Below are positions 1 through 64,000 of a DNA stretch of 64,000 nt, piece by piece. This DNA is from Eremomyces bilateralis CBS 781.70. Its lineage: Eukaryota. Both the position numbers and the translations under genes were made by a program. Location of the stretch: assembly GCA_010015585.1 (NCBI GenBank), contig ML975185.1. One strand, 5' to 3'. Below the pieces are notes generated by a model. That model saw only the letters and a program-made list of their open reading frames with translations, was not told the DNA's origin and searched no databases. The first letter of the stretch is position 1. Every line of letters begins with the position of its first letter.

Positions 1-1
1 A

Positions 2-1627
2 AACGGCTCGCCAACGCCGGAACGAATTCCGAAGACTATAATCTTTATAGACTCCCGACGTGATATCCAAAAATGTGCGGAATGTCTGCGAGGCTGGCTA
101 CAGAAACTCTCAGCTGGGGCCGTCGGGGCCCACGACTGCAAGCAGATTATCCAGGTCTACCATTCACACACCACTCCAAACGACAAGAATGCTATATACG
201 ACCAGTTTTCCAAAGCGGACTCTAAGATCCGAATTATGGTGGCCACAGAATCATTAGGAACGGGGGTAGATCTCTCGGATGTCACACGAGTTGTCCAATA
301 CGGCTTCCCTCTGGAACGACTCTTATGCGTCCTTATCCAACGATTTGGCCGTGCAGCTAGGATGGCTGGCATTAAAGGAGAGGCCATCTTCTTGGTGGAA
401 AGTTGGGCGATAGGTGACAGGATCTTATCGACAAGACCGGCGCTTCTATCCAGAACTCAGACGCCGTCGTGTTTAAGACGGCCTTCCAACACGAGCCGGT
501 TAGCTCAGTCGTACTCTGCTGATCCAGGAGTGGGCGGTGACATCCTAGATGATGAATCGGATATTGCCGTAGACGCCATTAAATATGATATACCAGGAGA
601 GCAGCACCGACGCAAAACGGAGAGAGAACGCCGAACAGACCTACACGATGACTGTCCGGCGCTATTCAATCTTGTTAATCGATCCGCATGCCTACGCCGA
701 ATCCTAATGGATTGGCTACAAGAGAGTCTATCGGATCCAGCATCTAGGTTACCGGCTCCTGAACCGCAGGAGTGCTGTAATGTCTGTAACCCAGATCTGG
801 CGCGGGCGGTACCTTTCCCATGGGATACCACAACTGGTCTTCGTAAGCCCCAGACTGGAACGGCATCCGGCGCATTTTATGACCGCCTGACCCTCTGGGG
901 AGATAACGTTGTGAATTCGGCACATCGGATGATGAAGCCAGAACTCTCAGCACGGTTATTCGCGCCGAAGGAAGAGTGGATATCAATATCGAGAGAGTAT
1001 ACGAACATCCGCTCGGCTGCTGAGTTGGAGAAGTTTACGAAATCGGCTTGGATGAAAGACCATTCCCATGAGCTGTTCGAAGAGTTCAATAAAATCAAGT
1101 CCTATGTAGTGAGGAACTGGCCCGGACGCTATACACCAGGAACCGCAGCGGCAGCTCAAGTTCTAATACGAAGGGCGCCATTCGAACACGCTCATCCCAC
1201 AGTCGAACAGCAAGTATCTCAACACAGAGGTCGGAAGAGAAGATTGTCTATAGAAGCAGAGACTCTGATAACTCCTGATCAGGAACGAAGAGTATTACTC
1301 GCGCGTGAGCGAGAAGAGTACGTTTCCTCGCTAGAGCGGATCATTGCTCAGGCAAGGGAGGTGTCAGCCTCGTGCTCTTCCCATCTACCTACCCTACCAA
1401 TGACCATAGTATCAGCGAACTCGTCATTTACATCTATGGGTAGGTTGATGACATCTACAAACGTAGATTATTCTTCTGCTAGGTCAGGTGTTCTCGAAGA
1501 CGGCGAGAATGAGGTATCAGGTGTAATTGATGGTAATCGGGCCTTGAAACGTCCCATATTAACCCGGGGGGGGGAAGTAGAAACGAAACGGGTCGTCCTC
1601 GGCGTTCTAGACTCTAACGCAAGGTGA
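2..1627 (+). CDS. RecQ-like SF2 helicase, C-terminal half (5'-partial), transposon-encoded
   Basis: Frame is open from base 2. Motif IV IPKTIIFID, IVa YHS, V VATESLGTGVD, VI QRFGRAAR, RecQ-type Zn site CLRR...CCNVC, then an HRDC-like helical segment (FYDRLTLW...ELEKF). Confidence 0.85.
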   Translation, partial: NGSPTPERIPKTIIFIDSRRDIQKCAECLRGWLQKLSAGAVGAHDCKQIIQVYHSHTTPNDKNAIYDQFSKADSKIRIMVATESLGTGVDLSDVTRVVQYGFPLERLLCVLIQRFGRAARMAGIKGEAIFLVESWAIGDRILSTRPALLSRTQTPSCLRRPSNTSRLAQSYSADPGVGGDILDDESDIAVDAIKYDIPGEQHRRKTERERRTDLHDDCPALFNLVNRSACLRRILMDWLQESLSDPASRLPAPEPQECCNVCNPDLARAVPFPWDTTTGLRKPQTGTASGAFYDRLTLWGDNVVNSAHRMMKPELSARLFAPKEEWISISREYTNIRSAAELEKFTKSAWMKDHSHELFEEFNKIKSYVVRNWPGRYTPGTAAAAQVLIRRAPFEHAHPTVEQQVSQHRGRKRRLSIEAETLITPDQERRVLLAREREEYVSSLERIIAQAREVSASCSSHLPTLPMTIVSANSSFTSMGRLMTSTNVDYSSARSGVLEDGENEVSGVIDGNRALKRPILTRGGEVETKRVVLGVLDSNAR

Positions 1628-1692
1628 AGCCCTCGCAACAAGAAAGGGAATAATAGCCGCTACAACCACAGCGAGTGGACATTATAGATAGG

Positions 1693-4420
1693 TTACTCTG
1701 ACTCGACGTCCGAAGGTAAACCCCATTCATGGGCTACATCTCTGTCTGCCAAGGGCTGGCGACGTCTGTTAGCACGAGACTAGAAACTCCATGAGCATGC
1801 GCATACCAATATCGCCATCGTGTCGCTATTAGGATCTAAATCAGCCGTGGCTCCTCTCCTCTCATAAGGTGGTACGACTATTCGATCTTCATCTCTTATG
1901 ACCTTTGCATTAAACACCTCCAATTTTTGAGTTGCTACTCTTCCGAGCCCGATCGTATGTATGTCTGGTGCTTGATGTCTTGCCTCCCTGCCGCCGTCAT
2001 AAAATTTAATCGAGTCGCATGCCAGCTCAAAGGCTAATGTATGAATATCATCCATCGCGGAGGGCACAGAATGTGTGGAGTTGCCCTTCCGGGCGAATGC
2101 GTCCTCTACTGCCCTGCGTAGACAAACAGTATATTCTGCCGTTAATGAGGTAGTCTTGAACAGAGCATCCAATCCGAAAGTCGACGTTCGACGGGCCCAA
2201 AGCTCTCTTTTCAGCTCCAGGTTCAGATATTCAAGGCTACGATCGACTTCTTGCCAGGTGTCCCGACAGCCATGCGGGTTAACGAGGCTATTCGAGAGTA
2301 TTGCGCGCCGAAGCTCCTTGTCACAAGCTTTGGTGCTAGTGAGCCGCTTTAGATAGAGCATTTCGAATGCGTAGTTTGATTGTCCAGTCCCCTCGAAGTA
2401 AAAGCAACAGACACCAATGACTCGGTCGATGAGTCCTATATCTCCGTTTTTGATGCCGTACTTCAAGGTCTTGTACACAACCATTTGTTGAAGGTATCGA
2501 GCATGACTAAGGAACTCCTCATCGACTGTATTGTTGGTATGCTTCTCCTTCGATGGTCGCCAGGCTTCCGGCTCAAATGCGGATCTGCGAACATCCTCCA
2601 CCAGTTCCATGAACCCTCTAGTATCCATGTTCCGAATTGCCTTGTCAACCCCCTCTTGATCGGAGATATCGATGCCGTACTGCTCGAGGCGAGTATAAAG
2701 TAGTCCAACAACTCGAGCGTCGAAACTGTGAAGCACTAGCTCTTCTAGAACCTGAAAAGCTGCACGGTCCGCTGGAATATTCTTTCGTCCCCAGAAGTTG
2801 ATGTTGTGATAGAGAGTTGAAGCGTCCTGTTGCTCCATGTTTCCGTAATGTGTCTTTTGCATGAGCCATAGAAAATTCATACGCAGGTGAAAGAGAGCAG
2901 CGACTCCTATCAGCCAGTCTTTTCTATCATACGCCATAGACGCGTCGACTTGCTCAGCCTGCATAGATCGGATAAGTGAAGAGGTTTTTTGATCGCCAAA
3001 CGCCAAGAACAGACGGTTGTCGAATTCTTTATTATCTAGTTGGAATTGGTGCTTGTAGATGCTCTCTATAACCTCGTAGGAGCCATCTAGAGTACCTTCG
3101 TTGAAGAGAATCGGACCGAGCGTCTTGCTGTCTGTCTTTCGAAGCTCGAGTAACTCGACTGTTGGCATAGCGGGGTAAGGTATACCGGACGTAGAGAAGA
3201 TAGATTTGATCGCGAGTGGATATACCGATCGAATTGCCTCCGCTATAAAGTAGGTATCAATCTTGGCGGCGGTCTCGTCATATACTGCTGCACCAGGAGA
3301 GTATAGAAGATCCTCTATTGTAAGTGGAACCTCGCGGTGCAGCATTGACTGCTTTAAACCACCAGAGGGGATATCGGCGCCTCTGAAAACCTTTCCCGTT
3401 GTCACAGAGCGCATTTCTGCGTGATTTGAAATGAGCTGGTGCTTAATACCTTCTCGATAGTCGAAATTGTCATACACAACACAGGCATCTAGTTGCTGAC
3501 CATATCGACGGACCGTTCCCTAGTTGCAATCAGTCGACGTCTATGCTGAGAGGCGGTGAAGATGCCTTTGCTTGTTCTGCCACGGTTTCGAGATGTCTGT
3601 GGACTCCCTTGTAGCCTTCACAAACCCCAAACTGGTGAAGAAGATCGAGGATACGCCGTTTCACGCCATTTGAGTGCAGAAAGGCACCAAATACGCGGGG
3701 AAACTTGTTGCTCCCTTCCGACGCCCGAGAATAGCAGAGAATCGACGTGATTATCGCAATCCTGTGGTTGAATTTGACAGGGTCCCGTAGTGATCGATCT
3801 TTTCTCTCTCTCTTGGGCGCCATGATGCCATTAAGCAATCCACATAGAAGAGGAGCATGAGTGTTAACTTGCTCGTACATCTGCCCAAACTGCATATCGC
3901 CCAGTATACGCTCGTAGTCCTCGACTTTCTGTCCCTCTGGCTCTTTCTCCCTTCCCATGCCGGCAGGTGAAGTTCTCTCTTGGACACGGTCGACTTGGTA
4001 GGCACTAAACATACCTCCGGCTTCTTCCAGTGCCTTCATTTCCTTCCTCAGACCCTTTATAGTGACAATTCCTGTCGCACCAGACGCGGGGTGTTCTTGC
4101 AGCGCGTCTAAGACCTCTGGTTGACCGTAGACGGCCTCGGCGAGCCGTTTGGCACGCGTGGCAGGGCGCTCTCCATAACCACCAGACCCTTGAGTCGTCG
4201 CGTAGACATGGATAAATTCTCGTAATGTAATTTTTTTTTTCCGCATGAATTGGCATATCTCGTTTACTCTCTGCGCTTTACTGCGTCTTTGAGACCTTCT
4301 TACTTTCTGACGAGGTGCATTAGATGTGTTTGAAGCAGCAATATGCCGAGGACTTGGAGCGGGAGGCAAGATGGGCGGGTTCAACCGCGCACTCTGACGA
4401 CGCTGGTTTTGGGCCGACAT
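1693..4420 (-). CDS. DUF6589/Academ-type DDE transposase, ~876 aa, 3 exons (4420-3566, 3519-1807, 1755-1693)
   Basis: Motifs VYDNFD, FGDQKT, ALFHLRMN and DRSLEYLN. A 46-nt intron (3520-3565) joins ORFs 3530..4438 and 1780..3477 in frame. A 51-nt GTATGC..GCTAAC..CAG intron (1756-1806) gives the C-terminus ...SDVESE*. Confidence 0.75.
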
Positions 4421-4579
4421 GGCCCAAAATTCAATCAATTATGGAAAAAGCCCAGAGGAATCGAATGGATGTATTCAATTGATGATGCACCATGTGGTTG
4501 TGGATAAAAATGGAGTTAAAGATGGTCTTCTATTTGGCATGAAAGTTCACGGCACACGCCGAAATAGGTGGACAGAATC

Positions 4580-4715
4580 CTCAGGCTATTTGTTCGAGGA
4601 GCACATGTGACTTACCGATTAGGTATAGTCCGCTCCGGTGCCTTGGCACGACCACAAATAGCCTGAGCTTGCTGAGGTAATCCTGGTGTGGCGCTAGGTC
4701 ACGTGCAAGCCTGAG
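4580..4715. repeat. Subterminal inverted repeat and AGCCTGAG motif array
   Basis: CTCAGGCTATTTGT (4580-4593) is the exact reverse complement of ACAAATAGCCTGAG (4654-4667). Another AGCCTGAG at 4708-4715 and a degenerate TGCTGAG at 4670-4676. Confidence 0.8.
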
Positions 4716-4739
4716 GTGGTTAGGACAACAAACAAACTA

Positions 4740-4931
4740 ATGACGTAATGATGTAGCGGAGCGGATCTTCAACATCGATGGATGATGTGCGGAATAATCG
4801 ACACTCGTGCTGTGTAGTCTAGACATAGATGGCTACACTACGTACTTAACTGTAATATTCGTATAAATATCTGAGTATCCCACCAATCATCTGGTTTGCT
4901 TAGCAAACCCACTGATGTCAGAATCACGTCA
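4740..4931 (+). promoter_or_regulatory. ATF/CRE-like sites upstream of the catalase gene
   Basis: ATGACGTAA at 4740-4748, TGATGTCA at 4913-4920, TCACGTCA at 4924-4931. Fungal spore catalases are known Atf1/AtfA targets. Confidence 0.4.
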
Positions 4932-5189
4932 AGTCCAAAGCCGGCGAGCGATCGAAGCTAACATGCCGAATTGGAGACTCGGAGCTCCATCCTTGGATAA
5001 GGAAATTGATGATGTAGTCAATCATCGTCGATGATGCTGTCATTGCGAATCAGGCTTTCCGAATACCAATCGCACTTCAAGTGCTACCTACTCCCCCCTT
5101 AAATCGTGGCGCTCTGGTCAATTCACGTCTTAAACCTATTCCTGCTTCCTTTAGTGTCCATCCAATCTTACATGCAAGCTGTTTCAGCT

Positions 5190-7445
5190 ATGACAGGAGA
5201 ATTACTGAAGAGTGGCCTTGAAAAGGCCGAGATGATGGTGGGCGGGGAGCAGAACGCGAAGCTTGCCCAGTTCAAGGTGAACACTAAAGATGTCACCTCA
5301 GGGAACGGTGTCATCACCTCCGACTATGGCGTGAAGCAGGTCAATACGGACGACTGGCTGAAGGTCGTGAACGAAAATCATACTGGTCCTGCGCTTCTTG
5401 AGGATCCATTCGCAAGGGAGAAGGTATATCTACAACTAGTCCAGCGTGCCAAGTTCCTAACACGGTGAAAGATCCATCGCTTCGATCACGAACGAATCCC
5501 GGAGCGTGTTGTCCACGCTCGTGGTTCTGGAGCCTTTGGGACCTTCCGCCTCCTCGAGAGCGCACAGGATGTGACAAGCGCAGGTATCCTAACAGACACG
5601 TCTCGAGAGACCCCACTGTTTATACGCTTCTCTACCGTGCTTGGTTCTCGCGGATCCGCCGACACCGTCCGGGATGTTCGCGGGTTTGCCGTCAAGTTCT
5701 ATACCCAAGAAGGCAATTGGGACATTGTGGGCAACAATATACCCGTATTCTTCATCCAAGATGCGATCAAGTTCCCCGACGTCATCCACGCCGGCAAGGC
5801 CGAGCCGCACAATGAGGTCCCCCAGGCGCAAACTGCGCATAACAACTTCTGGGACTTCCAGTTCATGCATACGGAGGCGACGCATATGTTCATGTGGACG
5901 CAGAGCGATCGGGCCATCCCCAGGAGCTTCCGAATGATGCAGGGATTTGGCGTCAATACGTACACGTTGATCAATAGCGAGGGTAAGAGACACTTTGTCA
6001 AGTTCCATTTCGTTCCGGAACAGGGCGTCCACAGTCTGGTGTGGGATGAGGCTCAGAAAATTGGTGGGCAGGACCCTGACTTCCACCGCAAGGATCTGTG
6101 GGACGCCATCGAAGCTGGCGCGTACCCGAAGTGGAGGTTTGGCATCCAGGTCATTCCGGAAGCCAATGAGCACGAGTTCGATTTCGACATCCTTGATGCC
6201 ACCAAGATCTGGCCGGAAGACCTTGTGCCTGTCCGGTTCATTGGCGAGATCGAACTCAACCGTAACCCGGACGAGTTCTTCCCTCAGACTGAACAGATCG
6301 CGTTCTGCACCAGTCACGTGGTCCCGGGCATCGGTTTCTCGGATGATCCCTTGTTGCAAGGGCGGAACTTCTCGTACTTCGACACCCAGCTCTCACGTCT
6401 TGGCGTCAATTGGCAAGAACTGCCCATCAATCGACCCATCTGCCCGGTTCTGAACCACAACCGAGATGGGCAAAGTAGGCATACGATCACCAAGGGCACG
6501 GTGAACTATTGGCCAAACCGCTTCTCTGCTGGACCGCCGGCTGAGAAGTCGGATCCGACGTCGTATGTCGATTATCCTCAGAAGGTCGAAGGGATCAAGG
6601 TTCGCACTAAGTCAGCCAAGTTCAAGGAGCACTTCAACCAAGCACAGCTCTTCTACAACTCCCTCTCACCCCCGGAGCAAGCCCACATCCAATCCGCACT
6701 GTCCTTCGAGCTGTCCCATTGCGACGACCCGACAGTCCATGAACGCCTGTGCCAGCGTCTGGCCGATATCGACCTGGGCCTGGCTCAGCGGGTCGCCCAG
6801 ACCGTCGGGTCGCCGGCACCCCAAAAATCAAACCACCCGAACCACGGCAAGAAGACGATCCATCTCTCCCAAACCGAATTCCCAGGCTCCAACACGATCC
6901 CGGCACGAAAGATCGCGTTGCTTATCGCGAACGGCTTTGACAGTACGGTGTATCAGACCATCGAAAAGGCGTACAAGGCGCTTGGTGCCTTGCCAACTCC
7001 AGTCGGCCCAGTTCGTACTCCCATCCAGCCCGCCTCAGGGTCTGCGGTGCAACCCATCCACCACCTGGAATCGGCACGTAGCACGCTCTTTGACGCGGTT
7101 ATTCTCATTGGCGGCAACGAATCCTACCAGGCGACACTTTCCAACAACGGGCGTGCCGTGCACTGGGTACGTGAAGCGTTCGGACACTGCAAGCCTGTCG
7201 GCGCGATCGGCGGAGCCGGCATTGCGATCCTCAAAACGGCGGTGGGGACGGTGCAGCAGGTGCAGATTGCCCAGGGATCGAGCGTGCTGGAAAGCTTCGG
7301 AGTTGTCACGGCAGGGGAGCAAGCGACACTTGGAGACGAGATGATGAAGCAAGGTTCCTTCATGACGACCTTCACGCAAGTTCTGGCTAAGCATCGTGCT
7401 TGGAATCGAGAGACGGAAGGCTTGACGACGATGGTGGCATATTAG
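5190..7445 (+). CDS. catA: Large-subunit monofunctional catalase (CatA/Cat-1 type) with C-terminal DJ-1/GATase-like domain
   Basis: FDHERIPERVVHARG, RFSTVLGSRGSADTVRD, GRNFSYFDTQ; C-terminal HWVREAFGHCK domain. Intron 5424-5471. Start is ATG 5190 or 5172. Confidence 0.93.
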
Positions 7446-8700
7446 GCATTGGGCGAAGAGCTGATCGTTAGCAAATCGTGTACCTACCAATTTCATGAGT
7501 GTGTAATGCGAAGTCGTGACATGGAGACTTTAACCATGTTTCTCTGCGTTCGAAACTCGCGAGTAGTAGAAGTATGGTGTGACCATTCCCATCAGTATGC
7601 AAAACCGGCGATTACGACACGTAAGCTGGCGCGGACACGCGATTCTCATAAACATTTCAAAGCAAGATGAGAAGTTGATGAGTGAGGAGCCATATAGGAT
7701 CAGATGTCGTCGCTCAGGAAGTTGGGATGTAGTCAAATCGTGTCGGAGTCGACATCACTGTCCATTCTCCGTGTCCGATGAACCTAACCCCAGTTGACCA
7801 GTTCCCATGGATGGACATCTGATCCGTGCAGTCGCCAAATCGCGCTTTCATGGACAACCTCGGCGCGCGAGTTGCAACAGGGCCTGGCATAGGTTCGGCG
7901 TGGAGAGGTGTTGAGCGACAAGAAACCAAAGACCACATGCAGGGAGGCTGGGACTGGGGTATAGGTATGGTATGGAATAGGGACTTATCAGTTGACATAT
8001 GCGTGTATTTTGATTTGATCTATGGATGTGGATACTCTGTATCATGATGACTATCATCTCATTCATCTGGGACAGTTTTTAAGAAGGGAAGAATCATGAA
8101 GCACGTGCATTCGGGTCGGCATCTTTCGTCAACCGCTGAGCTTCACCAAACACCTTTCACATGCGAATCCCGTCGACGATGATGTTAGTTTCGGTTGCTC
8201 CTGTGTAAAGCCGTAATCTGTAATCTGTACGGAGTACAGACTGTCCTATTAGACTGTAATCCCGTAATCCCGCAACTACCTTAATACCTATCCAGTAGTG
8301 ATCGGGCGCTGGTCTAGTGGTTACGGGTGGTATGTAATGGTAGACATCATCGCCGAATCCCCATTTTCCCCCATGCAAATCATCCCATGCCACCCCCCAT
8401 GACATCGGACTTCCCCATGCCGCCTTGCCATTAATATAACCTCGTCGGCTCCCTGTGACAGTCGTAACTCGTAGGTAGCTAGGAACTACGCGTACCGGTA
8501 GCGATTCGCTTAACTAGTTTCCCCTCCCTTTAAGACCACCGCCATCACCGTGCCTGCTTCATCAGTATCTTCCGTTCCTTTCCCATATCCATCCTCTCAT
8601 TCCTCCGGTCTCCATCCCAGCTCCCACATCAACCCATATCTTCGATATCCTCCCTTCTCACCGCCCATTCGAACCGTCCCTCCGACTGAACTTCATCACC

Positions 8701-9155
8701 ATGTCTCTCGCCGATCCCGCCTTCCCGTCCTCTGCGGCCTTCGACGCCATCAACTCGGCCCTGCAATCCGACGACGCCGAGCGGAAAGACGCCATCAAGA
8801 AGACCGGCGTCGTCTTCGCCTTCACCATCAAGAACGCTGACGGAAAGGTCGAGAGCTGGAACATCGACTTGAAGGAGAAGGGTGTCGTGTCCAAGGGCGT
8901 CGGGAAGCCGAATGGTGAGCACTCTTCCACGATCCGTTCACCACGACAATGGGGCCGCACGAGAGCAGGGCTAACGATTGTTTCCTTCTAGTCACCCTCA
9001 TCCTCTCCGAGAAAGACTTCGCCGGCCTCCTCTCCGGAAAGGCCAACGCACAGAAGCTGTTCATGTCAGGAAAGCTCAAGGTCAAGGGCGACGTGATGAA
9101 GGCCACGAAACTGGAGCCGGTGCTGAACAAGGCCCGGACGAAGGCGAAGTTGTAA
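8701..9155 (+). CDS. Peroxisomal SCP2 sterol carrier / lipid-transfer protein (POX18-like)
   Basis: SCP2 signature NAQKLFMSGKLKVKGDVMKA, C-terminal PTS1 -AKL, intron 8915-8991. Confidence 0.9.
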
Positions 9156-9456
9156 ATGTGCGTGTAATTATAGACTGCGCGGTTGGGTTTGGGAGGACAA
9201 TATGCCCGGCAGTATGTGCGGTTCAATGGACCCGATGCCACAGGTGTTTTGTTTAGGTTGTCTGTCCACGTCCCATACGGATGAGAGAACGGCGCTACTG
9301 TACGAGTATTCGAAGTATGGGATTCAAGAAACTCCTTATGTCATTACTTCCAGCTGCTATGGCGGCGTTGAGCCTATATCCATTCTAGAATACCCTTTTG
9401 AAGTGTGTTGAATGTGACTAGTCATCACCAAAGCTCTCGCGACCCGATTTCGCGCT

Positions 9457-11313
9457 CTATTCCGCCGGATCGGTGTTTTCATCCACCCCATACTCGTCCA
9501 CGATCCACTGGCAAAACCGCTCCCACTTGACCATCCACTCCTTCAACCGCTCGGCTCGGACGCCCGTCCCCATGGCGCCCTCTCGCAGCTGCTTCTGCCA
9601 CTCCTTCGCATCGCAATCGTCAAACGCCGCCCACCGGACGCTGTTCTCTGCCAGCGACCCCAGACCCGCCAGCCCCAGGTTCTCCCACCCCTGCAACGCC
9701 TGCCAGAAATCATGCGTCATCCCGCTGGCGCCCTGCCCGAGGATTGCCGGGTCGTCGTTGCAGAGCGACGCGGGTACTCCTTGGGCGAGCAGGGCCGGCA
9801 ACGGGTGCTGGAGGATCGAGGCGGTCAGGCGGAGGATCTCGTTGCTGATGGGACAGGTCTCGATCAGGATCTTCTTGTTCTTCACGAGGTCGATGAGGAG
9901 GGGGTGCTTGAACAGGGAGAAGCCGTGGCCGATGCGTCGCGTGCCGAGGGCGATGGCATCGAACAGGTTGTGGTCGGTAGCGCCGCCGGACGAGTTCGTC
10001 TCGCCGGCGTGGAAGAAGAAGGGGACGTCGAGGCCTTGTTCCGCGCAGGATTTGCGGAACCAGAAGAGTTCGGGGGTGAGGTCGTCCAGGGTCCTTCCAG
10101 GATCTTCTTGGCCGACGAGGTCGTAGCCAGCGAGGAGTTCGGGGTACTGCTTCTTGATTTCAATGCACTCCTTCATGGCTAGCGAACACATCAGTTCCGT
10201 ATTCCAGGTTGCAGTGAAGTAGAAGATGACTTACAATCGACGACGGCATATTTATCGAAGGACCGAATGGTGGTCCAGATGAATCTGGCGCCCCAAAAGT
10301 CCTTGCCAACGTCTGAGCTCTTGAACTTGTCCAACTCTTCTTGGGTAATTCGGAACAGCTCGCTATAGCCCTTTTCCGGCTCGTTCTTCCCTTCGCAGAG
10401 AAATGGGGAGACAAACGTCGAACGCATATCCACGTACTGCACGCCGTCTTCCACGAGCTCCGCCCAGAATTTCTGGAGGAACTTTCGGTATATGGGCTCG
10501 TAGAAGGCCAGGTTCCCCAGGACGAGAAACGTCGAGGTGAATTTTCTCCATATCTCATTGAGTCCGTGGTGGTGCAGTAAGGACTCCTGTGGAGTGACTG
10601 TGCCGCGGTCTACGAGCCACGCGACGAACCCATCACGTCCTCCTTCGGGGAAGCTGTCCGCTGCAGCGGAGGCGGGAACCACCGAATTCGGTGTGTATTC
10701 CGCAGTCCAGATGGACTTGTCAGACGAGAGATCGGTTTCCCCAGGCTGGAACACAAAGTTCAATGGTCCCTTCACCCGCTCCTTCGCCGTGGACAGCTTC
10801 CCCGGCGAACTGAAGAACAGACAGCCCGTCTCCAGAGCCTCCCGAACTAACCATTCAACATCGACCATGGCCTGTAGATGACAATGTAGGAGCGTCCCTT
10901 TTGGCATCTTCTTGACAATGGACCATAGCTTGCTCTGCTTCTCCATTCGCTCTTTTGCCAGCATGAACATCATGCCCGGGTAAATGTCCCCTTCTCCTTG
11001 CCCTAGCGAGTCCTCGTAGTCCCGCGTCCATAGCGTCTGTTGCTCTTCGAAGCGGATCTGGTCGACGATGGCGCATGCTTCACGTGCGGCTGGGGAGAGA
11101 TTCTCGCGGAACCAATGGTCTGCCCTCCAGCAAAGAGATGTCGTCAGAGGGCTACGGTGTGCTATAGGATCGACTTGACGCACCACTTCGTTGCTTGTTT
11201 TCCTGTTCTATTAACGCATCTCTACTCTGATAGTATTTTTGAATGAAAGGATCATGCAGCTGAGGAAATCCTATAGACTCGGCCCATTCCTTCTCGTCGA
11301 CTGGTTCTGGCAT
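9457..11313 (-). CDS. Adenosine deaminase, ADA2/ADGF (CECR1)-like
   Basis: MPKGTLLHCHL, FFHAGET, RRIGHG, ETCPISN and NDDP motifs across ORFs 10191..11186 and 9457..10191. First exon MPEPVDEKEW...; two introns. Confidence 0.9.
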
Positions 11314-11828
11314 GATGGATTCGCGACAACCAGGTGTTCCAGGTGTTCCAGCGAAAGTGTTGTGAGGCCACGAGAGATCTGCTGTCATGTACAGTCAGAA
11401 ATCGAGAAAAGCCTGCGATATAAACCCCGTACAGGGTTACATATAATAGTTACATGCGACACCGAAGTCCGAGAAGGGCAACGGGATGGGGGCAGGGGTG
11501 TAGGTAGGGAGCAGTTAAGCACAGTAACTTAGTACTGTGTACAATTGGCTACTAAGTACTTAAGTACTTACTCACACTGTTAGTCTGTTACACACAGTAA
11601 CTAGCCGACGTAGCCGTACAGTCTTCAGAACAGGAGGAGATACCTAAGACCACGATAGGACTAATTAATGGGACAGCTGAGGATGGACTGGAGGGAGTGA
11701 GCAGTGCGGGGAACGTCAAGGTCAGGACGTCAGGTCTTGACATGAATAATGTTGAATCTTGTCCTTCCACTTGGGTTGACTATGGTTCGAGTCATTTCTG
11801 ATCATTTCCATGTGACCAACCGAACCAC

Positions 11829-11878
11829 TGCGTTTGTTGATGCGTTTGTTGATGCATTTGTTGAACTGCGTTTGTTGA
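11829..11878 (+). repeat. Short tandem repeat, 4 x TGC(G/A)TTTGTTGA
   Basis: Copies start at 11829, 11841, 11853 and 11867. Confidence 0.85.
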
Positions 11879-12806
11879 CTTCACCCGGCAGCTTGATTTC
11901 CTTAATATTTCTTCCTTCAGAATTCCTTCAAGTCTAAAGTATTTCCATTTTCCATCTTTCATCTTCCATCTTTGCCAATCTCTATCTGCTGTGTGCTATG
12001 TTAAGCTGGTAGTCATTATATATTCGTAGTCCACCTTGATTAGTTAACGGCTTTATGATTTATTCGAAGGAAGTATTGTCGTAGGAGGAACTACGAGTCG
12101 TTTCAAAGTGTGCGGCGAATGATGGACTGAGTAGCATTTTCTTTATCGGTAACTAGACAGTAGACATTCAAACACAGGGTAGTCAGTGTCAAGGATACTT
12201 TATCTAAGAGGAAATTGAAGAGACACTCTTGTGACTCGAAACCCTTTTTGATGCTATCAGTCATGGTATGATCCATATATGATTTCTCTCGTTTTCCTAA
12301 GACTCACAGAAGTGTGCCCTCTCTGCCTAAGCAAGACCTCACCCACATCAACAGACTAGAAATCGAAGCCGGCCAAAATGCACAATACTTAAGGACTTAG
12401 GATTTGGCTTCGTCCCGGTAGGCGAAGTTGAAAGACCTATCTCCGCCTTCTCGACTCCCTTGAGCTGCCTCACCAAACCGGGTACACAATACAAAGCCTT
12501 CATCTTTAGAGAGGCAAACTAAGGTAACGCTTAATGGATTTCGAAGTCTTGGGGAATATTTTATGGTCAATGAATGTTGTCTTCGCAACCAGGTTTGGTA
12601 GAGGATGACATGGTTCAACGATACGCGATGTCCTCTACCCATGCCGATCTCTCAATCTCTGCTCCCCTTATTACTTCGTACCACTTACTGTACTGCAGTG
12701 ACGATGCAACTATGACTGTGATCTTCTCTCCCTTCTAACTACCCAAGATTCTATCGCTGTGCAATTTGATTTCTTATATACGGCATGGATGAGATATTGA
12801 GACGCC

Positions 12807-14259
12807 ATGGGATATTTTCGCCTGGCGTTGACGGGTCGCGTCGCACGACGTCAATGGCGATACTTCAGCACAAGCCGACGATTAATGAGAGATCCACAAC
12901 TGGAAGAATATGACCGTATGTTCCAAAATGAATTTGGGTCATTAAAGGACAAATACGGTAGGGACGCCCGACCGATTGCCCGCTCATTGCTAACGGGACT
13001 AGATGCACCGAAACATCCGATTGTGCTTGCACACGGTCTCTTAGGGTTCGACGAACTTCGCCTCGCTGGCTCTTTTCTGCCAGGGATTCAATACTGGCGA
13101 GGAATCGTGAATGCGCTACGATTACAGAACATCGAAGTAATAACTACGGAAGTTCCGTCGTCGGGCTCAATTGAAGCACGAGCGGAAAAACTGGCTATGA
13201 GGATTGCGGAAAAGGCTGGAGGGAAGAGCGTGAACATCATCGCGTATGAAACATCAATCTTATCAGCTGTGTCTAGCGGAGCTGACAATCGACAGACACA
13301 GCATGGGGTAAGCAATTCCTTGAGAACTTTGAAGGCAGCCTCTGCTCCCATATACCGTCCTAATATCATCCGTAAAGGGGCTTGGACTCGAGGTACATGA
13401 TCAGTAACTTAAAGCCCGAAAACGTTAAAGTCTTGTCCCTCACAACGATTGCTACACCACACCGTGGATCATCTTTTGCAGATTATCTTCACGAACAATT
13501 AGGCCGTAAGGAATAGCTACCTTACCAAACGTTATGTCTGCTAAACCGTCGCAAGCGATCCACTTCAAAAGACTTTCTCGAGTATTAGGCCAAGTTGGAA
13601 TGGAATCGGGCGCATTCTCGCAGTTGACACAGAAGTATCTGATAGAAGAATTCAATCCAAAAACGCCGGATCGGGATGACGTCCGGTATGTCGTCCCTTG
13701 CTGCCATCAATCCGGAATGTTCTAATGGTATAGGTATTTCTCATATGGCGCATCACTTGAGCCCACGGTATGGTCTGTCTTCTGGTACTCGCACCGGATC
13801 ATTAAGCAGAGGGAACAAGCGATGAATGATGGACTTGTCAGGTAAGCAAGCCCTTTCTCAGATTGCGCCTTTCTGACCTGCGCTCCAGCGTACCAAGCTC
13901 TCGATGGGGTAAATATCAAGGAACTTTGACAGGAGTTAGCCATCTTGATTTAATCAATTGTACGTCAAGAGCTTCCGCTGAATTCCGAAAACATACTCGC
14001 CCTGAGTCTCCCCTATGGATAAGCTATTGACAAATGGTGTAGGGACGAGCAGAGTGAAGGTTCTGTTTTGGCTCTTGACCGGTGTCAAGAGAAGGTTAGC
14101 TACCGAGCCCCTTTTACCATCCATTAACTACTCACAGTTCGTTCAGTTTCAATGCGCATGCATTATACCTTGAAATCGCTGGTACGATTATGCCTTACAC
14201 GCTCCGCCTTGTCACACATTGATTTGAATCCAGATATGCTCGCGAAAGAAGGCTTGTAA
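12807..14259 (+). CDS. Triacylglycerol lipase, TGL2-like alpha/beta hydrolase, many introns
   Basis: PIVLAHGLLGFD, spliced AHSMGGLD nucleophile elbow, LTTIATPHRGS, NDGLVS. Arg-rich mitochondrial-type N-terminus. Ends DMLAKEGL*. Confidence 0.85.
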
Positions 14260-17167
14260 CGCAGGAAGGTTGACACGGTTTCTCGTCCTATAATTCCTAC
14301 AATGCGCTTGGTAAGATGTCTTATAAACTGGGGAGTCCTTCCGTGCAATGGTCAGCTCCAAGTTAGCGTGCCTCCCCTTGGTTCAATACACTGCGGATCG
14401 GACAGTGCACTGCAAGTTTTGGATTGAGCAGGGACTTTAAGCGGAGAACAGAAGTGCATAACAGCAGGAACTGGTTGTCACCTGAGTGGCTTTGTACTAG
14501 GGATATGCATCAAAAACCGCCAGAACTTACCCCACGGCTTGATGAGATGTCCAGAACAGCTGCCAGGCCACGACCAAATGGTTGATTCCTCTGTCTAAAA
14601 CTTTATGGGCAGCAGATCAAGTATGTGAGCCTTAATCGTGGGTGAGCATTGGTTCAAGGCGCCAGAAGCGGTCTGGATGCATGCCCTTCTGCTGCCGCCA
14701 ATTAGGCTCATGCTGCCCTGGCTCCGGGGCAACGTGGTGGTACACAGGCAAATTTATGTTGCCTGATTCACCGGAGAAAAGAGGAAATGAAATGTATCAG
14801 TGCCTTATAAATTTCGGAAAGGCTTCCAATGAACCGTTGCCACCTGGTTAGGCATATTTGCAGTTGTCACACGTCACTCAACTGGTTTTCCAACATCGGG
14901 ATCGCAGACCATTCGCGCTTCTCGAGCAGTAATGTAATATTCTTGTAGATTCGGACGGAACACCGATCTTTTCGAGTGGTTGAACAGTAGCTTCAAACTC
15001 TGTAGCAGATGATTCGGAGCCCAGTTGATATGATATAAGTAAGACCTGCACTGGGCAACGATGAAAACTTAAGCCTTTCAAGAACTTCATCCAAGGCGGG
15101 TCAGATTTCCGCCACGGCGAAATTGATACACCTCCAGTCAGCCTAACTGCGGAAAACATAAAAACTTCCCCGACTAAATGATATTTGACGGGTGAGAGGG
15201 CTGTACATCTAGGTACCGCAAAGTCCCATATTGGAAACTGGTTTGGAGGCTCTGGGGATATGCTTCAGGGCCGGCGGTCTCGTCCACCCGGATTCGATTT
15301 CGAAGTTCCTAAGCAGGCAGTGTTATCCGGTAAAAAGGCAATTTGAGGGTGCTAGGAACACTGTTGACCGACCCCATAACGTCATCCAGCACTGAATGAA
15401 GTCAATGCTTGACACACACGACCTTCAGGGCCCGGTCAGTGACTCGAGTGCCACGGATGAAGAGACCACTAGTGAGTAGGAAAGAGTACATGAGCATTGC
15501 ACACTAACCAAGATACACAGTTCCTATATACTCATTTCGGGTTGTCCGTGACCACTCCAGGCTGTGTGCGCAACTCTGGTGGCCTCCCCCTCTTTGAAAC
15601 TCCTTCCAAGGACCCACCAAGGACCCAATGCAAATGGAGCTCAGCCTTAACAAATCACGGGCGACCCGGCATATCTGTATGCGGCCTCAGTGTACAGACC
15701 ACGGCGAGGCTCTACCAGTGGGTGCCGAGGAGTGGTAGCTGTCCAAAATTGCGGTTAGTCAACACCAACCACTGATATGCTGGCGTTCAGAGACTCAATC
15801 TCGGAACTCACATCGGATGGAATGTCTCTGGAAGAGAGTCACCCTACTGCTATTTTATCAGCCTTAATGTCTGTGGATTGTCTGCCTAGCCATGGTGGAT
15901 CCCATTTCTGGGGCGGACGTGGTTCCGAACAACTGCCAGGCGGACCCCCCTGAATGATGTGTCGGCGGGAAATTGCTTGGTTACAGCAGTTGTGGCTGTC
16001 AAACCGTTAGCCGTTGCACATCCGATAGCAGTTCAAAGACTATCCCCTGAAAAACGCCTACGAGAGGACGCCACTTGCCAAGCGGAATGGACGGGTGTGG
16101 AATGGACGGGCCCTTATCCGCCTCTCCTATCCCCCGCCCTTTCACCACCGGACGCTCAGATCGTTGCTAAAATGAATTCATCTCCCATGGAGTGCAATCG
16201 ATGGTGGTTCTTCTCCTAATACCAAGTTTAACTCCAGGAAGCTCATGACGCAAGACTCCCAGAAGGCTCAGGAGGCCGCGATCCCGAAACCACTTTCATT
16301 ACGGTCGAGCCAACAAGATACCTCGAGTCCAGACGGGAAATCATTCCGCCAAGAGGTCGGAAATGGCCTGCTGCTGGCTGAGCCATTCAAGTTTCGATAA
16401 CCAGTCGTCCTCTCCGCCCAGTCGGGCAGCCATGAGGTATCACAGTGGTGATCAGGACGATGCCCGAGAGCTTAATGGCAGCTCCATGGCCACAGGGCGG
16501 AAATGAGTTTGGAAAGAGTCTGAGACAATGGGCGCAGTGAGATGTAGCACTCATGAAGGGGCAGGGAGATGAGACTTTGGCGTGGAGTTTCAGTGTGAAC
16601 AGTGAGGAAGCTGGGAATATAAAAACCCGACTCACGGATCGGTTCTTACGACACAGTTGCCAACCAGACTGTGCCAGATCTTCTTGGTTAGAAATTGCGA
16701 TCTTTCCTAAAGCCATTTCGACATGCCATCCCCTCCAACCCCTCCGCCGTCTCCGCCGCTGTTCGTGTATGTGTGTAACAAGTATTGCTGCTACTGTGGA
16801 CATGGACCATGGCCTATTTCGTGGTATGACCACTGCCAAATTTGCCAGCATGAGTTATGTGACGGTTGCAGAGAAGTGGATGAAGAGGTTGCCCGATAAG
16901 AGCCGTCCCTTATTTGTTACTGGTTGGAAGAAGACGAGAATACATGGTCAATCTGCACAGAACGCACGACACGGATCTACCTCGCCCCTTCTACAGTTCC
17001 CAGGTTGCCAACGGAGGGAGCCCAATCAAAGCAGGTAGTTTCTATTTGTCAACTGGGTAAGTGTACAAAGGGAGATTTTATACAATGTTCGGAATTGCTT
17101 ATGCCACGACAGCACATACAACCCGTTACCGCTTCCAACGATCTCGACTTTCGTCACAATACCGTAT

Positions 17168-18799
17168 CTAGGACATCAGGCGGGTCATGTCCGCCCTGAT
17201 ACGAGAGTAATCCAACAATCCTTCGATCTTCCCCACGGCAGAGATGGCGATGTCCTGGTCCCACAACTTCCGTTTGGCAAAATTCATCACGTCCTTCTCA
17301 GTGATCTGGCCAACGACACGTTCAACCTCTTCCGGAGACAGGCGACGGCCGGTGGTGACGATCTGGCGGCCAATGTCTTCGGCAACGGCGGTGGTGCCAT
17401 CGAGCGACAGGAGGATGGATGCCTTCAGTTGGGCCTTGGCGCGTTCCACCTCGGAGACTGAGACATTGAACGACAATCTCGACCACTCCCGGAGAGTGAA
17501 ATGGACAAGATCATCAATGCGTTCCGTGGCCTCAGTGACCATATAAATGCCCCACAATCTGTTTTATGTATCATTAGTCCATTACTCATACTTGGAATTA
17601 TGATTCACACTTACCCAGTGTCACTGTAGCTTGTTGAAAAGCTCATGAAGCTATTCGCGAGGTTGTGCTTGTGGACGAAAGTGCTCAGCTTGCTGCCCAA
17701 GTATGGTGAATTGCCCATGGCTCGGTCCCAGTTGCCGACAATCGCTTGCGTGACCAACGCCGTGAAGTAGTCCGGGTCGTTCCAGCTCACGCCCTCGACG
17801 GCAATGGCGATGTTAGCGGTGGGCAAACCATCGTCTCGCATCCGCACATCGGAACCGACAAAGTCGGGCTTCTCCTTATACTTCTTGGCGCTCAGCGTCG
17901 AGCTCGGGAGCTTGGCGAAATATTGTTCCGCAAGCTCGACCAACTGCGCGTGGGGCACGCCACCGGCACCAACGAGAACCATACGGTCAGCGGTGTAGTT
18001 CTGACCGATATAGTCGACCAGATCTTGGCGCTTGATGCTTTCGATGTTGGCCCGAGGTCCTAGGATCGTACGACCGAGAGGTTGTCCTTGGAAGGCAGTG
18101 GCATGGAGATGATCAAAGACCACTTCCTCCAGTTGCTTGTCGACCTCTTCTTGCTCGCGCAAGATCACATCACGCTCCCGTTCGATGGCCTGTGACTCGA
18201 GCCGGGAGTGTTGAAGGATATCGGAAAGGATGTCCACGCATTTGGGGACGTCGGAATTGAAGCTCTTGGAGTAGTAGACGGTATTTTCTCTCTGCATGGT
18301 GGTTAAGACGAATTCACTGTTGGGAGGTCATCGGAAGACATACTGAAGTATACGCGTTCAAATGTCCGCCCATATTCTCGATTTCCATCTCCAATTGCTG
18401 CTGGGTTCGCTTCTCCGTACCCTGGAATGGATAAATTAGTCGAGATCTCGAACATGTTCCCATTGAGATGTTACCTTGAAGGCCAGATGCTCCAGGAAGT
18501 GCGCGGTGCCATTGTTCTTGTCGGTCTCGGCGCGGCTGCCGGCATCGATCCAAACACCAACTGTCGAGGTCTGAGCCCATGGCGAGTGTTCGGTAGCGAT
18601 CTACCAGGAGTCAGCATTAGAGGAAGAGATGTTTAGCGGGTAGACGAACCGTGAAGCCGTTGCTCAAGGTGGTGCTCTCCGTTTTTGCCCCGTGGCTCAC
18701 GGGAGTCGCGAGACCTCTCTTGACGGGCCGGATGGCATTGATGGCAGCGCGGCTCCGTAAGCTCTGATTGAGCGTGAGGGCTAGCCGCCTGGAAGCCAT
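17168..18799 (-). CDS. MAS1: Mitochondrial processing peptidase beta subunit (M16 family)
   Basis: Presequence MASRRLAL..., [13 protein letters not shown] (HxxEH), [19 protein letters not shown]; several introns. Confidence 0.93.
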
Positions 18800-19417
18800 T
18801 GCTGGAGTAATGAATGGATGTCCAGCGGGATGTGATGGGGTCGGATGGGTTGGAGATTCAGTGAATGAAGTATTCCATGAAGATTGAGCTCGACTTCGGA
18901 TTCAAGATTGGTCGGTGCACAGGAAAATACGCGCTAGGATTGAAATGGAAAATAACATGACTAAGCACAGGGCTCTCCAATTTCGGGTATATCAAAACGA
19001 TCATATAGGTAATAGAACACACCGACGCAACGCCACCCTTTTCGAAGACAAGATCATAGTGGCTGGGAGAATGGTTCTGGATTAACCTCCGCCTTGGATT
19101 ACAGATAGTTTTGTATTGTACAATTGTTTCATCCGGATGAGAATATGAAGCATCAAGTCTGAACTCAGAATCAAGCCAGACTGTAACGTACTCAGCTCAC
19201 CAATTCGACTGCTCCAATTGGTCCATTCACCTCGCCTCGTAGCAACTAAGCACCTCCACAGCGCCGGTCATTCCCGAGGCCCAGCGCCATATCACGGGAA
19301 TCTTCGATCAACGCCGAGCAACGCCAACGGCACAGAAAGCTGCCAATTAATCCTGAGACCCTCCCATCACCGATCCCCCATCGTCCAGAATCTTTCCAAC
19401 CCCATTTACCATCGACA

Positions 19418-20288
19418 ATGGCGGCCATCATGCGACCTCAGATGCTTCGGCAGACGTGCGCCGCCGCGGCCGGCACGCGATTCATCTCGTCCGCCGCGCT
19501 GGCCTCGTCCCGGGCGGCGTGGCAGACCCCGCTGGTTCAGCAATGCAAGCCGCAGTCCATCGTTGCGAAGACCGCTCGATCGGCCTTCGTGAGGGAGCGG
19601 CTGCCCACCGTGTCGAAGGTTGCGGCGTTCCATACGTCGAGGAAGAATCAATTGCTTCCCCCGCCGGCTCGTAAGTCTTCGATGATGCTGCTGTCCGTCC
19701 ATAATACTGACACTGGTCGCAGAACGGATAACTGGTGGTGGTACGTATCACCGAGTTGGATGATTAGCTAGGATGAGTTGCTAAGAAGGATGACAGTCAA
19801 TGATCCGGCACCGGTGCTGCCAGCGGACCCGGTACACGGGAACTATCATTGGGACTTTGAGCGGTGGGTGCATGGAATCCATGATGGATGCAGCCGACGT
19901 ATCTAACGCATACCAGAATCATCGCCGTGTCTCTCATCCCCTTGACCATCGCGCCGTTCGCAAGCGGCTCCTTGAACCCCCTCCTGGACGCCACCTTTTG
20001 CGGCCTCATCGTCATCCATTCCCACTTTGGCTTCGAGTAAGTGGTCCCCAAACCCCCCGATCCCCAAATTTCGCCGGTTCCCTCCCTGGATATGGGACCC
20101 GCTGACATGATCGCCCACGTAGGTCGTGCATCACCGATTACTTCCCGAAATGGCGCGTGCCCAACACCCAACGGGCCTTGAAGTGGGTGCTGAACGGTTT
20201 CACGCTGCTGGTTGCCTACGGCCTGTATGAGTTCGAGACAAACGATGTGGGCGTCACCGAGGCTGTGACGAGGGTCTGGAAAGCGTGA
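19418..20288 (+). CDS. SDH4: Succinate dehydrogenase cytochrome b small (membrane anchor) subunit
   Basis: Mitochondrial presequence; spliced HGNYHWDFER, IHSHFGFESCITDY, YEFETNDVG...RVWKA*. Confidence 0.88.
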
Positions 20289-20906
20289 GCGATGGATTTT
20301 GAGGCGGGCGAGGGCACGTTTGATCCGGCGGCATGGACGCATGGCATTTCAATGGCGGTGTATCATATAGTTTGCTTAGAACTTCCGCAGGTCAAAATCT
20401 GATGGGTTATTTCGATTGGAACTGCACATAACATAGACTTAGAAGTGATGGACCTTCCATTGTATGGCTTCCTTCTCGAATATGCACTAGGGAGCGTGAG
20501 GATTCTCCCAACACATGCGCGTCACACAATGCATCTGGAGTGGGTAATGTAATTCTGTTCGTTGTTCTAAGGAAGCTAGGTAATTGAGGGTTACCAGCGA
20601 CCGTTGGACCCGCTTTCACAAGAAGCCAGCATAAAGAAAAGAGTTGACAAGCATAGCAAACGTTTCTTCCTTTCCCACCTTAGGCCATCAACACCGTGGG
20701 ACCTATGACGATCCACGTTTCTACTTCACACTCAGCAATGTAGACCGCCCCGTGTAGCACTATACGTTAAAGGAAACCGAGCCCCAGATCATGCCAGGTA
20801 TCGTTGATTTTGTCTGGGCGGATAGCAAATCGATCCCAACCCATTTCAACCTGTGTCGAGTCTGTTTTGCCTCAGGGGATCGATGCATGGTGGGGGGGGA
20901 AGAGAT

Positions 20907-21918
<1,012 letters not shown>

Positions 21919-23226
21919 GGTTCTGGACGCAGTTAGTAAATGTGGGGGGAAGGTTAACGCGTGGCAGATCGATGGATGCATGATGCCAAAATCAACGATA
22001 TCGGGTCGAAGCTGGTGGCAGGTGTGGGCAAAAGGAGAACGATTCGAGGCTGGGGTCCGATGCGGCTCCAAAGGCGGCTCCCCTAAGCAAAGACGCCTGC
22101 TAACATGAAGGTGCCGCTCGAAGAGATGCCATCCTCATGCTATCGGGATCGTATTCGGGGATGTAGGGGCCGGGGCGGCGCTCGCGCATTAAGGGGCAGT
22201 GCGGACACGATAATGGCGATGTGAGCCGTCGTCGACGGCACCCACCATTCCCAGCATCCAAACCAACCGCATTCGACGGTCGCGAGTGTGGCGACCACGT
22301 TGGCGGATGGTGATGGGCGGTGCGGCGTGCTAGGAAAGGTGTTGCAAGATGATGTTGGGAATGACGAAATAAGCGCAGCTCCTCACCTTGAGATTGGACG
22401 GATACCTGGGAGGGATGGAAAAGTCGGTGGTGCGATGGGATTGATGAGAGGACGGTGGAAAGTCGATGGAAGGGGAAGTTCACAATGGGGAGGGGATCGG
22501 GATGGTAGAAAGTCGAAGTCGGAAGTAGTTGGCGAGAAATGGAGAAATGGAGAAATTGGGTGTTTGTTTTGTGCTGGGGATGGATTGACTGGGGCAGGAA
22601 GGCGATGAAGGCGAGAGACGCTGAGACACACCACAACTCACAACCAAGAGAGCGAGTTGGACGTGAGAACTGAGGTGAGACCTGGGAAACAACACTACAT
22701 GTAAGTTACGGATAATTATGTTAGAAGGATGATGGGTTAATGCCACTTTACGGATTAGTAATTGGCTTTATACAGCATTAGATCCGAAATCTATAATAAC
22801 TTAGGTATTGTATTTATCTATTTGGATTAAGTGACCGGTATGTACAGTACAGTATTGAATATCTGTCATCTGCCACTAGTATCAAGGTAAGTCCGACTGG
22901 GCTATGTGAGGAGTGGATCGGATAGTCAACTGAGGCATCAAGGCATTAAGGCATCAAGGCTGACGTAGGGTGCACCTGACCCCGAGTGAGTCGCCTGATA
23001 TCATGGCATCTCCCTTTGGACTTTTGTCAACGTCGCTCTCGTGACAAGTCACATGACCTCGAGCTCTGACCCAAACAAACTCAATCACCATCTTGCTCCT
23101 CCCTCCATCGACTGACGCACTTGACAACCATTAAACCCGCTTCCTCTCAGCCCACCTCGACACCTTTTCCATCCCATCGCTTTCCCATCGAGTCACTCTT
23201 GACCATCCATTCGCACCCCATCGAAC

Positions 23227-23702
23227 ATGTCCAGGACCGCAATTGCTCGGGCTCTCCGCCCTGTGCCTTCTTCCCTCCGCCTCTTCTCCGTATCTTCCCG
23301 CACAATGGGCGCCGGTGATGCCGGATCGGGTTTCTCGCGGCCAGGAGGCATGCGTTCGGGGTATGTTACCACCGATACCGAACTGGTGTATAGATCGCTG
23401 ATCCGTGCCATGCAGTGATAGCTTCACCCGTCGCGAGAAGGCGGTCGAGGATCAGTACATCCAGCAGGAGGAAAGGGCTAAGTCAGTCCAACCACCATCT
23501 TTCAAGCTGTCGCAGGATCACTGACGAGCACCCGGTTAGACTGCAGCAGATCAAGGAGAAGCTGGAGCAGCACCAGCAGCATCTGAATTCATTGAAGCAG
23601 ACCATGTAAGCGGAAACCGCCTTGCCTTCGCCATTCGATCACGGCTGATATACCATCCACAGTGACGAGATGTCCAAGGAACAAGGTGGCGAGCAGCACT
23701 AA
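23227..23702 (+). CDS. INH1: Mitochondrial F1Fo ATPase inhibitor (IF1/Inh1 family)
   Basis: Presequence, GAGDAGSGF, spliced DSFTRREKAVEDQYIQQEE, coiled-coil tail; 3 introns. Confidence 0.82.
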
Positions 23703-23984
23703 GGGACATAAACTATGGCACGAATCTCGGACATTTGATGCTTGTATTATTTTTTGGAATCCTGTTGCGTATCTGCCATCGCCTCTCGACTCGGTCTGAA
23801 GCTCTTGGCCTGAGCAACCTTCTCAACAATGTCATCGACTCGAATGCCAATGATCAAATCCTGTTATAAATCTCCCCAGTGCGCCATTATCCTAAGTCCA
23901 TGGTGCCCTGTTGTACACTATAGTCCAATGATTACGTCGTGGCATGTTCGGAACTGGCAGACATGGTATCATCCTGAATCGCCC

Positions 23985-26252
23985 TCAACGCCTGACACGG
24001 AACGATCGGTAGAAATCGGCGGCCGGATCACTCCCCATCGATTGAGACCCGTTCCATGACGCATTCGCGCGAACGCTATCCTTTTGCGCTGCCTCGACCT
24101 TCTCCTTCAGACCTGCCGTAGCAGTGTCCACCTGCTGCAATTGCTGAAGGTGGCTGTTGAGCACCTTGACGACATGTGAGAGCTGCACATCGTGGTTAGT
24201 AGGCAATTCACTGTGAAACGAATCTTCAAACTTACCGGATCATCGGGGTTGTTCGTTTTGCTAAGAGATGACGACACGTTGTTAATCTCGTCAATGACAT
24301 CCGTGACATCGCGGTTCAGCCCATTGACTCGCTCCGTCAGCCTCTCCGCAAGTTTGTACCTGGAATCCATTAGCATCTAAAGTCAAGGGGATGGACACGA
24401 GCAACTCACGTTCTCTCCCGCTCCTGGTCGACCCCTTGTAATCCAACGCCATCCGGGCCCATGACACCACCCTTCACCAACAGCTCGTCGATCTCCCGTT
24501 CATATCGGTCGAGAAAGTGCTGGAGCTCATCCTGCTGGCTCTCCACCGTCGATAGCTGCTTATCGATTTCGGCCGCATCCCTCTCAGCATGGAAGGTCTT
24601 GCTGTACAGCTTGGAGATCTTGTCGGAATTCTCCACGAGCAGCTGGTCCCATCCCGCGACTTGCTGGGCGGATCGTGTGAACTCTTTTTGGTATTTGGTC
24701 AGGTCCGTCGCCCACTTGGTAATGATCTCATCCATCGACTTATTCTTCAACCGGGAGGTCGGGTCGGGAGTCGGACCGGTCGATTGGTGGAGTTGCGCAG
24801 GACTAGGTCCCATTCCTGGCGGAGCCATCGCCGCCGTGGTCGCCTTCGCCGCTGGAGCAGCGGCTTGGGTTGATGCTGGAGCAGCGGTAGAAGAGGCGGG
24901 GGTGGTTGTCCCCGTTGTCCCCAATGCGGACGACGTAGCGGCTCCGGGAAGTCCCGATTTCTGGAAGAGCCCCGTGCCAAGGGTGGGAGCAGTAGTGGCG
25001 GGTTGGGCGGCAGAAGTCGTTGTGGATGCAGGAGCTGCAGTGTTCGCTGCGGTGGAGGTCGGAGGCCCCGACGTGGGAGCGTCGGCTTTAGTGGGGAAAG
25101 ACTTGAATAGACCTCCGGTTGCAGGCTGTTGTGCAGGCTGCTGTGAGGATAGTGGCGCGGTTGAAGCTGGCTGATTAATCTTGGCTCCACCAGCAAAGGG
25201 GGAGCTCGAGAACCCATCGCTAGTTCTGCTGAAGAGAGATGACCCTGCAGTTTGAGTGCTCTGGGCCGATGCTTGGGGTTGCGAGGCAGTATTCTGACCG
25301 AACAGGCTAACTGCAGAACCCTGCTGAGGGCCGCTTGGAGCAGCAGTCGCGGGGAATGGTGTGGAGGTCGAAGGGGTAGATGCCGAAGAAGGCTGCTGTC
25401 CCGCTATCCCGCCTTGCGGTTTACCGACTCCGCCAAAACCAGCCATCGCAGTTGGGCCAGTTGAAGTGGCTCCCTGATTTGCTGCGACGCCCCCGAAGAG
25501 TGACGCAGGCTTTTGCGCGTTTCCGAACGCGGAACTCGTCGTTTGCGATCCGCTAGTTGGGAATGATGGCCCTGATGTCGCGGGAGGAGGGCCAGCTGGA
25601 GTGGTGGATGTCATGAATGAGAGCGTCGGTTTACTGGTGGCGGGTGTACTGGTACCAGCTGGTCCCGAAGCTGGCGCAGGAGAGAATAAACTTCCGGATC
25701 CCGCTGGCTTGCCAAACATTGAGGATGCTGCTCCGCCTGCATTAGAAGCCGGTGTAGTGTTGGTGAAGTTGTAGGAAGATCCTGGGGTATTCGTCGATCC
25801 TGGAGTGGGCTGATTGCCTCCGCCGCCCGAATTCGAGGGCGCATTTCCAGCTGGATTCGGCTTCTGAAACAGACCGGAACTTCCAGCTTGTGGTGTCGTG
25901 CTCATGAAAAGCCCAGGCGTCTTGCTCTCCGCCGGCGTAGGTGTGGCTCCCGACACTCCGAACGGTTTGGGACCCTCGTCTTTCTGTGCGGGCGCTCCTC
26001 CGAAGGGACTAGATCCGCTGGGTTGGCCTGCTGCAACGAGTTAGCTTGGTCCACCAGTTTGAAGCAGGAACACCTACCAAGACCACCAAAAAGGCCGCCT
26101 GATTGGGGTGGCTTTGCGCCGAACGGTGATGAAGATGGTGGGTTTGCAGCACTTCCTCCGAAGAGGGAGGAGCCAGGGGTCGAGGCGGTCGCGCTGAACG
26201 GATTCTTCTTCTCACCGCCCTGAGAGGTTCCTCCAAAATTAAAACTAGACAT
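23985..26252 (-). CDS. NSP1: Nucleoporin Nsp1/Nup62
   Basis: S/T/A/G-rich region with LF/FG repeats, then the Nsp1_C coiled coil (LKNKSMDEIITKW...WDQLLVEN...VDQERERTYKLAE...VLNSHLQQLQ). Confidence 0.92.
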
Positions 26253-27268
26253 GTTGCGTGGTTGTAAGGCTGGCGAAATGAATGCTTGAGAGTAGGCGAG
26301 TTTCCGAAGCTTGATCGGGTCGTTGCACTAAGATTCCGGCGAACTCAGGCTGTGGAAAGGCCTGGTCTTTATCCACCCGCGATAGAACGTGTCAAATTGT
26401 AATAAACCAGCAACACGGGATCGATGGATCGCAGGAAAGGATGGTGGTGGAAGAAAATCAGGATGTTCGGAGGTTCATCGTGGTTTGTAGCTTGGATTGA
26501 AGGGATTAGAAGTTTCGAGGTGAAAGGGGTCTGAGTTCAACAATGAATGGAAGCAGCGTAAGACGGGAGCCTGTCTTTGCCTTAGACTCTTCCAGACTCT
26601 TCAACTGTACAGAACAACACACTGCAGGTAAGCTGGATCAAAAGTCGCGTCGCGTGTGTTACAGTCTTGCAGCAGTTAATACAGATCCCTCTCAATAGAT
26701 ATGGCACGTGATGGCCAGAGTTTGGAGCAATGATTTTGCAAGGAACATCAATTATTAAGATTATTTATCATGAATCCATTCCATATCTGGTAATTTGATA
26801 CCGATATGTATCCGTAAAATTGTCAAATAATACCAGACATTCATGTCCGACGAATAATTAGTAATACAAATCAGGTGTCACGTGCAACCCCGGACTACAG
26901 CCCAGGCTCCTCTGCCATAGGGTGGTGGTTCGATCCCCTACACCCAGACCTCTCAGGCTGTAAGAATCATCTGTCCTCCATACACCCTCCGTACATAATA
27001 TTCAGTATTTCATGTTATTATTGCACTGCCCCATTCAAGCGCTCACTTTCACCTCGCTCTCACCGGCACACCTTGGCTCCTTCACACGTGCTTTTCGATT
27101 CTGCTGTCCCTATGAACCTCTGAACCGCTTAACCTCCCAGCTGCAATCTATTGCGCATGAAAATGGAAGATCTACAGCCTCCTAGGAAAAGCGTAGAGCT
27201 GGAGGATGCAGGAGCACATGAGCTTGGTAATATTTAAATCCCCCGCTTGATCTGGACTGTAGCTGACA

Positions 27269-28824
27269 ATGGCCCCAGAATCGTCGGATGAGAACGACCA
27301 CTTTTCAGATGCAAGCGAAGGCCGAGAACCTATATCGAAGGAGTCCGGATCCGAAGACCACTCGTCTATACCGATTACAAGAGTCGAGAGAGTCGACAGC
27401 CAACCCGGATACGGCGAGGTCCCCGGCACCGAGGCATACAAACGTCGGGTGACCGATGCAGTCCCTGATGAAGTCGAAGTCGTACCGGAGGGATTAAGAA
27501 GCCGGAGCTCTTCGCGAGTAGGAGGGCGGGAGAGATCCCACACCATCGGCGGGACACCAATTCCTCGTACCGTCGTTGAAAAGGTGGACCCTGATGCCCC
27601 GAGCTATGGCGAAGTCCCTGGGACTTCGGCATATCACCTACATCTAGCAGATGCCCAACCCGATGAGATCCACAGAGCGCCTCCACAAGCAACTTCTCCC
27701 ATCGCAGGTATGTAAGTCTACTTAGTCTCGCAACTTTCAGGAACCATTGACCAATGAAGGGTTGCCAACGCTGTCTCATGATAGATCCGAAATATCCTCT
27801 GTTTCCCGAGAGGACGAACACCAAGGATCGTCCATGAGTGCTACTCAGGACGATGGTGGGGGTGGGAGTGGAGTAGACGACGAAGACCACCAAGAGTCTG
27901 GTGACGACTTCGACGATTTCGAGAGTGGGGAAGACGAAGATTTTGGGGATTTTGGAGAGGAGATAGGAGAGCAGCTTCCGCAGCCTAGTCTGACCGACCA
28001 ACCTCAAATCCATGCGTCCGTTGATGCACCTCCCCCGCATTATGTGAGTAGAATATGTCGATTTTTAATAGCATCGACCCGTCAAACCTTACCTCACGAC
28101 TAAGATGCTGATATTTCCATGCTAGAAACCCTTTGATTTCATGAAGTTTACATCAGCAGAGCAACTGCAAGGTGCATTACAACCCCATATTTTGGAGATT
28201 TTCTCCGAATCACCCAACGCGAACCGCAGAGATCCACTGGGCGAGGCCAATCCAATGTTGATGTCGGAGCGGAGTCAGTCCCTGTGGTCTCAGCTTGTAG
28301 CACCGCCGCCCCTGCAGCCCCCGAATTGGGTCCGGTCACGAATACGTCGCCTCTTTCTTGTTTCCTTGGGAGTTCCCGTCGACTTGGACGAGATCTTGCC
28401 GGCGAGCAAACAAAAGAAACTCATCTTACCATCCATCAACATCCCCGGTGATCGATCACCAAGAGTGTCATCCGACGAGCGAGGCATCGGTGCCATATCT
28501 CGCCTGAAGAAAAATAACGATTCCTCCGCATCGGTTACATCAACGGCTTCGAAATCAGAACGCAGGAGACGCGGTCCGCCGCCTCCACCTGCTTTAGATG
28601 TCAACCGTGCCAATTTACTTTGTTCCACGACTGATGCGGCCCTTGGCAACTTTACCGATGAGGAGCTTAAAGTTCACGTTCAATCTCTCCAGGTCTTCAT
28701 TGAGCGCGCCAAAGAGGTGCGGGAATACTGGGAGAAGCGGAAAGAGAGTGCGATCGGAAACAAAGAGGCATTCGAGGGTGTCATTGAGAATTTAGTGAAG
28801 CATGCAAAGAAAGTACGGAAATGA
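27269..28824 (+). CDS. Laa2/DUF5102-like AP-1 accessory protein
   Basis: Acidic DDFDDF/DFGDF gamma-ear-binding-type motifs and conserved block LWSQLVAPPPLQPPNWVRSRIRRLFLVSLGVPVDLDEILP. Introns 27708-27759 and 28044-28125 keep the frame. Confidence 0.7.
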
Positions 28825-30798
28825 GGTAGCTTCATACCGGGCTATGCCTCATTTCAGGACGAGTCCTGGCTTATTGGAGACAACACTTCTCCAAGGCGAT
28901 CATCTAGTTTCGCAATGCTGGACGCGATGCAGCACTTGTCTTCAAAATCCGTCATGCTTGGTCAGATGTCAAGCATGCACCGACGAAACATTGACGGACA
29001 GTTATGAGATTGAGACGGGTGGTCTAATGGATCACATTCGATGCGTGCGTACCTACCGCAAGCCTTGTATTAGATTCGATACGACCAACGTTAGGAAGCG
29101 CACGAAACAATTTGCAGCACGAGGCCGAGCTTCTGCTGTGGCCAGCAGCGACTCAGTGTCCTGTCCGGGTCCATTCCAGTAGCCGCAATACATGCATTGG
29201 ATGTGTATAAACCACTACAGCATGGAGTCATGAACACATGCATACCTTGTATCATGGTTTCAGGTGTGAAATGGATCTGGGGCGAGCGTCTCGACACTCC
29301 CAGCGTCTAGCCGGCTACTGGCGATGTGAGCGCATTGGGAAGAAGTACTATCAAATAGTTAGGGAGATATCAGACCTCGTACGCAGTATATAGTTAACAT
29401 TACTGGATGCCGATATTGTTGTAGGGCAGTTCCGCGTGCCAAATCGATGTGCATGAACGAAGCAGCTGGCCCTTTTGACCACTTGTGCTATCTCCACAAG
29501 TATATCATCGACGTATGTACACACCGTACAACCTTCAGATCTAGGGACGAGAGGTTGAAAGAAATCGCCCTCGCACATGGAGCCAGCTTTACTATCCGAC
29601 ACCACGATACCTAAATTTAGAGAGCCTCGAGGTTTCTCCTCTCTGGAAAGATTCGGTCGGCTAATTAGTTAAGTTCCGGAGTAGCTCCCGCAGTTTTGAG
29701 CAACAATCCCATGGAAGCCATGATACCCAATCTCCAAAATCAATCTGGCATTTTGGCCATTGATATTCGGTCAGGGGTTCCACCAGTGACTTATTCGTTA
29801 TTACGAAGTAAGTTAATATTTCAGTCTCCAGCTTATTACCGACATTTCCGTCTAGCAGTAGGAAGCCGCTGGAGGCGTGTAGGACGCAGCAGTCATCGTA
29901 GCACACTGCGCACTCTGGTCCGGCTGTTCTCAGTCCTACCTGAAGAAAGCTTGAAGGACACGACGGGATAAGGCCCGACCGAATTAAAGCATTTTCGTTT
30001 CTGAATGGCGAAAAAGGGTGACACGCTATCAGGCTCAGAAATCCGAACCTAACAGAAGCGTTAGTGGTGGATCGCACACGCTTTCCGTCCATGCTACCAA
30101 ATACAACATGAACCGAATGATGCTTGCGATCTTGTGGTTCCCTTGTCTTAGTTGAACGCCTTAAGTTAAACAATACACCTCATACAATATACATATAAAT
30201 ACCCATCCCAGAACTGAAGTGTCCGTCCGGTATCCGAATGAGCTTATTGTATTTCCTTCTGCCGCCTGCACCCTGCAGGCCCGTAGCCTCGCCTCATGCT
30301 TGCTATTGCCACTGTGCTAGGGGGGCCAGACCCCCTAAGGCCTATTAAGTCCACCGTCAATAATAAGGCTAGGCTGGTGATTTGGTGACTGACGTCCAAG
30401 CCAAGCGGTCTAGTCCGGTCTTTTTCCATACCCCTTCTTCACCCTTCGGCTACCTTGTCTGTGCTGAGGATCGGGAACTGAGGCTCTTCCATGCGTCTGT
30501 CCTTTCAGCTTCGTTCTGCGGCCAACGATGTACATCCGACTGCCACGCGCCAGCAGCTCGTACCCTCGTGAGAAAATACGCGGAAGGCGAGTTGGTGCGC
30601 CGGAGTCCTCCCCATCGACCTGCGAAATATGAGACGGAGAACGATATTCTGCAATTCGAATTCGAAGTCTCGATCAAGACGAATGAATGGGAGTTGACCG
30701 CGGTGTTGATCGGCGGTCCATTGTTCCTCGCGGCTGATCCTCCCAAAGCCTGGCATTGTGACGATCATCTCGACGCGATTATGTTAAGCCCGTTCAGA

Positions 30799-33700
30799 AT
30801 GCGAATCCCGATCCGGGAACAGCTTGCACTTCTGGTTTTGATATCCGCCTTGGTTGGACTTACTGTCATATCCGTCGCAACATGGATCACCAATCAGAAC
30901 TTCGTTCTAAGCGTTCGGTAAGGCTGGCATTCCCGCACTGTATCCTCAGAGGACTGACACAGAAAACAGGGCATCGGAACTCGCACTGACGGCGTCCCTG
31001 AAAGCGGCGCAACTCGCATCGAACTTGCAGTTGATGCAGTCCCTCGTCAGCACAGTCTCTACTCGATTGATCATCCAGCTCGCCCTCGAGCGCTATTACG
31101 GTGGAAATGATACCGAATCGAATTGGACGCGGTCCTTCGATGACATCCAGGCGGCTGTAAACGGAGTTCGCGACGGTGGTTTGGCTATGCAAGCCACCGT
31201 GTCGCTCAGAAATGAATCTACCGTCGTAGTGAATGCTACGGCTCCCGATCCAGTCGAGCTGCCGTACACATATCCGAATGGGACTCGAGTCACCCTTGGA
31301 GATGACAGTCCTGCGTACCCTCGTATAGGCTTCCCACCGCCGCTCTACCCGAATTTCACGTTCCTTTGTATTCCGCGAAACGAGAGTTTCTGTGAGCCTA
31401 GGGTGGAGTCGGACGGCTTCGTGCTGAGCCAGGACAATTCCCTGCTCCTTGGTCCATATATGATCAACGAGACGTTCGCCATGGTGTCGATCACTCGACC
31501 GATCATCAATAACGCATTGAACGCGGATATTCTGGGTTGGTTGACAACATGCTTTGACGCTCGGTTGATATTGGACGTCATCACGTCACGAGAAGGTTTG
31601 GATCAAACTGGCATCACCCTCGTTCTTGGTTCCGCGAACTCCACGAACCTTTTCCCTCCTGGCGTCGTATACAATGAAGGTGAATTCGACCAGTCTGCGC
31701 TCAACGATGAGCCTGTACGTTTTGTGCTATCTCCGAACGATACGTATGGAAGACATGGATTTCGTGCTACCTCCTCCTTACTGGAGAGTTTCCGTTTGGG
31801 TGACTTCCGAGGGCTTGCTCACGCTTTCAAAAGGTCGGACATGATCAACAATGCTGGAAGCATTATCCGCGCAAAGAACGAGGAGGGCAAGGAAGTGTCC
31901 ATTGGCTATGCCATGGCGCCGACGAATATTGTAAACTGGGTCATTGTCATCGAACACGCTCGTAGCGAGATCTGGGCGCCTATCAATAAACTTCGGACTA
32001 TTATTCTCGGTTGTATATTCGGAACAATTGGCGCCGTTCTTATCTTGGCCTTCCCGGCCGCTCATTACTCGAGTCGGCCTATCCGTAGACTGCGGGAGGC
32101 AACCAAGCAGTCAGTCGACCCTCCAGGTTACTCGCCAGAGGACGACCATCTATCCAGATCCAGTGGTCACAGCGACGGCCATGACGAGGAGCTAGCGCGG
32201 AAGGAAGGCTTCTTCGCGACCATTCGTCATTGGGGTCGCAACCGTGACTTGTCACGGGAGGAACGTCAGGATCTTCAACGCCGATGGCAGTTTCGCATCC
32301 CAGCGAAAGTGCGGGAACGAAAGCACCTGGTTCAGGATGAGCTTTCCGACTTGACCAAGACCTTCAATGAGATGACGGATGAGCTAATGATGCAATACAC
32401 GAAACTGGAGGAGCGTGTTCAGCAGCGTACGGCGGAGCTTGAGACGAGCAAGCGAGCGGCAGAAGCGGCCAACGAGAGCAAAACCTTGTTTATCGCAAAC
32501 ATCTCCCACGAGTTGAAAACACCGCTGAACGGCATTATGGGCATGTGCGCCGTGTGCATGGGCGAAGAGGATCCCGTCAAAGTCAAGCGTAGCCTTGGAA
32601 TCATCTACAAGAGTGGCGACTTGCTTCTCAACTTATTGACCGACCTCTTGACATTTAGGTACGTACGTATGATCCATGCGCTTATTCCGCTCCCTAACAA
32701 TCAGCAGTAAAAACCAGGTTGGACAGTACCTATCACTCGACGAAAAAGAGTTCAAGATCCGTGATATTAGTTCTCAGATTTTGGCCATTTTTGACAAGCA
32801 GTCGAGAGACAGCGGTATCAAATTGGCCGTGAAATTTGAAGGACCAACTGAAGCCAACATTGTGGATGGTGGACTTTCTGATAAACGAGAGATGGGGCCG
32901 TTTGGTACAGGCAAAGTCCGCAACTTGGTCCTCTGGGGTGACCAACACCGCATACTGCAGGTTGTGATCAACCTTATATCAAACAGTCTGAAGTTTACGC
33001 CGTCGAAAGGCAGCATAACCCTTACCATTCGTTGCCTCGGCGAGTGGGATCAGGCTAGCAGTAGTCGAAAGGGGTCGTTTGGGTCAAAACACAACAGTGG
33101 ACGCACATCCCAACCCAAAGCGTCGGATTCAGAAGGCAGCGTCGCAACTGGCAAGAATCACAGCACTGCGAACGAGATCAATCCATATGATCGACAATTT
33201 AGCAAGTTCCACGAGCGGAATTCCAGCCCTCCGCCAGGCAAGATACTGTTGTTCGAATTCGAGGTCAAAGACACTGGCCCTGGCGTCCCAGAACCTCTTC
33301 AACAGCGGATTTTTGAGCCATTCGTCCAAGGAGACTTGGGTTTGAGCAAGAAATACGGCGGAACCGGCCTCGGGCTCAGCATCTGTGCCCAGCTGGCGAG
33401 CTTGATGAAAGGTCACATGGTCTTACAGAGCGAAGATAGCAAAGGATCCACATTCACGATGCAGATACCGTTACGACATTTAAGTTCCCGCGCTGACAGT
33501 ACGGCTTCGTCCAGCTTGTCAGGAGCCGATCCGCATGCATCCGCAGACGATCTGAGGGCAACTCTGAAGACACCAGATTCAACACAAAGCGCGCCTGCCA
33601 GCACCGGACCTGGTCCAGTGCCTTTCGAAACGGACAGCAAGCCTCGATTAGTCGGGTTGAGTACGCCATTCTTCGCCAGCACGTCGCCGCTCGAAGGTCC

Positions 33701-34393
33701 CAATAGCCAGCAGGCGGCCATTCAAAGGGTTACTGCGGAGGCGACGAAGCGTGGAGATAAAGTGAAGGTTCTTGTTGCAGAAGACAACAAGACCAATCAG
33801 GAAGTGGTGCTGCGGATGCTGAAACTGGAGGATATCTTTGATATTACAGTCGCAGAAGATGGTCAAGAGGCGGTAGACCTGGTCCGGCAGAGTATGGAGA
33901 CGCACAATCCATACAACTTGATTTTCATGGATGTGCAGGTAAGTGAACTCTATCGTAATCCGGTCCCTCCTATCGTGACGCTGATGAATATCCTACGCAG
34001 ATGCCCAACCTAAATGGTCTGGAGTCTACACGCCTTATCCGACAATCTGGATACACGGCCCCGATCGTCGCTTTGTCCGCCTATTCCGAAGACGTTAACA
34101 TCAAAGAATGCCTCGAGTCGGGCATGAACGATTTTATCTCCAAGCCCATCCGCCGTCCACGACTCAAACAGGTCCTAAAGACATATTGTCCGCCGATTCC
34201 CGAAGAATCGGAAGAAGCTGGGCCGTCGCGGTCCAACTCGGACAAGGCCAGGGTGGATGGTAACTCCGGCGAGGAGTTGGCCGACGATACTAGAAATTTG
34301 TCGGTCGTCCACAACGCTGCTTCTGAGAACCCAATCATTGTTGGGGATGTCTCAACGCATGATTATCATAGAGGGAATCAACCAAAAAGTTGA
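30799..34393 (+). CDS. SLN1: Transmembrane hybrid histidine kinase (Sln1/TcsB group)
   Basis: Two TM segments, HAMP-like region, H-box [15 protein letters not shown]-box [11 protein letters not shown]-boxes DTGPG and [10 protein letters not shown], receiver domain VAEDN...FMDVQMP...KP; 3 introns. Confidence 0.92.
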
Positions 34394-35324
34394 TTCCTCA
34401 CAAAGTGCTTGGGCGATTTCGAATACCCCGTTTCCTACTCGTGGAGTTTTGTACATGGTTTGCTGCATCTTTTGTTAATGTGAGGATGCTACGACTACAT
34501 ATACCTGGACCTGGTGCTTATCGTACACCTGGAAGACCCCGTCCGGCTCCAGCATTTGTGGTTTGGCGTACACAGGACCAAGGGCACATATTGAAAAGTG
34601 TTTTGGACAGGATTTACGCATTCGAAGGCCAATGGTTGGGCTACGTTTCCATATACTGAGCGCTGGAGTTAGAGCATGGCAATATCTTGGAGGGGGAATT
34701 TCATCTGCTTGGACGTTATTTGGATATGACATTGTATATGTTCCGCAAGCTACGCGTCGAAGCTTCACGGAATACCATATGCCTTACGGAGAGTTTGCTG
34801 AGCGGGCTGGTTGTCTCTTCACATCTATTCCGTATTTTGGATAGGGACGAATCGAGGCTTTCCCAACGTATGGTCATCACACATGTAATAAATATTACAG
34901 TCTTCTAGGAGAAGAATTGATGGTAACACGCCATTGGCATACCCTTCAAGCCCACCCGAACTATCTGTACCTCTATCGCCTACCCAGGATGAAATTGCCA
35001 TCAAAATAGTAAATACCACCAGACACCACCAGCTCAGTTCTCGGTCCTCAGTCCTGGAGTCTGGACTGAGGTGAAATATCCCGAATCAGACTAGTGTCGG
35101 CAATAACTCAAAATTCAAAATTCCGTCTGTCTAATCACTAATGTCTAGCCGGCTTTGCCTGGGACCCGCGGGTTCCAGAATCCAAACCAAGGAACTCATT
35201 AATAATAGTGAATAGAGAGCTACTCTGACAGTATGTAGCTTGAGCCTTTTGCATCTCTACTACATATATCGGATTTCATATATTTGGAAGTTGCTTTTTC
35301 AAGCCACTCGGCGTGTGCTGTTGG

Positions 35325-37469
35325 ATGCTGGATGCTGTTGCGATGCCGGACTGGTACAACAGGTTACTGGGGCGAGAACATGGTGCTACATATACCGGAA
35401 CGAGACCGATCTTCTTTGATCTACGCAGCAACAAGTGGTTCGTCATAACATCCATCAGTTTAGCTGTATTTACAGTAAGTTGATTGCTTTTCCGCCTTCC
35501 GGAGTCCCGTCAGCATTACCAGACTCCCCTTCTTTCATTATTATCGGTCCTTATGCACCTGGTTGCCTCGAGGGTAGATGAAATTCGTGGCACACCATCT
35601 TTGACGAACTCGTCCACGCTGTCATAAAGACCAAAGATGGACATGTTAGACCGTTTGGCCAACCGGAGAATCATGTGGCTGTTCTTTGGCTTCCAGATAA
35701 AGTAATGTCTCAGGCATAGAACGCCTAGGCGTTTTCAAAACTCTAGAAGAGAATGTCAAAGGCTGGCAGACCATCAATTTCATCCATGCTGGGGTTATAC
35801 TGGTACCTCTGCTAGGCTTGAATGCGTGTCAGAGGTACCAGAGGCATCGAAGGCATCGCACTGCAGCGCTGAGTGGATGCCGAAAGGATCGAAGCTAACA
35901 AACAAACGACAGGACATCTTCCTCTACGCTGTTATAGTTCCCGTGATACCATTTGCCCTTTCGGGACGCTCAGGTGTTGCACCTGAACGAGGTGAGACAT
36001 GTCGCCGTTGTAACATGTACCCTACGGATGACTTATATCGGTACAGTTCAGTACTGGGTATCGGTTCTAATCGCCGTCTACGGCGCAGCATTATTCGTCG
36101 CTTCCCGTACTGTGACCTTAGGTTTTGAGTTTCAGTATACTCAAAACCCCACCCTCTACAGACGTCTTTCGCTGACTTTCATCCAGCAATATGCGGTTTC
36201 TTAGCAGACCGCACCAGCTCGCGTCGACTCCCTCTTCTCTGGGGTTTGATCGCTTTGGCTGCATCAACTGTGATTCTGAACGTCGGCTCTTCCGTCGCCG
36301 TGCTGATCGTTGGCCGGATTCTTCAGGGACTTTCCGCTGCCGTTGTTTGGGTGGTTGGCCTGGCGCTTCTCGTTGATACCGTAGGAGCCGGTGGTATTGG
36401 CGAGGCGGTCGGATGGATTGCCCTTTCAATGACCATGGGACTCATGCTTGGGCCACTACTCGGCGGTGTGGTCTACCAGCGAGCCGGATATAATGCCGTG
36501 TTTGCCATGGCGTATACACTAATCGGCATCGATATTATCCTGCGACTCATGCTTATCGAGCAGAAGGTTGCTCTTAGGTGGATCGAGAGAAAAGACGGAA
36601 AAAAGGAGGCGGTACAGCTAGAAAATCGCGATTCGAAAGACCCCCAGGAGCAATGCAAGCCTAAACCGGCTGTTGGTACGGAAGGGGCGGACGAGGGAAT
36701 CTCGCAAGGCATTGCACCCTCAGCAACGACCTTGCAGGGTGCGGTGGCTGTGCATCCACCGGTGCCAAAGCAAAAGGCCATCTTCGATCGTCTCCCTCCA
36801 GTCATCACACTCCTTGCTTCCCGCCGCATGCTTGCCGCGGTCTGGGGCATTATGGCGCAAGCATCTCTCTTGACGGCGTTTGACGCCACTCTACCGCTCT
36901 TCGTCGCCCAAACATTCGGGTGGGATTCTGTTGGTGCAGGCCTGCTATTCCTTACCATCGTCATCCCATCCTTTGTCTCACCAGTGGTTGGCAAACTCTC
37001 CGACAAATACGGTCCTCGGATCCCAGCGGCATTTGGATTCCTGTTCTCTGCACCGTTTCTAGTCCTGCTTCGATTCGTCGATCATAACTCCCTACGACAG
37101 AAGGTATTACTCTGTGCTTTGCTATCCATGGTGGGCTTCGCACTGGCTACCTGTCTCCCACCGCTCACAGCAGAGATATCATATTTGGTCGAGGCGAAGG
37201 AACGCCGTTCTCCCGGCCGGTTCGGTGCCAATGGTGCCATGGCACAAGCGTACGGCCTCTTCAACATGGCCTTTGCGGCTGGTTGTGCGATCGGTCCTAT
37301 TTGGGGAGGAATGGTGCTCGAGAAGGCTGGGTGGCCGACGATGGGCTGGAGCCTAGCCCTATTTAGTGGAGTCAGTGTAATTCCAGTTGCCATTTGGTGT
37401 GGTGGTAGCATCTTTAAAAAGAGGAGGCGGGCAGATGAAGAAGAGACGGGAAACGTTGGAAACGTATGA
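35325..37469 (+). CDS. MFS transporter (vesicular amine transporter / DHA1-like)
   Basis: Spliced LAVFT|DIFLYAVIVPVIPF, GRILQGLS, GPLLGG, GKLSDKYG; many hydrophobic helices. Long intron 1 (35475-35912). Confidence 0.88.
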
Positions 37470-38330
37470 GATTAATGACCCAGCCCGCTCCGCGGTGGCC
37501 GATTGATGGTCCCGAAGTTACCTCCAGAGGTTTCGAACACTCGCCATCTCCAGTCCCATCCGTCTTATTCTAGAAGGCCGCCAACTATCTCCTCCCCTTA
37601 CAAAGCATCGTTTCGTGATGGATTGTTGCAAGGGGCGGCACCAAGCAAGTTAGACCATCAACTTCAGGCCGCCACGGAAGTCCTTGTAAGTATCACATCT
37701 CCCCTCAATCTATAGAAGCATCTAGCGTGCCCGTTCACAATTCACATGTCATACCAGAGGAATACTCACTTCGTGTACACTCTTCATACTAAAGATATTT
37801 TCTGTCACTGAATTGGGGAACATTGTACTCGGGTCAAAGATAGGGGATGCGAATGCTCTCGCATCCTAAAGTGGTTGAACCAACCCCCTCACTGGAATGC
37901 GTTCTCTGCATAGCATCTACCCCAACCTCAACGTCATGCGTAATCATCGCATTATTTCCAGCCTCGCCAACTCGTACCGTGCAGTTTTCATATGAAATCT
38001 TCCATATATAAAGCAACTGTTTGTAAGGTCCCCATTTCCGTTTAACAGACTTATAGCACTCACAAAATGTTGTCAGTGACTATCCGAATTCCGATCCTTT
38101 ACTTCCTCATACTTCTCAGCCCGCTTGTCAGCCATTGCCTGTCGCTCCATGCTCATCGTCACTCGAACCGACATATGCACCGCCATTGAGCTGTCACGAG
38201 CATCCCCGGTATAATAACAATGCCAAAGGCAGACGGTTGAATCAGTGACCGCCCTTCCGGCACCAACAATTTTCCCACGGCGGACCCGGCTGTCGAGATC
38301 CTCCAAGATGTCCAGTTCCTATAGTCCCTC

Positions 38331-39028
38331 GTGAGTGAGCTGCCCAAAGACCTGCGGGATTTTCTCAAGGACATCGAATCAAGGCTCAATTTCTTAGAGA
38401 GCGGCCGAGCTGCGCTCTTGCCATCGGAAACATCAGGGCTCATTTCCTCAGGTCCTCAATCAGAAAAATGCGCTGTGCCACTGGCTCCACAGGCGACGGA
38501 AACTGCCTTATTTGTCAGTCTCCTTCCCCCTTTTCCTCGCCCCCCAGCAACCTCACCCTTGAACAAACGTGTCGCGCCAACTCCAGTACCACCGTCTTCT
38601 TCCTCATAGAATCTCTCCTGCCTCCCCACGTCTCTTATCTTCCCCGTTGCATCGACCCCTCCCCCTCCCACTCGACCCAAAGCATAGTGCCCGACTGCAG
38701 TTCCCTCACCGATGAGGCATTCCAATGCCAGATGTTTGGGCAAGTTGTTCTCGGAGCCATTTCCACAACCATGGATCTCTCAACCGGGCCGTCTTCGGCC
38801 CCAGGTGGTACTTCGGCGTTCGCATCCGCAGCCGAGCTATTTTGCCTAATTGACCTCGGAACGGGACCGGAACAGGGCCCCAAGCCTTTGGGCGATGCAC
38901 AGATCAATGGATTTGATATCTATGTACCGCAGATGCGGGAGGGGGTGGAAGGGGCACCTGGGGATGCATTAGTGAGGAACGAGTGGTTCGAGGTGTTTTA
39001 TCGCGGAGTTAAGGACAAGGATGGTTGA
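38331..39028 (+). pseudogene. Degenerate GH18 class III chitinase-like fragment (catalytic motif lost)
   Basis: LEQTC, DCSSLTDEAFQCQMFGQVVL and KPLGDAQINGFDIYVP echo class III chitinase blocks (CxxxxxDIxxCQxxGKKVLL; RPFGDAVxDGFDxDxE). In-frame TAG upstream at 38322 and an apparent frameshift. Confidence 0.45.
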
Positions 39029-40634
39029 AAAAGGGTATTTGTCCGGCAGTGTGCCATGCAGAGTGGATCCTGCTGTCGAAATGAAAATAAACACCACATT
39101 GGATGTGGTGTATTACCAGGAGGAGCGCTAAGACCATTAGACCAGCACTATAAGCAGATGTGAAAGCAGCTATCATCGTCTTACATTTAGTATCACTGTT
39201 GTTCCATATCTGACACAGAACTAATTAGGAGTTCGAGATCAATCATCAAACATGTGACCATCCAAGGAGGTACAATATTGATAGCATTAATAGTAAGAAT
39301 TCATACTATCCACTGAAGGCACTAAGAACCCATAACTCGAATTATTCTCTCCAATTAAATTAATCATTCCTTTTTCAGGTCATCAACTGCAGGATGGCTA
39401 TCGATTACTACAATATATGTACCATTAGCAGCACTTAAAATACCGGTCCGGTACTGTACCCTGCCATGTAAAGTACAGTGCTGATTCTCTAGTCAGTATT
39501 GAACTAGTCTGGTCAACAATACTGTTTACCAATAACTACTGTATACTGTACATTTTAGTACCACTTGTCCTATACCAGGCTAATATAACGTTTCCGTCTC
39601 ATTACTATCACATCTTCAGCACAATTATGAACATGAAGTAGTCTGTAGTAGACACACGCCTCACAACTCACAACTCACAAGAACTCCTAAGCACTCCTGT
39701 GATCCTTTCCCTGGCGCACCAACCCGTATCTGCATTATTCTGCATCGGATTCTGTATTCGGTATCACCACAGGACAGTGACAAGACACAGAAGACACAAG
39801 TCCCTGACCAGTGACCGGGAAAGACCGTTCCAGCTCCCGGCCCATTACTCCCTGTAAACACCACCTGTACTGGAATTTGGATCCAAGAATCCAAAGAAGT
39901 AAAGGATTAAAGAACCTCCCAGGATCCATTGATTAATCATTCAGATATTTGTGTTGATCCAGAATCCGGGATTGGGTTCGAGCTACTGTCATTTGCTGCT
40001 CTTGTGGCAGGCGGTCTCCGTCCTCCACACTCACTCCACAATCCACACTTTCATTCAGTGATACAACAGGACTGATCTGGAACTCCCTTCTACAATCCGC
40101 TCCGACCTGTTCCATTCCCTCCCTTCAACTCGCCATTTACGAGCCTTGCATCGCCTTCAAATCAACTCTTCCACCGACCCTCCACCTCCTTTCTTCCTGA
40201 TCCTCCCACCATTCCCATCTCTCCACCGATTCTGTCCTTGCCGACCGCCCTCCCACCCGCAACACTCAAACCGCCTCGTTTCAGGAGCCCGGTCGCTGCG
40301 CCTTGTTTAGCTGCTGCACAGGAGCTGTTCACGCCTTCGTTTTTACCCGTTTCGCGGCTCCCAACCCATCTGGCTCCGAGCACAAGACCAACCCAAAGTT
40401 CCGACCCTAAATTCCTCCCTTAACCCCCTCCCTGTTTACGAGGTCTATCCATCTGCCGCCGCTCCGATTCCCACCCTCCTACTTACGTCCATACGCACCA
40501 GTCGATTACTGAACTTGCAGTAACACCGGCCTTCGAACGAAGAACGAGGGCGTCCTCGATAGACGTCACGCGCGAATCTCCAAGCGTTTACAGGTTGTGG
40601 GTTTTCGAGAGGAGTAGCTGAACCGGCCAGCGCA

Positions 40635-42212
40635 ATGCGGCGCCAACACAAAATCTCCGACCTCGTTCACCGCAATATCTTCCCGAATCCTGGCCCGGCC
40701 GATCCACCCGACTTTGCTACCCACCTTCAAAAGAACCTCGTCAGCGAAGTACGGGTTGAAACAACCCGGTTTTATGGCTCCCTAGACACCGTCGAAGCTC
40801 GTTATCCGGGTCTCAACTACAGCCACCCTCCTCACCGAAGACGGCTTTCACGCTTTCCACACCATGCACGCCTTTTTCAAGCCTTCGATGATCTGGGACT
40901 TACGGAAACGGAGATCGGCATGCTGTGCCGTTGGGAGGGAACGCTCTGGGCTCGAGAGCGATACGAACGAGACGAAGGGGTGAAAGTTGTCGACACGACG
41001 GGCACGGAGATTGGAAAATGGGTCGATCCTCGCCGGTCATACGCCAGAAGAAACGGAGCAAATGGCGCCTCGGATGGGAATGGAGCCGCCTCTGGGAAGG
41101 AAATCAAGGTTATGACGGACATCGAGGTGGAGATCGAGGATGCTAACCAAACAACAGCTGGAGCATCTTCCTCCAGTATCCCGGCTTCCATGGCCTCGGT
41201 GATCCGTAGGTCTCGGGACACTCCAACGAGCCGCGTCCACTCCTCACGGCGAATGCTCTCTTCCGCGATCAATGCCCGATCGAATTCCCAGGCGGCATAC
41301 ATGGCGCGCGATATGCAGGGCCGTCGATTCCGAGCCTCTCCCCTGCGCACAGAATCGCCTCGACGAATGGGAGTGGAAACCGGCGATGTTGGCGATGGAA
41401 ACACAACGGCAGGCGAAGCGCTGCTCGATCGTGGCCTGACCACTCTCCTGAACCGCTTTAACGCAGTTTCCACAATGCCTGCGAACCCGAACCCCCCTCC
41501 AACATCCACGACCCCCTCTTCCTCTCTGCTCTCGAGCGACGTCGAGGAAGGCCACCCGACCGTCGATCCCTCCCTGGTCTCGCGCAATACAGCTGGTCCG
41601 ACATCGGGCTACTCTTCAGCATCGGATGCCACGTCCACATCCGAACCCCTTTCTTTCGGACGCCCTTCTACTCTGACCGCGCTATTCAACCTTCCCAATC
41701 CTCAGCGCAGATCGCTCACATCACTTAACTCGCTCCGTCTACCCATTAATGCTACAAATGCACGGAGTTTTCCCATTCCTCCAGCCAACCCTATACTCCC
41801 TCCTCTTGATGTCACCTGGGAAGATATCGCTCGAATCCTCCCCCCCGATGTTGACCGCGCGGCCGTGGCTGAGATCTGGGAGAATCTGATCAAACATCTA
41901 TCCGAGTCGATGGACGGACAGGAAGGGTCGACAGACACGGCACTTGATCCTTACCTTGACGCGAATACCATTGCTGCCACAGCCGCCAATGCGTTGCATT
42001 CGGAAACCGGCGAGGATGCGGGGAATCGCAGCGAGCGCGGGACACACCTCGCTGACTTCTCCCGCATGTCACACCCCGAAGGGGCTATGGAATTGCACCA
42101 GCAGTTACAGCATCACCAAGAGCAGATCGGGCATATGACCAGGGCAATCCAGGAGTATTACCGTATAAGGAGAGAATTGGACGGGGGCCAGGGGGCCACT
42201 GCCTCGAGCTGA
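40635..42212 (+). CDS. Conserved fungal hypothetical protein (ordered N-terminal ~130 aa, disordered remainder)
   Basis: 525-aa intronless ORF with block RFYG...YPGLNY...HRRRLSRFPHH...LCRWEGTLWARERYE. Confidence 0.8.
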   Translation: MRRQHKISDLVHRNIFPNPGPADPPDFATHLQKNLVSEVRVETTRFYGSLDTVEARYPGLNYSHPPHRRRLSRFPHHARLFQAFDDLGLTETEIGMLCRWEGTLWARERYERDEGVKVVDTTGTEIGKWVDPRRSYARRNGANGASDGNGAASGKEIKVMTDIEVEIEDANQTTAGASSSSIPASMASVIRRSRDTPTSRVHSSRRMLSSAINARSNSQAAYMARDMQGRRFRASPLRTESPRRMGVETGDVGDGNTTAGEALLDRGLTTLLNRFNAVSTMPANPNPPPTSTTPSSSLLSSDVEEGHPTVDPSLVSRNTAGPTSGYSSASDATSTSEPLSFGRPSTLTALFNLPNPQRRSLTSLNSLRLPINATNARSFPIPPANPILPPLDVTWEDIARILPPDVDRAAVAEIWENLIKHLSESMDGQEGSTDTALDPYLDANTIAATAANALHSETGEDAGNRSERGTHLADFSRMSHPEGAMELHQQLQHHQEQIGHMTRAIQEYYRIRRELDGGQGATASS

Positions 42213-42691
42213 AGCCAAGCGGTTCAGAGGGAATGTCGAGAGAGGAATCTATCAAATTTGTGTGTTGAGCTCATCCGCTAATGGAAAAGATCACGTCCGA
42301 CGGGCACCCAATGCTTGATGAAGACGGTCAAAATTCAAGAGAGTTTTCAGCTTGTGGCGGGGAATAAATGGGGTTATCACAGCCCGTGGGACGTCTGGGG
42401 ACCCAGCAAAGCTCTAAGACGAAAGAAAGTACAGGTTTGAAGCTGAGGCGGTCAAATACTCGAACCGACAATACATGGTTTATAAATGTTCAAAACCTCG
42501 TTTCTAGACGCCCAGGTGCAATTCTTCTCCGTGAAGACCGACAACCGGCCGCTCTATGGTGCGTACGCGCCGCCCCATGATGAAATCCAACATGCCAGCA
42601 GATACGCCTTTCCCACTACTATTAAAAGAAATGAAGTGATCTCTTCCGCGCGTATCCAAATTTCTCAATGCATTCGCCCACAAACCTCCAC

Positions 42692-43888
42692 TTACTTAAA
42701 CTCACACGCTTGCTCCGGGGGCGGCACCCCCGCCCCCGTATTCGCGTCCCGCTCACAGCCCACCACGACCTTATCAATCAACGAGGACGCCCGATCCTTC
42801 CACGTCTCCTGGCACCGCCACCCGACGTCCTTGTCGTTAAGGCAGAACCGCACGCAGCAGCCCGATGTCCGCGGCGTGAAGATGTACGACTCTCCCATGA
42901 ACGGGAGCACGAAAATCCCCGCGCCAGGCACGTTCGCGTTGATTCCGGAGTAATTGGCCTCATCGTATAGCGCGAGGGAGAAGTTGGCCGCGGGCCACTG
43001 AGGAGATTGCACCGCGAGCGTTGGGGCGGCGGATGACGAGGAAGAGGTGGACGAGGGCGACGCGGACAACGAAGCGGACGACGAAGCGGAGGAAGACTCG
43101 GTGGAATTGGCGGCGGCACTGGAGGGCGCGGGTTTGGGGCTCTTCGCGGCGATGCTGCCGCCCACGCCTCCGCCAATCGCGGCTCCCACCACGACTAAGG
43201 CCACCACGATGAGGACCAGCCAGAACACGTTCCGCTTCATTCCCAAAATCGGTCGTTTGGCCTTGGGCTTTCCCTCGCCGTTCTCCGCATCGTTGCCGCC
43301 CGATCTCGGCGCAATCGGCGCACTGGATCCCGCCGCAGCTGGAATGTCGTCTGCCACATGCTCCGGCGCATAATGCGCTCCGGAAAGATATCCCGGCGGC
43401 CGTCCGATCACCTTGTGGTGACCGACGACGATGTATTTCTGCTGCGCCTCTGGGGCGGTGTCGTCCGCGACCAGATACTTGGGCGAATCCTCCGCTGTCT
43501 TCTCGTCTTGGAAGATGTACTTCCTGGGGTCGGCCTCGGATGTCGCCGATAGGGGTTGCGGGTGCGATAGAGGGGTGTCTGGAGTCTCCGAAGTTGGCGA
43601 GTGCGACCCCGAGCGCGGCACGTCGGAGGCGTTGGCAGCGACGAAGTACTTGGGTTCAAGTTCGCTTCGTCTTAGGCGTGGATCATGGGATGGGGAGATC
43701 GAGCTTGGGACGAGGTCGGACTCGCTAGGGAGATCTGTCGGGGAGGCGTTGTCCGTCGGGCTGGTTGGTGGATTGCTGACGGGAGAAGCGACGGCTCGGA
43801 GATTGAAGTCATGATGATCTTGAGGTCCGATGGGGGAGACGATATCGATAGGCGGCGAATTCGCGGTGGCACCAGGGCGGTCGCTCAT
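42692..43888 (-). CDS. Single-pass type II membrane protein with Ser-rich stalk and small Cys-rich C-terminal domain
   Basis: 398-aa ORF; KR-flanked TM segment (VFWLVLIVVALVVVGAAIGGGVGG), Ser/Thr linker, 6-Cys tail. Confidence 0.8.
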   Translation of the reverse strand: MSDRPGATANSPPIDIVSPIGPQDHHDFNLRAVASPVSNPPTSPTDNASPTDLPSESDLVPSSISPSHDPRLRRSELEPKYFVAANASDVPRSGSHSPTSETPDTPLSHPQPLSATSEADPRKYIFQDEKTAEDSPKYLVADDTAPEAQQKYIVVGHHKVIGRPPGYLSGAHYAPEHVADDIPAAAGSSAPIAPRSGGNDAENGEGKPKAKRPILGMKRNVFWLVLIVVALVVVGAAIGGGVGGSIAAKSPKPAPSSAAANSTESSSASSSASLSASPSSTSSSSSAAPTLAVQSPQWPAANFSLALYDEANYSGINANVPGAGIFVLPFMGESYIFTPRTSGCCVRFCLNDKDVGWRCQETWKDRASSLIDKVVVGCERDANTGAGVPPPEQACEFK

Positions 43889-45714
43889 GATCGCGTCCAG
43901 ATTTCCACCCTTCTACGCTCGAAACCCACGAAACCCACGAAACCCGGACAAGAGCACCCGTAACTTTTTTGGCTACATCCAAACGTACGACAAATATACG
44001 CAACTTGATGGCAGTGGACGAGGAATGAGGTGAAGAATATGAAAGAGAACATTTCGATACGTACATTCGGACTACGGGGCCATGATTCTCATTTTCTAGC
44101 TCTCTTCCAAGTTCCAAGTTCCAGGTCAAAGCATTCAAGCCATTGAGCACTCAAGCACTTGAGCGGGAGTATAATTACCCCTCCAATCTACTTCCGCTAA
44201 ATGAGGCTGAGCGGGTCCAAAGCTCGTATTGCGATGCAGGCGGCATGGAGTCTGGGGACTGGAGAATGTTCCTGTTCAACGGCGCCATGGCTCTGATTCG
44301 CCCTTCGGATTTCTCTACCCTGTGCTGTGAAACGGGCCGATCGCTGCTTGGGAGGCGGATTTGGAAAAAAGTCTGGCCATTTGGCAATTGGCATGATGGT
44401 GGGAAAACTCGCATGCCGGGGTCTGGTTGCACTCTGCAGTGGTGACGCCAGTCTGAGACTCCGTCCACCTCGCCTGTGTAATATATTAGATACATCTTCC
44501 AGTCCTGGTATCGTTCCATGTTCCACCACTGCTAAAAATAATCGTGGTTTCAGCGGTTACATGCGTCTTCTGTCCTCTGTACACCCCTCAGTGGTGACTT
44601 TGAAGTTTGCACCACGGGAGTGAAGTAAGAGACCGGATTGAGCATTACTATTTACACGCGCTGCCAAGTGCAATCTCCGTCCCGCCGTCTCTAACAATGA
44701 CTCCTTTATTGACCTTGTTAATTGCCTACCTAAGCAGCTGCTTCATGCCTTAGGATCGCTAGTTAAGCATTAGCACGTTTAGCACAGTCTTTGTGCTTCC
44801 TGTGTGAGCGGTCGGTCAGTTTGCTAGTTGATATGGTCAATCCATCGATGAAATATTTGAACGGGAGATGATCATCATATGCCAGACCAGAATTACGGTA
44901 CCTCCGTAAATCAGTAACTCTCTCTCTCGTGAGATGATGAGAGAGATGAAATCGAAGAGTCAAGAGGCGAAAGCCGGCGAAATATTCCGTACCGGTATGG
45001 GGATTTTCACCACCTTGGATACGTCTCGGAGCACTTCTCCATCACCAACTTTTGTCTACCACAGACCACAGCCCACATATCCTCGAAAGACCGAGAAATG
45101 CGTAACTATGAGGACCAATCTTGATTCTTTTGCCCTTAGAAACCTAGGATTGCTCGCCAGCCGATATTAAATTGTTAATAATGCACACCTAATGCCAACG
45201 AGCTTTGTTGACCATCGGGGACCAACTCAGCCTGATTTCATGTGGAGTGCACCGCATTGCAGGGAAGAGTTCTTAACTTGCATCAATTGCGAGGCAACCC
45301 CATCTTTTGTATCCCTCATCCTGGAGGGGTTATGCGCTCATATAACCAGGGGAAGGGAGAGAAGCAGTTGGGAGTTAACAAAAATCTTGTGATTGACTTT
45401 GGAATTTGCATGAAGTGGAGCTGGGTAGAAGTGTCCATATCCACAAGACGAGCACATCTCTTGAGCATGGCGAGCTCTCCCCCGGCCGGATACAGACGGT
45501 CTAGGTCAGTGGAGATATCACATAAGATTTAAAAAGACCTGGTCTCAGTCTAGACCTCGGAATATCTCGCTCCAAAGATATCCCGTAATGGACACTCGAG
45601 AAGCTACCTGTCAGCAAGCTAAATCTGCAAGTCATTGGGATAGGAGAGCTTCTGGTCCCCAAGCTACATTATCGAAGTACAGCACAAGTACAGCACAAGT
45701 ACACGTGGATCATC

Positions 45715-46622
45715 ATGCCCAACCTCCTCAAAGACAAAGTCGCGGTCATCACTGGCGGGACAAGCGGCATCGGAAGAGCTATCGCGTTGGAATATCTCAA
45801 AGAAGGTGCCAGTGTGGTGATCAATCATCTTGGCGATGACCTCTCAACCCGGAATTTGGAGGGTATGAAAAGCGAGGCATCGTTTGGTTCCACTTTGTTG
45901 GGAATCGCCGGGGATATCTCGCAGCAAGAGACGGCCGTCGAGCTGATCCGGTTTGCGCTGGAACAGCTCGGCCGAATAGACATCTTCGTTAGCAACGCAG
46001 GAGTCTGTCAATTTGCCGAGTTCCTTTCGTACGTCCTTGCGATATCATGGCCTAAATTGCATTCCCGCGGTGTGTGGATACGCGTTGACGTGTTCAAGGC
46101 TCGAGAAGGACCTCTTCGACTCCACCATCTCCATCAACCTCTCCGGCGCCTTCTATGCGACTCAAGCTGCTGCACGCCAAATGGTAGCGCAAGGAACTGG
46201 CGGCTCGATCATTGCAATATCGTCCATATCAGCATTGGTCGGGGGTGAGTATCAATCCCATTATACCCCCACGAAGGCAGGCGTCCTGTCACTTATGCAG
46301 TCTTGTGCTTGTGCCCTCGGCAAGTACAACATCCGGTGTAACGCGTTGCTGCCGGGGACGATCAGAACACAGTTGAACGAGGAGGATCTGAAAGACCAGG
46401 AGAAACGGAAGTATATGGAGGGTCGCATTCCGCTGGGCAGAACTGGGGTCCCAGAGGACCTCGCTGGACCAGCGGTGTTCTTAGCGAGCGACATGAGTAG
46501 ATATGTGGTATGTCTTCAAACTGGTGACTGAGTGAAGCACTATGAATGTGGATGCACTGACACACTCACAGAATGGAGCACAACTTCTTGTAGATGGAGG
46601 ACTATTTGTCAACCTTCAATAA
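45715..46622 (+). CDS. LRA1: L-rhamnose 1-dehydrogenase (SDR)
   Basis: TGGTSGIG, NAGVCQFAEFL, SSISALVGG, HYTPTKAG, LPGTIRTQLN, C-terminal LLVDGGLFVNLQ typical of fungal LRA1; 2 introns; cluster context. Confidence 0.85.
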
Positions 46623-46633
46623 GTGTAAGACTG

Positions 46634-47830
46634 TCACGGATTAGTCTTTTCAAGCCAAGAATCATTTTTCAGGCGATATGCTTCAGTAGCTGTGCCGATC
46701 CATATTTTTTCCCTTTCGTTCTCGGAGGCAGTGTATCGCTCGACAATCAGTTCCACCACATTCCTCCGGTGCCGCCAGGACTGTTCCAATCCTGGTCCTC
46801 GGACGGTGCAGACAGGCCAGTCACTGCCGAACATAATCCTTCGCGGTCTGAAGGAGTCAAATATGACATCTAACCACGGCTTCATATGGGACATAATCTG
46901 GGCCGGCTGTATATTCTGGGCGTCTTGTGGTCGCATGTCAGAAAAGGCGCCCGATAACTTCAGGTACGTGTTGAGGAATGCTGCAAAAGCGCGCATGAAT
47001 TTGCTCCATTTTTGGAACGCCTGGTCCTCCTTATCCCATTCTTCCGCGCTGTTTTCCATATCAGCTTTGCACAGATGGTCTTTCCTTCAGTCAGCCCAAG
47101 CCCTGATAAGTTATAGACATGTACTGTACGTACTCAATACGAACGTCACCCTCTTCTCTCCTCCCTTTTCAGCTGCCGCATTGACTTTCCTCATCATCTC
47201 GACGACCATTTCCATCTGCCAGACACCGACACTCCTCGAATCGACGCCTATATCGAAAGCCAGCCCCTGCCTTCCAAGTTCTAACAGAGAACTTTCAAAA
47301 CTCCCCCTGTCAGTCTGCATCCGCTGCAGGGCTTCCGGCTCGGTGGCGGCTTGGAGCAGCAACCGTACTCCACAGACTTTCCCCCATAGCCGCTCTCCTG
47401 AAATCAGTTTCGCTCGTTCCAAGTAATCACGCATGACCTCTTCTCCACGATCCATCGGTCCCCAAATGACCATTCCTTGCACTGTCCCGTTGCCACTACC
47501 GGCTTCCTCCTCTTCGAGCTCAATCATTGCCCTCACATCGGCAATCTCGGCAAGCTTCTCCGTCGCCCAGCCATCAATGTTGTCGTCTGGCAGACCCCTG
47601 GGGCCTTCAGTTCTATCCGTTTCTATGTATATGGCGCCGACGACGATGTACGACGAGTCGGACGTCGATTGTGCCTTGCTAACAGAGCGGTACTCTGCAA
47701 TGGTGGCTGGAAAGGCCAGTATATGTTTGGCGTCCGATGATGGGGGTTCCATCCAGGGGTGAGGGAGTGGGGAGGCCGCGTGGGAAGGCCATAGGTGGAT
47801 ATGGGAGTCGAGGATCAGAGTGGGAAGCAT
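46634..47830 (-). CDS. LRA2: L-rhamnono-gamma-lactonase (amidohydrolase_2)
   Basis: ILDSHIHLWP, IYIETDR, GVRLLLQ, HLCK, LKLSGAFS, RIMFGSDWPVC; adjacent to LRA1; start position uncertain. Confidence 0.8.
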
Positions 47831-48526
47831 TTCCAGCCCATCCGTTCGCTGTAGGCTGGGTGGATTGGACACCTTAGACTGCTGTTAGATAAGGTAACTA
47901 TCAGTAATTCCTCGATTATTCTCCGCTACCTCGAAACCTGGCAGATCTCCGAATTGTATGTATGTGAGTTCAGGAAGAGCCACTCCAGGTTACATCGTCC
48001 ATTATCGTTCGGCGGAAGGTGAATCTGATTTACGGAAGAAGGCATCTGCTTCGCTAGTCCTTACGAAGCCCCACTGTTCAGAATTCAATACGGGCACTTT
48101 CAATGATTACTGAATTCATACTTGGCCTGTAGATGATCTGAAATCAAGCCTTTTTCGAACAAGCACCAGAGTTGAAGTCGTCACGCCCCATCCATTGAGA
48201 GTGTGTGGACACGACCGGCTGTTCTATTCTGTTGAATACATGTGTGGGGCATCCCGTACCCCGCGTTCGGTGGAAAGGGTCCCGAGTCGGATAAAAGGGG
48301 CGATAATGATGTCGGACGGATGATCTCACACGCTGCAGCTAAGAAAGGTGTCGTGTCTCGTGCGGAGTGCCGACGCCATTCACTTTCAGCAGTCCTCCGT
48401 ATACGATAGAAGTGGTAGAACAATCCCAAGCCCTCACTGTTTGCGTTTATTGAATCGTTTACCGATTGCCAGGATCAATTTCCTTATTCTAGTCATATAT
48501 ATTCCAACCTGAAGTCAAGCGCAAGC

Positions 48527-49701
48527 ATGGTCGCTTCTCCACCGCCAGGGATATTTGTGCCGGTACGATTAGGTGGCTTATATTGTAGAAACGACGCAGA
48601 AGTAAATACTGATATGCCTCTTTTTCTATACAGGTCCCTACATTCTTTGTTTCCAGATCGCACCTGTCCTACAATTCAGCTAATCCTCCCATTGATCTCG
48701 CTGCGCAATGTGCCCACGCATTACACCTGGCCTCAAACGGCATCCGTGGGCTAGTCCTCCTCGGCTCGACTGGAGAAGCAGTTCATTTGACGATGATGGA
48801 ACGGGATCACGTTCTAAAAGGAGTCCGAAAAGCGCTAGAGGGGGGAGGATTCAAAGGATACCCGCTCATTGCCGGTACAGCGAGTCAGAGCATCGAGGAA
48901 GTACTCCTCCAGTTACGTCAAGCCGCCGATGCGGGCGTACAATGGGGATTGTGCCTAGCCCCAGGCTACTTTGCGAGTAATGTCAGTCAGGAAGGAATCA
49001 AACAGTGGTTCAGAGAGATCGCAAATAAGAGTCCGATACCGATTATGGTGTAAGTGGAAATGTGCTGATGCACCCAGTACTCGCCATTAGTACAGCGGTC
49101 AACAACTCCCATTGAAAGTCGATGGCCCTGGCGCGCAAATGGAGTGTGGACTAACTCTACGCCCAGATATCATTACCCTGGAGTGTCGAACAATATCACC
49201 GTGTCTCCAGCAACCATGGCAGAGCTTTCTCAACATCCCAACATTGTCGGCTGCAAACTCTCCCATGGCGCTGTCGATGACCACGCTCTTGTTTCTCTAA
49301 ATCCAAAGATAAACCACGAACAATTCCGCCTCTTCACTGGATTCGGCCAGCATTTACTTCCCGTGCTCTCTGTCGGGGGTGCTGGGGCCATTGACGGACT
49401 AGCGGGGATTTTCCCCAAGTGTGTCGTGAGGTTATATAACCTTTTCGAACAGGGTCGTAACGGAGACGAGAGAGTCTGGAACGAGATGCGGGCGCTGCAG
49501 TTTGCAATCTGCGGAGGGGAAAAGCTGATTGCCAAATGGGGGACTATTGGTATCAAAGAAGCAACCAGTCGGATTGTGGGAATAGGGGACAGGGATGGAG
49601 GGAGACTGCCGTTACAAGGTGGAATTCCTGGAGGCGATGCGGAATGGGAGCAGTGGAAGACGGTTATGGATGATCTGGTGGCTATAGAAAAGAGCTTGTG
49701 A
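48527..49701 (+). CDS. LRA4: L-2-keto-3-deoxyrhamnonate aldolase (DHDPS/NAL family)
   Basis: VPVPTFF, GLVLLGSTGE, YHYPGVSNNI, HPNIVGCKLSHG (Schiff-base Lys), TGFGQHLLPVL; resembles yeast LRA4 as I recall it; 2 introns. Confidence 0.75.
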
Positions 49702-52209
49702 GACTAGTAGAGTGACTGATGTTGATCATATTGCACATAAGCATCCACGGTCCGAGTCTCACCCAATAAGGCCGCCCATTATCCGTAGAAAATCAATGGT
49801 TAGAAAAGCGCCCTCTTTGGTATGCCCCTGGCTATCATCTTCCCCCTTTGCTAAATTCATCAATATAATCTAGGAAGTGATTCGGCCTCAGAGGTGTTGC
49901 GATGCATAACACCACCTTGTATGCCTGTCTAGAAGCTGGTGGTATACTGACCCTTTTGACAGTCTGTATGGGCATCAGAACCAGATTATTCGCTAAATTG
50001 ACTATTCCAAAGGATGGCTTCCCTGAACTCGTGAACCAACAGCGAGAGTTGGTTGAATCGATAATTAAGCCGCCATATGCTGTTGAGCTTATGGAAAGCG
50101 GCCACTAACCGACCACCATCTACTGCTTGATATGATTCGCATGAGGCATTGGGGCCCCGCAAACGTCGGCAGCCATCACTGCCTTTCGAGCTGGATTTTG
50201 GCCAGGGGTATTACCGGGTGCCCTCCTTTAATTGCTTGGAATCAAGCTCTACATCAACAAGGTTGGTGCGAAAGGTTTGTAGTTCAGTCCGTTCAGTCCG
50301 TTCAGTACCGGAGACAATGTCCACACACACTCCCTGAACTAGCGCATTGATCCCACATGCATCGATATCGACTAAGTTGCAGGCAATGGAGGCAATCAAG
50401 AGCACTCATTCGCGTGGGATTGACTGATAGTTTCAAATAGGAGAGAAGGAGATGGATTACCGCAGTCATCAAGTCAGGTTTGCCATTTCCATTTGTATAT
50501 TCTAGATTTCCGTATGTCGGCCTATCGACGAACCAAACAGAACCGGGGTATCCGGATTTGAAGGTGTAGATGGCACTGCAGCCTCGCTCCATCCTTCAGC
50601 CTACATCAGCGAAGTGTTGTACCGACTTATACAAAACTAAACGATCATACAAAAGGGGATGTTAACTTAGGCTATAAGTGTGACGTCGAGAAATTTCGAA
50701 CCCGTGGATGTACGCGTCCGCCCGGGAACAGTGTTATACATATCAGGATGACAGGCCGTACTCTATCTAGTGTCCCCAGAACCGATATCAGGTCGTACTA
50801 AACTTTGACGACTAAGCAACGACTGGTATAATGCGTTACGGAGCCGGACGGATGGTGAATCGCTTGAATGCAAATCTTTGGGACCTGCCACATTCTTAGC
50901 ATCATTACGGTTTAGTACATTTGTCCCGTACAAGGATGCGGACCCGTATCTAGGATGTAATAGGAACTACACTGATCAAGACCAGGGGGATTGTTGAACG
51001 CTGAACTACTAGCCTACTAGTATTCCGTATCGGCTACTGTGCTATGGCTCTATATCGGCAGCGTACTTACCCCAGTCTAGTCTTGGGTTAGGTTAATTGC
51101 GCAATGCGGGTATCAATGTACGATGGTTCGGTTACATGGTAGAATGCCCAATGGAATTCCTCTGTTAAAATGCTCATGCAGTCTCTAGCGCCATAGAAAA
51201 TTTGAAAGAGAATCCCCAGCATTCCCATCAATTCGACGCCATAATCAGTCAACAACTCAGGGGAGACCCAGCCACTGCAGAGTGTTGTGGAACGGTAAAT
51301 ACAGTAAGGATTAATAAGGAGTGATCGAACGATGCATGCGGTATGCTAGTTCGGTCGTCAAGAGCTATGATGGGCTTGAGATGACTTGCATGCACCGTAT
51401 TAAAGCTGATTTAGCGCACTGATTTGCATCGTGACTGGTGTATATTTCCTCGAACAAACCTGGCTGCTTAGAGTGTATCTAAGATGGTCTGATCTTCCAG
51501 TGAAGATGCCTTTCTCGGACATCTTGATTCTTGCCCTATCGCCGACCGCGTCCAATATCGGATCGAACTATCGGGAGGAAGTGGGCCCTAACAGCTAAAA
51601 CCTGGAATATATGACGAATCCGGAGGACGCCATGGTAGATCCGACCCTTTGACGATCAATGACCCCAAAGATCAGCTCTTTATACGACGTTACGGTACCA
51701 AAAATCCATCCCATCCGCTAATGTATTCTGGCAACATAGATAACAAGATCATGAACATCTTATGGAGCGAATAGCGCGACACTAGATGATATTCCGTATT
51801 ATAGGTGTGTGCATAAGACCTGTGAGGGGGGGATGCCTGTCTCTACAACAACCAGAAGTCTGAACAACGACACACCGATGACTCCTACAGGCCCCAGAAA
51901 GAATACGAATCTTGAGATACAATGATCCAGTTACAAATATCGCAATGAGCTCTTTCCTGCGCTCGAGAATGCGTTAAACATTAATACGAACCAGGTGACA
52001 GAATTCAATTTCCATAAAAACTCCCATAAACTCCGTGATTTGAGCGATGCAACTCGCCAATGCGATTGGACACTATTGGACTTGATCCAGACACACATGC
52101 GCTGAAGAATAAACTTTTGAATAGAAACAGTCGAATGAAATATTGGAGCATTCGGTGGTTTAGTGCGGGTAGTCATCCAAAGGACCGCATGCACATAAGC
52201 TGCAGCTGC

Positions 52210-54211
52210 TTAGACAGCAGCCATCCTTTGGATATCTCGCTCACGTCCGAAGCCTGAGCTGCCCTTGTGGGGAAGCATTTGCTGCTTAGACTCGAACTTC
52301 TTGGGCCGTTTTGTCATGCCTGTCGGCACGGATATTGGGGAGGGCTTCTGTCTCCGTCCTGAACTCTGACAGCCCAGGTCCCCAGATGGTTTGACGGGTT
52401 CCCCAACGGCGGTAGCCGCCTCATAAAGAGGCAACGGCGACATGTCGTCGTGCAGGTCGCCAGACATGTGAGGTTCCAATAAGGAATTTTTGGGAGCCTC
52501 GCGGAGGTAGGCTGGAGGTTTGATTAGACGTTCGGAGTCATTCTCGTCAGCACCTGGTCTGCTACCCCAAGCTGTCTAAAAATGAGCAAGTTAGCTGAAT
52601 GGACGGGTCGTCCGAATTGGGGAATGACGCGCAGGACAGAGTGAACGTGTCCTTGTCACCTTCAGTTGATGTTGATGACAGCTCCAGACTTCGGAGTGGG
52701 GACAGCACTGCTGTACGACGCTGAAAAGCCGAGAGAGGTGGAGAGAAGCATGGGGGACAACTACTTACCCTATTGATGGTGCACATGGCCCAAAACTTGA
52801 TGATAATCGTATGAAGGTAGCCAACAAATGGCAAGAGAGGGAGGTACACCAAGTCCTCAGGGTACTGTTTCCAATGCTCAACGTATTTCACGGCTCGACA
52901 ACCCCAGAAAATCCATAGGCACATTATCGATCTTAGGCAACATTGCCACCCGAAGGATATTCCTGCCGTCATATTCCAGAACGAAGTGGAAAGGGCAAGA
53001 TCATAAATGGGCGACCATGATGTTAGGGTGGTTTGGAACACCGCGAAGGAACTCCACGGGTACCTCCTGAATTGGAGCGATTAGCAAACATAAGTCCCTT
53101 TATGGTTTGGACGGGATGTGCTTACTTCCAGATTGTCCGTTCTTGGAACATGCTCTTCAGGTTGCTTCGCCAGTTCGTCCTTGACCAGCGGAGGCATTGG
53201 CTGATATAGAGCGGATTGTTTTCCAGTGTGGTCAAAACCTCACAATCGGGATGATTCTGGATCCACGTGTTCCACCCATGATTGACCATCCAGCGGGTCA
53301 AAAAGTTGTCATCATCAACATTCAGGAGATATGTGCGCCATGTTTCGTGAGTGAATTCCCACATGAATGCCGGGTCCTGCAGGATTTTCGCCCGGTAGGC
53401 CACCGTTCGTCCAGAGAGGCATGGAAGGCCGCCGTCAATCTGCGCGCATGCAGTGCAATCGAAATTCCTGCGGATCAGGTATTGCGAATTCAAGAAATCC
53501 CAGAAGGTGGACTTTGGCCCCTTCATCACCCTTTGATTGGTCCCCACCCCTCCGATTTTGGGATCTCCGTCGAAGGGGGCTAGCATCCATTTTAATAGGT
53601 TTCGTGGCCAGACAACATCGTCATCTGCAAGAATGATGATCTTTGTCGAGACCCCCGGCAGGGCCTCCAAAATTTGCCTTCGTTTATTTGGCCGCTCAAT
53701 GCTCAAGACCGTAATGCGGGTTGAAATCGACTCGGCAAGGGTGACTGCCTGGCCAAGCTTTTCGTCAATCGTAACAAGGAATATCTCTTTCGGGTTATTT
53801 TGGACACATGTAGGGAGAAACCGTCGGAGGCTTTCCTGAGAAGGATCCAGCGCTGGAACAATGACGGTAACGTCCTGAGGAGTCAGGGGTTCCTCTGAGT
53901 TGTATTCAGGTGAAGGTTCACGGCAGGCTTGGAAAGACTTCGTGGGTTGATCATCTGATAGATCGGATTGGGGGGCGAAATCCTTGTTGCCCGGGGACCG
54001 AATCAACCTGGGAGCAGTCCCGGGGTGAATGGGTTTGTATGTCCCATACCCAATGAGATTCCCAATTAGGCGAACATATTTAAAGAAACTGATCGAAACC
54101 AAGTCAGTAGGAGTATGGAATAACAGCATCGATTAAAACTTTGGCAGGATATCAATCCACTCACAATAAAAGCCCGAACGCAATAGGTAGCGTTGTGAAA
54201 GACCCAAACAT
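52210..54211 (-). CDS. GT2 membrane polysaccharide synthase (Cps1/CpsA-like)
   Basis: ADDDV (DxD), CLSGRT, DDDNFLTRW, QCLRWSR (QxxRW), TM helices, spliced TAWGSR; 3 introns. Confidence 0.85.
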
Positions 54212-57200
54212 GTTTAAAATATACCGCTGGACACTCCTAAGAATAAAGATGACTGAGGAACGAACGGCATGACAAGGTGGACGGAAGTTCCTCCACCTGG
54301 GACATATACTGGGAAGGAGATCTGGAAATGATGACGAAACTTGGAGAAGGAATTAGCTGCTGATATATAGCAAACCGAAGTCGAGCGCTTCAGAGCAGGA
54401 GAGGCTCTGGGAACCAGACCACATCCAAATCAGTCTGTCGCATTTGGTGACTAGCAACCAGCGGCATTCCCGGACAAGGTGCAGGGCCAGGAAGCGTCAG
54501 GGCAACTGGCCGCCTGGCGGCTTGCATCAATTGCCCCCATGTCCTTTTCCTTGAACGGTGGGTCAAGATAGGTGGTGTGCTCTTGATCGCCATCCCGAAA
54601 GCCGTTCAAATTCCTCGTGTTATTGAGAGTGCCGTAGCGGATCCAGGATGAACCAAACCGAAATCAATAGGCCCCGCAGTGGGAGTGAGGTGAGAAACGC
54701 TGAGAGGAGAAGAGGGATGTGCCGGACCTTGTCGCTTGGCACCATCGAATGCGGTCCAAAGTCCAAACACAGACAAGGAAGCATCGCGGCAAGCATGAGC
54801 AAGAAAACATCCCCGTCTGACGCCACGTCCGCTATGCACGCCCTCCACCCTGAGTCCAGAGTCCACCATCGAATAATAGTTAGTGGAAATACTTCTGAAG
54901 TTCTGGATAGGATCTGGTCTACGTCGCCTAGACTCTGGAGGAGGTCGATTGGAGGAATCGGGATTGCGGGACCATTAGACTTGGGAGCAATAAATCATCA
55001 TGCCTCCACCCTGCGCGGACGCAGCCGCCGTGCGTACGCTGCACCCTCTCCGGCCGTTTCGTATGGTCGAAGTCTCTCCACAACAGGCGCTTCCCACTCA
55101 AGTTGCGACCGCACAGCAGCGCAACGCCGGTCACTCGTGCCGTCTTGCGATCGTGGCCAAGTGGGCTGCGAGCCTGCGACAGGCTGGACTCTGGATAAAC
55201 GGAACCACAGATGGCGGCCTGGGGCTGGACAGTGGACCCTGTCAAATGTCAAGGTCTCAGGAAGCAAGGAAGTTAGGAAGTTCGGAGCGTCGCACACTAC
55301 ACCACACGCCAACTTCTGACATCGGGGGAGGCCACCGAGTCCGAATCGGTGTTCCGCTTACGGAGGTAAGGTATCGCTGCAACAATACAATCAAACTATC
55401 CAGTTTCCCGGGAATGCGAATGAAGCGGTTTCGGCTCTGCGACTGTTCGCTTCCGCTTTCATGCTCACACGGGCGACACGGCAGCCCATGTCGGTGCAAA
55501 GCTTGCAGTTTGCATGTTGCAACGATCACCTCGGCCAATAGACCGGCTACCTTTTCTTAACCGTCGTCGCGAAAAGACGATCTCATTATTCTCGGCAGGC
55601 CCGTTCTGGAGGCGATTTTGCCATCGAGGGCATCAGTTATTAGTCCGCTGCAGGTGTTCATGAAACAGGAAACGTTAAGCTGGACGACGCGTGATAAGTC
55701 CGGACGAGTGCATTGGAGTGGCGTCTTCGGAGGTACTCTGTAGTCGACGGCCGAAATCAATCGGGGAGAACCGTCGGGGCGTCATTCAATCGGCTTCTCG
55801 AGTGCGGACAATCTGTCATGGCTGGATCATTGTGCAGAGGCGGGCGGCGATAGCTGCTTTTGACCATCCCGTTCTGCTATCGAGTGCTTAAGTGCACCAT
55901 TCCCTTGGGTTATGCAATTTCCCTCGAAGCGCCCTAGAGAATACACAGTAGGGATCGGTTGGACTCACCTTGAACTTGTGGATTCTCCTTCCTGATGTTA
56001 TCATTCTGATGCTCAGATTGGGGCTGAGTCCTTCAGACAATGTATACAGGTTATTAACTAATACTTCGTGAGTAAGGAGTAGAGTAACAATCCACCAAAC
56101 AGTCATTTGTCCAATATGGTTGTCGGTTGCTTGTCTCTGGCGCCCCACACCTTTGACGCCATTACTCGCCATGAGGATGTCGTACACTTACTAGACCAGA
56201 CGCGACATGATCGGAATCGCGACGGGCCGGCACGTATGGTCGCTCGACGCAAAGCATCCGAATCCTCCCTGGTTCTCCCTCTTTCGTTTAGAATTCAGAC
56301 AGCAGTCCGTAGGGAAGGTTCAATTCCTTCGAGTCACCGTAACCCCCACCGCGCCCCCCCCCCCCGATTTCTGCTGTCCAAATTTCCAGGCAATTTTTCC
56401 CCATTTCAAGAAACGAGATTTTATTAGCTGCAATGAAGGTTTAAATACTGCTAGGGACCGCTGCTCTTGCATTCGGGAGCGCTTCCCCGTAACAAGGTTT
56501 GGTTACTGGTATTTGGCATGTCGCATGGTGTTAAAAAGGTGCATATCCGTAGACGTGGGAGTGGTGGGATGTTCGACACATTGGGCTTCTTCTGCATCAC
56601 TTGATTTCTATTTCGCAAGCCCGGGGTGGGATTGGAAGGAGCTAGGGGTGGTTCGGGACTTTGCGCGACTGTGACATATCAAGTCGAAACCAAAGACTCG
56701 CACAAGAGTCCAAAGGTCGACTTCATAGCACGTGAAAGGTAAATGATCCTTCTGGCATAATCAAGCTCTCTGGAAAAAACGTGCGAACCAGGATCCGGCG
56801 AAAGGATGCGACGGGCCGCTGTGTCGCCTTCCACGAGGTCTTGTGCATACCGACATCTACAGGGCTGCATAAGATCGAACCGGTGTGAAATTGGAGGCAC
56901 GATCTCGACGATTGATGGACATGAACGCCATTCCACTCCCTCCTGAAGCATTGGCCGACGCCACAGCCGTAGATAGGAAGATGAAATATCTGCTCCGGAG
57001 CGTGAGAGTGTATATATGTAAGAATGTTCCGAATTCGGCATCTTCGTGCATAGCTTCTAGTTAAGCAACGTATCGATCTTGGAAAGGTCCCTAAGGTGCG
57101 AAAATATCACATAGTGTAGCTGCTCCCCCCAAGGCATGGCCAATTGCTATATCTGACAGTGGCTCTTCAGTGAAGGGTGTCCGTCGCTTCGTAGAGTACT

Positions 57201-60158
57201 GGTAACATAGCCGTGGACCTGTACTCGAGAACTCCTAGATCATAGAACCTTACGGACCTAGAAGAAACGGCCAAGACGTTTCGGCGGTGCCTAGGAATAG
57301 GAGGGCTCATTGATCCTACCAAGATTGTTCGGAGGTTTGGCCATGTCAGATCCCCTCGCGGTGCCACTGATGGACACCATCGGAGGCGGGCATCCGTAGA
57401 CCAGATCTGGCGTCCCCGGAACCGCGCGGTTGTTCCCCAGAGGAATTCGTACAATTGTACTGCAGTCAGGTACCTTGCATGACCCCGATCATGTCCGTCC
57501 CTGATAATAGTATTTGTCCCACCTTGTTGAGTGGCCAGGGAGATCCGTTCAACAACAAAGGCAAGTTCCAGTGTGCAAAATCTGCAGCCCTGCGACATGT
57601 GACAGGGGGTGGGATCACAAAGTCCCAGAATGATCTTTGAGTGCCTTCTTCGGACAGGAATTGGCTGGAATTAATGCTGTCTGTTCAACTTTCGCCCACT
57701 GTAGAACCGACAGCAGTCGTGAAAATAGGCAGGAGAGTGTAGAGGTTGTGAAAAAGAATTAAAAAAGAAAGACGTATGTTACTCTAACAAAGCTTCATGA
57801 CTGACGGCGACTCTTCTAGGGCCATTACACTTGATATAGGGTAGAGGTTGTCCCAGGACCATCGAGCTACTGCGTTTGCACGCGCCTCTGATTACATACG
57901 CCATACAGAATGCTTTGGCTTGTTGACTTGCTTATCGTTATTTTGCTGTGAAGGCGATCAATTGAAATTCCGGTATCTTTGCGGGCTTTCAATCCCATGG
58001 CGTTGGGAACGGATGAGGCACAGCAGTTTCATGCATACGAATTGTGCTTCCGGAGAAAATCTGATGGAGCTACTGAACCATCCCGAGTCAAAAGGGGTAA
58101 CGAAGGACAAGCCAAACGAAGGAGCCAAACGAAGACACAATACGCACTCTTATTGACAAAGTACATGTAGAATACAAATACTCATGACAATGATGAACTT
58201 GGACGTTGAAAGTTGAAAGGTGAACGAACGCAAGGGCCTTCGCTAAGTACCGACTTACATGTAAGGTAATTATCTTCACACGTCGACGCGTTTTCCAGAG
58301 CCTGGGACTTCCTCATGCCCGGCAATTACCTGCGTTTTTCCCACTCCTCCACCTCTGCCTGACTAATATGTCCGAAAATGTTTTCATCGTCCGATTTCCT
58401 TGTTCGGTGCTAGTTCTTTACAATGTCAATCGTCTATGGCTGTTAGTCTCGACTTTCGCTTGACTTGAAAGAGGGGAAACGTATGCTGTAGAAGGGATGG
58501 TCGACCAACGTTTTCAAACTGGCAGAAAAAGGGGGAATATATGGGGCAATATTTCATGGAAGATGGAATTATCATAATTCATAATCTAGGTTAACTTCCC
58601 GAAGCTGGATGATCGATGGATGGAGGCATCCGAGACCTATCAACTGAAGCTGTCAGACTAGAGAGTTAGGTCACAGCCACCACAGCATCGATTTTTTCGC
58701 AGTTTGTGAGGGACTGTGCGCGAGTCTAGTCATACGGGCTACAGCAGTCAGTCAATTTTCCCAATATGCCAACTGTCTCTCAGGGGAGGAACTGGTCGAG
58801 CCGCTGAAAGGCTCGCTCACTAGTCACTACCTACTAACTCTGCTTTGGAATGCCAACCACTATCCACGAATAAAACGTCTTATCCATCTACAATGGTTTG
58901 TTACCCTTCGACAACCGGAATCTGATACCTCCAAGAGAAGGAGAAAAGAAGGCGGGAATTATGCACGCGGATTATAAATCTCCAACATAAATATAGGATG
59001 GATACTCTACAGTTCCCCTTTTATTTAGGGGTCCAGGTCATAGACTTTGGTCTAGCGGAAGCCCCCTACAGTATGCTGTATGCTACCTACTTGCCGGCAC
59101 TACTTATTCATAATCACAGCTCGATATTCCATCTGATACAACCCACTTTGGGCGTTACCCCACAAGTAGGATTGTCCATCGCGCCGTGACGTGCTCAGGT
59201 GTCATCCAAAGCGACCCGACATCAGGAACGCAGTGTTCTGAAATTGAATGTCCCCGCGGGTATACTAACTTATCCCGCACTGCTACGACTCTTCACGGGT
59301 TTTCCAATCGATCTTGTTAGTCTCGTAGGTAATATGTCTCGGGCGATTAAGTACCAGGTTTGAGACTTTGAGCGGATCCCTTGGGCTAAACGAAGGGGGT
59401 GTCACTTGTCAAGTAGTCTTATTATGTTGCAATTCGATTGACGACACTACATAACATGTGTCTACGAGTTCACTTGCCTGGTCTCATTCCTCCGTTCTAA
59501 GCCAGTGCAGCATCCTAGCTAGCTGTCTGGAACAGCTTCTCAATCGAGAAAACCCGCATTCTCTTCACCAGGATTCTGTTGGTATTCCTATCGGAAGGAC
59601 CGAGAACATGATTGGTTTTCTAAGGCGGAGAAACCAAGCATTCCTACTCCTAATGAGTTCTTTCGAACCTTGAAGGGATTGGGGCGCACTCGACAAACCG
59701 TCAAGGTCGTTGCCAACGTATCCTTGGGTTGGAGGACGGAATTTTGGACCGAAGTACAGTGTGGATGCTTCTGGATTAGGACATGCACTAGACAATTTAA
59801 ACGCCATGTTTAGCGCCGATCCGGAACGGGGAAGAGGTTCCGCGAAGGCCTTAATTCATGGTATCCGAACGTGCTCATCCCCACGTCGGCGGTCTGTATT
59901 ACCTCGTCGCCTGGGATTGAAAGCACAGCGTGGGAGGCAGATGCCCTTGAGACAAGGAATTTTGCTTAGGACACGTGTCCTCACTTCCGGTCCTCTTCGA
60001 CCCGAGTTGCCATGTATATTTCGTAGTCTTCAATTCTCTGACGCCGTGTCCAAATGCCGATCATGCTATGCGCTAGAAGGTGTGCCTCAAAATCCACTCG
60101 CTATGCAATATCAAATCATCAATCGTCTCGCAACGCACCGCGTCTGGAACCGTTATGG

Positions 60159-63100
60159 TCAATATCGCTTGTATTTCTGAGACAGGATTAGGCACAATAA
60201 TTCGTGATCGATTCGTGGGGAAGATCCTTACCTCATCCATCTTCCTTTGACTGTCCTTATCCAGCGCATTGCTTGCCCCTAACAGAGTCAATCCAATTGC
60301 TTTGGACGCTCCGATGACGGGTCGTAGAATAACTGTTGGCGCTCTTCGCGCCATCGCTGCTACTGCACCAGTGGGGTTTTCACTCTCGATCACCTCCGCC
60401 GGTACCGCCACAATGGCATCTCGGGTCGTCAACAGGTCTCGCTCCAAACTCCTTGCAGCCCCTCGTAATCCTGCGAACACGCCCATCGGTTGGTTTGAAT
60501 AATGAGAGACGGCCCGCTGAGCATCCGTCGCAGGAGAAATGCTCCCTGGTGGATAAGACGCTACTTCCCAGTCCGAATCACCACGGGGCGTGGATGGCCC
60601 TGCAACAGTGGTAGGTGACAGCAAGCCTTCCGCGCCAGAGAGCAAGTCGTGCGTTCCAAAAGCAACTTTAGCTCCTAGCCGGGCCAATTCTCCCGTGGTG
60701 GTTCGGGCAAATGAAGCGGCTCCTTTCTGAATGCTTCGGACTATTCTACCATCTTTCTTGTATTCTCGCAGGGGGATGGTAACCAAGTCAAGCACACCGC
60801 CGCCAACATTGACGAAGGGTCGAACCGGAGCCAGTCCAGCCAAGACCTTGGGGAGTTGATTTCTCTTGACATCGGGCACCCAGATATCATTCAGCATGTT
60901 GTGGAGCCTATCGAGTCCAGAAACGCCATAGAGGATGACTCTTCGAAGGAGAATATCGGCTTGGTCAAGGATAAAGAAGTTCATGAATTCGGTGGTGTGA
61001 CCAGATCGTAGGCCCGTGTAGTCGACCTTCTTCGGTTTGTAGTCCAATCTGAGTCGGACAGTATTGATCTCCATCCTCTGGATGAACAAATCATCGCTGG
61101 GGGTAGCTGATCCCTTGTGTGGTTTTGTGTCGTCCTTGAACTCGAAGAATCGCGTGATGAACTCCAGCGCGTCTTGGTCCACATGGAGACGCAGTGGCAA
61201 TACATTTACCTTGATAACTAGCTCTGAAGCGGCGAGTTCGGGTACAGGGCGGACGTTCAAAACTTGCAGTTGTATCATCGGCCTACCGGTTTCTCGTTCG
61301 CCAGCGTCGTGCATATAAGTGCAGAACTTCTTCCATGTTGATGACGGTACATGATCGAAGATTTCCAGGTCATGAACCTGCAAAACCAGGGACTGCTGCG
61401 TTTCGCCGGAACCGGGAGGGAATACTATTAGATCAACCGATATTCCTTTTAATTCGAAAGTGATCTTGTGGTGTTGGCTTCTTTCCAATCTGAGCTTCCT
61501 GCGTTTTCGTGGAGCCGGATTCTGTCTGGTTGCAGTCCTTGTGGTCGAATTTGAGACAGCATAACTTTCCGATTCGCTTGCTGCATCGTCAATGTTTCGG
61601 TTGATATGACGACGGAGGTCCGCGGCTTCGCGATTCGGGGGCACTTCAATCCAAATAGAATTGAAGAGAAAATCCCCAACGGCAGACTCTTCATCCTCAG
61701 GCTCTGCGGAGATGCGTCGTTTCCGGCGGCGTTCCTCCGCTTTAGACTCAATATCCTGGACAACTTTTCCAATGACATCCCGGGTTTTGGGCCAGTCGTA
61801 GCCATCGAAAAGGTTCCAAATGAAATGAACGTCTCGAACGCGGAGTTTGAGAGGTGCACATTTGCGATTGGATTCGTCGGGATCGAGGAACTTGTTGTTT
61901 ATCGAGTCCCACTTCACTCGTCCGCGCCGAATCCGAGGATGTGAAATAATGTGATTCTCTTCGAAATCTATGCGTTCGGGTGTAGATTCGGCCAGGATCG
62001 TGCCTTGAAATGCACCGACTCTGTTGATATTCCGTCCACTCGTCCTTGGCCCCAGGGGTCGGCGTTCTCCAAGAGAATATTGATCAACTCGATCTGAAGC
62101 GTGATCAGAATTCGGATGGTAGAAACTGCCCACAAACTCCATGTCGGCGAAGAAATCATCGGCAGTTAGGTCGACCTCATCCGGAGACCGCGATTCTTCT
62201 TCGAGTTCTTCTTTCTCCACAAATGCATCGCCAGTAAACGAAGCCATCATGTCCTCCATGGGCACCACCTGTGTTCGATACTTCTGTTCTTCGCTTATTG
62301 GTGGGGATTTCGGCTTCAACCCGCTGGCCATACCGATGAGAGTTTGAGTCGAGTCGGCACATGTTTCCATTACGAACAGCTCATCTTTGAAGTCCACCTC
62401 AACTGCCTTTGCTCCATCAGCGGCCTCATCGACCTGGATTACTGCCTGGGCAGCAGAGATGACACCAATGGAAACATAGCCTTGATCTTGTAGATCTCGT
62501 GCATGCTTGCTTTCGCCAAAGGTCATCGCCGGTTGTCTTGGGGGTCTTTCTACGAATTCATCTAACCTCTCAACGTCGTCAATCAGCAGCAAAGATGCCT
62601 TTCGGATATCCAGGACGGCCTTGATAGGGTGATCGATGGGCAGCGCGCCATGGAGCCTGGTGTTCGTACAAAGAAACAGTGCCTTTGCAGTAGAATCATA
62701 CGGGTTTAACCCCACCGCACAATCTCGGAGCAAAATATCCAATTGTAATGGTTTTCGCTCGAGCTTCTCTGGGCTAGGTTGTCGGGTCGACACATTCTCA
62801 GAGTCCATCGTGATTGTGGCGATAGATAATGCGAGTTCCGTTGTGAGTTCTTCAACTGTTCCTTCTTCGTCAAGACCAAGTATTGCCATGACAGTACTGA
62901 CATTGTATTCACAGCAAAGGTTGTGCAGTTTGATTTTAACCGTCGGCTCCATCTCGCCGCCAACCATGCGCGCCATGATCATGGCAGAGTCCTCGGAGGC
63001 CGGGAAACGTAGGACCGGTTTGATGATTTCTTCATCGTCGCCTCGGAAAACCGAAATAGTGCCGACCTCTACGGCTGAAAGGGGTGGGAAGACGACGTGT

Positions 63101-64000
63101 GCAACCTGAGCGTTTTTGCACTTCACCCGAGCACTCCCAAAGCGAGCATTTACGGGCATTTCGAGGTCGATATCCTTGATAAGACAGAGGATCAACGGCC
63201 CGGGACTATCATCTTCAGGGAGGTACTTGGTGACGGTCGAAAGTTTGGTGATCTCTTCGTTCAACGACCGCATCTGATCAAGGCCTTCAGGGTTGACGAT
63301 GTTGATGCGGACAGCAGAGGACGTCAAGCGAACAACAGGGCCTCTTTTGCGTTGTCTCAAAAGGATCTCAAGCAATATGTCGTCATCATCCTCATACTTG
63401 TCCTTGGATGGGGTAATCAGGGACACGAGCCTCGTCAGGTCTGATTCTTCCGGTGCGAAACGGAATTCGAGACGCGAGTTGTCGATATCCACCGTAACAG
63501 GGGGGCCGTTCTGCCCTGAAAAGTCATTTGCGCATGTCAATCGAACGGCATCTATCTGCGCGCCAAAAACGGTCTCCCGGAACACGAGCTTAATGGCGGT
63601 CGTTCGAAGCGCAACGGAAGCAGACCTGCCGGCGAGAGTGAAGGTAAAGCCCGCAATACGGGCATTCAGTTTTATTTTGGCTGCAGCATCGCTCGTGGGC
63701 GGGCTCACGGTCGGAGTTGAAGGAGCGAAATGAACACCCTGCGATTTGGGTTTCTTCGGCGTAATAATTGGAGTAGGACTGTTCGAACTGATCGAATTGC
63801 TCAATTCCAGGACTCCGCTCAACCCTCCAAATGCACTCAATGTTTCGTCCAATAGAGGCATATCCAAATTGAAGATAACTGGAAGCGTGGAAACTCCAAT
63901 ATCGAAGGTATTCGCCTTTTTGTGCACCCATGCAGATATAGCTTTCGCTTGGACTTCCTTCAGCACCCTAGTGGATGTTCTCAAGCTTGCCGAGTCATCA
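60159..64000 (-). CDS. ATG2: Autophagy-related protein 2 (5'-partial)
   Basis: ETCADSTQTL, WNLFDGYDW, LRLHVDQDALEF, LDYKPKKVDY, GRIVRSIQKG, RAPTVILRP. Terminal intron 60177-60231 gives ...KMDEKYKRY*. Confidence 0.95.

What the first reader, a model, noticed from the sequence alone, without database searches (positions are those of the whole stretch)
1..4739. Apparently intact helicase-encoding DNA transposon (AcademH-like) in an ascomycete
Seen: two long uninterrupted ORFs arranged tail-to-tail, a RecQ-type helicase (motifs IV-VI, Zn site, HRDC-like tail) and a spliced ~876-aa protein with YDNFD / GDQKT / LFHLRMN / DxxLExLN motifs. Known: the AcademH lineage of Academ DNA transposons pairs a DDE transposase with a RecQ-related helicase and makes 9-10 bp TSDs; it is poorly studied and the role of the helicase is unknown. 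Inference: this is a young, possibly active copy with no stops or frameshifts in the visible part, even though many ascomycetes degrade repeats by RIP. Standard annotation would likely mislabel it as two host genes.
Basis: partly seen in the sequence, partly recalled or inferred. Interest (0 to 1): 0.78.

Follow-up and report, generated by a model that had tools for sequence, protein, structure and literature searches.

The report
Helicase-carrying fungal DNA transposon copy
The start of this window is the right three-quarters of a 6.3-kb jumping gene that carries its own DNA-cutting enzyme and a RecQ-like helicase; it is a multi-copy, probably recently mobile member of a rare transposon group already described, not a pair of host genes.

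Summary
Window 2-1627 (+) is the 3' part of a RecQ-related SF2 helicase gene. Window 1693-4420 (-) is a three-exon, 876-codon gene whose core matches Pfam DUF6589 (E 1.9e-65).

The transposon reading is supported. Full relatives (L001, L002) are about 6.3 kb with terminal inverted repeats. The window holds only the right 4,680 bp, and the tip is at 4680, not 4739. The left ~1.4 kb lies outside the window.

The DUF6589 core folds (pLDDT 91) as an RNase H-like DDE transposase. The family is multi-copy in the source organism and shows at least four different right flanks. It is under purifying selection (dN/dS 0.09 and 0.14-0.16) and is not RIP-mutated. It is 87-90% identical to proteins of fungi of another class, whereas the neighbouring catalase reaches at most 65%.

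"Intact" needs two caveats. A TGA replaces an Arg codon conserved in relatives and removes the helicase's last 20 residues. The left end is unseen, so the TSD length, a defining feature, is untested.

Kolobok membership is rejected. AcademH is the best fit, but homology to Repbase Academ could not be tested.

The scan found this kind before (e1-7706094 in the same genome, e1-7502660 in another). Verdict: new member of a known kind.

The parts
2..1627 (+). 3' part (541 codons) of the RecQ-related SF2 helicase gene, holding motifs IV-VI. It ends at TGA 1625-1627, where relatives have an Arg codon. The first ~290 codons lie outside the window.
   Evidence: Helicase_C E 2.4e-14; full-length relative in L001: DEAD + Helicase_C; best PDB matches RECQ1/WRN/RecQ at E ~2e-17.
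1628..1687 (+). In-frame remainder of the ancestral helicase reading frame (SPRNKKGNNSRYNHSEWTL, then TAG 1685-1687), cut off by the premature TGA.
   Evidence: frame translation; about 22 of 32 relatives in A5 carry the tail RRSPRS.KGKNSRY...L.
1693..1755 (-). Transposase exon 3: 20 codons (PLADRDVAHEWGLPSDVESE) plus stop TAA at 1695..1693.
   Evidence: the homologues' C-termini PLEDRDEAHEWGLPSDIESE.
1756..1806 (-). Intron 2, 51 nt, GT..AG, with a CTAAC-type branch site.
   Evidence: a contig of run X2 skips exactly 1756-1806 (CT..AC on the + strand); donor, branch site and acceptor are kept in 5 of 5 aligned copies, and one copy has a 1-nt indel.
1807..3519 (-). Transposase exon 2 (571 codons): the DUF6589 / RNase H-like DDE core with a large helical insertion. 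Candidate catalytic residues are D17 (3471..3469), D176 (2994..2992) and E430 (2232..2230).
   Evidence: E 1.9e-65; pLDDT 91, pTM 0.91; P element Z 9.4, integrases Z 8-9, Hermes Z 8.3.
3520..3565 (-). Intron 1, 46 nt, GC..AG, with an ACTGAT branch site.
   Evidence: an X2 contig skips 46 nt here (placement free by 3 nt; 'between: not known'); the AAG|GCAT donor is kept in 10 of 10 aligned copies and the ..AG acceptor in 10 of 10, with a 1-nt indel in one copy; the spacing matches distant homologues.
3566..4420 (-). Transposase exon 1 (285 codons): basic N-terminal region with no Pfam family. Start codon at 4420.
4580..4667 (.). Subterminal hairpin. Arms 4667..4655 (CTCAGGCTATTTG) and 4592..4580 (CAAATAGCCTGAG) are separated by a 62-nt loop.
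   Evidence: DNA fold -24.6 kcal/mol, z -4.9, 0 of 200 shuffles as good. (12-pair stem present in 10 of 10 ends; 4 pairs with compensatory double changes).
4661..4680 (-). Right terminal inverted repeat. The tip TTACCTCAG (4680..4672) is invariant in 10 of 10 ends. The last base of the element is 4680.
   Evidence: loose ends at 4670/4680/4681 run into other flanks, and the single-copy-depth unitig starts at 4655.
4699..4705 (.). CACGTGA motif in the flank, 19 nt outside the tip. It is not shown to be part of the element.
   Evidence: 5 of 6 flanks carry CACGTG 20-49 nt outside the tip.

Best explanation
Window 1-4680 is the right-hand ~4.7 kb of a ~6.3-kb autonomous cut-and-paste DNA transposon.

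The element carries two convergent genes whose ancestral stop codons lie 5 nt apart:
- a three-exon gene for an 876-aa DDE transposase, whose catalytic core is what Pfam calls DUF6589;
- a one-exon gene for a RecQ-related SF2 helicase of roughly 830-940 aa.

Each end consists of an invariant 9-nt tip (TTACCTCAG) followed by an ~87-nt hairpin-forming palindrome.

Shown:
- the RNase H-like fold, with D/D/E at conserved positions;
- TIRs in full-length relatives;
- several copies with different flanks in the source organism;
- purifying selection on both genes;
- no RIP;
- contigs in one run that lack exactly the two introns.

Inferred:
- The transposase binds the CTCAG-type repeats at the tips, cuts both ends and integrates them elsewhere.
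- The helicase, always co-inherited and constrained, opens the subterminal palindromes so that they fold or are resolved, or it processes the gapped donor or target.
- The family was recently active in this genome and has moved between distantly related ascomycetes.

The best family label is the AcademH lineage of Academ. This particular copy has an apparently sound transposase gene but a helicase that lacks its conserved last 20 residues. Its left end is outside the window.
For: Boundary and size:
- Six sequences from different sources align from TTACCTCAG inward and are unrelated outward.
- L001 and L002 carry matching inverted tips 6,300 and 6,289 bp apart (22 nt at 86% and 24 nt at 88%).
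- Nucleotide similarity to the window runs from 4680 to position 10.

Transposase:
- DUF6589, 221.6 bits against a cut-off of 27.
- The AF2 model has pLDDT 91.0 and pTM 0.91.
- In the structure search of 48,161 chains, rows 1-27 are all DDE transposases or retroviral-type integrases: P element Z 9.4 over 289 residues, Hermes Z 8.3 over 283, RAG1 Z 5.2 over 308. The Foldseek top hits are Hermes and P element, at a weak E of 0.02.
- D426 and E430 are invariant and G175-D176 nearly invariant in 62 sequences.

Helicase:
- The full-length relative has DEAD + Helicase_C.
- The 37 best of its 44 PDB sequence matches are RecQ-family chains.

Pairing:
- In all 3 loci that extend more than 500 nt past the transposase 3' end (L001, L002, L006), the helicase follows tail to tail.
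- In three named fungi the two proteins are recorded on contigs of identical length (309,810; 1,043,615; 1,046,827).

Mobility:
- In DNA run X1, 686 contigs lie on the stretch, 247 of them under 99% alike.
- Exact-match unitigs inside the element have depth about 1,000, against 197-270 for the flanking unitigs.
- Loose ends at 4670, 4680 and 4681 run into three other flank sequences.
- A 308-aa annotated fragment on a different contig is 307/308 identical.

Selection: dN/dS is 0.088-0.092 for the transposase (525 codons, 3 relatives) and 0.14-0.16 for the helicase (287-289 codons, 2 relatives), at dS 0.6-0.96.

RIP: TpA/ApT 0.77, (CpA+TpG)/(ApC+GpT) 1.12, composite index -0.35.

Introns.
Against: - The left ~1.4 kb (helicase motifs I-III, left TIR) is not in the window. 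So this copy's completeness and its TSD are unknown.
- The helicase has a premature TGA.
- No TSD was seen in any relative. L002's 8 nt of left flank do not match its right flank. L001 has only 2 nt of left flank.
- Homology to Repbase Academ transposases was not tested: no Repbase is available, and the defining papers are not held.
- The Foldseek match is weak (E 0.02). The VIA Z of 8-9 is in the range that the tool calls common, so the fold call rests on the uniformity of the hit list and on the conserved acidic residues.
- Run X2's RNA nature is a guess by the tool, and its catalase contig (4824-7978) is unspliced. The 'spliced' contigs may therefore come from a mixed library.
- The summed contig depth is not a copy number.
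- A role of the helicase at the hairpins is pure inference.
Confidence: 0.85

Rival explanations
1. It is a helicase-carrying TIR transposon, but of a superfamily other than Academ: the fungal KolobokH lineage, or an unnamed DUF6589 superfamily.
For: - Kolobok lineages that encode a RecQ helicase exist. KolobokH is reported only from fungi (PMC9587614, passages read).
- No comparison with Repbase Academ sequences was possible.
- The only hints on TSD length here are an 8-nt spacer between two abutting tips in L010 and a 2-nt agreement with a 9-bp TSD in L001. The literature gives 9-10 bp for AcademH (PMC10045372).
Against: [quoted passage not shown] Here 0 of 6 flanks begin with TTAA.
- The conserved His follows A-L-F, not C/D-x-x (consensus PALFH).
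- In KolobokH the helicase lies downstream of the transposase domain. Here it is a separate convergent gene.
- The nearest ESM Atlas DUF6589 clusters come from Mollusca, Basidiomycota, Arthropoda and Mucoromycota (a lead only). This fits the 'animals and fungi' range stated for AcademH.
Confidence: 0.12
2. The family is mobile, but this copy is defective: truncated on the left, and/or disabled by the helicase nonsense codon. It is then either immobile or moved only in trans.
For: - TGA at 1625-1627 replaces an Arg codon conserved in relatives and removes a tail that about 22 of 32 relatives in A5 carry.
- The window gives no left end.
- A near-identical annotated fragment elsewhere in the genome is itself labelled 'partial'.
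Against: - The transposase frame is open over all three exons, with conserved splice signals.
- The right TIR and hairpin are intact.
- The lost tail is short and basic, and may be dispensable.
- The truncation on the left may merely be the edge of the window.
Confidence: 0.35
3. The two genes are host genes, domesticated or ancestral, that only resemble transposon genes.
For: Both genes are under purifying selection. Public annotation treats the relatives as ordinary genes.
Against: - TIRs bound the pair in relatives.
- Several copies with different flanks occur in one organism.
- Relatives sit on 6-7 kb repeat-length contigs.
- The pair is 87-90% identical across fungal classes, whereas the adjacent catalase reaches at most 65% identity to any other fungus.
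Confidence: 0.03

Closest known systems
AcademH lineage of the Academ superfamily (Kojima 2020, Mobile DNA 11:15). The paper itself is not held; it is known here through citing papers PMC10045372 (passages) and PMC10799480 (passages).
   Same: - A DDE transposase plus a separately encoded helicase related to RecQ.
- Low-copy elements in Ascomycota, Basidiomycota and Mucoromycota, and in animals. This fits the taxa of the DUF6589 clusters.
- TIR-bounded.
   Different: - The TSD of 9-10 bp is not verified. The only hints are 8 nt (L010 spacer) and a 2-nt agreement with 9 bp (L001).
- Sequence homology to Repbase Academ transposases was not tested.
- Whether the hairpin-forming subterminal palindromes and the CACGTG motif near the insertion sites are described for AcademH, I could not check.
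KolobokH (Kolobok superfamily; PMC9587614, passages read)
   Same: Fungal DDE transposon that carries a RecQ-type helicase.
   Different: [quoted passage not shown]
- Here: no TTAA at 0 of 6 tips, AxxH, and a separate convergent helicase gene.
P element and hAT (Hermes) transposases, RAG1 (solved structures 6p5a, 8edg/4d1q, 6cij)
   Same: [quoted passage not shown] Aligned over 283-308 residues.
   Different: - 6-10% sequence identity.
- No C/DxxH motif.
- No GTP-binding or BED/THAP domain was detected by Pfam.
- The resemblance is of fold, not of family.
Earlier scan findings e1-7706094 (same genome, 6,032-bp helicase-carrying Academ-type element) and e1-7502660 (another genome, 44.7-kb RIP-killed helicase + DUF6589 element)
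   Same: The same gene pair and the same proposed family. Hairpin-folding ends were also noted (e1-7706134).
   Different: - The word-based look-up found no look-alike of either protein of this window among noted stretches. This is therefore a different family or copy.
- Relatives of this one are ~6.3 kb.
- It is not RIP-mutated.

Membership tests
AcademH / Academ superfamily | DDD/E transposase with an RNase H-like catalytic core | tested here: met
   AF2 pLDDT 91. Rows 1-27 of the structure search are DDE transposases or integrases. D17, D176 and E430 lie at the canonical places (end of strand 1, after strand 4, on a helix) and are conserved.
AcademH / Academ superfamily | The transposase is homologous to Repbase Academ transposases | not testable with these tools
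   No Repbase library is available. Kojima 2020 and Yuan & Wessler 2011 are not held. The one paper that mentions DUF6589 does not link it to Academ.
AcademH / Academ superfamily | Encodes a helicase related to RecQ in addition to the transposase | tested here: met
   The helicase follows the transposase gene in 3 of 3 loci that reach far enough.
AcademH / Academ superfamily | Target-site duplications of 9 or 10 bp (PMC10045372) | tested here: inconclusive
   The window lacks the left end. L002's flanks (8 nt against 121 nt) show no duplication. L001's 2-nt left flank agrees with 9 bp only. L010 has two tips 8 nt apart.
AcademH / Academ superfamily | Terminal inverted repeats | tested here: met
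   L001: 22 nt at 86%. L002: 24 nt at 88%. The window holds the right TIR only.
Kolobok (KolobokH) | TTAA-specific 4-bp TSD | tested here: not met
   0 of 6 flanks begin with TTAA (TCCT, AAAT, CGAA, GCTT, TACA, ACCG).
Kolobok (KolobokH) | [quoted passage not shown] | tested here: not met
   The only conserved His there (H211) sits in P-A-L-F-H, so position -3 is Ala.
Kolobok (KolobokH) | Helicase encoded downstream of the transposase domain | tested here: not met
   The helicase is a separate gene on the opposite strand.
RecQ helicase family | SF2 core with motifs I-VI, most similar to RecQ helicases | tested here: met
   The window has motifs IV-VI. The full-length relative has GKS, DELH and SAT. 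Its best PDB matches are RECQ1, WRN, RecQ, RECQ5, RECQ4 and BLM, at E 1.8e-17 to 9e-7.
RecQ helicase family | RecQ C-terminal region (Zn-binding subdomain + winged helix) | tested here: inconclusive
   Four conserved Cys: C230, C258, C259, C262. There is no Pfam match. The PDB matches stop before the Zn subdomain. AF2 pLDDT is 40-52 there.
RecQ helicase family | HRDC domain | tested here: inconclusive
   No Pfam hit at E <= 10 for residues 217-541. The structure search matched only residues 1-142.
Pfam DUF6589 (PF20231) | Score above the gathering cut-off | tested here: met
   221.6 bits against 27; profile positions 17-409 of 410 are matched. All 53 of 53 homologues carry PF20231.

The most novel reading that the evidence does not exclude
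These elements transpose through structured ends and choose their targets. The helicase extrudes or resolves the conserved ~87-nt subterminal hairpins so that the DDE transposase acts on folded DNA. Integration is steered to about 20-27 bp from a CACGTG E-box, that is, to promoters marked by a bHLH factor. This copy lies 509 bp upstream of the catalase start codon. That would be a helicase-dependent, promoter-tethered cut-and-paste mechanism with no described counterpart among eukaryotic DDE transposons.
Probability: 0.15. Interest if true: 0.75.

Novelty: new member of a known kind. Interest (0 to 1): 0.45.

Why it matters
- It gives Pfam DUF6589 a function. The family has 1,327 50%-identity clusters and is annotated as 'unknown function'. 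It is the catalytic core of a DDE transposase.
- It shows that 'ATP-dependent DNA helicase' and 'hypothetical protein' entries in several fungal genomes are transposon genes.
- The family appears young and transcribed in a genome without RIP damage, and it is far more similar across fungal classes than a host enzyme is. It is therefore a usable system for asking what a transposon-borne RecQ-like helicase does, which is an open question for AcademH.
- The hairpin ends and the E-box near insertion sites are testable leads.

Tried and rejected
- Whole-genome search: no genome is held for this window. So there was no BLAST copy count and no upstream extension.
- Papers: Kojima 2020 and Yuan & Wessler 2011 are not held. 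A search for Academ + XPG gave nothing useful.
- Repeats within the window: no second copy and no left TIR.
- Viral contigs and genome contigs: no relative of the transposase. One viral contig matched the tip pattern (L012) but lacks the hairpin, so it is a chance match.
- PDB by sequence for the transposase: nothing (best E 0.71).
- Helicase structure: mean pLDDT 53.8. Only the RecA2 domain matched generic SF2 helicases, so it does not settle the Zn site or HRDC.
- 'The flank is a decayed end of an older relative' (a lead from e1-7706128): local alignment of 6 flanks to their own ends gave z <= 1.8, so it is not supported here.
- Sequencing runs: no RNA holder is listed.
- Run X5 (same species label): nothing laid.
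- Run X4 (organism B): it has near-identical element pieces at depth 4-7 but no cover over 4801-9000. This may simply be the same fungus at low abundance, so no transfer is inferred from it.
- Reading intron 1 with a GT donor at 3583 (GTGGCA, 64 nt): dropped in favour of the GC donor at 3565. The GC donor fits the X2 contig, the homologue spacing and 10 of 10 copies.

Full report
**What is there**

The first 4.7 kb of the window hold two convergent reading frames.

- On the + strand, a frame open from the window's first base runs to 1627 (541 codons). It matches Pfam Helicase_C (E 2.4e-14).
- On the - strand, two long ORFs (3530-4420 and 1780-3414) belong to one gene.
- The larger ORF matches Pfam DUF6589 at 221.6 bits, against a cut-off of 27 (E 1.9e-65).
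In an alignment of 62 family members they are the most conserved positions.

**Where the element ends**

A scan of metagenome contigs with the transposase gave 11 loci. Nucleotide similarity between them and the window runs from window 4680 down to position 10.

- Aligned at the end, six sequences from different sources agree from TTACCTCAG inward and are unrelated outward.
- L001 and L002 contain the same tip in inverted orientation, 6,300 and 6,289 bp away (22 nt at 86% and 24 nt at 88%). The unit is therefore about 6.3 kb with TIRs.
- By that measure the window lacks about 1.4 kb: the first ~290 helicase codons, a ~0.5-kb leader and the left TIR.
- I could not extend the window, because no genome is held.

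**Gene models**

Three lines of evidence fix two introns in the transposase gene.

1. Distant homologues have 28-29 residues between GY(K/Q) and VYDNFD, and they end in PLEDRDEAHEWGLPSDIESE.
2. Contigs of run X2 skip exactly 1756-1806. The ends read CT..AC on the + strand, which is GT..AG on the gene's strand. They also skip 46 nt at 3519-3565, placeable as a GC..AG intron at 3565..3520. DNA run X1 lists neither skip.
3. The donor, branch site and acceptor are kept in 10 of 10 copies for intron 1 and 5 of 5 copies for intron 2. One-base indels occur only inside the introns.

Exon 3 reads PLADRDVAHEWGLPSDVESE, then a stop.

Two caveats apply to the run evidence:
- The tool only guesses that X2 is RNA.
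- The X2 contig over the catalase gene is unspliced.

The helicase frame is not quite intact.
- Relatives read ...LDSNARRSPRSKKGKNSRY...L.
- The window reads ...LDSNAR, then TGA (1625-1627), then in frame SPRNKKGNNSRYNHSEWTL and TAG.
- A nonsense codon at a conserved Arg therefore removes the last 20 residues.
- The ancestral stop (1685-1687) and the transposase stop (1693-1695) are 5 nt apart.

**What the proteins are**

Transposase core (exon 2):
- Folded with 62 aligned sequences, it gives pLDDT 91.0 and pTM 0.91.
- Foldseek's best PDB hits are the Hermes and P element transposases, but weakly (E 0.02).
- An all-against-all structural search of 48,161 chains gives 36 chains with Z >= 5. Rows 1-27 are all DDE transposases or retroviral-type integrases. 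These include P element (Z 9.4, 289 aligned), HTLV-2/SIV/PFV integrases (Z 8.5-8.9), Hermes (Z 8.3, 283 aligned) and Tn5. RAG1 follows at Z 5.2 (308 aligned).
- Z values of 8-9 are not rare by the tool's own note. The argument rests on the uniform hit list and on the conserved acidic residues at canonical places: D17 in strand 1, D176 just after strand 4, and E430 on the helix that follows a ~230-residue helical insertion.
- A PDB search by sequence finds nothing.

Helicase:
- The full-length relative in L001 (935 aa) has DEAD + Helicase_C.
- Its 37 best PDB sequence matches, of 44, are RECQ1, WRN, RecQ, RECQ5, RECQ4 and BLM, at E 1.8e-17 to 9e-7.
- A RecQ-like Zn site is possible, since four Cys are conserved, but it is unproven.
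- HRDC has no support.

**Is it mobile?**

In DNA run X1 of the source organism:
- 686 contigs lie on the first 9 kb, and 247 of them are under 99% alike.
- The element is broken into ~300-nt unitigs, while the flank forms unitigs of 807-4,931 nt.
- Exact-match unitigs inside the element have depth 987-1,075, against 197-270 in the flank.
- The flank unitig begins at 4655, that is, 26 nt inside the tip, close to the k-1 = 30 nt overlap expected for 31-mer unitigs.
- The summed depth is not a copy number, so I give no count.

In run X2, contigs that match up to 4670, 4680 or 4681 run on into three other sequences. With the window's own flank, that makes at least four different right flanks.

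Named protein hits add relatives of both genes on four other contigs of the same species. One of them is a 308-aa fragment that is 307/308 identical. The catalase next to the element is 100% identical to that species' annotated catalase, which lies on yet another contig.

Other indicators:
- Against three or two metagenome relatives at dS 0.6-0.96, dN/dS is 0.088-0.092 for the transposase and 0.14-0.16 for the helicase. Both genes are kept by selection.
- The RIP indices are those of unmutated DNA: 0.77, 1.12, composite -0.35. The thresholds are recalled, not from a call.

**Distribution**

- The transposase core is 87-90% identical to proteins annotated in Stachybotrys elegans, Fusarium solani and F. 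duplospermum (Sordariomycetes). The helicase is 77-78% identical to proteins of S. elegans and Dactylonectria estremocensis.
- The source species is a dothideomycete.
- As a control, the adjacent catalase reaches only 60-65% identity to its best hit in any other fungus, over 119 listed non-self hits.
- This pattern is what horizontal transfer of the element predicts. No tree test was run.

**Ends and flanks**

- Each end has the invariant 9-nt tip, a 3-4-nt spacer, and then a 12-13-bp stem that closes a ~60-nt loop.
- The window's end folds at -24.6 kcal/mol (z -4.9; 0 of 200 shuffles as good).
- The stem is present in 10 of 10 ends, and 4 of its 12 pairs show compensatory double changes.
- Unexpectedly, CACGTG lies 20-49 nt outside the tip in 5 of 6 flanks of 60 nt. 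The per-flank chance is 0.014, and 0 of 200,000 shuffles reach 4 of 6.
- Two of these flanks (L001, L002) may be one orthologous insertion, which would leave 4 of 5 independent flanks.
- The three other flanks seen in run X2 show no CACGTG in the 19-30 letters printed.
- The flanks do not resemble the element's own ends (z <= 1.8).
- I leave this unexplained. It could be targeting near an E-box, or a loosely conserved outer part of the element.
- No TSD could be read. L010 has two tips head to head, 8 nt apart.

**Classification**

- Kojima's later paper states that AcademH makes 9-10 bp TSDs and encodes a helicase (PMC10045372, passages). Another paper states that AcademH occurs at low copy number in Basidiomycota, Ascomycota and Mucoromycota (PMC10799480, passages).
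- Kolobok also has a fungal helicase lineage. [quoted passage not shown] All three features were tested here and none is met.
- AcademH therefore remains the best label. Two defining features are still untested: the TSD length, and homology to Repbase Academ transposases.
- In the searchable library only one paper mentions DUF6589, and it does not link it to a transposase.

**Mechanism**

Shown:
- a DDE fold;
- TIRs;
- copies at different sites;
- a constrained helicase that travels with the transposase.

Inferred:
- cut-and-paste by the transposase at the CTCAG-type repeats;
- the helicase opening or resolving the subterminal palindromes, or processing the donor or target gaps.

**Verdict**

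This is a real transposon of a kind already described, which this scan has met before (e1-7706094 in the same genome, e1-7502660 in another). The window holds only its right three-quarters. The family looks young, but this copy's helicase is slightly truncated.

Noticed in passing
window 4699-4705; L001 6328-6333; L002 6345-6350; L004 and L009 flanks: CACGTG (mostly TCACGTGA-like) lies 20-49 nt outside the transposon tip in 5 of 6 flanks. This is far above chance. It could mean insertion near E-box sites, or a loosely conserved outer segment of the element.
   Followed up: partly
L010 263-288: Two element tips lie head to head with 8 nt between them (CTGAGGTAA-ATGCCTAC-TTACCTCAG). This could be tandem insertion into one target, a circle junction, or an assembly effect.
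   Followed up: no
window 4588-4680 (run X1 contig): One DNA contig joins 4588 and 4680 on opposite strands with 3 letters between them. This is an inverted duplication of the end, or a fold-back at the hairpin.
   Followed up: no
window 4681-5190: The tip lies 509 bp upstream of the annotated start codon (5190) of a large-subunit catalase gene, so the element sits in that gene's promoter region.
   Followed up: partly
helicase C-terminal region: window ~1300-1500; L001 helicase residues ~640-830: A module (…ERxEYxSSLxRIIAxARExSAS…) occurs once in the window's helicase and twice in L001 and many relatives. This accounts for ~100 aa of length difference.
   Followed up: partly
window 11501-12500: This is the only 1-kb stretch of the window with a positive composite RIP index (0.09) and with GC of 0.43.
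   Followed up: no
window 522-4482 (run X4, organism B): A run with another organism label holds element pieces with 0-5 differences per 250-520 nt, at depth 4-7. Whether that is the same fungus at low abundance or another host was not resolved.
   Followed up: no
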